The translations under genes were made by a program, and so were the position numbers. DNA of 64,000 nucleotides from Macrostomum hystrix (Eukaryota; Animalia; Platyhelminthes), in contig CATNEN010000003.1 in the NCBI GenBank assembly GCA_950097015.1, positions 15,376,001-15,440,000 on the forward strand. The letters run 5' to 3'. Positions 1-64,000 of the stretch are shown here, one piece after another; the stretch's first letter is position 1; each line of letters starts with the position of its first letter. The notes beneath the pieces were generated by a model. The model had not been told where the DNA came from. It searched no databases and saw only the letters and a program-made list of their open reading frames with translations.

Positions 1-800
1 ATATTTTTTTAATATTTATTTTTCTTAATAAGATTTAATTTTTGTGACTACGAAGAGTTAATACATATACAAGTATTTGAGCACAAACGGACGTTCGGGC
101 AAAAATACTGTGGACAACTATTACAATAATTCACGTCTACTAAAGTGTAATTACTGAATTTACATACAGTAACGGTTAGACGATCAACTTAAAAACACGC
201 TGTTAAGACAAGTTATAGTAAAACACAATTTGACAAAGGATTAAGTAACACAGACAAAAAACGAAAATAAAAAAAGAGCTCAAAACAATCGCTTAGGATT
301 GACAATTTTTTGATAATGAAAAACGAACTGACGAAAGTACATTTTCAAATAACAATGCTTGAACTTCCAAGAACGAGCAAAGTTTTGCCTGAAGCTAAAA
401 CTAGACCATGCATGCTAAAAATGTAGCGCATATACTCGGAATGTAACAAATAACGCACAACATAATTTAATAGTTGGTCATAAAATAGTCAAACAAAAAA
501 CTATGGAGACATCAATTCAGAAACTTTGCTTGCATTGTTACAAAAATGGAAAACTTTATAAACTTTATTATGTAACGGTATGTTTTCGTGTAGATATACG
601 TTTTCATTTTGTAAATACGTTTTCGCCTTATAAAAATAATCATAAAAATCTTAAAGTTAAAAATGCGCCAAAAAATAAACAATTTGTTTTACTTCTAACC
701 GTAGCAATAATAATACGTATAAAATCCTTTTGTTTTAATGACTACCGTATAAAATTATATTGCTAAAATCCGCCATTTTAACAAATGCGAAATCCCGTGT

Positions 801-1247
801 GTATAAATAGCCGCAACTTTCAGACAGAAAAATAACCTTGCAGTAGTTGTTGTTAAAACTAAAAAAAACTTTGTGAGTAAACTTGAAAGTCCTTGAAAGT
901 CGTTGTTTGAAAGTGTTTATCCAAGATATAAAAAGAGTGCCTTGAAAAGAGGTGTATTGTGTTATTTATTTCAAGAGAGGAGAACATTGAGGAATATACT
1001 CAGAATTTAAGAACCATACTCAGAATTATACTAAGAACCATACTCAGAATTATACTAAGAACCGTACTAAGAATTATACCCAGCTAGATTTATACCAAGA
1101 TTATTATTATTACAAAAGGGAAACCGCAAAACTCTAATCTCGGGGACGCCTAATTGACTGGAAACGCATACAGTTGCCTAATTACCGCTCGTGCAATACA
1201 TACGCTACCATAATGAGGAGTTAAAACGGCCCATTTAAGGACCGCCA
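801..1247 (+). pseudogene. Possible highly decayed histone H4 relic
   Basis: TATAAATAG at 802. Fragments translate as LKVFIQDIKR (~907) and NRKTL (~1122), compared with H4 LKVFLENVIR and KRKTV. An H4-like 3' end catacgcta...ggagttaa is followed by AAAACGGCCCATTTAAGGACCGCCA (1223-1247), a degenerate histone stem-loop. No intact ORF; interrupted by a 24-bp repeat (~996-1085). Confidence 0.35.
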
Positions 1248-1866
1248 GTCTAAATATCTATTAAATTGAGACAGCAGCAGTGAGATCCGCCCTGGTACAG
1301 CTTTGGTGCCATTAAAATTAAAGCCAGTATTGTTTAAACACGCATATTACAACTTTAATAACAGCGGTGGGATTAGCATTATTGGAATTTAGAGTTTAGT
1401 AAGAAATTAGAAAGAGGCCTACGACAATTAGAAATAAAACTTAACTTCTTCGTTATCTTGTATATAGTTCAAAATGTTACAAGAAATAATTATTTCTAAA
1501 CGTCATGTTTATCTTGCGCGAATTCAAACTTCATCATGGTTCGTTTCTAACGCTTCAGAATTTTGTCGATTCCGTCAGAACCAGAACTGATTATGAAATT
1601 TCAGGAAATTTATATATTATACTCGTAAATTATTAAATGTAATTACGATTCATACTTAATATAAGACCAAGATGAAGATTAATAAAGTAGTTCTGAAACT
1701 CAATAAATGCTTCTATAAAAATCGTTTTGGGAGGTACGAGTAGGATCTTGATCTGATTCCGGTATGATTAGAATCAGGAAAATCTTGAGTTTAGCGCAAA
1801 TTCAAATTAATTCAATGCAATATATGGCGTGAATTTAAATTCTCAAAAACTATTTTTCGCGCGAAT

Positions 1867-2222
1867 TTAAACTTCACACTCAGATGAATCCATTGGCCTA
1901 TTAGTCACGATCACAAGGCTGGATGTTGGTCTTTGCTGCTGCTGCTGCTGATGTTGCTGATGCTGATGATGATGCTGATGATGATGCTGATGCTGCTGCT
2001 GATGCTGGTGCAGCATGGACGATCGCCTTCTATGAGCGGCTCCGGTTTCGATTCCGGTGGCAGCCGCAGCAGCCAACGATAACCGACGTCGCACCGGTGC
2101 TGGCCGTGGCAGCCAGTCCAACTGTGGATCGTCAAAGTCGCCAACTCCGTAATCGGAGCGTCGACGTTGCAGCTCCTTCATGATGCGACAGAATTCCTGG
2201 CGTAGAAATTGGTCCGATTCTA

Positions 2223-2259
<37 letters not shown>

Positions 2260-5200
2260 ATGATGAAGCATCTCAGTCGACTGCAGTCGTGATTGGACAT
2301 CTACAAGTCGTTGCTCCAGCTCTGCCTCAGTCTGGTTCTCTGGCTGCAGAAGTGCAGCCTCTGGCAAATAGTTCTGCTGCTGCTGCTGCTGCCGTTGCTG
2401 TCGCTGTCTTGGCGGACGATTTGACAAGCCGGTGCCGACTCGAAATTCGAACGCGTCCGATGGAATTCGCCGGTGCTCAAGCAGCTGAGCTAGAGAAGCT
2501 AGCTGCGAAAAATTATTTTACGATTTTTTAGTTGTAAAAGGATTCGAAATCGGGAGTAAAAAGGAAAGTAAAACGTTATTTTCTACTTACAGTAAGCTAA
2601 TCGCGTTTTAATTACCTTTTTGCCGATACAAAAACCTAAGCAAGCTATTATCCTGCATAATTATATCTGTCTTTAAAGGAGAACAAATATTTTAATTTCC
2701 TGTTCGCTTGAATTAACAATTGCTGGAAATATATTTTCAGAGATTATCCTACTAGTGGAATCTGTATGGGATTCCAGGTAATCCTCTCTAGCTACCATTA
2801 TTTCCTCTGGCTGGACTATGGACTCGGTGAAATATAATAAAATCCCTAAACGTAGTTAAATCCAAAACTAATAGTGTAATTAAGCTTATCTCTATATTCC
2901 ACGTCTTTAATTGTTTGCAAAGAAAATTATGTAAACTTAAAGTAATGAAAGAAGTACAAAGGAAGCGACACTGAAAATGGACAGCCAAAACTTTGGAAAG
3001 TAATATCGGAGACTGTAATTTGACATTTTCCAGCAACCGTGACAGCCTGCCAAAACTCGCATTTGACTCATCCAGTCCGTCAGATATTTACGCTCGTAGA
3101 TCGGAAAAAAGAAACAACTTATTTTTGCCTCAAAATAAGAATCAAAAATAAACAAAAATAAACATTAAAAAAGTTTGAAAGTTTGGAAATGTGCCGCAGA
3201 AAACTTCATAATTTAACTCGATCTCTCACTGACTATCCCCACTGATTGTCTGACTCTCAACTTTCTGACTGTCTGACTCTTAACTACCTGGCATTCTGAA
3301 TGTCTGACTCTTAACTACCTGGCATTCTGAATGTCTGACTCTTAACTACCTGGCATTCTGACTGTCTTACTCTTAACTACCTGGCATTCTGACTGTCTGA
3401 CTCTTAAATACCTGACATTCTGAATGTCTGACTCTTAACTACCTGAAATTCTGACTACCTGACTCTTAACTACCTGGCATTCTGAATGTCTGACTCTTAA
3501 CTACCTGACATTCTGACTGTCTGACTCTTAAATACCTGACATTCTGACTGTCTGACTCTTAACTACCTGACATTCTGACTGTCTGACTCTTAACTACCTG
3601 ACTCTCTGACTCTCTGACTCTCTGACTCTCTGACTCTCTGACTCTCTGACTCTCTGACTCTCTGACTCTCTGACTCAGAGGTGTAAATGGCAATCGTCTT
3701 AATATTCATAATTGTAATTGTCGAGTTTATTTTTATATGTTGAGTGGTTCATCCACCGCTTGCACAACAGTGCACAAATCGTGCATCACTAATCCATCCT
3801 CCGATTATAAAATAAAAGTGATACAATAGTCTTAGCTAAAATCAGAGATAATCCATCCAAGTTTCATTCTAATCATTTTCTGTCCTTAATCCTCTTCGTC
3901 TAGTTTGTTATACAAAACGAAAGGATGAGATTAAAATTTTCATTTCGAATTCTTGTATCTATTTATCTATTAGAGTGCTTTCGACAGTAACCTAAAAATA
4001 GTGCACGAGCATATTATGCCTTTGAATTTTTATTAACAAAATCTTGGCTTATAGTTAACAACTGAAATTTTACGTGGTAGAAATAATTAAATACATCGTT
4101 AAATTAAGATTTCATATAATTAGAATTTCCTAGATTTGTGATTTCCTAGAATTATGATTTCCTAGAATTATGATTTCCTAGAATAAATATTTTGTCGTAA
4201 TTATGATTTTTAGAATTTTAATTTCGTGGCATTGGGATTTCGAAAAATTAGGATTTCGTAGAAAAATGATTGCGAAGATTTAGCATTTCGAAGAATTGGA
4301 ATTTCATAGAACTGTGATTTTGAAAAATTGTGATTTAATAGAATTGTGCTCTCGTTGAATAAGGATTTCGTAGAATTGGCATTGCGAAGAATTGGGATAT
4401 CGTAGAATAATGGATTTCGTAGAAAAAATATTTCGGAGAAAAACGATTTCGTAGAAAAAGGATTTCGTAGAAATAGGATTTCGTAGAAAAAGGATTTCGT
4501 AGAATTGACATTGCGAAGAATTGGGATATTGTAGAATTGGGATATCGTAGAATTGGGATTTCGAAGAATTGGGATATTGTAGAATTCAGATATCGTAATT
4601 CGGTAGGATAGGATGATATATCAATTATGCCAGCTATACATGCTTCCAAAGCAGCGGCATGCCAATTAGTAAATAAGCAAACGCAACAGTCATCTGACTG
4701 GCCGGAAACACACAGCAAAATAAAGACAAAGTCGAAACCGCCCAAATTGGGTAGACATTTGCATGGGATGGCTCATTGCTGTCAGGGACAGCCAAATCCA
4801 AGTCACACATGCAACAGACAAGCAAGCAAGGATTTGGGACAAATTAGCGACCTCAAGCTGGCCCTGATCCGGGGGATAATGCATTGCCAACTTGGAAGTA
4901 CAACAACTGCTGCGTAGGCCTTTTGTTGTGTAGGGGTAGAATTAAGGGGGTGGAATGAAGGGAGTGGAATGTAGGGAGTAGAATGTGGGGAGTAGAATGT
5001 AGGGAGTAGAATGTGGGGAGTAGAATGTAGGGAGTAGAATTTGGGGAGTAGAATGTAGGGAGTAGAATGTAGGGAGTAGAATGTAGGGAGTAGAATGAAA
5101 GAAATGGAATGAAGGGAGTAGAATGTAGGGAGTAGAATGAAAGAAATGGAATGAAGGGAGTAGAATGTAGGGAGTAGAATATGGGGAGTAGAATGTACGG

Positions 5201-8200
5201 AGTAGAATGTAGGGAGTAGAATGAAGGTAGTGGAATGAAGGGAGTAGAATGAATACAGTAGAATGAAGGGAGAAGAAAGTGAAGAGTAGAATGAAGGGAG
5301 TAGAATGGAGGAATAGATAGGGAGTGGAATGAAGGGAGTGGAATGAAGGGAGTGGAATGAAGGGAGTGAAATGCATGGAGTAGAATGTAGGGAGTATAAA
5401 GAATGGAGTAGAAAGTAGGGAGCAGAATGAAGGGAGCAGAATGATGGGAATAGAATGAAGGGAGTAAAATGAAGGCAGTATAATATAGGGAGTAGAATGG
5501 CGAAAGGTCAGAACTGTTGCTCGAGTATTCGAGGAAAACTACGCGAAGGGTATCAGTGCCTGTGGAAATTCAGTCCAAGATTATTCCGTTGTAATTAATA
5601 TTGAAAAGTACAGTCGAAACTGTTCCTGCATTAGCAGCGGGATAATAATTATTTCAGGCCGTGGCTTGTAGAATGACCTACTATCACATCTCAATCCCTA
5701 GTCTCTAAGCCTGTGATTTAGGCATTGCAAATATTTAACGCCATTGAATGATTTAGTTTTCATTTAAATTTCGTAAAACCTATTATTTCCAAAGCATTCA
5801 TTTCATGCGGTTGATATTTTACTGTTGTCACCAAATGCTTTTCTATTTCTATCCAGTTTTCCTACCCTCATTTGATTGATTAGGGCTCGTGACAGCTCAC
5901 AATGCCTCACCGCAGGGACAATAGGGGTGGAGGAACAAATGAAATGATGTTTATTATATTTGATATAATTTTTTGTTTTACTCGTATGTAATTTTACCTT
6001 TATCATCAGCTAATTAATTTGTACTTAATTAGGAATGACATCTTTCTGAGAGGTCTGGAGTTCACATTCTAGTCCAGGCATGTAAGTTTGTGTCTTTGGA
6101 CGAGACACTTATTTCACCGAGTTCTCCCTAGCGACGACAATTAAGTGAGGCACACAGATTCTCCCTAGATTCTCCCTAGCGACGACAATTAAGTGAGGCA
6201 CACAGATTCTCCCTAGATTCTCCCTATAGCGACGCACACGGATACTGTAAGCAGGCATCCGCTCACACAGGTGTGTACCTGATACCACTGTAACTGATAC
6301 CTGTACACAGGCCTTGACTTTCTCGTCGTCAGGCAGTGTACACTCTCACTGTGCCTTGGAGGTTGGCCCTCAAGGGCGTAAATTGCACGACAAGCCCCCA
6401 AGCCTTCTCTCCGCGGCTGCACCCCAAATAAATGTGGCCTCGACGCGGAATCGAGCTCAGGGACCTTGACGCGATAGACAAACGCGTTAGATCGCTCTGC
6501 CACTGACCCCCCCCTGATGGCAGGTGATACCTCAGATGAAACTGTACCTGATTTCGCAGGCATTTTGCGATAAGTTTTGGTCTCGCCAGCTCACTAGAGG
6601 CAGCCAGGCAGACTTGATACTGTCCGGCGTACGCTGTCATGGTGGCAGACAACGGGGCCACGGATCTGGGCACCGGACTCCAGACGGCGATGCTAGAAAC
6701 TTGTCGCGCATCCAGGTGCACCGGACAGTCGCTAGGGCCTGCGCGCACGCACACAGCTCTACACGTTGAACTCAAAACGCCTTCGTCGTCTGAGCCATCC
6801 TCGTCGACAAAGTTCTCATGCTCCGGCGTTGAAACTGGACGTTGTCGACGATTTCTGAAATGCCAGACTAGCTGGTCGACTAGATCGCGTCGGCGCTGGC
6901 TCGCACCGTCGATTAGCCGACTCACCAGTCGGGTGTCCAACAGACTAGCTGCCGATTGAAACGTGACGGCGTTTCTGCCGTCTCGATTGCTCCGGTTGCG
7001 AAGCCGCTCGGATTGGCGCCGGGTAAGCCACAGACGCGGCAGGCCGCCTTCAGCGTTCAGAGCCAGACGACGCCAAACTGGCAAGCGGCGCCAGCGAGGC
7101 TCCATGGGGTCCATGTCGACGAAATCGGTATCTGAGTCATCGGAGCTGTCACTGTTGGACTGATGATCCACGATAGCGCGGCAATCGAATGGCACCTCGA
7201 CGCCAAGGAGCTGCTGGTAGGCTCGCAGCGCGCCAGCCAGCAAAGTGAGGAATAGATCCTGCTCCGTGGTTTGCGTCACCTGCGCGGTGGGTCGAGAAGA
7301 GGGAATATTGTACTCTAGTGTACTTTGATGCCCAATATTCTCTGAAACCCCGATGTGATCCCAAACCACGATGGAGCCACTGAATCCCCGATAATGGTGC
7401 TCCTAAACACTCAATGTTATTCCAAATCCTCGAAGGAGCTACGAAATCCCCAAGTGGCACTCCAAAATCATCAAGGTGCAATCCCAAATTCCCGGTGGCG
7501 CTCCCAAATCTACGATGTGATCCTAAATCCCCGTTGTGATCCCAAATCTCCGATGCGATCCCAAATCCTCGATGGAGCTACCAAATCCTCAAGTGGCACT
7601 CCCGAATCTACGACGCGATCCTAAATCCTCCATGGCGATCCTAAATCCCTTTTGGGATCCTAAATCCTCCATGGCGATCCTAAATCCCTTTTGGGATCCT
7701 AAATCCCTGATGTGATCCTAAATCCCTGATGTGATCCTAAATCCCTGATGTGATCCTAAATCCCTCATTTGATCCTAAATCTCCGATGGCACTCCCAAAT
7801 CCCAAGTAGCACTTCAAAAGCCCCGGGAACGCTCATTGATTTCCAATGCGCCCCCTCAAGAAGTCCCTCAGCAACCTAAGTAGTTGATCGCTTTGGGATT
7901 GTGCGAAAGAAAACCGCACAAGTAAAACTCACCTGTTGCGCTCGACGCATTAGACGGCCATCAAGTCGAATTTGCAGCATCCGAAGTGGTGCAGCCGATT
8001 CAGGAGCAGCGGCAGCATTTCCAGCGTCGCTCATCGGACATCGGGGATCCTTGATTGGCGCAGTCCTAGTCGCCGCGCCTGTCGCAGCCGCCAGTCTGAG
8101 CAGGAGGAGGGGAGCTCTAAGGCTGGCTGCTATAGTGGCAGCGGCCACCGATGCGGCCGAAGTGGCCTCTGATTCCAATCTCAAGCGTCGCACAATGGTC

Positions 8201-9470
8201 GCTTGCGTGCCCTCGTCCATTGAGCGCGAGTCGCACAGGACTCGGGTCAAGAGTCGAAAAGCGCCGGACGCGTCCGAGAAGCTGGCGTGCTGTCGATAAA
8301 TCAGCAGGCCACGACAATGCCCCCATTCGCCATCGCAGCTCGCAGCCGGTTGGTAATGCAGCTCCCAGGGCGGCCGGTCGACGTCGAAGGCGTTGACAGC
8401 GCAGTCCTCAAGGTAGGCGGCCAGCTGGTTTGCTGATTCTAATCGCGGCCGGATTTCAATCACGTGAGCGTCGAAGTCGAATTCTTCGGCTGGCGTTTCC
8501 AGCCACGCAATCGAGCCGTCTGGCAGTCGAGCGACTCGCTGCCTGAGTCTGGGCTGGTCGGCCAGGTGGCGACGAACAACTCCGCGAAGCGTAGCCAAGC
8601 TGAGGCATCTGGCAGCTTGGTCGGCAATGTCCAAACGGACAACCAGCGCTGGCGGAGGTTGCACCGAGGTGAGCCAGGCGAGCTCTGCGGTGTTCAGCCG
8701 AACGCTGCGGACCTCCCGCCCGCCACCGTCAGTGACGAATTCTTCGTCGGAGGACGATGAGAACAGATAAAACAACAACAGGGGCAGAAATAGAACAGCA
8801 GCCACGGCTAGAAGCAGCGGTGAGATTAAAATTATACCAAGCACTATGCAACCGTAGCCAGAGCAGCAGCAGCAGCAGCAGCAACAACAGTACCTGGCGA
8901 GGAAGGTCGGTGGCAGAGCGGTTAACGCGTTTGCCTCTGACACAAAGGTCCCTGAGCACGATTCCGCAGCGAGGCCACATTGATTTGGGGCGCAGTGGCG
9001 GAGAGAACTTGTGGGGCTTGTCGTGCAATTTAAGCCCTTGAGGGTCGACCTCCAAGGCACAGTGGCAGTTTACACTGCACGACGTTGAGAAAGTCAGGGC
9101 AGATGTGAGTATGTGCTCAAGAGTCAGCGAAATAGGCAGAATTGACTCCTCGCTGGCTGCGGGTCTAGTGCCACCAAATGATGTGCCATTGCCCGCACAT
9201 ATTGTTAATAACCATATTGTTAATAATTAACAATAATTATTATTTTTATTATTAACAGTACCTGGCGAGCGGTTGAAGCTCCGTCGGGTGCTCGATGGTG
9301 TACAGAGGAGCAATCGAGTACTCAACGGATCCTTCGTTGTTCTCATCAATGATGCGCTCAACATTTTCCTCGTCAGTCTCGGAGTCTGACGACGTCATAA
9401 CGCTTTCGTTGTCAGCAATTTGCGGTTCCTCCTCTTGAATGCCCTCCGGTGGAGAACGATGCATTGACAT
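1867..9470 (-). CDS. WS/DGAT (wax ester synthase/diacylglycerol acyltransferase)-family membrane protein, ~845 aa, 4 exons
   Basis: Exons 9470-9262, 8893-7933, 7279-6548, 2502-1867, all GT-AG and phase consistent. Family motifs: PRLRQRV, FDFDAHV, RPPWELH, TTEQDLFLTLLAGALRAY, C-terminal AYAGQYQV. N-terminal poly-Cys plus TM segment; polyQ/H tail. Confidence 0.8.
3250..3675. repeat. 31-bp minisatellite followed by (ACTCTCTG)n
   Basis: Unit tgtctgactcttaactacctggcattctgaa, ~11 copies; 8-mer run from ~3600. Confidence 0.95.
4120..4600. repeat. Degenerate short-unit tandem repeat (gatttcgtagaattgg-like)
   Basis: Recurring gattt(c)(g/c)tagaa core. Confidence 0.85.
4930..5500. repeat. Purine-rich tandem repeat (gaatg[ta]agggagta)
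   Basis: Directly visible; same family recurs at 63884-64000. Confidence 0.95.
6123..6228. repeat. ~48-bp tandem duplication at the 3' end of SINE copy A
   Basis: ctccctagcgacgacaattaagtgaggcacacagattctccctagatt occurs twice. Confidence 0.9.
6231..6514 (-). mobile_element. tRNA-derived SINE, copy A (3'-truncated), in WS/DGAT intron 3
   Basis: A box TGGCAGAGCG, B-box-like GCTCGATTCC; body shared with five other copies; starts 33 nt after the donor at 6547. Confidence 0.85.
7335..7830. repeat. Degenerate ~19-20-bp tandem repeat (gatcctaaatccctgatgt) filling WS/DGAT intron 2
   Basis: Directly visible. Confidence 0.85.
8902..9253 (+). mobile_element. tRNA-derived SINE, copy B, inserted in a coding exon with 16-bp TSD; forms predicted intron 9261-8894 of the - strand gene
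   Basis: TSD AACAGTACCTGGCGAG at 8886-8901 and 9254-9269; A box TGGCAGAGCGG; (ATT)n-type tail; internal deletion relative to other copies. Confidence 0.9.
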
Positions 9471-10002
9471 TTTTTCAGCTGCTTTCGTCCACCTCTAAGG
9501 GTTCACCTGTGTTGATCAGCTATACGGCAGAATTTAGAATGCAACAGAGCATCGGATTGCTTTAGAGCAAGCAAATCATTAAAGCTCCAATCAGTGGGAG
9601 GGACGAGGGGAGACAAGGTGCAGACAGACAGAATGAGGTAGCAAAAGAGAACGAGAGTATATGCTCAGTCAACAGTCCGAATTGCGGCACTAATTTAGCT
9701 TTCTAAGTCTCCTGTATTGTCTCAATCTTAGCAACGCTATAACAAGTAAATACTTCCCCGCGTTCTATTTTGGCTTAGCGGGCCAATGAGGATTAGGGAA
9801 CTGTTTCTCTCTCTGTCACGCAAAATAAGGCGGAGCTCTTCTGCGAGTGGATGGGAGAGTCACATCAGATTCCACATCACTGTGGCCCAGTGTGCGCGCG
9901 CTGGCAAGAGACTGACTTGACTTTGCCTGCTGCGAACTGGACAAGAGTTGAGAGCCAAAAGGAGTGGAAAATTGCTCGAGGTGGAGAAGCAGGAAGAGAG
10001 GA

Positions 10003-10037
<35 letters not shown>

Positions 10038-10614
10038 GAAGCTATTGGGGAACAGGGAAGAGGATATATTTTTTAATGCCTCCAGTCGGGCAGGAAAAGG
10101 GAGGCCTTGTGAGGGAGTAAAGACAGAGGGAAAAAGGGGAGAAAAAAATCTGCTTGAGTCAACGGACTCACTCCGAGCGTAAGTCACCGCTCAGCCAATC
10201 GGAATTTCTCTTTCAAATTCTACAGAGCCTTCAAACTCGAACTCGGCGTCGTACGAGAAAGATTTTTCGAGTCGAGAGGAATTCAACCCATGTCCCTGGG
10301 TTGAATTCCTTTCCTGCCTTCATTGGAGAGCGAACAGCAACCCCGCTGCTGAAATACAATAATATTAACTGTAATGATTGACAGCTGCAACGTACAAATC
10401 GTCGCGAGGACTCTGGGAATCAAGAGGGTGTCTCTAAACCCCCCTGGCGAAGGATTTAGTCAGCGAGGAGCGGGTTGGATGATGACGGATGTGACACGAA
10501 TAAAGAAATCAATAATTTCTCTTGCTGCTTGAGTGAAATACTGATGACAGGCATTCTTTTTATGCCTTTTTAACAGCCAAGAACAACTCAACCTAGATAT
10601 TTCGTTCACTAGAT

Positions 10615-11055
10615 CAATCAACAGCTACTGACACCCTGTCCGTCATTAAATCAACAGCTACTGACACTTTTTCCTGCATTAAAATAAACAGCTACTGACA
10701 GTTTGTCCTTCATTACATCAACAGCTTCTGACACTCTGTTCTTCATTACATCAGCAGCTTCTGACACGATCTGTTCTTCATTACATCAACAGCTACTGAC
10801 ACTTTTTCCTTCATTAAATCAACAGCTACTGACAGTTTGTCCTTCATTACATCAACAGCTACTGACACTCTGTTCTTCATTAAATCAACAGCTACTGACA
10901 CTTTTTCCTTCATTAAATCAACAGCTACTGACAGTTTGTCTTTCATTACATCAACAGCTACTGACAGTTTGTCCTTCATTACATCAACAGCTACTGACAG
11001 TTTGTCCTTCATTACATCAACAGCTACTGACACTCTGTTCTTCATTACATCGACA
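10615..11055. repeat. 33-bp minisatellite
   Basis: Unit acatcaacagctactgacagtttgtccttcatt, ~13 copies. Confidence 0.95.
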
Positions 11056-12627
11056 GGCGCTGTCACTCTGTCTTTGATAACATTTTAATAGCTGTAGAGA
11101 CGTTCTCTACATTATTTCATTGTCGGCAACAGTCACTCTGTCACAAACAACTGCAAAATAGTTTCAAATCAAGTCCGAAGCAAAAAACTTCACCTTTATA
11201 CGCTCAAAATCCAAACGATCAATAAAAAGTGCTGTATACTTGACAGAAATTAAAATTTCTACTTTAAAATAAAGATTTTATTTTTTTAGTTATAATTACT
11301 TCGATGTACTCGTACTACAAAATCAGCAATTACACCCGTTACTAACTGTTTGACTAAGATGATCGAGTTGCTTCACTGTAGGCATCGTTCATAATTTTTT
11401 GATATTCAAACATAAAATAATGCAAATGCGAACTAAAAAACAACAAGGCAATAAAAAAGTTCAATCAGGCACTTGTAATTAAGAGTTCTTTAAAAAACAG
11501 AACACTTCTGCACTTATGTTTCTGAACAAAGGCACTTTAAATTTAGGAATAAAAATTTGTTTATAACGGTCCGAATCTAACGAGAGAAACTGATTTTTAG
11601 TTGTTTTTTTTGTTTGTTTTCATTTTTAACAACGGATCGAAAATCTAGAAACAATTCTAAATGTGACATTAAAAGCTAAATATTAAAACAATGTATGCAC
11701 TCTTTATCCTGTGAATGAATATTTTTGATAAGAAAATTTCTTTTAGCAGAACAATGAAACATAAACTGCTAAAAATGATAAAATTAGGACAAAGTCTGCT
11801 GTTCGAAAAGAAGGCTGTTTGTAAGTAAAAAAGGATAACATTTCACAAACCAAAAATGTTATAGGCAGTAGAAAGTAACTGTTTGTTATAAAACATCACG
11901 AAAGAGGACTAAAGTTGTATTTAAAAAATTACAAATTTTGCAAACAGCTGTGTCAGGAGACAGAGTTTTCGTGATGAAATGCAGTACCGATTATCTGCAT
12001 AAAAATAATATTGAAAATTAAAACAGATGAAGTCACTGTTAAATAGAAACGTCAAAAAACAGCTAAAAAAAGAACCTAGGTATTTTACAATGAGATTTTG
12101 AGTCGATAAAATTGTGTTACAATTACAATCAAAAAGAGCTAAGGCACGTTTGTCAAGATCAGGTGCATTATATCTTCTTGCAAAATATCAAATATCAACA
12201 ATGTTGCCATTTAAATAAAACAATTTTTGCTTTTGCCGAAACATATAATCTATAAAAATCTTTGCAACCGCAATTCAGAAAAATAAATAAAAAGAAATTG
12301 TTTCTTTTTTAGCACTTAAAAGCAGTCAGATTAGAAGATCTAGCTGTCAATTTTTAAGACAATGATTAGGCTATTATAAGCTAAAGAGTTTAAAAGACAA
12401 ATTAGATTATGTTATTAACCGGAGTTTCCACAGGAATGTCAAGCGAATTAAAAGTACATTCCAATGTCTTTAATGTGCGTACATTCAAGGTCGATAAAGA
12501 CACTTAAGTTACGTCGTTTCTGAGTTACAAGCATAATAAAAACAATACCGAATTTAAATGAAAAGTGCGAGTACAATTTAAATGCTCAGAGGATAAAGGA
12601 CTGGATACATCTGTTTGATAAGAAAAT

Positions 12628-15600
12628 TTACAGCCAGGTGATCAATGGCACCAGAGAGGCGCTGGTAATCCTACCAACTGGGAAGTCGAGGCTGACATCT
12701 TCAAGGAATCTCATTGGGAACTGCACCAGGAAGCCGCGAACTTCGCCCTCCAGCTGCTGCAGAGCCAGCTCGCGATTGGTTGAGGCCAGGCCGGGCTCCG
12801 AGCTCCACTGCTTCAGCTGGCGATAATTGGCTACCCGATCGGTGGGATAGCAGCGGAACACTTCCTCGTAGATCTCGGTATTCTTTCTGGCTGTCAGGCG
12901 CCACAGACCGTTGAATAGGGCTTCACCGACCGGATCGGCCAGTAAGCGATCTTTGGGATCGTTCCACTGAACGCCCAGGTGTTCTCGCATGATGCAGCGA
13001 CGCAGGGAACCGCAGAAGGCGCCAGTCATCACGCGGCCGCAGCCCTGCCATTCGGCCGGCACCAGATCCGAGCCTGTGTCTTCGAACCTGACTGCCAGCT
13101 CCGAGTCTCTGTAGCCCAACAGCGACCGATCGTTGATGTTAGCCGAGCCAATAATGGCTATTCTATCGTCGACAATTAGTAGTTTGCTGTGCACATAGAT
13201 CAGCTCTGTGCTGAGACCGCCGCTGCGCAGCTGGCCCCAGGTGCGCATGGAACACACGGACAGGTAGTCGTCAATACGTACTCCGGCTTGGGTTAGTCGC
13301 GCAACCACCGAGTGCTCCGAGCGGCACAAACACTCGTAGGTGTGATGCAGGATCTTCTTGATACTCTCGCCGCTGCTGCCACTCTCCACAATGTCGCCTT
13401 CGAACTGCGGCAGCAGCGGCAGCACCAGGTATGCTCTGAACACCCGGCCCTCACCGTGAGCGCGCAGGATTCGATCAACCAGGCGACTGGCAACAGGGTT
13501 CTGGACCGGCCACTTGCCCCGGCCCAAACTCTCGTCCGGGCAGCTAATAAAGAATTGGTTCTCAATGTAGACATAATGCTCAGCGCTGTCTATTGCGTGG
13601 CACATAGCTCTGAGAATGGACGTCTCTGGTTCTTCAACGCCGCCCGACCACATGCCAAGGCTGCGCAAGACGGTGACTCGGTTGGCAAACTTCGGAGCGA
13701 TGCTCTTGAAAGGCAGCGGTCTTGGACGCGGTGGACTCTGGTCCATTGGCGCCGGCGCAACTTCCTGATGATGGTGGTGGTGATGCCTGTCTAGAAAGCT
13801 TCTGAGATTCCAGCTGGTCGAATGTGGCGGCTGCGGCTTCTGGCGGCTCCTAGTTTGATCGCTTGCTGCCTTCTCATCGTCCTGGTCCAGCTCGCTGTTG
13901 TCTGGCATTGGACACTCCGCCTTCAGAGACTTCGGTATGAGCAGCGGAGGCCGGTTGCCACTCCGACGGCGTCCTCCGGTGACAACGCCGGACGCCTTGT
14001 TCTTGACGGTGAAGTTCCAGCGTTCGATGAAGTGCCGCGCCAGATCTCTGGCTGCGTTGCCGCCGACAACGCAGCCAATATCGTGCCACGGCATTCGGGG
14101 CACGCGATTGCGGTCCACCAGATCTGCGGAATGTTTGTCGAATGCGGAGTGAAGACGTGGTACAGATCGAGCTACGTATGATCACACCCATGAGGGGCCA
14201 AACTCCCGCCTCGCTACATTTCATGACACCCATGAGGGGCCAAACTCCCGCCCCGCTACATTTCATGACACCCATGAGGGCCAACCTCCCACCCCGCTAC
14301 GTTTCATGACACCCATGAGGGCCAACCTCCCACCCGCTACGTTTCATGACACCCATGAGGGCCAACCTCCCACCCGCTACGTTTCATGACACCCATAAGG
14401 GGCCAAACTCCCGCCCCGCTACGTTTCATGACACCCATGAGGGCCAACCTCCCACCCGCTACGTTTCATGACACCCATAAGGGGCCAAACTCCCGCCCCG
14501 CTACGTTTCATGACACCCATGAGGGCCAACCTCCCACCCCGCTACGTTTCATGACACACATGAGGGCCAAACTCCCGCCCCGCTACGTTTCATGACACCC
14601 ATGAGGGCCAAACTCCCACCCCGCTACGTTTCATGACACCCATGAGGGCCAAACTCCCACCCCGCTACGTTTCATGACACACATGAGGGCCAACCTCCCA
14701 CCCCGCTACGTTTCATGACACCCATGAGGGCCAAACTCCCGCCCCGCTACGTTTCATGACACCCATGAGGGCCAACCTCCCACCCCGCTACGTTTCATGA
14801 CACCCATGAGGGCCAAACTCCCACCCCGCTACGTTTCATGACACACATGAGGGCCAACCTCCCACCCGCTACGTTTCATGACACCCATAAGGGGCCAAAC
14901 TCCCGCCCCGCTACGTTTCATGACACCCATGAGGGCCAACCTCCCACCCCGCTACGTTTCATGACACCCATGAGGGGCCAACCTCCCACCCCGCTACGTT
15001 TCATGACACCCATGAGGGGCAGAGCGAGTGATTATTTCCCAGCAGCACTACTCAAACAAGTAGACTAAAGGGAAAGTCTTTATTCACCTTCATCTGGTCT
15101 GTCCATTCTGACTGGCTCCTTTCTGAGCCAGTTTACATAGTCCTTGCCTTTCCACATCTGGATCTTGTCAACCTCGTCGGGTCGAATAGCAAAGTTTGGA
15201 TCCACATCCGCGCTAGAAAAATGAGAACGATTGGGATATTTTTATTGAGGATTCCCTTTTTTCAAAAAAAATGTTTACATTAAAAATCAATCAGGAACGT
15301 AGAAGCTCACACAGTTAGATTAAATTTTTTTCTTCGAATTCTATGAGCTCAGAGATTAATATATGTTGATATCACACGCACTTCACTCTCGTAAATGTCA
15401 AAACGAACAAAATAACACTGAAAATAAATATATCACATAATAGGAAACTGTCTAACTTCTGCACGCACTTGAAAACACCATGGTTACCTAGCTATCCGTT
15501 GTCGTCAGCAACCGGATTGTCCCGTTGCCAGGATGAATATACGAGTATTAGACAGTCAAAGCGCACGTTTTGAAATGCCTTGTATTGTCCTTGATCTTGC

Positions 15601-18600
15601 ATTGTTATTCTATATACCCCTTACTGTGATTGAGTAAGAGAGATATTTTAGATTGAGTATGAGGTCTGTTCTAACTATTGTTGAACAGATTTAGACGGCG
15701 TAAATGCATGTATGAGCATTGAACTAGATTGTTAACGTTTTTAGACTGTTTTTAGGGATAATAATATTCCTAAAATTTGAAATGTGATCAATCACGCCAA
15801 GCAGTTTATATATCTATACCATAACCCTGTTTAGCATTTGGTTTACTAGACTATGATCCCTATACATTCTTCTAGCTAGTTTTTGTAGGCCTGACGGGTA
15901 AGAAATGATTAGATAAAAAAGAGATGCACTCGTAATAACACTTAAAATATAGGAGATGAGATTTGAGATAGGGGAGATGAGATTGGAGAGAGTAGAGATG
16001 AGATTTGAGAGAGTAGAGATGAGATTTGAGATAGGAAAGATGAGATTGGAGAGAGTAGAGATGAGATTTTAGAGAGGAGAGATGAGATTTGAGATAGGAG
16101 AGATGAGATTGGAGAGAGTAGAGATGAGATTTTAGAGAGGAGAGATGAGATTGGAGAGAGGAGAGATGAGATTGGAGAGAGGAGAGATGAGATTGGAGAG
16201 AGGAAATATGAGATTTGAGAGATGAGATTTGAGAGAGAAAATATGAGATTTGAGATTGGAGAGATGAGATTGGAGAGAGGAGAGATGAGATTGGAGAGAG
16301 GAGAGATGAGATTGGAGAGAGGAGAGATGAGATTTGAGAGAGGAAATATGAGATTTGAGAGAGGAGACATGAGGTTAGAGAGAGAAAAGTAGGATGAGAT
16401 AGGAGAGTGTAGATTAATCAGAAAATATAGGAAAACTAGAGAGAGGAGACTAGAGATAGAGATAAAAATATGTCTGTCCGCTGAACATAAAAAACCAGGA
16501 TTGAAACATTTTTTCGCTCCAATAAATTCTAGTGATTCTAGACATTCAATTTTAAACTTGCAAGCTTCATTTGCTCAGAAAACTTTTTACTTAGAAAAAA
16601 ACCCTTTGGGTGCGAGACAGTCCAGTGATGAAGAAATCACTTTCCTGTTTTAAGTGCACGTGTACTTTTCCGGCTAGACTTCAATTTTCTAACAGAAAAT
16701 TTTTATTGGTTTAGTTTTAACTTTCACTGTAGACGCTTAGCAAATAATTGTGCGTGTGCTATTGTTCGGGGTTGTTGAAGAAGACATTTCAGCATTTTTC
16801 TGCATCCCTTATGAAGGTAGAAAAAATTAACACTGGGTTAAGGGTTGCCTATAGCAACGGTTTGTTAATAGCTGAATACAAGTTTTTTAATAGCCCTGGT
16901 TAGTGGAGGCAATCTTTTTAATTGCTATCGATTATAAAATATTTTTTAGATTGTGCTATTTTAAGATCATAATTTCGCTTGTCAGTGACTGACTGTGCCA
17001 TATATGAGCTGTTATTTTAATGAAGGGTATAATAATGACAGGGTGAGAGGATGGAAACGAGATGGTGAGAATGGGAGGGTGAGAATAGAAGGGTAAAATT
17101 GGGAGGGTAAGAATGGGAGGGTGAGAATGGAAGAGTGAGAATTGGAGGGTGAGAATGGAGGGCTTAAATAGGAGGGTAAGAATGGTGGTAAGAATGGGAG
17201 GGTGAGATTTGGAGGGTGAGAAATAGAGGGTGAGAAATAGAGGGTGAGAATTAGAGGGTGAGAATGGGAGGGAGAGAACGGGAGGTTGAGAATGGGAGGG
17301 TGAGAATGGGAGGGTGAGAATGAGAGGGTGAGAATGGGAGGGTGAGATTGGGAGGGTGAGAATGGGAGGGTGAGAATGGGAGGGTGAGAATGGGAGGGTG
17401 AGAATGGGAGGGTGAGATTTGGAGGGTGAGAATGGGAGGGTGAGAATGGGAGGGTGAGATTGGGAGGGTGAGATTGTGAGGTTGAGAATGGGAGGGTGAG
17501 ATTTGGAGGGTGAGAATGGGAGGGTGACAATTAGAGGGTGAGAATAAGAGGGTGAGATTGGGAGGGTGAGAATTAGAGGGGGGAGAATAAGAGGGTGAGA
17601 ATAAGAGGGTAAGAATGGCATGGCTAAGGCATTTAGAATGCATGAGATAGTTAAAGGAATTTTGTATAAGATGTGATCAGCCTGGCGTTCGGATCGGCAT
17701 TAAAAGCACAGATGAATCTGATTAAACTAGGAGAAAATTGTTAATCAGGTAAGGTACTATACTAAGATTTTTTATGGTCCTATGCGTTGTCATGACCACC
17801 ACCGTAAACATTGTGTGAGAGTACTGAATGATTGGCATAAGAAATAGCACACACACACACACACAATCACACACAGATAATAAACACAGCTTGAGTACGC
17901 ATACACTCTGTATGCTGTATGTACAGGGCTGACGGATAGGAATGGAAAATGAATGGTACAGAATCCACAGATGCAGTTTGTTAAGTTATCCCACAGTTTC
18001 ACAACCAAAGCTTCAACTACATTCTTCATTATCCCGATTCAATCGCAGTTTTAGACTGCTGCTGCTGCTGCTGCTGCTGCTGAAAATACTCACGTATACT
18101 CACTGGCCAATACTCACCTTGTCAATTGAAAACTGGAACAATAGCCAGGCAGCACACAAACTATATATGTTTACAAAGTGAGCAGCAGGAGCGAAAAACG
18201 ATATTTCTTTAAATTCAATGGCAGATACAACTTAACAGGAGAGAGAAGAGAGAGTACAGAGATAAGAGGTGAGTGTAGAGAGAGTGGATAGATAAGAGAT
18301 GAGAGAGGAGAGAGAGTGGACTGATAAAATGTGACAAACGAGAGAGAGAGAGAGAGAGAGTGGAGAGATAAGAGAGGAGAGAGGAGAGAGAGTGCAGAGA
18401 TAAGAGATGAGAGAGGCGAGACAGAGTGCAGAGATAAGAGAGGAGAGAGGACAGAGAGTGGAGAGATAAGAGATGGGAGAGGAGAGATAGTGCAGAGATA
18501 AGAGGTGAGAGAGGCGAGACAGGGTGGAGAGATAAGAGAGGAGAGAGGAGAGAGAGTAGAGAGATAAGAGAGGAGAGAGGAGAGAGAGTGGAGAGATAAG

Positions 18601-21043
18601 AGATGAGAGAGGAGAGACAGAGTGCAGAGATAAGAGGTGAGAGAGGCGAGAGTATGATATGAGAGAAAATATAGAAATGGGGGATAGAAAGATATAAGAG
18701 AGAAGATAAAAAAGAAGAGACAATGGAGAGAGGACAGAATAGAGATAGGAGAGAGGAGTGGAGAGAGGAGAAAGGATATGGACTGATAGTATTAGCAAAA
18801 AATAGATAAAGGAGCTTTTTTATCACGGGAATAAAAATATGAATGCATAAATTCCCGCTGAAACATCAACCACTCGTGAAAGTCGCGAGAGCAATATAAA
18901 ATTATGCTGATTGTTTATCAGACTACCAAATGTATGTTTCTTTAAAGCAATTCGTCATTAGCAACACTAGGCGATACTCATGAACTAGAAGCTGTAAGAA
19001 GCTGTCATTTTAATGTAGAATGATTGACATGTGACTAGTGTGGCACTATAATGCACTAATGCACGTTAAGTAGATAAAAATGTTGGGTGGGGAAAGGAAT
19101 GCATCTGATAGCCTTGTCCGAATTATGTCAGAACAATAACTCGACTGGCAATGACACTACCGAAAATTGCAAAACTAATGAAACGAGGTACTAAAGTCAG
19201 AATAGGTACAAAATAGTCACAAACCTAAGGCCAAGCTTCACCCACAAACCTTCCTGAATGCCAAGCTTCACCCACAAACCTTCCTGAAGGCCAAGCTTCA
19301 CCCACAAACCTTCCTGAAGGCCAAGCTTCACCCACAAACCTTCCTGAAGGCCAAGCTTCACCCACAAACCTTCCTGAAGGCCGAGCTTCACCCACAAACC
19401 TTCCTGAAGGCCAAGCTTCACCCACAAACCTTCCTGAAGGCCAAGCTTCACCCACAAACCTTACTGAAGGCCAAGCTTCACCCACAAACCTTCCTGAAGG
19501 CCAAGCTTAACCCACAAACCTTCCTGAAGGCCAAGCTTCACCCACAAACCTTCCTGAAGGCCAAGCTTCACCCACAAACCTTCCTGAAGGCCGAGCTTCA
19601 CCCACAAACCTTTCTGAAGGCCAAGCTTCACCCACAAACCTTCCTGAAGGCCAAGCTTCACCCACAAACCTTCCTGAAGGCCGAGCTTAACCCAGAAACC
19701 TTCCTGAAGGCCGAGCTTCACCCACAAACCTTCCTGAAGGCCAAGCTTCACCCACAAACCTTACTGAAGGCCAAGCTTCACCCACAAACCTTACTGAAGG
19801 CCAAGCTTCACCCACAAACCTTACTGAAGGCCAAGCTTCACCCACAAACCTTACTGAAGGCCAAGCTTCACCCACAAACCTTACTGAAGGCCGAGCTTCA
19901 CCCACAAACCTTCCTGAAGGCCGAGCTTCACCCACAAACCTTCCTGAAGGCCGAGCTTAACCCACAAACCTTCCTGAAGGCCAAGCTTAACCCACAAACC
20001 TTCCTGAAGGCCAAGCTTCACCCACAAACCTTCCTGAAGGCCAAGCTTCACCCACAAACCTTACTGAAGGCCGAGCTTCACCCACAAACCTTCCTGAAGG
20101 CCGAGCTTCACCCACAAACCTTCCTGAAGGCCAAGCTTCACCAACAAACCTTCCTGAAGGCCAAGCTTCACCCACAAACCTTACTGAAGGCCAAGCTTCA
20201 CCAACAAACCTTCCTGAAGGCCGAGCTTCACCCACAAACCTTCCTGAAGGCCAAGCTTCACCCACAAACCTTACTGAAGGCCAAGCTTCACCCACAAACC
20301 TTACTGAAGGCCGAGCTTCACCCACAAACCTTCCTGAAGGCCAAGCTTCACCCACAAACCTTACTGAAGGCCAAGCTTCACCCACAAGCCTTCCTGAAGG
20401 CCGAGCTTCACCCACAAACCTTCCTGAAGGCCGAGCTTCAACCACAAATTTTCCTGAAGGCCAAGCTTAACCCACAAACCTTCCTGAAGGCCAAGCTTCA
20501 CCCACAAACCTTCCTGAAGGCCAAGCTTCACCCACAAACCTTCCTGAAGGCCGAGCTTCACCCACAAACCTTCCTGAAGGCCAAGCTTCACCCACAAACC
20601 TTCCTGAAGGCCAAGCTTCACCCACAAACCTTACTGAAGGCCAAGCTTCACCCACAAACCTTCCTGAAGGCCAAGCTTAACCCACAAACCTTCCTGAAGG
20701 CCAAGCTTCACCCACAAACCTTCCTGAAGGCCAAGCTTCACCCACAAACCTGGAATCGAGCTCAAGGATTCCTGGGCTACATCACTACCAAAACTGTTGA
20801 TCAGCATCAAGACACTCACAGCATGGGCTTGACATCATCGCCTCGCCTGAGCCGCTCTCGAACGTCGCGAGTAACCCGACGCTTCTCCCGGTTGCTGCGC
20901 AGGAAATTACCCATCCGCTGCATCACTGGATCGTGATGTCGCACTTGAACCTGACCGTCGCGGAGGCGCTTAGCGTCGGACGCGTCGCCCCCGGCGCTTC
21001 GTCTGAGATCTGCTTCGTCCGGCGTTGCTTCTGTGTCCGATGT

Positions 21044-21076
<33 letters not shown>

Positions 21077-24000
21077 CGCACTGGCCTCGGAGCGAAGGTG
21101 CAGCTCGTAGGCGCGTCTCAGCGCCGCCGTCGGTTGAGTGGCGCTCAACTGGAAGGTGAAGTCAGTCGACGAGCCGATGATGTCGTCCTGAAACTCCGAC
21201 TGATGCTGATCGCCTCGCTGAAGCTGCTGCAGCTGTTGAGTCAGCGAGAAGAATCTGCGAACTCGTTCACGAGCGCCGTTGCTGTTTACCGCGGCAGCCG
21301 CCGCTGCTGCCGCCGCCGCTGCAGCCGCTGCCGCAGCCGCGGCTGTTGCAGCAACGACAGTCGCCTCGGTTTTAATGACGTTAGGCTCCTGGGAGTTCTC
21401 GTTGATTTTCTCCAACGCCGAAGCCATCGAAAGCGAGTGCTGCTGGTGCACTTGCGCTTTTGCGCTGCCTCTCTTATGGGCCGAAATGGCGTCGACGGTG
21501 GATTTGTGGTTGCCATGACGACGAGAAACGTAGCGCAAATCCGGCGTGGATTCGCCGGATTGGTTGGGCGACAAGTCGACGGGACTTCCAGCCTGCGAGT
21601 CCATCTCGAGGGCGAGGTTCTGGTGGATGGTGAAGGTTGGAATATGTTTTTAAGCATAAGATTTTAAGACTTCTGGCAAAGACGTGCTTAAAATTAGGAA
21701 AGAGACAAGCAATTAAAAGTCAGTGCCTTTTACAAACAACGAATTTTAAAACGCTTAAGTGATAAGGAATGTATAGAACTTTAGAAAAAAATGTAAATGC
21801 TTTGTGTGCCATCAACACATCAGGATTTTTTGCGCAAGATTGAGTGTATATTCTAACAGTTCTAGAAAATTTAGAAAGTAGTCGATAAAATTGATTTTTG
21901 TCGATTAAATCAGATCTATCCGACCCAACACAAGCCGACAGCAGACACTGACACCCACCAAACCCCGACACCCACCTCACTACGACACCCACCTCACTCC
22001 GATGCCCACCTCACTCCGATACCCACCTCACTCCGCGATACCCACCTCACTCCGATACCCTCCTAACTCCGATACCCACCACACCCAACACCCACCTCAC
22101 TCCGACACCCACCTCACTCCGATACCCACCTCACTACGTCACCCACCTAACTTCTACATCCAAGCTATTAGAATTCCTAAAAGGCACAATAAATTACGAA
22201 CTAGCTAAAGGTTTGAGAACGAAAGTGGATGTTTTTTTAAACAAATTTTGCTTCTATAGTCTTACGTTTGACTGCTCAGTTTGTATTTGAGCTGCTGGTT
22301 TGACCAGTAATTCCTGAAAGCAGAATTTTTTTACTTTAAGTGTAGGCAATAAACCTCGTAAACCGTAATTAACATTCGCCAACAACAAACTAAAGAGAAG
22401 CCAAGCCGAAGGATGCACAAAATAAAACAAAGAAAGAGAAAATGTAACATTGCTACTAAAATCTAAGCAATAAAAACAAATCTAATGGACTTTTGCACAA
22501 CAGGAAAGAAACGGACTCGCAGTTTTGCAGCCGAGTAGGATATATTAATTGGGAGGAGCTGCTGCTGCTGCTGCTGCTGCATCAATGTTGGCAGCGGTGG
22601 GGGCGCCACCACTTGGCCATCCTTCAGCTGCTTGTGCAGCCAAGCGGCACGACGAAAGTCTGTCCGACGTGACGTCACTGGCGAAGAGGACGACTGAGAC
22701 GAAAATGGATGGATGGTTTATCTCTATCTACTCTGATTTTTATTCTAGGGCTGAAATTACTAAATTGTAGCCTAAAATATGAAAACGTTGATGCTAATCC
22801 AAGGGATCTGTGAAGAGTGGAAGCTAATCCTGAGGATCTGGGAAGAGTGGAAGCTGATCCTGAGGATCTGGGAAGAGTGGAAGCTAATCCTGAGGATCTG
22901 GAAAAAGTGTCAGCTAATCCTGGGGATCTGGCAAGATTGAAGGCCTAAATCCTGAGGATCTGGGAAGAGTGGAAGCTGATCCTGAGGATCTGGGAAGAGT
23001 GGAAGCTGATCCTGAGGATCTGGGAAGAGTGGAAGCTGATCCTGAGGATCTGGGAAGAGTGGAAGCTGATCCTGAGGATCTAGGAAGAGTGGAAGCTGAT
23101 CCTGAGGATCTGGGAAAAGTGGAAGCTAATCCTGAGGATCTGGGAAAAGTGGAAGCTAATCCTGAGGATCTGGGAAGAGTGGAAGGTGATCCTGAGGATC
23201 TGGGAAGAGTGGAAGCTGATCCTGAGGATCTGGGAAGAGTGGAAGCTGATCCTGAGGATCTGGGAAGAGTGGAAGCTGATCCTGAGGATCTGGGAAAAGT
23301 GGAAGCTAATCCTGAGGATCTGGGAAGAGTGGAAGCTGATCCTGAGGATCTGGAAAAAGTGTCAGCTAATCCTGGGGATCTGGCAAGATTGAAGGCCTAA
23401 ATCCTGAGGATCTGGGAGGAGCGGAAGCTGATCCTGAGGATCTGGGAAGAGTGGAAGCTGATCCTGAGGATCTGGGAAGAGTGGAAGCTGATCCTGAGGA
23501 TCTGGGAAGAGTGGAAGCTGATCCTGAGGATCTGGGAAGAGTGGAAGCTGATCCTGAGGATCTGGAAAAAGTGTCAGCTAATCCTGAGGATCTGGAAAAA
23601 GTGTCAGCTAATCCTGGGGATCTGGCAAGATTGAAGGCCTAAATCCTGAGGATCTGGGAAGAGTGGAAGCTGATCCTGAGGATCTGGGAAGAGTGGAAGC
23701 TGATCCTGAGGATCTGGAAAAAGTGTCAGCTAATCCTGAGGATCTGGAAAAAGTGTCAGCTAATCCTGGGGATCTGGCAAGATTGAAGGCCTAAATCCTG
23801 AGGATCTGGGAAGAGTGGAAGCTGATCCTGAGGATCTGGGAAGAGTGGAAGCTGATCCTGAGGATCTGGAAAAAGTGTCAGCTAATCCTGAGGATCTGGA
23901 AAAAGTGTCAGCTAATCCTGGGGATCTGGCAAGATTGAAGGCCTAAATCCTGAGGATCTGGGAAGAGTGGAAGCTGATCCTGAGGATCTGGGAAGAGTGG

Positions 24001-27000
24001 AAGCTGATCCTGAGGATCTGGAAAAAGTGTCAGCTAATCCTGAGGATCTGGAAAAAGTGTCAGCTAATCCTGGGGATCTGGCAAGATTGAAGGCCTAAAT
24101 CCTGAGGATCTGGGAAAAGTGGAAGCTGATCCTGAGGATCTGGGAAGAGTGGAAGCTGATCCTGAGGATCTGGGAGGAGCGGAAGCTGATCCTGAGGATC
24201 TGGGAAAAGTGGAAGCTGATCCTGAGGATCTGGGAAGAGTGGAGGCTGATCCTGAGGATCTGGGAGGAGCGGAAGCTGATCCTGAGGATCTGGAAAAAGT
24301 GTCAGCTAATCCTGAGGATCTGGAAAAAGTGTCAGCTAATCCTGGGGATCTGGCAAGATTGAAGGCCTAAATCCTGAGGATCTGGGAAAAGTGGAAGCTG
24401 ATCCTGAGGATCTGGGAAGAGTGGAAGCTGATCCTGAGGATCTGGGAGGAGCGGAAGCTGATCCTGAGGATCTGGGAAAAGTGGAAGCTGATCCTGAGGA
24501 TCTGGGAAGAGTGGAGGCTGATCCTGAGGATCTGGGAGGAGCGGAAGCTGATCCTGAGGATCTGGGAAAAGTGGAAGCTGATCCTGAGGATCTGGGAAGA
24601 GTGGAGGCTGATCCTGAGGATCTGGGAAGAGTGGAAGCTGATCCTGAGGATCTGGGAAGAGTGGAGGCTGATCCTGAGGATCTGGGAAGAGTGGAAGGTG
24701 ATCCTGAGGATCTGGGAAAAGTGGAAGCTGATCCTGAGGATCTGGGAAGAGTGGAAGCTGATCCTGAGGATCTGGGAAAAGTGGAAGCTGATCCTGAGGA
24801 TCTGGGAAGAGTGGAGGCTAAGCCTTCCAATGAATATTTTGTCTGCAAAGGTATCTTAGATTCGCAAAAATGAAAAAAGACTTAACTGAGCCTATTTTTT
24901 AATATCAACTGCTTGCTAAATTGTTTTTTATAGATATCCCTTCCAGGCTAGGAAATGCGACTCATTCCAAAGCACTAGCCAGGACAAATTAGTGCATAAA
25001 TGTCTCATTTTCTCTTGCGTGGAATTCATAAATGCTTCTCTAACTTTATCTTCTCTTGCTGCCCCAGGCAAGTGATTATACTGCGATAGTATTATAGTAT
25101 TAAGTACACTATACTACACTGCTATTTTACTATATAGAATAGTCATACTTGCAAAGAATTCATTAGAGACAGGAAATAAGTGCTGCATTTCCTGACATAT
25201 TTAACCAAAGGTGCATGAGAACTGGCCTAACAATATGAAATGAACAAAATGAAGCATTATTTCAGTTACTTGGCTTTATAAATTCACTTCAGCGGCTAAA
25301 TTAGTTCGATCTATTATCACTTTAATATTTATCTCACTTTAATATAATATCTATCTACTCTCCTATCTCTATCTACTCGCCCTACCTCTATCTACTCTCC
25401 CAACTCTATCTACTCTCCCTACCTCTATCTACTCTCCCAACTCTATCTACTCTCCCTATCTCTATCTACTCTCCCTACCTCTATCTACTCTCCCAACTCT
25501 ATCTACTCTCCCTACCTCTATCTACTCTCCCAACTCTATCTACTCTCCCTATCTCTATCTACTCTCCCTACCTCTATCTACTCTCCCTACCTCTATCTAC
25601 TCTCCCTACCTCTATCTACTCTCCTATCTCTATCTACTCTCCCTACCTCTATCTACTCTCCCTACCTCTATCTACTCTCCCTACCTCTATCTAGTCTCCC
25701 TACCTCTATCTACTCTCCGTACCTCTATCTACTCTCCCTACCTCTATCTACTCTCCCTACCTCTATCTACTCTCCCTACCTCTATCTACTCTCCCTACCT
25801 CTATCTACTCTCCCTACCTCTATCTACTCTCCCTACCTCTATCTACTCTCCCTACCTCTATCTACTCTCCCTACCTCTATCTACTCTCAACTCTATCTAC
25901 TCTCCCTACCTCTATCTACTCGCCCTATCTCTATCTACTCTCCCTACCTCTATCTACTCTCAACTCTATCTACTCTCCCTACCTCTATCTACTCGCCCTA
26001 TCTCTATCTACTCTCCCTACCTCTATCTACTTGCCCTATCTCTATCTACTCTCCCTACCTCTATCTACTCTTCCTACCTCTATCTACTCTCTCAACTCTA
26101 TCTACTCTCTCAACTCTATCTACTCTCCCTACCTCTATCTACTCTCCCTACCTCTATCTGCTCACCCACCTCTATCTGCTCACCCACCTCTATCTGCTCA
26201 CCCACCTCTATCTACTCGCCCTATCTCTATCTACTCGCCCTATCTCTATCTACTCTCCCTACCTCTATCTACTCTCCCTACCTCTATCTGCTCACCCACC
26301 TCTATCTGCTCACCCACCTCTATCTGCTCACCCACCTTTATCTACTCGCCCTATCTCTATCTACTCGCCCTATCTCTATCTACTCGCCCTATCTCTATCT
26401 ACTCTCCCTACCTCTATCTACTCTCCCTACCTCTATCTACTCTCCCTATCTCTATCTACTCTCCCTATCTCTATCTACTCTCCCTATCTCTATCTACTCG
26501 CCCTATCTCTATCTACTCGCCCTATCTCTATCTACTCTCCCTATCTCTATCTACTCTCCCTATCTCTTTCTACTCGCCCTATCTCTATCTACTCTCCCTA
26601 TCTCTATCTACTCTCCCTATCTCTTTCTACTCGCCCTATCTCTATCTACTCGCCCTATCTCTATCTACTCGCCCTATCTCTATCTACTCGCCCTACCTCT
26701 ATCTACTCTCCCTATCTCTATCTACTCTCCCTATCTCTATCTACTCTCCCTATCTCTATCTACTCGCCCTATCTCTATCTACTCGCCCTATCTCTATCTA
26801 CTCGCCCTATCTCTATCTACTCTCCCTATCTCTATCTACTCTCCCTATCTCTTTCTACTCGCCCTATCTCTATCTACTCTCCCTATCTCTATCTACTCTC
26901 CCTATCTCTATCTACTCTCCCTATCTCTTTCTACTCGCCCTATCTCTATCTACTCGCCCTATCTCTATCTACTCGCCCTATCTCTATCTACTCGCCCTAT

Positions 27001-30000
27001 CTCTATCTACTCTCCCTATCTCTATCTACTCTCCCTATCTCTTTCTACTCGCCCTATCTCTATCTACTCTCCCTATCTCTATCTACTCGCCCTATCTCTA
27101 TCTACTCTCCCTACCTCTATCTACTCTCCCTACCTCTATCTACTCTCCCTACCTCTATCTACTCTCCCTACCTCTATCTACTCTCCTATCTCTATCTACT
27201 CGCCCTATCTCTTTCTACTCGCCCTATCTCTATCTACTCGCCCTATCTCTATCTACTCGCCCTATCTCTATCTACTCGCCCTATCTCTATCTACTCTCCC
27301 TATCTCTATCTACTCTCCCTATCTCTTTCTACTCGCCCTATCTCTATCTACTCTCCCTATCTCTATCTACTCTCCCTACCTCTATCTACTCTCCTATCTC
27401 TATCTACTCGCCCTATCTCTATCTGACTCTCCCATGTCTATATACTCTCCCATCTGTACTTTCTCATTCTAACAATCTAAAAGGTCATAGTCAAAAATGA
27501 GTGCTAGCAAAGTTAACGCAAAGAAAATTTATAAAAATCCAACAGACTTTCCCCCTCGGCATTCAAACAAAATACCTTGGGCGTGGCATTGAATTAGCTA
27601 TTTCTACATTTTATTGTCCTGGGAAAATATGACTAGTGAAGGCGGATTGTTTTTTCGGCAAACTAACTCACGTCTGGCTGTGGGTTATGGATCCTTAGAA
27701 AAATGTATTTTTTTTAACTGGTTTCGCTTGTTTAACAGTCGTTTAACAAATAAAACTCAGTATTTTTTCGGACAATATCTAAATTGTGCAGGCCGTTATC
27801 TAGGTCAACTAAAGTCGTATATATTTTAGACAATATAGCCTTTCTAGGAACTACTTTTCAATTATAGGATTGCTTCAAAGGTAACATACTTGATTAAGCT
27901 CGCTATTCTTCAGCTTACGTAATTTCCTGGAAAAAAATAAAAATTCGTGGAACTCTAGGATTAATCGGGATATTTTAAATGATGGGATTTTTGGAATGAT
28001 AAGATCATTGTAACTATGGGTCTTTAGAATTATGTGATCTTTCGAATGATGGGATCTTAAAAATATGGGATCTTTAGAACTATGGGATCTTTAGAACTAT
28101 GGGATCTTTAGAACTATGGGATCTTTAGAATTATGGGATATCTCTTTTATAAAAAAGTTGTTTTTCAACGTTCAGATTTCCTGGAAAAGGTTATTTACTG
28201 ACGTCTAATGTCTACAAAATTTCGAAATTAAATCTATTCGTTTAACTGAACAGGTTAAGATTCGAACTCACGACCTTATTCACAATCAGAGGTCCAACAA
28301 TGATTATCGACAAAGAGCACTCACGGTCAGCACAGGAATCAGTGGCGGATACTTCCTCCAGTTTTCGTCGCCATGGTCAGCGATCCGATGCTGCTGAGTG
28401 TCCCAGCGACCCCAGCACAGATCCAGGCCGCCGACAAACGCCAGCTTCTGATCTACAACAACCAGCTTCTCATGGTGCGCCCACAGAAACTCCCACGAGG
28501 ACAGATGGTCCGGGTGACGGAGAACGAAAATGTTTCGCTTATTCCTCTCTCGCAGCACAAGCTTAGTGTACCAGCTGTCAATCTTCAGTGTGTACTTCAC
28601 CTCCTTGTAGATTAGGATGAAGATTCGAACTCCGGCATCAGCGCGCCGCTGCAGGACGTTCATGAGCTGGTGATAGCCATCGTCAGGCCGTTTCAAATGC
28701 AGCTCCGGCGTCAGCCACCAATCGCAGATGAAAATCTCCTCCTTTGCTTGTTCGAGAGCGTCAAACACGTCAGCAAAATAGGTGGCTCCGTCCACGTACC
28801 ACTTGGCCGGGCAGTTGATGCGAGTCTGAGCGAAGCTGCCGAATTCTGGCCGAGTAGGCGGCGGCGTCGAAGCGTTGACAGCAGCCGCCGCTGCCGCAGC
28901 CGCATTTAACTGTCGCTGATGACTCTTGATTCGCTCCATCTCCAAGGCCAGCATTGGATAATCTGCGTAGTCGCAGTCGACAATCATTAGCCTATATAAG
29001 TTTAGGGGTTGGGTGACCGGTGAGGGGTGACTTGTCTGACAATCGCACCAAAAGTCCATGAGTTCGAATCCGCGGCAACATAAGTTTGGATTTTTTGATG
29101 GTTTTTTTTCAACATTTTTCGCTGACTCCTGAGCACACACGCACACAGATACTGTATGCAGGCACACACTCACACAGGTGTGTACACCTGCCCTGACTTT
29201 CTCATCGTCAGGCAGTGTACACTCTCACTGCACCTTGGAGGTTGGCCCTCAACGGCGTAAATAGCACGACAAGCCACCAAGCCTTCTCTCTGCGGCTGCG
29301 CCCCAAATGAATGTGGCCTCGCCGCGGAATCGAGCTCAGGGACCTTGGTGCGAGAGGCAAACTCGTTGACCGCTCTGCCACTCACCAGTTGCCATCCTGC
29401 AAATACTAGCTAATAACAATAAGCAGATTGTGTTAAACTCAGTTTTTTGGGTTTCAATTAAATAAAGCAGGTTTGTCAACAATCAACTCACATGCTAGAG
29501 TTCTTTAGCACAAAGCCAGATAAATAGTTTCGCATCGACGGGTCGAGGCCGTTAATTACAATAAAATTTGAGTCAAGAAGAAACACTTCAGTCACTTCCG
29601 ACATGTTGTCCTTCATAAATATGATGCTCATGTCTTTGACTACCATCCACCTGTGGATTTTTATGAAAAGCGGGTTCAGAGATTTCTAAGTCAAGCTGCA
29701 AATCAATCGCAAACTACTCTTAAATTGGTTCTTACAGGGTTCGTTTGCGTCTGAGCAAGCTACCGTGGCAGGCATGGCAACGCCTGAAGGCCGATTGCGA
29801 AGCGTAGCGCTGAATATAGACCCGAACCTCGGCCTCGCCACCCTTGCTGCCGATGCCGCGAACGAAAGACAGTCGAGAAACGCCGAGAAATTTCAACAGA
29901 TGCTGCGTCCTCTGCAGATTGTCTAATCTGTCTAAAATCTTGGTTAATTGCTCTTCAAATTTGGCGCGCTTGTGCTCGTCTGTTTCTAGGGCAACGGAAG

Positions 30001-30609
30001 ACGCGGCAGACATTGCGGAGGCTGGTCGAGGCGCCAGTGTGACAATTGCCTCACCAATGGATATTGGGGCAATGGAGTTTCCGCTCATAGACTATGTGGA
30101 ATTGGTGGCACGGGATACGGGGCTTTGCGATACGAAAGGTTTTCGTTTTCAATTGTCATCTCATGGACTCACCTGAACATGATCGCGTCGAGTCCTGGTA
30201 GCGGCCGCGGCCCCTGCGGTGGCTGTGGTTGTGCCCATGTGCGGCAGCAGACCGGAGGCCAGTAGAAGGGGATACAGCCGACGCCAGTGGCTCCACTTCC
30301 GGCTGACTGTCCAAGTAAAAATGCCGTGACTAAAAGTCACCTCGTAGCTGAGGTCCAGATTGAGCATGCGCTGAATGCCGCGTCGGAGCTGCTGCATTCG
30401 CCGCTTGGACAAGCTGCTGCCGGCCTGGTTCTGGGCCTCGCGAATGCGGAAAGTCAGCAGCTCGTCGGGTAGGAAAGGCCCAGCCCCGTCTGGCAGGCCG
30501 TAGCGGCTAGTGAATGGCAGACCGGTGGCTGGAACGTTCATCATTGTTGAGATGATTCTAAGGCCGTGCTCAATTTTGCTCATGGCATCCTGCAACGGTT
30601 GCTGGCTAA

Positions 30610-30656
<47 letters not shown>

Positions 30657-30826
30657 TGCTTTTCGCTAAGGCTTTCGGTTAGCATTAAAGAATTCTGCGC
30701 CTCGTTCAAGTTGAACAAGGAAGCGCCAACTGCTGTTGCTGTGCGAAGTTGGTGAGCTGCCATCGAGCTGTCGCTGATGTTGAGACTGTAGCAGTGAGGA
30801 TCTGTCTCTACATCCTCCATAGACAT
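12628..30826 (-). CDS. PLD1: Phospholipase D (PX-PH type, PLD1/2 family), ~1477 aa, 8 exons
   Basis: Exons 30826-30173, 30091-29736, 29650-29492, 28991-28325, 22693-22517, 21619-20820, 15212-15088, 14123-12628, phase consistent. Two HKD motifs (HHEKLVVVD, HSKLLIVD). Also KWYVDG, DWWLTPE, GGLDLCWGRWD, WKGKDY, PRMPWHD, YIENQFF, GSANINDRS and a C-terminal PLITWL. Confidence 0.93.
14180..15020. repeat. ~41-43-bp minisatellite in PLD intron 7
   Basis: Unit cgctacgtttcatgacacccatgagggccaacctcccaccc, ~20 copies. Confidence 0.95.
15950..16400. repeat. 21-bp purine-rich repeat
   Basis: Unit gagatgagattggagagagga. Confidence 0.9.
16844..16858. promoter_or_regulatory. X-box (RFX-site)-like imperfect palindrome in PLD intron 6
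   Basis: GTTGCCTATAGCAAC matches the GTTNCC-N-RGYAAC consensus. Confidence 0.35.
17040..17620. repeat. G-rich repeat (gggtgagaatggga)
   Basis: Directly visible. Confidence 0.9.
18235..18780. repeat. Degenerate GA-rich repeat
   Basis: Recurring gagataagaga(g/t)gagagagg. Confidence 0.85.
19220..20750. repeat. Homogeneous 30-bp minisatellite, ~51 copies
   Basis: Unit ccaagcttcacccacaaaccttcctgaagg. Confidence 0.97.
21950..22150. repeat. Degenerate ~17-bp C-rich repeat
   Basis: Unit ccgatacccacctcact. Confidence 0.85.
22790..24820. repeat. 30-bp minisatellite with higher-order structure
   Basis: Unit ggaagctgatcctgaggatctgggaagagt; a variant block ending gattgaaggcctaaat recurs 7 times. Confidence 0.97.
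25350..27440. repeat. 19-bp pyrimidine-rich minisatellite
   Basis: Unit cctctatctactctcccta, >100 copies. Confidence 0.97.
27980..28140. repeat. Short tandem repeat (tatgggatctttagaac)
   Basis: Directly visible. Confidence 0.85.
29118..29397 (-). mobile_element. tRNA-derived SINE, copy C (3'-truncated), in PLD intron 3
   Basis: Same A/B boxes and body; shares the 5' extension GATGGCAACTG with copy E. Confidence 0.88.
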
Positions 30827-32188
30827 CTTTCAGCTGGTTTTGTTGCTCAGCTGGCTTTTGTTGAAATCTTTACAGTTAAGTGAAGTCGTTAAGAATAACT
30901 GTCTTCTAAGCGACTGCTAATAAATATAAGGTTGTTGGTAAACTAGTTTATAGGCTTTTATTGGAACTGGTGGTGCTACTCGTAATATAACTGAAAGTTA
31001 GAAAAGAATTGATATGGTTGATTTGAGTTGGAATGTGAAATAAATGCATTTTAGATCCAACATACGAAGTCTAATAAAAGTTTCTAAAGACTCAAAAATT
31101 GCGAATAAATAAAATTCAGTAAGAGAAAACAAAAAAATAAGTAAACTTAAAAAATAAAATAAATACGTTTTAACTTATTCAATACTTTGCTAGTACAAGA
31201 TAAAAGAATAAAATTTTGTTTTGACAAATTGACACCGTAAGAAGAGACAAGCAAATGTGTCACAAAGCAAGGTAAAAAATGCAGTTTAAGTAGAGGCCTA
31301 AAGTACTGCACCCGACTAAAATTTTTTTTTCATAATTCTGAATAGAGAGCAAGTCGGCAGAATCCGCAATCCTAACTAAATTAAGCTTAAGAACATAAAT
31401 ATCAATTGTATAATGATTTTATATCAATGCTGTGGCAGTGGCAATTTGCTAACAATTAGGGGGGCCTAGCCCTTTTCGTTTTTTAAATATTCAATAAACT
31501 TAAGAATCAACTATAATAGCTAATGCCTTGGCTATAATATTGAAAATAGCTAATTTTAATAGGGCCTAAAATGGGCACTGGGTATCTAGGCATAGCTAAA
31601 TAGCCTGTCTGTAGAGCCACCTATATAGCTTGTTAAATAATTATTTTTAGCCATCTAGATCTAGCTAGGCCCTACTATCTAACACTAGGCCTAGCAAACA
31701 ATATATTAGCTTCACTCTCATTAATAAATAGCCAAGCCAATGTCTATTCTAGCTTTTCTTTTTTATTAGCTGACTAGCTATTTGCTACAATTAGGCCTAT
31801 TAATTATTTTATTCAAGTGGATCTACTATTACATCTACAAAGTATTACAGCTAGCTATACATAATGCTTACATTGATTTAGCAAACTGAAATGTGTTTCT
31901 TTAGGGCCTACTCTCTTCTCTCTACTTCTTTACTCTAGGATAATACTCTTAGTCTTAGGCCTACTGTTTGATAGTAATAATAGTCACATTATAGTCAGAT
32001 CAGCCCTAGGCCTAACATTATTACGAGTAGTTTATTAGAAACAAAATTCAAGTATCTAATAAAATACAGTATTCAAGGATAATAATTTGGTTTTTATTAC
32101 ATCAATTGACTAAACATTTAATTGATATAATTTAACAATTCATTTTCAGATTCCTATAAAAACTAGAAGTGAAAAGCTACAATAAAGA

Positions 32189-35100
32189 ATGTTAACTCTT
32201 AATGGCAACCTAATGAGAATTGGTAGTTGCAACAAAATGATCCTGAGAACTGGTATACCTGGTCTATTGAAGCTATTCCATTGTCAAATGAAGTTGTTTT
32301 GTCATCATAGTTCACTGTTGAAATATGAATTATTGAATCATCGATCTTTGCTTAGTGTGACGGGTTTGGATGCTAAAGCCTATCTACAGGGTCTAATCAC
32401 CAATGACTTGGGCTGTCTAGATAAATGTCAACGAGGTGCTGTTTACTCAATGCTACTCAATGCTCAGGTGAGAACTTTCTCGCTGATGCCTTCATGTAAG
32501 AGCATAAGTACAAACAGTAAAATATTAAATTTTAAGACTGTAAGTCTAGCAACTAGCAAATACTCTTTTAAAAGAAGGGTAGGTCTGCAGTCCCTGAAGG
32601 ATTGGATGAAGGGTAGGTCTGCAGTCCCTGAAGGATTGGATGAAGGGTAGGTCTGCAGTCCCTGAAGGATTGGATGAAGGGTAGGTCTGCAGTCCCTGAA
32701 GGATTGGATGAGGGGTAGGTCTGCAGTCCATGAAGGGTAGGTCTGAAGTCCCTGAAGGATTGGATGAAGGGTAGGTCTGCAGTCCCTGAAGGAATGGATG
32801 AAGGGTTCGTCTGCAGTGCCTGAAGGATTGGATGAAGGGTAGCTCTACAGTCCCTGAAGGATGGATGAAGGGTAGGTCTGCAGTCCTGAAGGTTAGGAGG
32901 AGGGGTAGGTCTGCAGTCCCTGAAGGATGGGATGAAGTGTAGGTCTGCAGTCCCTGAAGGTTTGGAGGAAGAGTAGGTCTGCAGTCCCTGAAGGTTAGGA
33001 GGAAGAGTAGGTCTGCAGTCCCTGAAGGATGGGAGGAAGGGTAGGTCTGTAGTCCCTGAAGGATTCGATGAAGGGTTCGTTTGCAGTCCCTGAAGGATTG
33101 GATGAAGGGTAGCTCTACAGTCCCTGAAGGATGGGAGGAAGAGTAGGTCTGCAGTCCTGAAGGTTAGGAGGAAGAGTAGGTCTGCAGTCCCTGAAGGTTT
33201 GGAGGAAAAGTAGGTCTGCAGTCCCTGAAGTATTGGATGAAGGGTAGGTCTGCAGTCCCTGAAGGATTGGATGAAGGGTAGGTCTGCAGTCCCTGAAGGA
33301 TTTGATGAAGGGTAGGTCTGCAGTCCCTGAAGGATTGGATGAAGGGTAGGTCTGCAGTCCCTGAAGGATTTGATGAAGAGTAGGTCTGCAGTCCCTGAAG
33401 GTTTGGAGGAAGAGTAGGTCTGCTGTCCCTGAAGGATGGGATGAAGAGTAGGTCTGCAGTCCCTGAAGGATGGGATGAAGAGTAGGTCTGCAGTCCCTGA
33501 AGGATGGGATGAAGAGTAGGTCTGCAGTCCCTGAAGGTTAGGAGGAAGAGTAGGTCTGCAGTCCCTGAAGGATGGGATGAAGAGTAGGTCTGCAGTCCCT
33601 GAAGGATGGGATGAAGAGTAGGTCTGCAGTCCCTGAAGGATGGGATGAAGAGTAGGTCTGCAGTCCCTGAAGGATGGGATGAAGAGTAGGTCTGCAGTCC
33701 CTGAAGCCTTCTATGATGAATAGCAATTCATTTATAAAGAATGCCTAATGACACTTCACAGGGCCGAGTCCTGTTCGATACAATAGTCTATGTGCGCACG
33801 AGTTCGACCCCAGCTGGCGACTCAAATCGTCAATACCTAATCGAAGCCGACGCTAGCCAAATAGCCGACCTAGCCAAGCATTTGAGGCGGTATCGGCTTA
33901 GGAAACGGGTTGAGATTGTCGAAGCTACAAATCATATGGCTGTGGCTGCACTGCTACCAGTTGATCCAGATGCTAGTAAGTTGTTGAACACCTCTACAGA
34001 ACATCTGAACTAGCCTCTAAAGTCATGAAAATCGTGGCATTTCTATTCTCTTTTTTAGCTTTACACTTTTTAATCTCTTCCGTCTCATTTCTCCCTGTCT
34101 CATCTCTCCCCTGTCTCATCTCTCCCCTGTCTCATCTCTCCCCTGCCTCATCTCTCCCCTGTCTCATCTCTCCTCTGTCTCATCTCTCCTCTGTGTTATG
34201 TCTCCCCTTTCTCATCTCCCCTGTCTCATCTCCCCCTGTCTCATCTCTCCCCTGTCTCATCTCTCTCTGTCCAATCTCTTCCTTGTCGGATCTCTCCCGT
34301 GTCTCATCTCTCCCCTGACTCATCTCTCCCCTGTCTCATCTCTCCCCTGTCTCATCTCTCCTCTGTCTCATCTCTCCCGTCTCATCTCTCCCCTGTCTCA
34401 TCTCTCCCCTGTCTCATCTCTCCCCTGTCTCATCTCTCCCCTGTCTCATCTCTCTCTGTCCAATCTCTTCCTTGTCGGATCTCTCCCGTGTCTCATCTCT
34501 CCCCTGACTCATCTCTCCCCTGTCTCATCTCTCCCCTGTCTCATCTCTCCCCTTTCTCATCTCTCCTCTGTCTCATCTCTCCCCTGTCTCATCTCTCCCC
34601 TGTCTCATCTCTCCTCTGTGTTATGTCTCCCCTGTCTCATCTCCCCTGTCTCATCTCCCCCTGTCTCATCTCCCCCTGCCTCATCTCTCCCCTGGTTCAT
34701 CTCTCCCCTGTCTCATCTCTCCCCTGTCTCATCTCTCCTCTGTCTCATCTCTCTCCTGTCTCATCTCTCCCCTGTCTTATCTCTCCTCTGTCTCATCTCT
34801 CCCCTGTCTCATCTCTCCTCTGTCTCATCTCTCCTCTGTCTCATCTCTCCCCTGTCTCATCTCTCCTCTGTGTTATGTCTCCCCTTTCTCATCTCCCCTG
34901 TCTCATCTCCCCCTGTCTCATCTCTCCCCCTGTCTCATCTTCCCCCTGTCTCATCAATCCCTGTCTCATCTCCCCCTGTCTCATCTATCTGTGAATCCAG
35001 TCAGTAGTAGTCAGAGCCTAGGACCCCTGGCTACTTGACTTACTTGACTTAGCTGCAGGGGGCATCTTCCGGATGCAGCGGGGAGGCGTTGCCGCCCATT

Positions 35101-38100
35101 CCGCTAGCCCCTGGCGACCACGGGCAACTAGAGCTGCGGTGTCGCGCAGGGGGATCCGGTGGTGCCGGCGTCCGCAGCGCGGTCCTCCTCCGGAGTGTCC
35201 AGGAGGTGGAGGGTTGCTCGCCCGGTGGCCCTCAGGTATCGGACGAGCTGGCAGATGTTCTCAGGCCTGAAAACGTCGGGGAGATCCGGGTTTGGGCCGA
35301 GATAGGTGAGCCGGTCCTGAGTGAAGGCGGGGCAGTCGCAAATAAAATGCTCTGCATCCTCAACATAGGAGAGGCAGAAGGGGCATTCCTCACTGCGGAT
35401 TTTGCCTTGCAGGAAGCGGTGCCTGGCGAAACAGCCATGGCCAGAGAGGGCCATGGTGACTGCCCTGATGTCCTTGCGGTTCAGTCCAAGCAAGGCTTTG
35501 CGAAGGGCAGTGGAGGGACAAGGGACAGCAGCGCGAGACTGCCGACAATCGGCGGTGTTGATCCATCTGTCCTTGTGCTTTGAGGTCACCCACTGGTTAA
35601 TCCGAGTGTTGACGACGGCGGTAGGGGTGGAGACCGCAGGCACGGGGCCAAAAAGCGAGCCCGTCGAACCGGCCTTGGCGAGGCTGTCGGCCAATTCGTT
35701 ACCAGGGTGGCCAGAGTGCCCTGGAATCCACCTTAGGGACACCTTGTTGTGGGTCCCTAAGCGGTTGAGTTGCGCGACGCAGTCGAGGACTGTGCGCGAG
35801 CAGGTGTGCGTGCGTCCAAGGGCATGGATCGCCGCCTGGCTGTCCGAGTGGAGGAAGATTTCCGCTCCATGGACGTTTTGGTTGATCAGCTCCAGGGCGC
35901 AGGAGCTGATGGCGAGAACTTCGTTCTGGAAGACGGTAGAGTTTATGCCGGTGTGCTGGGAGAAGGTCGCCAAAGTTTTCCCTCCGGACATAATGCAGTA
36001 GCCGAAACCAGAGATCGAGTTGATTTGCGATCCGTCGGTGAAGCAGTGAATTTCACGGGGTTGGCCGTGGTCACGTACTTCCTGTCGAGGCGGAATGCTG
36101 GTTTTGAATTTTTGCGGTGGGCACAGCGTCGACGGGATTCCGTCGGAGAGAATTTTGAGACCTCCTGCTGCGTCCAGGTCCCGTAGGCTGAGGTCGCCAT
36201 GGGGCTGGAGGTTCCGCTTGCTGAAGGCAAGTTGCTTCCGGATGGAGATACCCGCGTCCAGAAGACGACGAGCCGTCTTCATCGCCTCCCCCTTGATAAA
36301 AAGATCTAAAGGGGGAAGGTCCAGGAAGGCATTCATGCCAGCGAAGGGAGTGGAGGGTGCCGCACTCATGATGGCTCGACAAGCACGGCCCTGCACCTTG
36401 TTTAGGGCCTCCAGGACCCCTTTGGTCTCCAGGGCACTATTCCAAATGAAGCCGGCAAAAGAGATGGCCGGTCTTACAATGGTAGTGTAAATCCACCAGA
36501 GACGGCGGGGGGTGAGGCCCCAGGTGGCGCCGAAGGCTCTGCGAATCTGCGCGAGCGTCGCAAGAGCTTTACGGGTTTTGAATTTGACGTGAGGTGTCCA
36601 GCTCAACCTGTGGTCGAGGATGACACCTAAGCATCTGGTTTGCTTCTCCATGGCGATTGGTTTGTCATAGAGAAGGAGAGGCTCAATCCTCCAGTTTCGT
36701 TTGCTGGTGAACATAATGGCGACGGTCTTGGACTCAGAGAGTTTGAGGCCGCAGCCATTGGCCCAGCGCTCGGCACGGTGGATGAAAGCTTGCAGAAGGT
36801 CTCTAAGGACCGGGGGAGACGGTCCGGCCACGGTGGCGGTGACGTCGTCAGCATAGCCGATTTTTTGGACCGGGTCCGGGTCAGGGCTGCAGAGCAGTTC
36901 GTCCATGACAAGGTTCCAAAGGATCGGACTGAGAACGCCACCCTGCGGGCCTCCCTTCTGGACATTCACAGAACGGGAGTGTCCAAGCAGGTGCGAGGTG
37001 GCAGTTCGGTGAGAGATCATATACATGATCCAGCGGGTGAGGTGCTCGTGCGTAGCCCGGCGTTCCAGGGCTCGCCTAAAGGCTCCGAAGAGCACATTGT
37101 CGAAGGCACCATCAATGTCGAGGAAAAGCGAGAGAGCAAAACCGGTGCCAAGCACGGCGCGCTCCAGCTTGTCGACGATGGCATGCAGAGCACTTTCGAT
37201 GGAACGTCCGGATCGAAAGGCGTGCTGGTTGGCGGAGAGCGGGGAGTTCCTCAGCTCAACGTGAAGGAGGCGCCAAAGAACAAGCCTTTCAAGCAGCTTA
37301 AGAAAGAAAGATGTTAAGCTGATGGGGCGGAAGGCTTTGGCGGAGTGGTAGTCTCCCTTCCCAGGTTTGGGGATGAAGACGATAGTGGCTTCCTGCCAAG
37401 ACCTGGGTACGTACCCGAGGGTGATACAGGCCTTGAACAGGTTGCAAAGGAGGCCGAGGAACCTGTCATTTTTTACCGCTTCATGTAGGAAGGCGGGGTA
37501 AATGTTGTCAGGTCCAGGCGACTTAAAAGGCGAGAAGGAGTTAGCAGCGCGAGCTGTCCGTTCTCTAGTGATAATAGTTGTCGCAAGGATGTGCCCACCC
37601 GGAGTGTGGTCCGGCGGGTCCTGAAGCGGCGCAGTCTGGGGGAAGGCGCTGGCGAGCATGATGTCCAGCGATTCGCCAGGATTCTCAGCAAGCCGGCCGT
37701 CCGGTCTTTTGATCACTGAGAGCTTCGACATTTTGTCAAGAGTGAGCGCTTTTACAACGCGAGAAGTTGGGCGGGCGCCCTCCAGCTCGGAGCAGTATTG
37801 GCGCCACTTTTCGGACTTCGCTTTCCTGGTGTCACGCTTAAAGTCACGAATCGCATTCTGGTAGGCGGTCAGGTCAGCTTGGTCCTTGCTTTTCCGCGCA
37901 ATCCGCTGGAGGGATTTGGCCTTTCGCCGGAGGGTTCCAAGCGCTGGGTTCCACCAGGGAGCGGATTTTTTGCCTTTGTAGGCTTTAAGAGGGCAAGAGG
38001 TTTCATGAGCTGTCAAGATGGTCATGCTGAGTAGATCAGCCAGATCGTCCACTTCTTGACAGGTGGCAGGAACAACGGATTCTAACTGGTTGGTCTGGCG

Positions 38101-41100
38101 CTTCACGGATTCCGCAAAGGCCGTCCAGTCAGTATTCCGGGCGTTCCTTTTCCACAGAATACCAGGCTTGGAGTAGGAGCTTAGCAACCGGAAACGAATG
38201 AAGCGATGGTCAGACAGAGATTCCTCTTCGTCCCACACCTGCCAGTTCCTAATCAGAGGGATCAGGCCCTGAGAGGCGAGGGTGGCGTCAAGGACCTCCG
38301 TCCATCGTCCATTGTCAAAGGTGGGTGTGCCACCCGAGTTGCAGAACTCAATATTGGTGGTGCAGATGTAGGCAAGGAGATCCTCGCCTCTGCAGTTGGA
38401 GGTAACACTGCCCCAGTGGGTGTGGTGGGCATTTATGTCGCCTGCCACCAGCAGCTCAAAGTCGCGGTCTGAGCAGTAGTCCACGAGGGAAGTGAGACTG
38501 GGCGGAACCGCAGGACCGTCGCCAGGAATGTATATAGAGGCGATGATGACGGTGCGGTTCGGGAGAATGTGGTTGGTTTGGATGACACAGAGGTCTTTGT
38601 CAGAGAGGTCTGGTCTATACCAAGCTTTTAGATCGGTAGTCGCGAACACAGCAGCCCTGGGGTTTTGGGGCATGAAAAAACAGTCAAAACCAGCAGGAAT
38701 GTTCGGAATCTTACCTTTCTTCGTCCAGGGCTCTTGGAGGAGGATGATGCCCGGTTTTTCGAAGTCCACCACACGCGCCAGGTTGGTCGAGGCCGCGATG
38801 CAGTGGTGCAGGTTCAGCTGCAGGAAGCTCACCCCAGGAGGGGCGGTCCGTGCGGCTATCTGCTGGCCTACGGCGAGTTGTTCAGGAGCGATTCCTCGTC
38901 CTCGCCGGTGTTTTGCCCGAGCTCCATCGGTTCCTCCTGAATCGGATCCAGAGTTGAGGCCGGGGCTGCCGCAACAGCGGCGTCCGTGTCCTCAACCCGG
39001 TTTTCCGCTGGGGGTTCCGATGAAACATTGGGCCGGGTGGTGCTGCGGTGGCGTCCACTGTTGGGGTCCGACAGCTGTCTGGCGCGCTGAGTCAAGCCAG
39101 CACGGATGGTGTTACGGGCGGGTTTCCGGCCCTTACCACGTCCGCCTGTCGTTGCGGCTCGCGCGGCTTTGCCCCTGATAGGGTCCGCATCCTCGGAGTG
39201 GTCGTGACGATCAGGAGTCTGTGTTCCAGGGCGCAGGGGCCCGGCAGAGCTCTGGTTCGTCCGTTTCCGCTTTTCCGGGGGCGGCGGGCGAGTGGCGTCG
39301 GACTCGAAGCTGAAAATCTGCATTCGAGTGAGGCCTGCACTGATGTAGGACATGTCTGGGCAGCGGAGCATCCAGCTGTCCGACAATCCTAGGATGGCCG
39401 TGAAACCGTCTCCACCAGGTCTGGTGATGGTTTCATGAACCACGACACCGTTTGCTGGCAGATCCGGGTGGATTGCCAACAGCAGGCGGCGCAGTTCTCC
39501 GGCGTTGGTGATGGCGCTGCGAGCTGGAATCCAAACACGATGACGGTGTGTCTGGGGGCGCTCGTCCTCCCTGTAGATAAACAGGTTGCCCATTTCCGTG
39601 CCCCAGTCGAAGGATTTCAGCATCTCGAGGAGTTGCTGTCCGGACTGGTTGTCGGCAGGCTGGACAATGAGGGCTTGGTCCTGGATGTCGGTCTTCAGGA
39701 CGTGCAGTACAGTGCCGCTCAGTGCCAGTTTGACCAGATGGGAGTCCAATCTGCGCCAGATCTGGTCGAGTTGCGCTGTTGTGAGGGGCGTCTCCTGGCC
39801 TCGGATAACCAAGGCCGGCTGCCTCTTTGCCATAGCAGCGTAAGTGCGCTTTGGCCTTGTGGTTTGGCCGGCGCCTCCCGCAACGGGCCCCCCAGCAGTC
39901 GTCGGAGTTTCCGGATGACTGTGAGAGGTTCCGCCGCGAGAGGAACCGGATGCCCCAGAGGCCTGGGCGGCACTTTTCCGCGCTTCCGGGTTTCCCGGAC
40001 GGCGCGAGGAGTCCGCCTCCTTGTTGGGTGCCGGTTCCTCCGCGATGTTCGCAGAGTTGCCGGCCCCCTCCTCGGAGGCGGTGGTTGGCGCGGATTTCGC
40101 AGCCAACCGTACTTCCTGTTTTCGCCGCCGGAATTCCTGGAGGCGGGCGAGGCTGCGGGCTTGCGTGGAAGGGGAGCGTTTGCTCTTTGATCCAGCCGCT
40201 CTGGTGTTTTCCTGAGTGGCGGAGGAGCAGGATGAATTTTGGGCGCCGGTGGAACCGGTGTCGCCCTGGCGCTGGTCCTGAGGATCTGCGTCGCCGGCCG
40301 GGGTCGGCGTTTCAGCAGGGTCCTGGGACGTGCTGGAGCTGTAGTGGGACTCCATAGGTCGCTGGAAAAAGAGAAAGAAGAGAATAAAAATAAAAACCGC
40401 TAATGGCCGGATAGACTCCCCGGACCTTTCAGCCCCTCAGCGCGGTGAGACCTTAGGCATAAGAGGACACCTAAAGCAGTGCCAGGCCCGCAGACTGGCT
40501 GCGTACCCTGTTGAGGTCGAAGGGTGACACCTGTCCCTCAGAGCCGTAGCCAGAGGTACCTGATCACGCACAGGTGCACGAGCGCTGCGGACTGGCCGCA
40601 TACCCTGTTAAGGTCAAAGGGTGACACCCTTCCCTCAGAGCCGTAGCCAGAGGTACCTGATCACGCACAGGTGCGCGAGACGCTGCGGACTGGCCGCATA
40701 CCCTGTTAAGGTCAAAGGGTGACACCTTTCCCTCAGAGCCGTAGCCAGAGGTACCTGATCACGCACAGGTGCACGAAAACTGCGGACTGGCCGCATACCC
40801 TGTTAAGGTCAAAGGGTGACACCTTTCCCTCAGAGCCGTAGCCAGAGGTACCTGATCACGCACAGGTGCGCGAGACGCTGCGGACTGGCCGCATACCCTG
40901 TCAAGGTCAAAGGGTAAACACCTCTCCCTCAGAGCCGTAGCCAGAGGTACCTGATCACGCACAGGTGCGCGAGACGCTGCGGACTGGCCGCATACCCTGT
41001 CAAGGTCAAAGGGTAACACCTCTCCCTCAGAGCCGTAGCCAGAGGTACCTGATCACGCACAGGTGCACGAAAGCTGCGGACTCGCCGCATACCCTGTTAA

Positions 41101-43928
41101 GGTCAAAGGGTGACACCTTTCCCTCCAGCCAGGGCTAGAGGTACCCAGTTTGGCCAGAGGCCCTGGATGGGTCATCCAGCGCTGTTGCCCATTCTGTCCG
41201 GCTGCCCTAGGGTCAGCCTTGAACACTCGCGGGACGTGTACCCATGGGTCAGCTGACGGGACAGCGTGGAGGGATCCCTGCACCCGGAGGTACAGGGCTC
41301 CTTCCTGCCAGGCCTGCTCAAAAAACGACTGCAGGTGTGAGGCATCGCAGACCTTAGCCCGTAGGCCTGGTCTGACTCATACCACACAGGCATTGTGTCC
41401 CGCCGGTGCGAGCGGACCCCTGGCTAACTAAGTAACTTCACCCTACTAGACGAGACTTAAGTAATTAAAATAATACTTATTGCCCCCATGGTATTTTATT
41501 AAACTTTCAGCTTCTGAAGCAGGTTCAGAAGCTCATGAACAGCAGCTATTGCCTAGCTTGGCTGCCCTATCGGGCACCGAGTGTCTGGTAAGAGATCCGC
41601 GGCTTCCCTTTGGTTGGGCGCATCGATGGTTGCTAAGGCGCGACCTACTGGAGGAGACACTCAAAGGAATGCATGCGGCCACCGCTGGCGCTTACCAAAT
41701 GGCCAGGTTGGGATTTCTATTTCTAATATACACTCACCTTTTTTATTCTCAATTCTAATGATCTCTCATTCTTCCCATCCCTTGTATTCCTAGAGCCCAT
41801 TTGCCCCATCTCTTTGATCTCCTAAGTTCTATGATTCCGGGTTTCTATTCGTCTGAATCCCTAGCTATTCTTAGCTTATCTTAAGCTTACTAAACTAAAT
41901 TCTCCCCTCTTATCTTCCTTTCCTAGTCCTGCCGATTCTCTTATCTTCCAAATCCCGATATCCCATTCTCTGATTTTCCAAATCCCGAACTCCCATTCTC
42001 TGATTTTCCAAATCCCGAACTCCCATTCTCTGATTTTCCAAATCCCGAACTCCCATTCTCTGATTTTCCAAATCTCAAACTCCAATTCTATTTTCTTCCT
42101 AGTCCCAAACTCGCATTTTCTCTTTTCCTAATCCTAAACTCCTATTCTCTCATCCTCCTAATCCCACAATCCCATTCCCTGAATCTCAAATCTCAAACTC
42201 CCATTCTCTCATCTTCCAAATCTCAAACTCCCATTCTATTTTCTTCCTAGTCCCAAACTCGCATTCTCTCTTTTCCTAATCCCAAACTCCTATTCTCTCA
42301 TCTTCCTAATCCCACAATCCCATTCCCTGATCTTCCTAGTCCCACAATCCCATTCTCTCATCTTCCTAGTCCCACAATCCCATTCTCTCATCTTCATAAT
42401 GACACAATCCCATTCTCTCATCTTCATAATGACACAATCTCATTCTCTCATCTTCATAATGACACAATCCCATTCTCTCATCTTCATAATGACACAATCC
42501 CATTCTCTCATCTTCATAATGACACAATCCCATTCTCTCATCTTCATAATGACACAATCCCATTCTCTCATCTTCATAATGACACAATCCCATTCTGTCA
42601 TCTTCATAATGACACAATCCAATTCTCTCATCTTCATAATGACACAATCCCATCCTTGCATCTTCCTAATGACACAATCTCATTCTCTAATCTTTCTAAC
42701 CCCCCAATCCAAATCCCATTCTCACATATTTATCTTCCCAAGCAGATTTCCCATCTCCCAATTGTTTCCGCGGCAGATACCGCCTAGGCTTAGGCGAAGG
42801 TCCCGAGGACCACCCACCGGGCAAAGCTCTGCCTCTAGAATGCAACGCGGCCATTCTAAACGGAGTGAGCTTCAACAAAGGCTGCTACCTAGGCCAGGAA
42901 CTGACCGCCCGCACCCATCACACTGGGGTTGTGCGAAAACGACTCGCCCCGGCTCTGTTCTCTGATTCTAATGCCGACTCTGCTACGGTGGCTGGGGCTA
43001 CTCTTATCGATGTTAGGTATGGCGAGGCAGTTGGACAGGTGAGAGACTGTTGGGACTATAGTTCTGGCATTAATCTAATGGGATAATTTCGGACATTCGG
43101 ATTATAATTCTGGGATTAATCTAGTGGGATATTTATCTGGTTTTGGGATTCTAGTTCTAGGATTAATCCAGTGGGATATTTTGTGGTATTGGGATTAATC
43201 CAGTGGGATATTTTCTGGCATTGGGATTAATCCAGTGGGATTTTTCTGGTATTGGGATTAATCCAGTGGGATATTTTTTGGTATTGGGATTAATCCAGTG
43301 GGATATTTTCTGGTATTGGGATTAATCCAGTGGGATATTTTCTGGCATTGGGATTAATCCAGTGGGATATTTTCTGGTATTGGGATTAATCCAGTGGGAT
43401 ATTTTCTGGCATTGGGATTAATCCAGTGGGATTTTTCTGGTATTGGGATTAATCCAGTGGGATATTTTTTGGTATTGGGATTAATCCAGTGGGATATTTT
43501 CTGGTATTGGGATTAATCCAGTGGGGCATTTTCTAGTATTGGAATTCTAGTTCTTCAGGATAATTCGGGTGGGATATTTTTACCGGTACTCTGTGACTTA
43601 TTCATGAAGGGATTCTAATTCTAGGATGGGATTTCGCATCAGGATTTTCAGGAAAACCGGCGGGATTTTCGAAAGTAAGATTCTTTATCCTTGTGTTTCT
43701 GCTTCTCAGGTGAGATCAGCTCGCAATGGTCGCGGGCTGGCCATGATTCGTTTAGGCCGCATGCTTGGCGGCTCCCAGCAACGGTTGCTATGCAGAAAAC
43801 AACAGGCTGGCAACGGAGCCAGCAATGGCGGTGCAGTAATCTGCGAGGCGACCATATTTCGGCCAGATTGGTGGCCAAATGACATTGTTACCGCCGCCGG
43901 CGATAGTCAAGGTGGTCCTGACGAATAG
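32189..43928 (+). CDS. IBA57: IBA57 / CAF17 mitochondrial Fe-S assembly factor (YgfZ/GcvT family), ~389 aa, 5 exons
   Basis: Exons 32189-32467, 33762-33975, 41511-41706, 42777-43038, 43710-43928. Motifs [62 protein letters not shown]. Confidence 0.93.
32574..33705. repeat. 34-bp minisatellite in IBA57 intron 1
   Basis: Unit g(g/a)gtaggtctgcagtccctgaaggat(t/g)ggatgaa. Confidence 0.95.
34070..34990. repeat. ~17-bp pyrimidine-rich repeat
   Basis: Unit tgtctcatctctcccc. Confidence 0.93.
35128..38832 (-). CDS. LINE ORF2: APE endonuclease, reverse transcriptase, RNase H, C-terminal CCHC
   Basis: APE: QLNLHH, LLQEPW, GDINAH, SDH. RT: [26 protein letters not shown]. RNase H: FTDGS, SDSQ, WIPGH, GNELAD. 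C-terminus: CPFC...H...C. Starts at GTG; no ATG upstream of the APE motifs. Confidence 0.95.
38868..40355 (-). CDS. LINE ORF1 (495 aa)
   Basis: Position upstream of ORF2 on the same strand; basic low-complexity termini; TYAAMAK motif of the kind common in LINE ORF1 proteins. Confidence 0.85.
40493..41145 (-). repeat. ~98-bp monomers (~6.5 copies) in the LINE 5' UTR
   Basis: cagaggtacc recurs at ~40551, 40648, 40746, 40843, 40942, 41040. Confidence 0.95.
41930..42725. repeat. Two related 30-bp minisatellites in IBA57 intron 3
   Basis: tcccattctctgattttccaaatcccgaac grading into cattctctcatcttcataatgacacaatcc. Confidence 0.93.
43050..43550. repeat. 32-bp minisatellite in IBA57 intron 4
   Basis: Unit attaatccagtgggatattttctggtattggg. 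Confidence 0.93.
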
Positions 43929-44178
43929 CTTTTCCTAATGAACCATTGTGTAGTGTTTGTCTCCGTAATCAGTCGTACTTTTAAAAATTCTCATCCATTG
44001 TTTATAGCCTAGGCATTTATTGATGTATGACTCGTTAATTTATTAGGATTTCATGTTTTTTGCATCAATACGCTTCCTATCTGAAATATAAACAAATTAT
44101 AATAGTAAATTTAGATTCAAGTGATATTTATTAATTGCGTCATTTAACTTCCAGCTGATAAGAATGAGTTTATTTTAA

Positions 44179-45095
44179 TCTGTCTGTCTGCCTGCCTGTC
44201 TTCCTGGCTGTCTGTCTGCCTGGCTGTCTGTCTGCCTGCCTGTCTGTCTGCCTGTCTGTCCGTCTGCCTGTCTGTCTGTCTGTCTGCCTGCCTGGCTGTC
44301 TGTCTGCCTGCCTGTCTGTCTGCCTGCCTGTCTGCCTGCCTGTCTGTCTGCCTGTCTGTCTGTTTGCCTGTCTGTCTGCCTGTCTGTCTGTCTGTCTCTC
44401 TGCCTGTCTGTCTGCCTGTCTGTCTGCCTGTCTGTCTGCCTGTCTGTCTGTCTGTCTGCCTGTCTGTCTGTCTGCCTGTCTGTCTGCCTGTCTGTCTGTC
44501 TGTCTGCCTGGCTGTCTGTCTGCCTGTCTGTCTGCCTGGCTGTCTGTCTGCCTGCCTGTCTGTCTACCTGTCTGTCTGTCTGCCTGCCTGCCTGTCTGCC
44601 TGTCTGTCTGTCTGTCTGCCTGTCTGTCTGTCTGCCTGTCTGTCTGTCTGCCTGTCTGTCTGTCTGTCTGCCTGCCTGTCTGTCTGCCTGGCTGTCTGTC
44701 TGTCTGTCTGCCTGTCTAGCTACCTGGCTGTCTGTCTGCCTGTCTGTCTGCCTGGCTGTCTGTCTGTCTGTCTGCCTGTCTAGCTACCTGGCTGTCTGTC
44801 TGTCTGTCTGCCTGTCTGTCTGCCTGTCTGTCTGTCTGTCTGCCTGGCTGTCTGTCTGCCTGTCTGTCTGCCTGGCTGTCTGTCTGCCTGCCTGTCTGTC
44901 TACCTGTCTGTCTGTCTGCCTGCCTGCCTGTCTGCCTGTCTGTCTGTCTGTCTGCCTGTCTGTCTGTCTGCCTGTCTGTCTGTCTGTCTGCCTGCCTGTC
45001 TGTCTGCCTGGCTGTCTGTCTGTCTGTCTGCCTGTCTAGCTACCTGGCTGTCTGTCTGCCTGGCTGCCTGCCTGGCTGCCTAGCTGGCTGCCTGT
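44179..45095. repeat. (CTGT/CTGC)n tetranucleotide satellite
   Basis: Directly visible. Confidence 0.97.
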
Positions 45096-45523
45096 GTCGC
45101 ATTTATCAAATAAAACTGCGTCACTGCTTATAGCTTTCCTTTTTATAATCATAAAGATGGTCATAGAATGGACTTTAGAAGTCTAAAGGATTATAATACT
45201 AATACGAGATTGATTGCACGTAATAGCTTGAGTAAGGTATACAATGAGAGAAAATGAAGCAGAGCATCGATTACTAAAGTGCTATAAAAATAGTTACACG
45301 CTATTGCTACAGCGTATTCTTATGTTTCTGATTCGAAATTACTCGAACCATGAGGCAGCCGGCGACCAAGCCACTCTTCAAAATAATCCGCAGTCGGGGC
45401 CAGCGCTTTAGGAAAGTATGGCAGCATGGTGGAATCGAAGCCACACGAGAGCTCGCCGTCCTCAGCCTCAAGTTGGCGCTTGAGTCCATCGGTGTTGGCA
45501 CGTCTGTACACACTTTGGACCAG

Positions 45524-45732
45524 ATGAATAAAAATAATAATAATAATTGCAGAAGAGCTGCGGGCAAAGGCACATCATTTGGTGACACTAGACCCGCAGC
45601 CAGCGAGGAGGCAATTCTGCCTATTTCCCTGACTCCTGAGCACACAGATACTGTACACAGGCACACGCTTACACAGGTGTGTACATCTGCCCTGACTTTC
45701 TCATCGTCTGGCAGTGTACATTTTACTGTGCT
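45524..45732 (-). mobile_element. SINE copy D, 5'-truncated with intact (ATT)n tail
   Basis: 3' half matches copies B and E; 5' truncation with an intact tail is typical of target-primed reverse transcription. Confidence 0.85.
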
Positions 45733-46210
45733 CGACACCGATTGTGTACTCGAAATTCTTAGAAATCACTAAATCATTCGGTGATGATGCCAGAGTTCTG
45801 GCTTGGAATAGCCACACCTGCTGCCTCATGCAGGTGGACCGTTAGAGTGCTCCATGATTATCCTTGCGGTTGGGTTTTGGGTCTGCCTCGCATCGGTCTT
45901 CATGCTTCGGACGGCCTCAAGGACGCTGAAGCGTGAGCCATCAGCACCATGGTACAGATTCTGGTTTATCTGCATTGTCACTTTGCATATGAACTCTGGT
46001 TGAGCAGAAACCTCAACGGCGCTCGCACTGCCAAAAACTTATCGAGGCATCGGCTTGGCTTAGTTTTTCCACGGTATCCACAGATTTAATCCATAGTAAA
46101 ATCCTAATTAGAATCCCAACCAGAATCCTTAACTTATATTTTCCCAGATTGTTAAGGAACATTCAGCAAATTATCCATAATCAGTTGCATAACACCATGC
46201 GTTAGATTCG

Positions 46211-46580
46211 AGTTTCTTTTCATTTTGAAGTCTATCTTTAGTCGTATTTTTATATCTTATAATTATGCTCTGATTTTAAACAGGCAATCACTAGAAATCT
46301 CTTGCGGGAAAAAGTTTGTGCGGCAAAAATTTCTGCGGGAAATATCTCGTGCTCCCGTTATATCATTTGGGCTTAATTTGTAGACACAGGCAAGGCCTTC
46401 ACACTCTGGCATCATAGACTGCATCGACTGTGTTTTTTTATTGGACGCAGTTTTTTATCAGAAGAGAACACTGGTTAATGTACATTGCAGCAGCAACCCC
46501 CCTCCCTGTCTTCGCTCACACCCAGTCCCCAGTTTTCCGCGCACGCACGCGGGCACTTTCGCCAGCCAATCAGCCAATCC
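46211..46580 (+). promoter_or_regulatory. Putative IRF gene promoter motifs
   Basis: ISRE-like AGTTTCTTTTC (46211); two E2F-like GCGGGAAA (~46304, ~46335); tandem CCAAT boxes AGCCAATCAGCCAATC (~46564). Confidence 0.35.
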
Positions 46581-46711
46581 AGGCCAGTGGATCCGAATTT
46601 CTTGGAAATCTAGCATTTTAGTTGCCTTATTTAATGTTTCCTAATAAATGACTTCCACTAGAGTAGCCAGCGTAGCAAATTTTTTGAAAAGGAAAGTCTA
46701 AAACAAACAAA

Positions 46712-49423
46712 ATGCCAGCAAAGAGGATTGACAAGTGGCTCAGAGAAGCACTCGAGCAGAACAGATTTAGCGATTTGTCCTGGTTTGACGAGTCTCGGCT
46801 ACTATTTCGCATTGGCTGGTCGCACGGCTCTTCTATGAAATCGAAAGGAAATGCGGATTATTTGAAAACTAAAAGCGTCTATCAGGCCTGGCATATTGCC
46901 CGCGGTGAGTGGAATAACTATAGCTTTTACTTATTACAATAGCTTTAGTCAATCTAAATGATCATTTAGAAATTCAAAACGATAATGGCTATGGATTTAA
47001 CTATCCTCTAAGTAAGCCTCGTTGCTATAGAGCATAGACGTTTGGACAACCAAAACGAGAAGGGGGCATTCAAAACGAGAATGAATTCAAACACTCAAAA
47101 GAAAATTCACCCTTTCGGTCATAGAAACGCACTACTACAATTATTCTTCTTGTTTATAATTTACTGGAAATCGACTGTACAGTGCGACCGCACTGCAGAC
47201 TTGTACTTAACGGGCCAGTCGCATCTAATTACGTACAGTTAGCTGGTCGTGTACATAGTACGTTTAAAAATAGCCGCATGGTTAGAGAGGATAGCCCCAG
47301 TGTACACTGTCAGGTTATTGTACAGTACAATGAGCCCAGAATGAGGTTGCTGTGAAATTTCCAGTAAATTGCAGACAGTCAGACTGCGAGCGGCACTGTA
47401 TGATGAATGCGACCGGAAGGCAAGACGCGAACTGCTTCCTATAAACTTATAAGTGTTCTAAGTAATGGTACCAGTAATGAGCACAGATAAAAAACAATAC
47501 TTACTTATTTTAATTAGCGGGTTTACAGCCAGTTGAATTTTTTGTTGTTATTGCTTGATTACTTTATTTCGAATAATAAATTTGTACTGTACGTCTTGTG
47601 CTGGATGTGAACTCACACAGGTGCGGGTGTTGTAAGCAAAGATACAGCAAAGACTCTATCTTTGGCCATAGACAAGATTGGTCATAGACAAAATAACTTA
47701 AATAACATAAGACAAATGTGCGCTTATGCCACTGGACACAGTAGAAAGTAAAATATTGGATTCTGCTTTTAAATCTGCCTTACAATCAGGTCTGCAAAGG
47801 CGCACAGAATCCTGCTTCATCCATTCATTGATTAAGACAGAACCCTCCACTATCCCTTCAATGATTAAGACAGAACCCTACACTATCCCTTCATTGATTA
47901 AGACAGAACCCTCCACTATCCCTTCATTGATTAAGACAGAACCCTCCACTATTCCTTCATTGATTAAGACAGAACCCTTCACTATCCCTTCATTGATTAA
48001 GACAGAACCCTTCACTATCCCTTCATTGATTAAGACAGAACCCTTCACTATCCCTTCGTTGATTAAGACAGAACCCTTCACTATCCCTTCATTGATTAAG
48101 ACAGAACCCTTCACTATCCCTTCATTGATCAAGACAGAACCCTTCACTATCCCTTCATTGATTAAGACAGAACCCTTCACTATCCCTTCATTGATTAAGA
48201 CAGAACCCTACACTATCCCTTCATTGATTAAGACAGAATTCTTCACTATCCCTTCATTGATAATTTAATTAATATAGAACCCTGCACTGTCCACTTCATT
48301 GATAAAGACAACCCTACAGGATCCTTCATTGATTAAGACAGAACCCTTCACTATCCCTTCATTGATTAAGACAGAACCCTTCACTATCCCTTCGTTGATT
48401 AATCTGACAGAACCCTTCACTATTCCTTCAGTGATTAAGACAGAACCCTTCACTATCCCTTCATTGATTAAGACAGAACCCTTCACTATCCCTTCATTGA
48501 TTAAGACAGAACCCTTCACTATCCCTTCATTGATTAATACAGAACCCTTCACTATCCCTTCATTGATCAAGACAGAACCCTTCACTATCCCTTCATTGAT
48601 TAAGACAGAACCCTTCACTATCCCTTCATTGATTAAGACAGAACCCTACACTATCCCTTCATTGATTAAGACAGAACCCTTCACTATCCCTTCATTGGTT
48701 AAGACAGAACCCTTCACTATCCCTTCAGTGATTAAGACAGAACCCTTCACTATCCCTTCATTGATTAAGACAGAACCCTTCACTATCCCTTCATTGATTA
48801 AGACAGAACCCTTCACTATCCCTTCATTGATTAAGACAGAACCCTTCACTATCCCTTAACCAATGAAAACAGAAAAGTGGATTTCAAATGTCAATGTTAA
48901 TATTATTAGCACGTGCTAATTCCATCAACTGTATTAACACTGCCCAATTTATTGCTTGTTTCAAGGTCGGCTGGGCCAAGCTGCCAGTCCCAAGACTTTG
49001 AAGCAGAACTTTCGCTGCGCCCTCTACGGCTGTCGTCGTTTTATTCAGCATCGTCGCGATCTAAGCCAGACAAAGAACGGCGCTTTCAGGATCTACCAGT
49101 TTTTATCAGTCGGCCTAGAAGGCTCCAATGTGTACTACATCGCAGATTTAGACGTCAGCAGCGATGTTCCTGCAGCAGAGAAGCCAGAGTCTGATGCAGA
49201 CACTCACTCCTTGGCTTCGTCCTCAAACACAGTCAGTGTTCAATTGTCACCGGTACAATTGAGTCCCGACGACTTATTTGCAACTCGCCTGGGGCAGTCG
49301 CTTGAGACCAAGTTGGCTGATGTCGACACGGAGGAAGCTTTCTATGAAGAAGACGATGAAATGTCTTGGATCTTTAAGCGGGATCCGTTTCTTAGTGACA
49401 CTTCAAGCGCTGCGATCCACTGA
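46712..49423 (+). CDS. IRF: Interferon regulatory factor-like transcription factor, ~216 aa, 2 exons
   Basis: Exons 46712-46904 and 48966-49423 (phase 1). Trp-repeat DNA-binding domain: KWL, LSW, FRIGWSH, QAW, PKTLKQNFRCAL, FRIYQF. Acidic tail. Confidence 0.88.
47158..47370. mobile_element. Putative MITE in IRF intron
   Basis: Perfect 14-bp inverted termini AATTTACTGGAAAT (47158-47171) and ATTTCCAGTAAATT (47357-47370), extendable outward with transitions only. Confidence 0.5.
47815..48857. repeat. 33-bp minisatellite in IRF intron
   Basis: Unit tcattgattaagacagaacccttcactatccct. Confidence 0.95.
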
Positions 49424-49631
49424 GATAAGGCTAAAACGGTGCCTGCAGAACTGCTCGTTCCTAAATATATTTCCGGGTTTGAAGTTTTCTGCCCTGCTCG
49501 GTTGGTGAATTGTTTTGCTTGCTTGCCTTACTTATAATCTTTAGCTTGCATGTCTTCTATTTTCCAAAAGGCCATATCCATCATTCTATTGTTTAACTGT
49601 GAGTCACCACACCGCTTCCATTGAGCTGAGC

Positions 49632-50065
49632 TGGTCATTACCCACATTCCCTAATATTCTACTGGGTCATTACCCACATTCCCTAATATCCTACTGGGTC
49701 ATTACCCACATTCCCTAATATTCTACTGGGTCATTACCCACATTCCCTAATATCCTACTGGGTCATTACCCACATTCCCTAATATTCTACTGGGTCATTA
49801 CCCACATCCCCTAATATTCTACAGGGTCATTACCCACATTCCCTAATATTCTACTGGGTCATTACCCACATCCCCTAATATTCTACAGGGTCATTACCCA
49901 CATCCCCTAATATTCTAAAGGGTCTTTACCCACATTCCCTAATATTCTACAGGGTCATTACCCACATTACCTAATATTCTACTGGGTCATTACCCACATT
50001 CCCTAATATTCTACTGGGTCATTACCCACATTCCCTAATATTCTACTGGGTCATTACCCACATCT
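49632..50065. repeat. 32-bp minisatellite downstream of IRF
   Basis: Unit tgggtcattacccacattccctaatattctac. Confidence 0.95.
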
Positions 50066-51392
50066 ACTACATCATCTACTGAATCATTACGATCATTCCC
50101 AAATAGTATGATTGGTCATTACCCAAATTCTTAAATATTATTGATCTCAAACTATTCTCTATATCTCTGCATATTTCTGGTGACTTTGCAATTTCTTAAA
50201 CCGTACATATTTCTGAAGTGTGTATTCTCTCTGTACAGTCAAGCTCAGTGATTAGTATATTTTTGTCAATCATATTATGTTTACGTAGACATTTTTTACT
50301 TGAACTGTTTGACTAGGAGTCTCAACTAAATGATTTGTTTTAGCGTTGCAATTCTGATAAGCACTAATTTTGTCTAAAAAAGCATCAGTTCGAGTTGCTT
50401 TGAAAATTCATTTAAACTACTACTACCAATAGGCAACAGAGCAACATAAAAATTGCGCAACCTAGTATTTTTGCATTTTTCAATGAAATCTACTGCAGAG
50501 AAATTTAAAAGAAATATTTTAAAAGTTTGTTTCTTTTTCTAAGACTTTCTTTATAATCATCGTCAGGTTAGTTTGTTCTTTCTGAAGCCCTTATTTTTCA
50601 TGTTGACTAAAGGCTGAAATACAGTTTTTCACTTGAAATATGAACTGCACCAATGATTGCGTTTTTAAATTTATAACTGCCTGAATTTTATCAAATACAC
50701 AAATAAGCATGCTTTAAAACAAAAAAGTAACTTTTATTTTTTGACGAAACAATTAAGCCTGCGCTTGCGAAGTTTACAAAACAAATAACCCATACAAATA
50801 ACAAATACGAACAGTCAAAGCATGATTTGTAAACTTGTAAATACAATTAAATATCGAAATTCATTACTACTATAAGTATTACCGATAGGCAAGAGCTAAT
50901 TTCAGGAATTACCACGCAAACATGATAAGGAAATCCACTTTATGTCTGATTGGTTGGAACGGTCACGCGCCACTAGTTAGAACGTGGTTTTTCCGTTCAA
51001 TGTTTCTAAAAATAGACAACTTCTAACCATTTTCGGCCAATCAGATTTTGAATTGAATTTCCTCGAGAAAGCCAATTTTAGCATCGATAGAAGAATATCA
51101 GGTTTTTGTGTGTAACATTTATGGAAAAGAAATTGTGCACCGCGATTGCGTACAAATTTGCAAGTTACTGTGCAGCTAAACAATATTAGTTTGCACTTTT
51201 ATTACGTCAGATAAATACAAAAAATATCAACCTTCAAGATACCAGTAATTTTTTAACTGGATTGATAAAATACAGATAACAGTAAATTTTCGAGCTAGCA
51301 ACTGTATGATGAGTGACAATGAGAAGCAAACTACAGTGCTTGTGCGCGTGCGGCTTGTGTTGGCATGGCAACGGGGCAGCGGTCTGCTGATA

Positions 51393-54300
51393 TTAGCTGA
51401 GCACAAAATTTGGCGGAGTTAAACAATACACCTGGAAAGAGGAAATAAAAAAATGATTAATCGAAAATCATCATCTGTTGACAATAAAACCGATACGCAG
51501 TTTTATTGATTCGCTCACCAAATCAGTGGGCCGTATGATCACACTGTCCTGCGGCAAAGTCATAACAAACCGATGATTCTTGGTGTCTTCGCCGCCTGAT
51601 TCGATTTGCAATCTCGATAAGCCGATGCACACTGTCTCGAGCTGGCTTAGCACAGCCAGAGAGAACTCCTTCCAGCTGATTGGATGCTGAATGTTAACAA
51701 TTCTAAATTTAGTCATCTATATTCATACCCCAATACATATAAAAAAACAATTTTGTGGACCTGAAGTTCAGATAGTTCAATGTGGGGTTCCCGAATACGT
51801 CTCTAAAAATAGCGACAGATAGGAAAGGACGACCCTGCAGGGAATCCCTCCATCATTTTCATTCGCTATTGCCTTAGAAATGCTGCTATTGGCCCAGAGC
51901 TGTCACGTGATAGCTTTCTCGATCTGAAATTAGCAACAGATAAGAAAGAACGACCCTGTAGGGAATCCCTCCATCATTTTCATTCGCTATTGCCATAGAA
52001 GTGCTGCTATTGGCCCAGAGCTGTCACGTGATAGCTTTTCGTCAAACACTAAGCCCTTCGTCTACACTAACTTATAGCCTGCTTCGAGTTTAAAGGGCCT
52101 TAGATGTACACCAAAAAAGAAGTCAAGCGTTTTTACTAGTAACTAGTAAAATACTCACAGTCGACGAGAAGATTGACTGCAAAGGCGGTTCTGTCACACT
52201 GAGCAGTTCGATTCTGCTTCGGCGATGCATCACAGCCTTCGCAGGTGCTCTGGGATCGTCTGTGACCTCGTCTGAATACACATCGGACGGCATAAAGTGG
52301 AAGCCCTGTTCGTTCAGACCGATTTCGAAGTCCTCAGAGTCCACGGTTGTTACGATGGTTCGTAGAAAACCAAGCGAAGCTTGGTTGAAGTAGATCTGCA
52401 GTTTTGAAAGCAAAATTATTTGGCGCTTTTTTACATTTTTATTGTCGTCGTTTGACATCGAAGTTTGTCGTCCTTCTTGTCTCTCAATCTCACAGCAAAT
52501 TGGATTCAATTGCTACAGTTTTTTTATAGCTGTGAAATAGGTTCCATGGCAGATGGCAACTGGTGAGTGGCAGAGCGGTTTGAAGAGTTTGCCTCTAGCA
52601 CGAAGGTCCCTGAGCTCGATTCCGCGGCGAGGCCACATTCAGTTGGGGCGCAGCCGCGGAGGAAGTGCTTGGGGGCTTGTCGTGCAATTTACGCCCTTGA
52701 GGGCCAACCTCCAAGTCGCAGTGAGAGTGTACACTGCCTGACAATAAAAATCAGGGCAGATGTACACACCTGTGTGAGAGTGTGCCTGCGTACAGTATCA
52801 GTGTGCGTGTGTGCTCAGGAGTCAATGAAATGGGCAGAATTGCCTCCTCGCTGACTGCGGGTCTAGTATCACCAAATGATGTGCCATTGGCCGCAGCCCT
52901 CCTGCAATTATTATTATTCACCGTTGTCACTATAGAGCCTAACAGGCTGAGGAAGAAGGTTCTTCCAGTAGCGAAAGCTTGCGTCATGTAAGGCTCCTCC
53001 ACTTCAGCGTCGTCATCCTGATCCAGGTAAGCTATGGCATCCTCAGTCTTCAATTCGGTCAGGATGTGAATCGTGTCGCCGAGTTTTCGTTTAGTGATAG
53101 GATTTTTCATTGTCTTGATGTTCAGCGTGCACAAGATTGTCTCCCGATCCATCTGAGCGTCCGGTTCGAAGGGCGTGGACTTGGGCGACAGGATGATGCA
53201 GCTGTGACAGGACTCGATGTTCACAGCCTTCAGGTTAGCTCGGTTGAGCGGTGAGCCCTGCATGGAGTTTGTTTTTCTATTGTTGTTGTGTCTCTACACT
53301 TGACAAGGTTAAACAAAATATGTAAAAATTTGTACTACTTAGTAGGATGCAACGTACATGAAAATACTTTCTGAGTGACCCTTGGAGACTGTAATGGATG
53401 AGATACTGAGTGACCCTTGGAGACTGTAATGGATGAGATACTGAGTGACCCTTGGAGACTGTAATGGATGAGATACTGAGTGACCCTGGGAGACTGTAAT
53501 GGATGAGATACTGAGTGACCCTTGGAGACTGTAATGGATGAGATACTGAGTGACCCTGGGAGACTGTAATGGATGAGATACTGAGTGACCCTTGGAGACT
53601 GTAATGGATGAGATACTGAGTGATCCTGGGAGACTGTAATGGATGAGATACTGAGTGACCCTGGGAGACTGTAATGGATGAGATACTGAGTGATCCTGGG
53701 AGACTGTAATGGATGAGATACTGAGTGATCCTGGGAGACTGTAATGGATGAGATACTGAGTGACCCTGAGAGACTGTAATGGATGAGATACTGAGTGATC
53801 CTGGGAGACTGTAATGGATGAGATACTGAGTGATCCTGGGAGACTGTAATGGATGAGATACTGAGTGACCCTTGGAGACTGTAATGGATGAGATACTGAG
53901 TGACCCTTGGAGACTGTAATGGATGAGATACTGAGTGACCCTTGGAGACTGTAATGGATGAGATACTGAGTGACCCTTGGAGACTGTAATGGATGAGATA
54001 CTGAGTGATCCTGGGAGACTGTAATGGATGAGATACTGAGTGACCCTGGGAGACTGTAATGGATGAGATACTGAGTGACCCTGGGAGACTGTAATGGATG
54101 AGATACTGAGTGATCCTGGGAGACTGTAATGGATGAGATACTGAGTGACCCTGGGAGACTGTAATGGATGAGATACTGAGTGATCCTGGGAGACTGTAAT
54201 GGATGAGATACTGAGTGACCCTGGGAGACTGTAATGGATGAGATACTGAGTGATCCTGGGAGACTGTAATGGATGAGATACTGAGTGACCCTGGGAGACT

Positions 54301-57300
54301 GTAATGGATGAGATACTGAGTGATCCTGGGAGACTGTAATGGATGAGATACTGAGTGACCCTGGGAGACTGTAATGGATGAGATACTGAGTGATCCTGGG
54401 AGACTGTAATGGATGAGATACTGAGTGATCCTGGGAGACTGTAATGGATGAGATACTGAGTGACCCTGGGAGACTGTAATGGATGAGATACTGAGTGACC
54501 CTTGGAGACTGTAATGGATGAGATACTGAGTGACCCTTGGAGACTGTAATGGATGAGATACTGAGTGACCCTTGGAGACTGTAATGGATGAGATACTGAG
54601 TGACCCTTGGAGACTGTAATGGATGAGATACTGAGTGACCCTTGGAGACTGTAATGGATGAGATACTGAGTGACCCTTGGAGACTGTAATGGATGAGATA
54701 CTGAGTGACCCTTGGAGACTGTAATGGATGAGATACTGAGTGACCCTGGGAGACTGTAATGGATGAGATACTGAGTGACCCTTGGAGACTGTAATGGATG
54801 AGATACTGAGTGACCCTGGGAGACTGCAATGGATGAGATACTGAGTGACCCTGGGAGACTGCAATGGATGAGATACTGAGTGACCCTTGGAGACTGTAGT
54901 GGATGAGATACTGAGTGACCCTTGGAGACTGTAATGGATGAGATACTGAGTGACCCTTGGAGACTGTAATGGATGAGATACTGAGTGACCCTTGGAGACT
55001 GTAATGGATGAGATACTGAGTGACCCTTGGAGACTGTAATGGATGAGATACTGAGTGACCCTTGGAGACTGTAATGGATGAGATACTGAGTGACCCTTGG
55101 AGACTGTAGTGGATGAGATACTGAGTGACCCTGGGAGACTGTAATGGATGAGATACTGAGTGACCCTGGGAGACTCTAATTGACTGAATGCTGTGCTAAC
55201 AGTTTGATAAGTTAAAATTGATAGGAAAATCAAGAACCTAATCACTTACATCCAGTACATAGATCCTGGGAAAGTTCTGAATAATTGACCATTCGTTGCG
55301 AATGACGTCGATAGAGCCAATGAACACAATGTCCTTGAGTTGAGCAGCCAGAATGCTGCTAGCCCGTAGTGGCATGACAAACGTTGTGAGATTCAAACAA
55401 ACCTTGCGGCTTTTCTCCATGACGCAGACCACAATGTGTCCATGAAATTTGTACTGAGTATTGGGCTGCAGCACGGACTCATCCATCGAATGATTCGGCA
55501 CCCAGTGAAAATAGCCGCTAGAGTCTAGCAGAAGTCTATCAGCGCCTCCATCGACGCTGTCAGGCTGGGAGACTGGATGCCTTGACGAAATGACGAAACA
55601 ATGCGATGGCTTTAATAGTGTCTCATAAAGATCTGAAATACTCAAGAAAAATGACAAGCCAGTTGCCAAGCTTGGTAGAAAATATAGTAGCAATCTCATA
55701 AATAATTAGTCATCTGAACGTAAAGCTCTGCTTTCTAGGAAATGTGCGAAACTAGAAATCTTTCTGAGTTAGTTTTCGTGCAATAATTTCAACAATTGGC
55801 AATTCAAGATGATCTCGTGAAAAAAATCATTCATTAGAAAGTGCATTTAGAAAGATTTTAACGTATTTTGTTTTTATCTTACTCGTCAGGAGCTTTTTAT
55901 CACTGATTGTACTTTTAAGAGGCTTCAAACAATGCTACACTCGTAAAGGTCTATCGATGCTTCTGTTCGTTGCCTCCTTCAACGGTCACTCAGTGTTCCA
56001 TCCACTACAGTCTCCAAGGGTCACTCAGTATCTCATCCATTGCAGTCACCAAGGGTCACTCAGTATCTCATCCATTACAGTCTCCAAGGGTCACTCAGTA
56101 TCTCATCCACTACAGTCTCCAAGGGTCACTCAGTATCTCATCCACTACAGTCTCCCAGGGTCACTCAGTATCTCATCCATTACAGTCACCAAGGGTCACT
56201 CAGTATCTCATCCACTACAGTCTCCAAGGGTCACTCAGTATCTCATCCATTACAGTCTCCAAGGGTCACTCAGTATTCCATCCATTGCAGTCTCCCAGGG
56301 TCACTCAGTATCTCATCCATTACAGTCACCAAGGGTCACTCAGTATCTCATCCATTACAGTCACCAAGGGTCACTCAGTATCTCATCCATTACAGTCTCC
56401 AAGGGTCACTCAGTATCTCATCCATTACAGTCTCCAAGGGTCACTCAGTATCTCATCCATTACAGTCTCCCAGGGTCACTCAGTATCTCATCCATTACAG
56501 TCTCCCAGGGTCACTCAGTATCTCATCCATTACAGTCTCCAAGGGTCACTCAGTATCTCATCCATTACAGTCTCCAAGGGTCACTCAGAATCTCATCCAT
56601 TACAGTCTCCCAGGGTCACTCAGTATCTCAACCATTACAGTCTGCAAGGGTCACTCAGTATCTCATCCATTACAGTCTCCAAGGATCACTCAGAATCTCA
56701 TCCATTACAGTCTCCCAGGGTCACTCAGTATCTCATCCATTACAGTCTCCCAGGGTCACTCAGTATCTCATCCATTACAGTCTCCAAGGGTCACTCAGTA
56801 TCTCATCCATTACAGTCTCCAAGGGTCACTCAGTATCTCATCCATTACAGTCTCCCAGGGTCACTCAGTATCTCATCCATTACAGTCTCCAAGGGTCACT
56901 CAGAATCTCATCCATTACAGTCTCCCAGGGTCACTCAGTATCTCATCCATTACAGTCACCAAGGGTCACTCAGTATCTCATCCATTACAGTCACCAAGGG
57001 TCACTCAGTATCTCATCCATTACAGTCTCCAAGGGTCACTCAGAATCTCATCCATTACAGTCTCCCAGGGTCACTCAGTATCTCATCCATTACAGTCACC
57101 AAGGGTCACTCAGTATCTCATCCATTACAGTCACCAAGGGTCACTCAGTATCTCATCCATTACAGTCACCAAGGGTCACTCAGTATCTCATCCATTACAG
57201 TCTCCCAGGGTCACTCAGTATCTCATCCATTACAGTCTCCCAGGGTCACTCAGTATCTCATCCATTACAGTCACCAAGGGTCACTCAGTATCTCATCCAT

Positions 57301-60300
57301 TACAGTCACCAAGGGTCACTCAGTATCTCATCCATTACAGTCACCAAGGGTCACTCAGTATCTCATCCATTACAGTCTCCAAGGGTCACTCAGTATCTCA
57401 TCCATTACAGTCACCAAGGGTCACTCAGTATCTCATCCATTACAGTCTCCAAGGGTCACTCAGTATCTCATCCATTACAGTCTCCCAGGGTCACTCAGTA
57501 TCTCATCCATTACAGTCACCAAGGGTCACTCAGTATCTCATCCATTACAGTCACCAAGGGTCACTCAGTATCTCATCCATTACAGTCTCCAAGGGTCACT
57601 CAGTATCTCATCCATTACAGTCACCAAGGGTCACTCAGTATCTCATCCATTACAGTCACCAAGGGTCACTCAGTATCTCATCCATTACAGTCACCAAGGG
57701 TCACTCAGTATCTCATCCATTACAGTCACCAAGGGTCACTCAGTATCTCATCCATTACAGTCTCCAAGGGTCACTCAGTATCTCATCCATTACAGTCTCC
57801 CAGGGTCACTCAGTATCTCATCCATTACAGTCTCCAAGGGTCACTCAGTATCTCATCCATTACAGTCTCCAAGGGTCACTCAGTATCTCATCCATTACAG
57901 TCTCCAAGGGTCACTCAGTATCTCATCCATTACAGTCACCAAGGGTCACTCAGTATCTCATCCATTACAGTCTCCAAGGGTCACTCAGTATCTCATCCAT
58001 TACAGTCTCCCAGGGTCACTCAGTATCTCATCCATTACAGTCACCAAGGGTCACTCAGTATCTCATCCATTACAGTCTCCAAGGGTCACTCAGTATCTCA
58101 TCTATTACAGTCTCCAAGGGTCACTCAGTATCTCAACCATTACAGTCTCCAAGGGTCACTCAGTATCTCATCCATTACAGTCTCCAAGGGTCACTTCCCA
58201 ATTCTAACTTCAAAAAAACTGTTTAGTTTTTTAATAGTGAATGTTTGCTAACTTGGAATATAAGCGAGTGAAGTTAAAAAAAGAATTGGAATTAGGGTCT
58301 CGTGAACATAAATATTTGTAACCTACATCCTTTTATATTACTTACTGTTCACAGTCGCCATCCACAATGAACTCATGCTCAATTAGCGACTGACTGAATC
58401 AATGTCGAAGAGGTTATAAATCAAGTTGAAATACGAGCAAGCACCGTGTTTTTTATATCGCTAATGTAATTTTGTTTCAATAAGTAGTTAAATTACCTTT
58501 GCTTTTGTCCCTGACTATTTCTGTAGTCAATGCTAGAATCGAGTTTCACTGAAAATGTTGAGGGGGAAACTGTCGAATTTAGAAGTTCATTTGTTGAAAT
58601 CTAATTACGTCAAATTGAAGTTCAGTTAATTAATAAAACTCATTAGACGCTATTGCAGGTTAATGATTGTTTAAAAAATCAAACAGATTTTGGATTGGTG
58701 TGGGGTTGGTGTCAACTATACTCAATAGCGCACTATACCTGAACTCACCCTCACCAACCGCCTTTGGCACCTGATCCTCTGAGCTAAGCACAATGTTATT
58801 TAGCCTGACACAGCTAAACTCGTCTTCATCAGTTGGGTCAACTCGATGCCCGTGACTGCAGCAGCAGCAGCAGCAGCAGCTCAGGCCGCATCTGTGGCTT
58901 GAACTTTGACCAGCCAAATAGCTAGAAAGTCTGCGCAGTTAGTTAATAGTGCATTGTTATGTGACAATCTGCAGTCAGTGCGCTCATGAGTTTGTTCTTG
59001 TGAGCTCAAATAAACACAAACTCGAAATGCGAGTAAGCTAATTAACGAGACAGCGATTCAGGGATTGCAGTGAGATGAGACATTGTGGGATTTAGGTATT
59101 GCAGTCAGATGAGACATTGTGGGATTTAGGGATTGCAGATCGATGAGACATTGTGGGATTTGGGGTTTCAGGTTGATGAGACATTGTGGGATTTGGGGTT
59201 TCAGGTTGATGAGACATTGTGGGATTTGGGGTTTCAGGTTGATGAGACATTGTGTGATTTGGGGTTTCAGGTTGATGAGACATTGTGGGATTTGGGGATT
59301 GCAGTCAGATGAGACATTGTGGGATTTGGGGATTGCAGTGAGATGAGACATTGTGGGATTTGGGGATTTCAGATCGATAAGACATTTTGGGATTTGGGGA
59401 TTTCAGATCGATAAGACATTTTGGGATTTAGGGATTGCAGTCAGATGAGACATTGTGGGATTTAGGGATTGCAGATCGATGAGACATTGTGGGATTTGGG
59501 GATTTCAGGTTGAGGAGACATTGTGTGATTTGGGGATTGCAGTGAGATGAGACATTGTGAGAATTAGGGATTGCAAATCGATGAGACATTGTGGGATTTG
59601 GAGATTGCAGGTGGATGAGGCACTGTGGGATTTGGGGATTTCAGATCGATGAGACATTTTGGGATTTGGGGATTTCAGATCGATAAGACATTTTGGGATT
59701 TAGGGATTGCAGGTGGATGAGACTTATGGGATTTAGGGATTGCAGGTGGATGAGACTTATGGGATTTAGGGATTGCAGGTGGATGAGACATTGTGTGATT
59801 AATGGATCACAGATCAGTCAGAACCAGTTTTAGCGTAGTTTAGTTAATGTAATTTCGGTTAAAACGAATGACAAATTCTGTTATAAGTCGCTGGAACGCT
59901 CAATCAGCAATTCTTAGTGCCCAAGTTATTGAATATAAAATTTAATTTAACGTAAGTGATCCCAAATTCTGTAACTTACGCGAGTTACTTGATACACTGG
60001 CATAGTTTGAGAGGCTAGAAATGAATAATAAATTTGTCTATTCGTTTTTAAAATCCTTACTAAATAAGTAGTACAGTAGCATGCAGAATCCTTCCACAAT
60101 GCACTAACCGTCTAGCTTCGCGTTCATCCTTGGCTATGACAAAGGCTTGCATCTTGTCCGTATCGATCCTCAGTCCGCTGCCCGGATTAATGATAGTCCG
60201 CTTCTGATTGCAGCCGCCCTCCTCTACCGCTAGTAGCACAATGCCCAGTCTGTCTGAGCACACCTCGGCCGCCTTGAGGAAGTTCAGGCCGTGAAAATTG

Positions 60301-63300
60301 GCCGAGAACGGGACCTGGCAGTTGGTAAGTTGTATATTTAGCATGCTGTCGTTAATAGTTAGCAGTTTGGGGTTCTAGCCTAGTGGTTAGAGCGTCGGAC
60401 TCATGACTTGAAGGTCGGGGGTTCGTTTCCCGACTCCACCGGAACAATTTGTAATGGTTAATGTGGCAAGCCTTCTCTCCGCGGCTGCGCACTGAAAGTG
60501 TACTTCTCATTTACTTCTCCCCTCTGTCTGTGTTTGTTTACGCTCGCGCGCCCTCGTATTGTACTTTCTCCTCTCTCCTATCTATCTGATTAAGTTCTTA
60601 GCTAACCCTCACTTGTCTTTCCTTTTCCTCGTCTCTGATTGGCTAACTGCTCGTCTCTCACCCCTCCTTTACAGCTGTTTACCCTCTGGCCCATCTTCAC
60701 TCGTGTTACCCTTTCGGCCCCCCCTTATCTTTTAGTTAACAGTAGGACTGCAAAGCCATTTTGCCGACCGTTTTTATGCCAAGGAGAGGCCTGAAAAAAT
60801 GTTTGGCAGCGCCCGAATGCTAACAGCGTTGGTTGGTGACTGATTGGTTGACAGACTAGGCGATGGTGTCCTGTGGTTGAGCTGCACCTAATATTTAGGC
60901 TTGATCAGTCAAATTGGAGAAATTCGCGTCTATGGCCACTATGCGTGTCCACCTGTTGTAGCCATTGAAGGTCTTGCAGTCTGTCTAGTTAAAGGTAAGT
61001 GACCACCGAAAACGGAGATGATGCAGGCACATTCGTGTGACATGCTAATCAATTTTGAAGGCCTGGCAAGACCGCACTGAGTGTATGAAATACACTAGAG
61101 CTTTACGGGAAAAATACGACCTTCGGCCTGAACCATTGAATATCTCGACGGTCTGAAGAGCTGGCGACTTGATTATTGTTTCAGAAGATGCGCAACAAAA
61201 AGTTGGCCGGTGTTCTTGAGTTTCGTGTGCTTGCGTTGCTCCGCTCGGGTGGAGCACAAAGTTGTCAGGATGGATTCTCCCTCTTGGGGAATATATTTAA
61301 TTATTGGCTTAAATACGAGTAGGGCTTCTGACTGCCGCTTTTCGATTCATGTGTGCAGTGCCGGAAACGCTGAATCAATTTATTTTAAGAAGTCCCTGCA
61401 CAAATTTTTCGACGAAGAATATAATATTCGGCATCGTTAGTTTGTACAAACCTTATAGAACTCGAAATCCACACCGTTGAGGTAGGCTGCCTCCCAGGAG
61501 AAGGTCGGGAAGCGGCTAATGTTGCATGATCTCAGCATGAGCAAATTGCACAGCAGGGTTGAAAGGCCGGGAACAAGGCAGCTCTGGGCCAGGATGCCGT
61601 ACTTGATCTCGTTGATACAAATTGCCTGCAGGGGTCCAGCAAATGATTGCGATTATTTACACTCGTAACACAGATGCTGCTGTTACTGGAAAAGCCAGTT
61701 AGTTAAAGATTGTTTGATTTTATTGAAATTAATAAAGTTAATGAATGGAATTTTATAAGCAAGAAAAATAAAATTGACGCTATAAGTGGCTGACAGTGAG
61801 AAAATAGAGGGTGTAAAACCATAGGGCTGATGTAAGCTGTAATTGGTGGAGCTCTCGCGGCGCCCAAAGGGGTTGGCAGGCGATCGATAAATAACAGGGG
61901 TGTGTGAGAGATACAATTCAGACTACTGACAACAGTAGAAAAGAAAAGACTTGGTTGCAAAACTCTCACATAACACTAAAAATATCGCCATAAAAAATGG
62001 CAAGCTTAAGAGACTTCTCTGTGCACACTAAGAGTGGTGGGAGAGGACGGCATGTGGCTATGGCTGACTGACGAAGGCAAACAAGCCAAAAACCGGTCTC
62101 GGTCTGCCAGCGCGATGTTCGTTCCCCACTTTTAGTGTGTTACAGGGTGGGACGCGACACATACAAGGCGGGGGCAGGAAAACCGGTAAGCGGCGGTTGG
62201 GTGGAGGAGAAGAGAGGAGGGGTTGCTAGTAAGGCGATCGATAACTAAAAGGGGGCTAAAAATAAACAAGTTTGAAAGGTGACTCATAAGGAGAGTGTAA
62301 AACCTATGGAGCTGACACCGTAAACGGCACTGGGTGCAGCGAAAAGTCGAGAGTTAGATGGATAGGCAATCGATAAATAAAGGGGGTTGAAAATAATCTA
62401 GGGGCGGGTGTAAGTGGGGTTACCGAAACTGATCGATAATTTTTTAGTTAATGTTAAATTAAGAAGAGTTTTTAATGATAAATAAAAAAACTGTTTTAGA
62501 AAATTACTTTACGAACATCATAAGCTAGCAAAAATGAGTAAACCTGATCTCCATGAGTTGGGCTCCAATCCGGAATATTTCTTAGATAGGTCTTGCTGCG
62601 ATAAAGCTGCAGTTGAACCAGCACCTGTACATCCGGGCAGAAGTCTTTCACGGCGATCACCCGCATGATGTTCTTCATGTCTTCGTCCTCTTCGTTGCGC
62701 ACCTGGGGATCAGCGATTACGATGACCGCGGAGGCCTCTTTAACGCAGGCCCGTTGTAGATCTCTCACACACATGACACTGCCCTGCAGGTAGGTCACAT
62801 AGAGTTCTCGAGTTTTAATCAGGGCCTTCAACTCGAGGTCTGGCTCGTCTCTGCAAAAAAGATTTTGTTTTACTAAATCAAATACCGGAATTCTGTATAT
62901 ATAGCGCAATACGAGTGAAACGTATTTTCACTCACACGCCGAGCATAGCAACGTATTCTCGATCGTCTGAAGCTCGCTCAGCGTGAAAGAAGTCGTTAAA
63001 GAATGTCTTCATCATCTGGCAGGTGAAACGGCCGACAACTACCACGTGTCTGGAATCAGGATCACTTTCATAGAAAAGTGCATAATAATCATAACGATTG
63101 CAGGAGGGCTGCGGGCTGTGAGCACAAACGCACACAGATACTGTAAGCAGTCATATGCTCACACAGGTGTGTACATCTGCCCTGGCTTTCTCATTGTCAG
63201 GCATTGTACACCCTCACTGTGCCTTTGAGGTTGGTCTTCAAGGGCGTCAATTGCACGACAAGCCCCCAAGCCTTCCCTCAGCTGCTGCATTCCAAATGAA

Positions 63301-63818
63301 TGTGGCCTCGCCGCGGAATCGAGCTCAGGGACCTTGGCGCGAGAGGCAGACGCGTGAACCGCTCTGCCGCTCACCCCCCTATAGAACAGTGAAGCTCATT
63401 ACACGAATTTGAGTGCCGCAGCTTTTTGGCGGCTGTTCAGTCCGTGGACTAAGGAGGCCGCAACTCCCACCGAAATTTCTAGCCTTCAAAGACAGATATG
63501 GTTTTCATTTATGAAAATAATAGAATCGAAATAGGAAAACACTCACTTCTTTCCTGATTTGAGATGAACTCGATTCTTTCTGTACTTCTTATTTTCGGTC
63601 AAAATGTCCGAAACCTCGGGTATGATGCTGGTGAACAGACCCAAGGCGCCAATTATGAAAATGATGATAAAAAATTTGCCCAGAACAGTGTGAGGCGAAA
63701 TGTCACCATAGCCTACGGTGCTCATTGTGATGAGCATGTAGTAGAAACAGTCGTGATACGGGTGGAACGCTGAGCTTGTCACGCCGTCCGAACGCCAGAA
63801 ATCACCGACGTTCTCGAC
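51393..63818 (-). CDS. slo1: Slo1/BK calcium-activated K+ channel alpha subunit, divergent; 5' part lies beyond the window
   Basis: Exons 63818-63547, 63049-62936, 62850-62544, 61625-61452, 60314-60109, 58921-58749, 58548-58497, 58393-58346, 55911-55883, 55632-55250, 53257-52922, 52395-52159, 51686-51519, 51431-51393. All phase consistent; the three small linker exons are less certain. Pore TMSTVGYGD; RCK motifs HVVVVG, EDMKNIMRVIAVK, LAQSCLVPGLST, DSSGYFHWVP, FVMPLRAS, GSPLNRANL; Ca bowl LDQDDD. Confidence 0.92.
51815..52040. repeat. ~120-bp tandem duplication in a Slo intron
   Basis: gaccctg(c/t)agggaatccctccatcattttcattcgctattgcc...gtcacgtgatagcttt occurs twice. Confidence 0.9.
52551..52918 (+). 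mobile_element. SINE copy E, full length, tail abutting a Slo 5' splice site
   Basis: Complete head, body and (ATT)n tail; on the - strand reads ACG|GTG-AATAATAAT. Confidence 0.9.
53371..55176 (+). repeat. 35-bp minisatellite, ~51 copies
   Basis: Unit ctgagtgacccttggagactgtaatggatgagata. Confidence 0.97.
55984..58196 (-). repeat. Same 35-bp minisatellite in inverted orientation, ~63 copies
   Basis: Unit tcactcagtatctcatccattacagtctccaaggg, the reverse complement of the 53371 unit. Confidence 0.97.
59060..59800. repeat. 33-34-bp minisatellite in a Slo intron
   Basis: Unit gatgagacattgtgggatttggggtttcaggtt. Confidence 0.93.
60369..60490 (+). mobile_element. Second tRNA-headed element (tRNA-like head with CAT anticodon; probable SINE head or pseudo-tRNA)
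   Basis: A box TAGCCTAGTGG, B box GGTTCGTTTCCC, loop CT-CAT-GA; stems do not pair in the standard register. Confidence 0.55.
63083..63379 (-). mobile_element. SINE copy F with internal deletion, in a Slo intron
   Basis: Head and body match; jumps from gtgctca to gcccgcagccctcctgcaat, then a degenerate ATT tail. Confidence 0.85.
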
Positions 63819-63883
63819 CTGACGGTTTTTAAGTGGGAAGAATCAAGGAAATAGAATTTGGGAAAAAAATTCCCAAATTCACA

Positions 63884-64000
63884 GAATGAAGGTAGCAGAA
63901 TGAAGGGAGTGGAATGAAGGTAGCAGAATGAAGGGAGTAGAATGAAGGTAGCAGATTGAAGGGAGTAGAATGAAGGTAGCAGAATGAAGGGAGTAGAATG
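63884..64000. repeat. Purine-rich repeat (gaatgaagggagta / gaatgaaggtagca), runs off the window
   Basis: Same family as 4930-5500. Confidence 0.9.

Follow-up and report, generated by a model that had tools for sequence, protein, structure and literature searches.

A SINE in the coding sequence of a WS/DGAT-like gene from Macrostomum hystrix and its probable conversion into an intron through the target-site duplication

The stretch of the flatworm Macrostomum hystrix genome analyzed here (64 kb, hereafter called the window) carries on its minus strand a gene that can be modelled with four exons of 209, 961, 732 and 636 nt, which together make 845 codons and a stop (Table 1). An in-frame TAG lies nine codons upstream of the ATG of exon 1. 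The protein portion encoded by exon 1 ends in ...IEHPTELQPLA(R), i.e. ...SVEYSIAPLYTIEHPTELQPLA(R), with a conserved HPTE motif, and the portion encoded by exon 2 begins with YCCCCCCCCCSGYGCIVLGIILISPLLLAV..., a cysteine run that is followed by a transmembrane (TM) helix. The exons were searched one by one, each alone and not as a joined spliced model. Exon 2 matched PF03007 (WS_DGAT_cat) with 29.1 bits (E = 1.1e-6), just above the curated cutoff of 23.6, in agreement with the earlier description of the gene as WS/DGAT. The canonical active-site motif of WS/DGAT proteins is HHxxxDG. At this place the gene has QHASFSDA (YRQHASFSDASG), with other residues instead of the second His and the Gly; two protein relatives described below have QHPSFADG (PAA81538.1) and HHCLSDA (P0010). 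Because this site is altered, we call the protein only "WS/DGAT-like".

Table 1. Positions of the gene, the SINE copies and the candidate splice elements, numbered along the window.
Feature	Position	Strand	Description
Exon 1	9470-9262	-	ATG at 9470; 69 codons + 2 nt
Proposed intron 1	8894-9261	-	368 nt, phase 2; equals SINE + one TSD length
Upstream TSD copy	9254-9269	-	Gives exon 1 end and candidate donor GT (9261-9260)
SINE copy, antisense to gene	8902-9253	+	352 nt, bounded by the TSD copies
Branch-point-like CGTTAAC	8921-8927	-	Full YNYURAY match, from antisense SINE head
Downstream TSD copy	8886-8901	-	Gives candidate acceptor AG (8895-8894) and first 8 nt of exon 2
Exon 2	8893-7933	-	Poly-Cys run, TM segment, WS/DGAT catalytic-type domain; donor CAG|GTGAGT
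Exon 3	7279-6548	-	Donor CAG|GTACAG
Second copy of the same SINE family	6302-6509	-	3'-truncated, sense to gene; inside the ancestral intron 3
Exon 4 (last)	2502-1867	-	Acceptor tttttcgcag|CT; stop 1869-1867

Exons 1 and 2 are separated by a SINE copy that lies antisense to the gene. A repeat search found a perfect 16-nt direct repeat (100% identity, spacing 368 nt) at its two ends, a target-site duplication (TSD) that reads CTCGCCAG|GTACTGTT on the gene strand and contains AG|GT once (vertical bars mark splice junctions or candidates for them). At the end of exon 1 the minus strand runs ...CAA CCG CTC GCC AG|GTACTGTT, followed by an AT-rich stretch and then by a repeat body of ~300 nt; at the downstream junction it runs ...GCGTTAACCGCTCTGCCACCGACCTTC CTCGCCAG|GTACTGTT GTT GCT GCT.... 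The 16-nt sequence adjoins the 5' end of the SINE family exactly on one side, and on the other it stands after the AT-rich tail. When both TSD copies are cut at AG|GT, 368 nt (9261-8894) are taken out and one frame of 845 codons is restored; this excision is frame-exact, the lengths of exons 1 and 2 (209 + 961 nt) being together divisible by 3. Past the junction, 320 + 244 + 211 codons and a split codon, ~776 altogether, are open. The main anatomical claims of the original prediction were thus recovered: an antisense SINE in coding sequence with a perfect TSD, an AG|GT within that TSD, restoration of the frame by removal of the 368 nt, and ~776 open codons downstream.

The insert belongs to a dispersed-repeat family, for which a first look at the organism's own 220-Mb genome returned at least 2,296 candidates on many contigs. 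All 40 copies that were scored among the 2,296 candidates were 80-86% identical to the focal SINE. The scored copies begin at query position 1-20, and most stop near position 296, after which comes a variable AT-rich tail. Alignment of 29 copies together with their flanks gave a common 5' end (GGGGGTCGGTGGCAGAGCGG...) equivalent to position 8902, a common body and tails of the ATT/AAT type. The family is short and non-coding, with a body of ~300 nt, and is dispersed at high copy number; seven copies or fragments lie within the window. A crude TSD finder detected TSDs of 7-20 nt in 18 of 37 copies and fragments, 15 of them with at least 8 nt. The family boundaries, the common body, the tails and the TSDs of other copies indicate that the insert is a true retroposon of the SINE type and that its TSD is likewise genuine.

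In the focal copy a core separates the head, where an A-box-like motif (TGGCAGAGCGG) and a B-box-like one (GCTCGATTCC) can be seen, from an AT-rich tail of the ATT/AAT type. The copy has a 13-nt internal deletion, and its tail is remodelled, with a 15-nt tandem duplication. The head had been described as a tRNA head. This description was not confirmed: neither ARAGORN nor the Rfam tRNA model called a tRNA in the focal copy or in younger copies (11 searched with ARAGORN, 3 with Rfam), and the visible features are the A- and B-box-like motifs. Derivation of the head from a tRNA is an assumption.

We searched for relatives of the gene in protein collections and in the M. hystrix genome. With exon 2 as the query, no homologous protein was found in one protein collection, and HMMER against 1.84 billion representatives returned distant relatives only, with a best identity of 42% and no close orthologue; neither collection contained a transcript-derived protein for the gene. 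The best match, M. lignano PAA81538.1 (842 amino acids, 42% identical over the core), has in its cluster one member named WSD1 C-terminal domain protein, and can be aligned collinearly with the model of four exons, beginning at the TM segment and reaching a C-terminal ...DFDDP...EV end. It is 64-79% identical to another M. hystrix locus, L032 (contig C29), indicating that PAA81538.1 is the orthologue of this paralogue; we therefore rejected it as the orthologue of the SINE-bearing gene. A second, more distant paralogue is L033 (contig C37). The genome itself contained no empty-site copy, exon 1 and exon 2 each matching closely only at their own locus.

At the homologous place, L032 reads SVRHPTELNPAADLCSWLVRYAGLSLL... 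/ ...LGLHYPTLAEPRSVRHPTELNPAADLCSWLVRYAGLSLLCLPLLALA... in uninterrupted DNA and in one frame (L032:552-1184), and L033 reads AEHPVESNLLGHYCSTAF... / ...KTAEHPVESNLLGHYCSTAFNVTVSAILSVPVLLLF... in contiguous DNA (L033:632 to ~991). L033 keeps TAC TGT T at the SINE insertion site. From the HPTE motif to the TM helix there are 10-13 residues in L032, L033, PAA81538.1 and P0010; in P0010, APLRITKHPTE is followed by 13 residues and then by the TM helix, which is the same module. When the two exons were aligned separately to the L032 piece, the exon 1 tail reached residue 91, and the TM helix encoded by exon 2 began at residue 102. Exons 1 and 2 thus code for neighbouring portions of a conserved HPTE-TM module, which is a single exon in both paralogues. 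The sole extra material in the module of the SINE-bearing gene is an expanded (TGY)n cysteine run.

The lack of an intron at the homologous place in both L032 and L033 indicates that intron 1 is derived. These paralogues show the direction of the change but, being distant from the gene (30-43% identity), cannot date the gain. Of the relatives that the original prediction suggested for comparison, two paralogues are contiguous at this place, and the protein collections contained no close orthologue. By contrast, the position of intron 3 (...RNQ|) is common to L032 (...MRAQ|, with CAG|GTGCGA at L032:2599/2600). Intron 3 is thus ancestral, and the second SINE copy inside it provides a contrast case to the copy in intron 1.

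We next consider the signals with which intron 1 might be spliced. The donor contributed by the upstream TSD copy would be CAG|GTACTG; in RNA, CAG|GUACUG has six contiguous pairs to U1 (-3 to +3), and the consensus bases at +4 to +6 are absent. The donor of intron 3, CAG|GTACAG at 6548/6547, is no stronger than this, and because the position of intron 3 is common to L032, GTAC-type donors are evidently used in the gene. The acceptor contributed by the downstream TSD copy would be ...ccaccgaccttcctcgccAG|G. The candidate branch A of CGTTAAC is 8922, 28 nt before the acceptor, and the C/T-rich tract between them is without AG. Motif and tract alike come from the SINE head, read as its reverse complement, and both occur in the family consensus of SINE copies without the extra C. 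The focal copy has two head substitutions within this tract; on the gene strand each is C-to-T, so the tract stays pyrimidine. All the signals that had been proposed, i.e. the donor, the acceptor, the pyrimidines from the antisense head and a branch-like motif 28 nt upstream, could be read on the minus strand. That the spliceosome uses the intron-1 sites is an inference, as is the efficiency with which it would do so. A search for RNA sequencing runs covering window positions 6500-9520 listed none.

Without splicing, the message would read AGG TAC TGT TAA across the exon 1 end, with a stop after three codons, as had been noted from the sequence. Followed upstream, the exon 2 frame first meets a stop at 9072, and there is no ATG from there to exon 2. 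Exon 2 itself runs for 224 codons without an in-frame ATG; its first Met, residue 225, lies past most of the catalytic-type domain. Given the stop at 9072, the lack of an in-frame ATG and the position of this first Met, exon 2 can be translated from its start only if it is joined to an upstream exon. For the TM segment and the greater part of the catalytic-type domain to be translated, an upstream exon would thus have to be joined at 8893, or in frame with it.

The original prediction had called the SINE copy visibly aged. Against a consensus built from 29 others, the focal copy shows 28 substitutions over 283 aligned positions (~10%), at the high end of the 3.4-10% found across the SINE sample, and this distance, together with the internal deletion, is in accord with that description. 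A precise age did not follow: only seven of the 28 substitutions are strictly private, 12 occur in one or two copies, and nine occur in at least three copies. Because these nine may predate the insertion, the age in place is uncertain, and the divergence accumulated in place is estimated at between about 2.5 and 10%. Descent from a recently active, already-diverged source is unlikely, because the best match among the 40 copies scored of the 2,296 candidates was 86%.

To see how long the open frame would survive neutrally, we ran a simulation that started from the present exons, in which exons 2 and 3 were concatenated (564 codons) and stop-free survival was counted. The indel rate was set to 0.003-0.007 per nt, the range among the SINE copies. 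With 3% substitutions and no indels, exons 2 and 3 remained open in 17% of trials; with 3-10% divergence and 0.003-0.007 indels per nt, they remained open in at most 0.3%. At 0.003-0.007 indels per nt, the 224 codons of exon 2 that precede its first Met were open in 0.2-9% of trials. As the frame so rarely survived in the neutral simulation, the gene has most likely been under selection since the insertion. The earlier suggestion that the gene stayed functional after the insertion is most likely correct in this respect, the insertion being not young and simulated frames seldom open. The intactness of the TSD was considered separately as a proof of selection and rejected as weak, since the neutral chance that its 32 nt remain unchanged is 0.03-0.38, depending on age.

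We propose, with a probability of roughly 0.7, that the SINE insertion made an exact new intron by means of its TSD. According to this proposal, the SINE retrotransposed in antisense orientation into the 5' coding part of the WS/DGAT-like gene, at that time a single exon, and the 16-nt target that was duplicated would have contained AG|GT by chance. The upstream TSD copy would then have become the CAG|GTACTG donor and the downstream copy the ...CCAG|G acceptor, while the antisense SINE head would supply a pyrimidine tract and, 28 nt upstream of the acceptor, a branch point that fits the consensus. With the cut at one and the same point in each TSD copy, splicing would remove the SINE and one TSD, 368 nt in total. 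Because such an excision restores the original codons, the gene would have kept its function and the insertion would have persisted as intron 1. The basis of this proposal is the anatomy of the locus, the comparison with the paralogues, and the logic of the open frame and start codons. All sequence-level expectations of a SINE-born intron (TSD, AG|GT, frame, intron-less paralogues, neighbouring module parts in exons 1 and 2, an ORF still open despite an insertion that is not young, and no alternative start) were borne out.

The neutral simulation bears directly on an alternative in which the SINE is never or rarely removed and the locus is either a null or strongly reduced allele in the inbred line or a young pseudogene that has not yet decayed. 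The weak donor, CAG|GTACTG, would be compatible with poor removal; with only seven of 28 differences strictly private, the insertion could be younger than it appears; and the paralogues could cover the function of the gene. However, siblings from a diverged active source are unlikely with a best match of 86% (40 scored of 2,296), the 564 codons stay open in at most 0.3% of trials even at 3% neutral divergence once indels are included, and AG|GT, the branch point and an AG-free pyrimidine tract are all present. We consider this alternative unlikely. It could also be asked whether the acceptor at 8894 is used with another upstream exon or with a trans-spliced leader, so that the SINE would be a new 5' end and exon 1 dispensable. 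The Macrostomum spliced leader ends in AUG, and this AUG joined at 8893 would read on in the frame GTA CTG..., which meets a stop after ~55 codons at 8729 (the frame of ORF 8729..9055); within exon 2, moreover, an in-frame Met first occurs at residue 225. SL trans-splicing affects about 20% of M. hystrix genes (PMC10468722), and the acceptor, with its branch point and pyrimidine tract, is a good one; yet the ORF from the exon 1 ATG reaches the donor exactly and carries the conserved HPTE motif, and we regard a dispensable exon 1 as quite improbable.

Entry of the SINE into an intron that already existed at this position, with a coincidental terminal repeat, has a parallel in the same gene, where the second SINE copy does occupy an older intron. 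At intron 1, however, the 16-nt repeat stands at the exact ends of the element, with coding sequence in its halves at either end; the SINE and one TSD account for the entire length of the intron, leaving nothing else intronic; and both paralogues are without an intron there. A pre-existing intron is accordingly very improbable, and we rejected it.

Introns derived from SINEs have been described previously. In rice catalase A, a SINE-born intron lies in the coding sequence (Sela et al. 2007, PMC2394776); this case resembles the one proposed here in that an exonic SINE becomes a spliceosomal intron within coding sequence, and differs in that the host here is an animal, a flatworm. Human Alu-born introns are also known (PMC2394776). 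These are alternative, lie in UTRs, and have their splice sites inside the Alu or the old exon, whereas in M. hystrix both splice sites would come from the AG|GT of the TSD and the excision would be exact. The same source cites intron gain by tandem duplication of an exon segment that contains AGGT (PMC2394776). There, two AG|GT copies likewise serve as donor and acceptor and the removal restores the message, but in the present case the duplication is a TSD made by staggered-cut retrotransposition and the body of the proposed intron is a transposon, not duplicated exon sequence.

Introners offer a further comparison (PMC9860276, PMC12130899; reviewed in PMC11282704), since here too insertion of a transposable element and a co-opted TSD yield a spliceable intron. 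It had been stated that known introners are mostly DNA transposons, and this is correct: ~82% of classified families are TIR DNA transposons and ~5% are non-LTR retrotransposons (Gozashti et al. 2025, PMC12130899). In the survey of Gozashti et al. 2022 (PMC9860276), introners were present in only two animal groups, and neither introner survey (PMC12130899, PMC9860276) mentions SINEs or flatworms. A classical introner usually brings one splice site of its own, and the defining feature of such elements is a large number of near-identical introns. The M. hystrix SINE, by contrast, is a general-purpose element with most of its copies outside coding sequence; it carries only a candidate branch point and pyrimidine tract, and would depend on a chance AG|GT in the target. 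The novelty of the case had been overstated, since rice catalase A and the Alu-born introns (PMC2394776) and the non-LTR introners (PMC12130899) precede it. The single locus would be a new example of a known but rarely documented route of intron gain, and the mechanism is not new.

The origins of new spliceosomal introns in animals are still poorly documented, and the locus offers a worked example in which the element is identified, the TSD gives both candidate splice sites, two paralogues are intron-less and an ancestral intron serves as contrast. A wider proposal is that the abundant M. hystrix SINE family acts as a retroposon introner, such that any antisense exonic insertion with an AG|GT-containing TSD would give a scarless intron, the head bringing the branch point and pyrimidine tract ready-made, with tens to hundreds of coding introns of this origin in the lineage. 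We put this forward tentatively, at somewhat less than even odds; 36 other copies and fragments were examined, and in none of them was a long ORF restored with an AG|GT lying on the same strand as that ORF. If the family-wide pattern were true, it would provide a tractable animal system for the conversion of retroposons into introns, as Macrostomum is culturable and transgenics are available in M. lignano.

The use of an antisense SINE for a 3' splice site also recalls the exonization of Alu, MIR and B1 elements (PMC2394776), in which an antisense SINE supplies the pyrimidine tract. In exonization it is the antisense poly(A) tail that forms the tract, and the outcome is a new exon inside an intron (PMC2394776). 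In the M. hystrix gene, by contrast, tract and branch point would both be supplied by the antisense head, and the outcome would be a new intron inside an exon.

The focal WS/DGAT-like gene has an M. hystrix paralogue on contig C29 (L032), whose M. lignano orthologue is PAA81538.1. Residues 246-558 of the M. lignano protein map to L032:1468-2427, and the coding DNA of L032 is unbroken at the site homologous to focal intron 2. Conversely, L032 has an intron at 1170-1468, and the focal gene is contiguous at the corresponding place. Because each gene lacks an intron present in the other, intron positions are fluid in this small family. At both splice junctions of focal intron 2 (7935-7929 and 7282-7276, minus strand), the 7-mer CAG|GTGA is identical, and may represent a TSD-like trace or merely the splice consensus. 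The introns at L032:2600-3040 and, in the paralogue on contig C37, at L033:1000-1300 also consist mostly of minisatellites, with GAGTCCCGATTCTTCT and CATAGACTAGCAATCCACTGCCTCACACA among the repeat units; in this respect they resemble focal intron 2.

Features of the focal gene (window positions)
Feature	Position	Strand	Remarks
Nine-Cys-codon run, microsatellite (TGT)2(TGC)7	8863-8889	minus	begins within downstream TSD copy
Intron 2	7280-7932	minus	filled with ~12-nt minisatellite GGATTTAGGATC...
Second SINE copy, same family, 3'-truncated	6302-6509	minus, sense to gene	begins 38 nt past exon 3 donor

The second SINE copy lies in an intron whose position is common to the focal gene and L032, and it is an ordinary intronic insertion. 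As for the copy in proposed intron 1, the family alignment revealed a deletion hot spot at SINE positions ~185-215, a GT/CA-rich stretch (GTACACACCTGTGTGAGTGTGTG) of which different parts are missing from this copy and from the genomic copies L015, L024, L028, and L030. Given this recurrent loss, the 13-nt deletion of the intron 1 copy is unreliable as an age marker. Adjoining the insertion site, the Cys-codon microsatellite has expanded in the focal gene, since the paralogues have a single Cys at the corresponding place, versus nine here.

The active-site motif of WS/DGAT enzymes is HHxxxDG. This site is degenerate in focal exon 2, reading QHASFSDA (8190-8225 region, YRQHASFSDASG, minus strand), and reads QHPSFADG in the M. 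lignano and C29 relatives. This flatworm clade may not consist of conventional acyltransferases.
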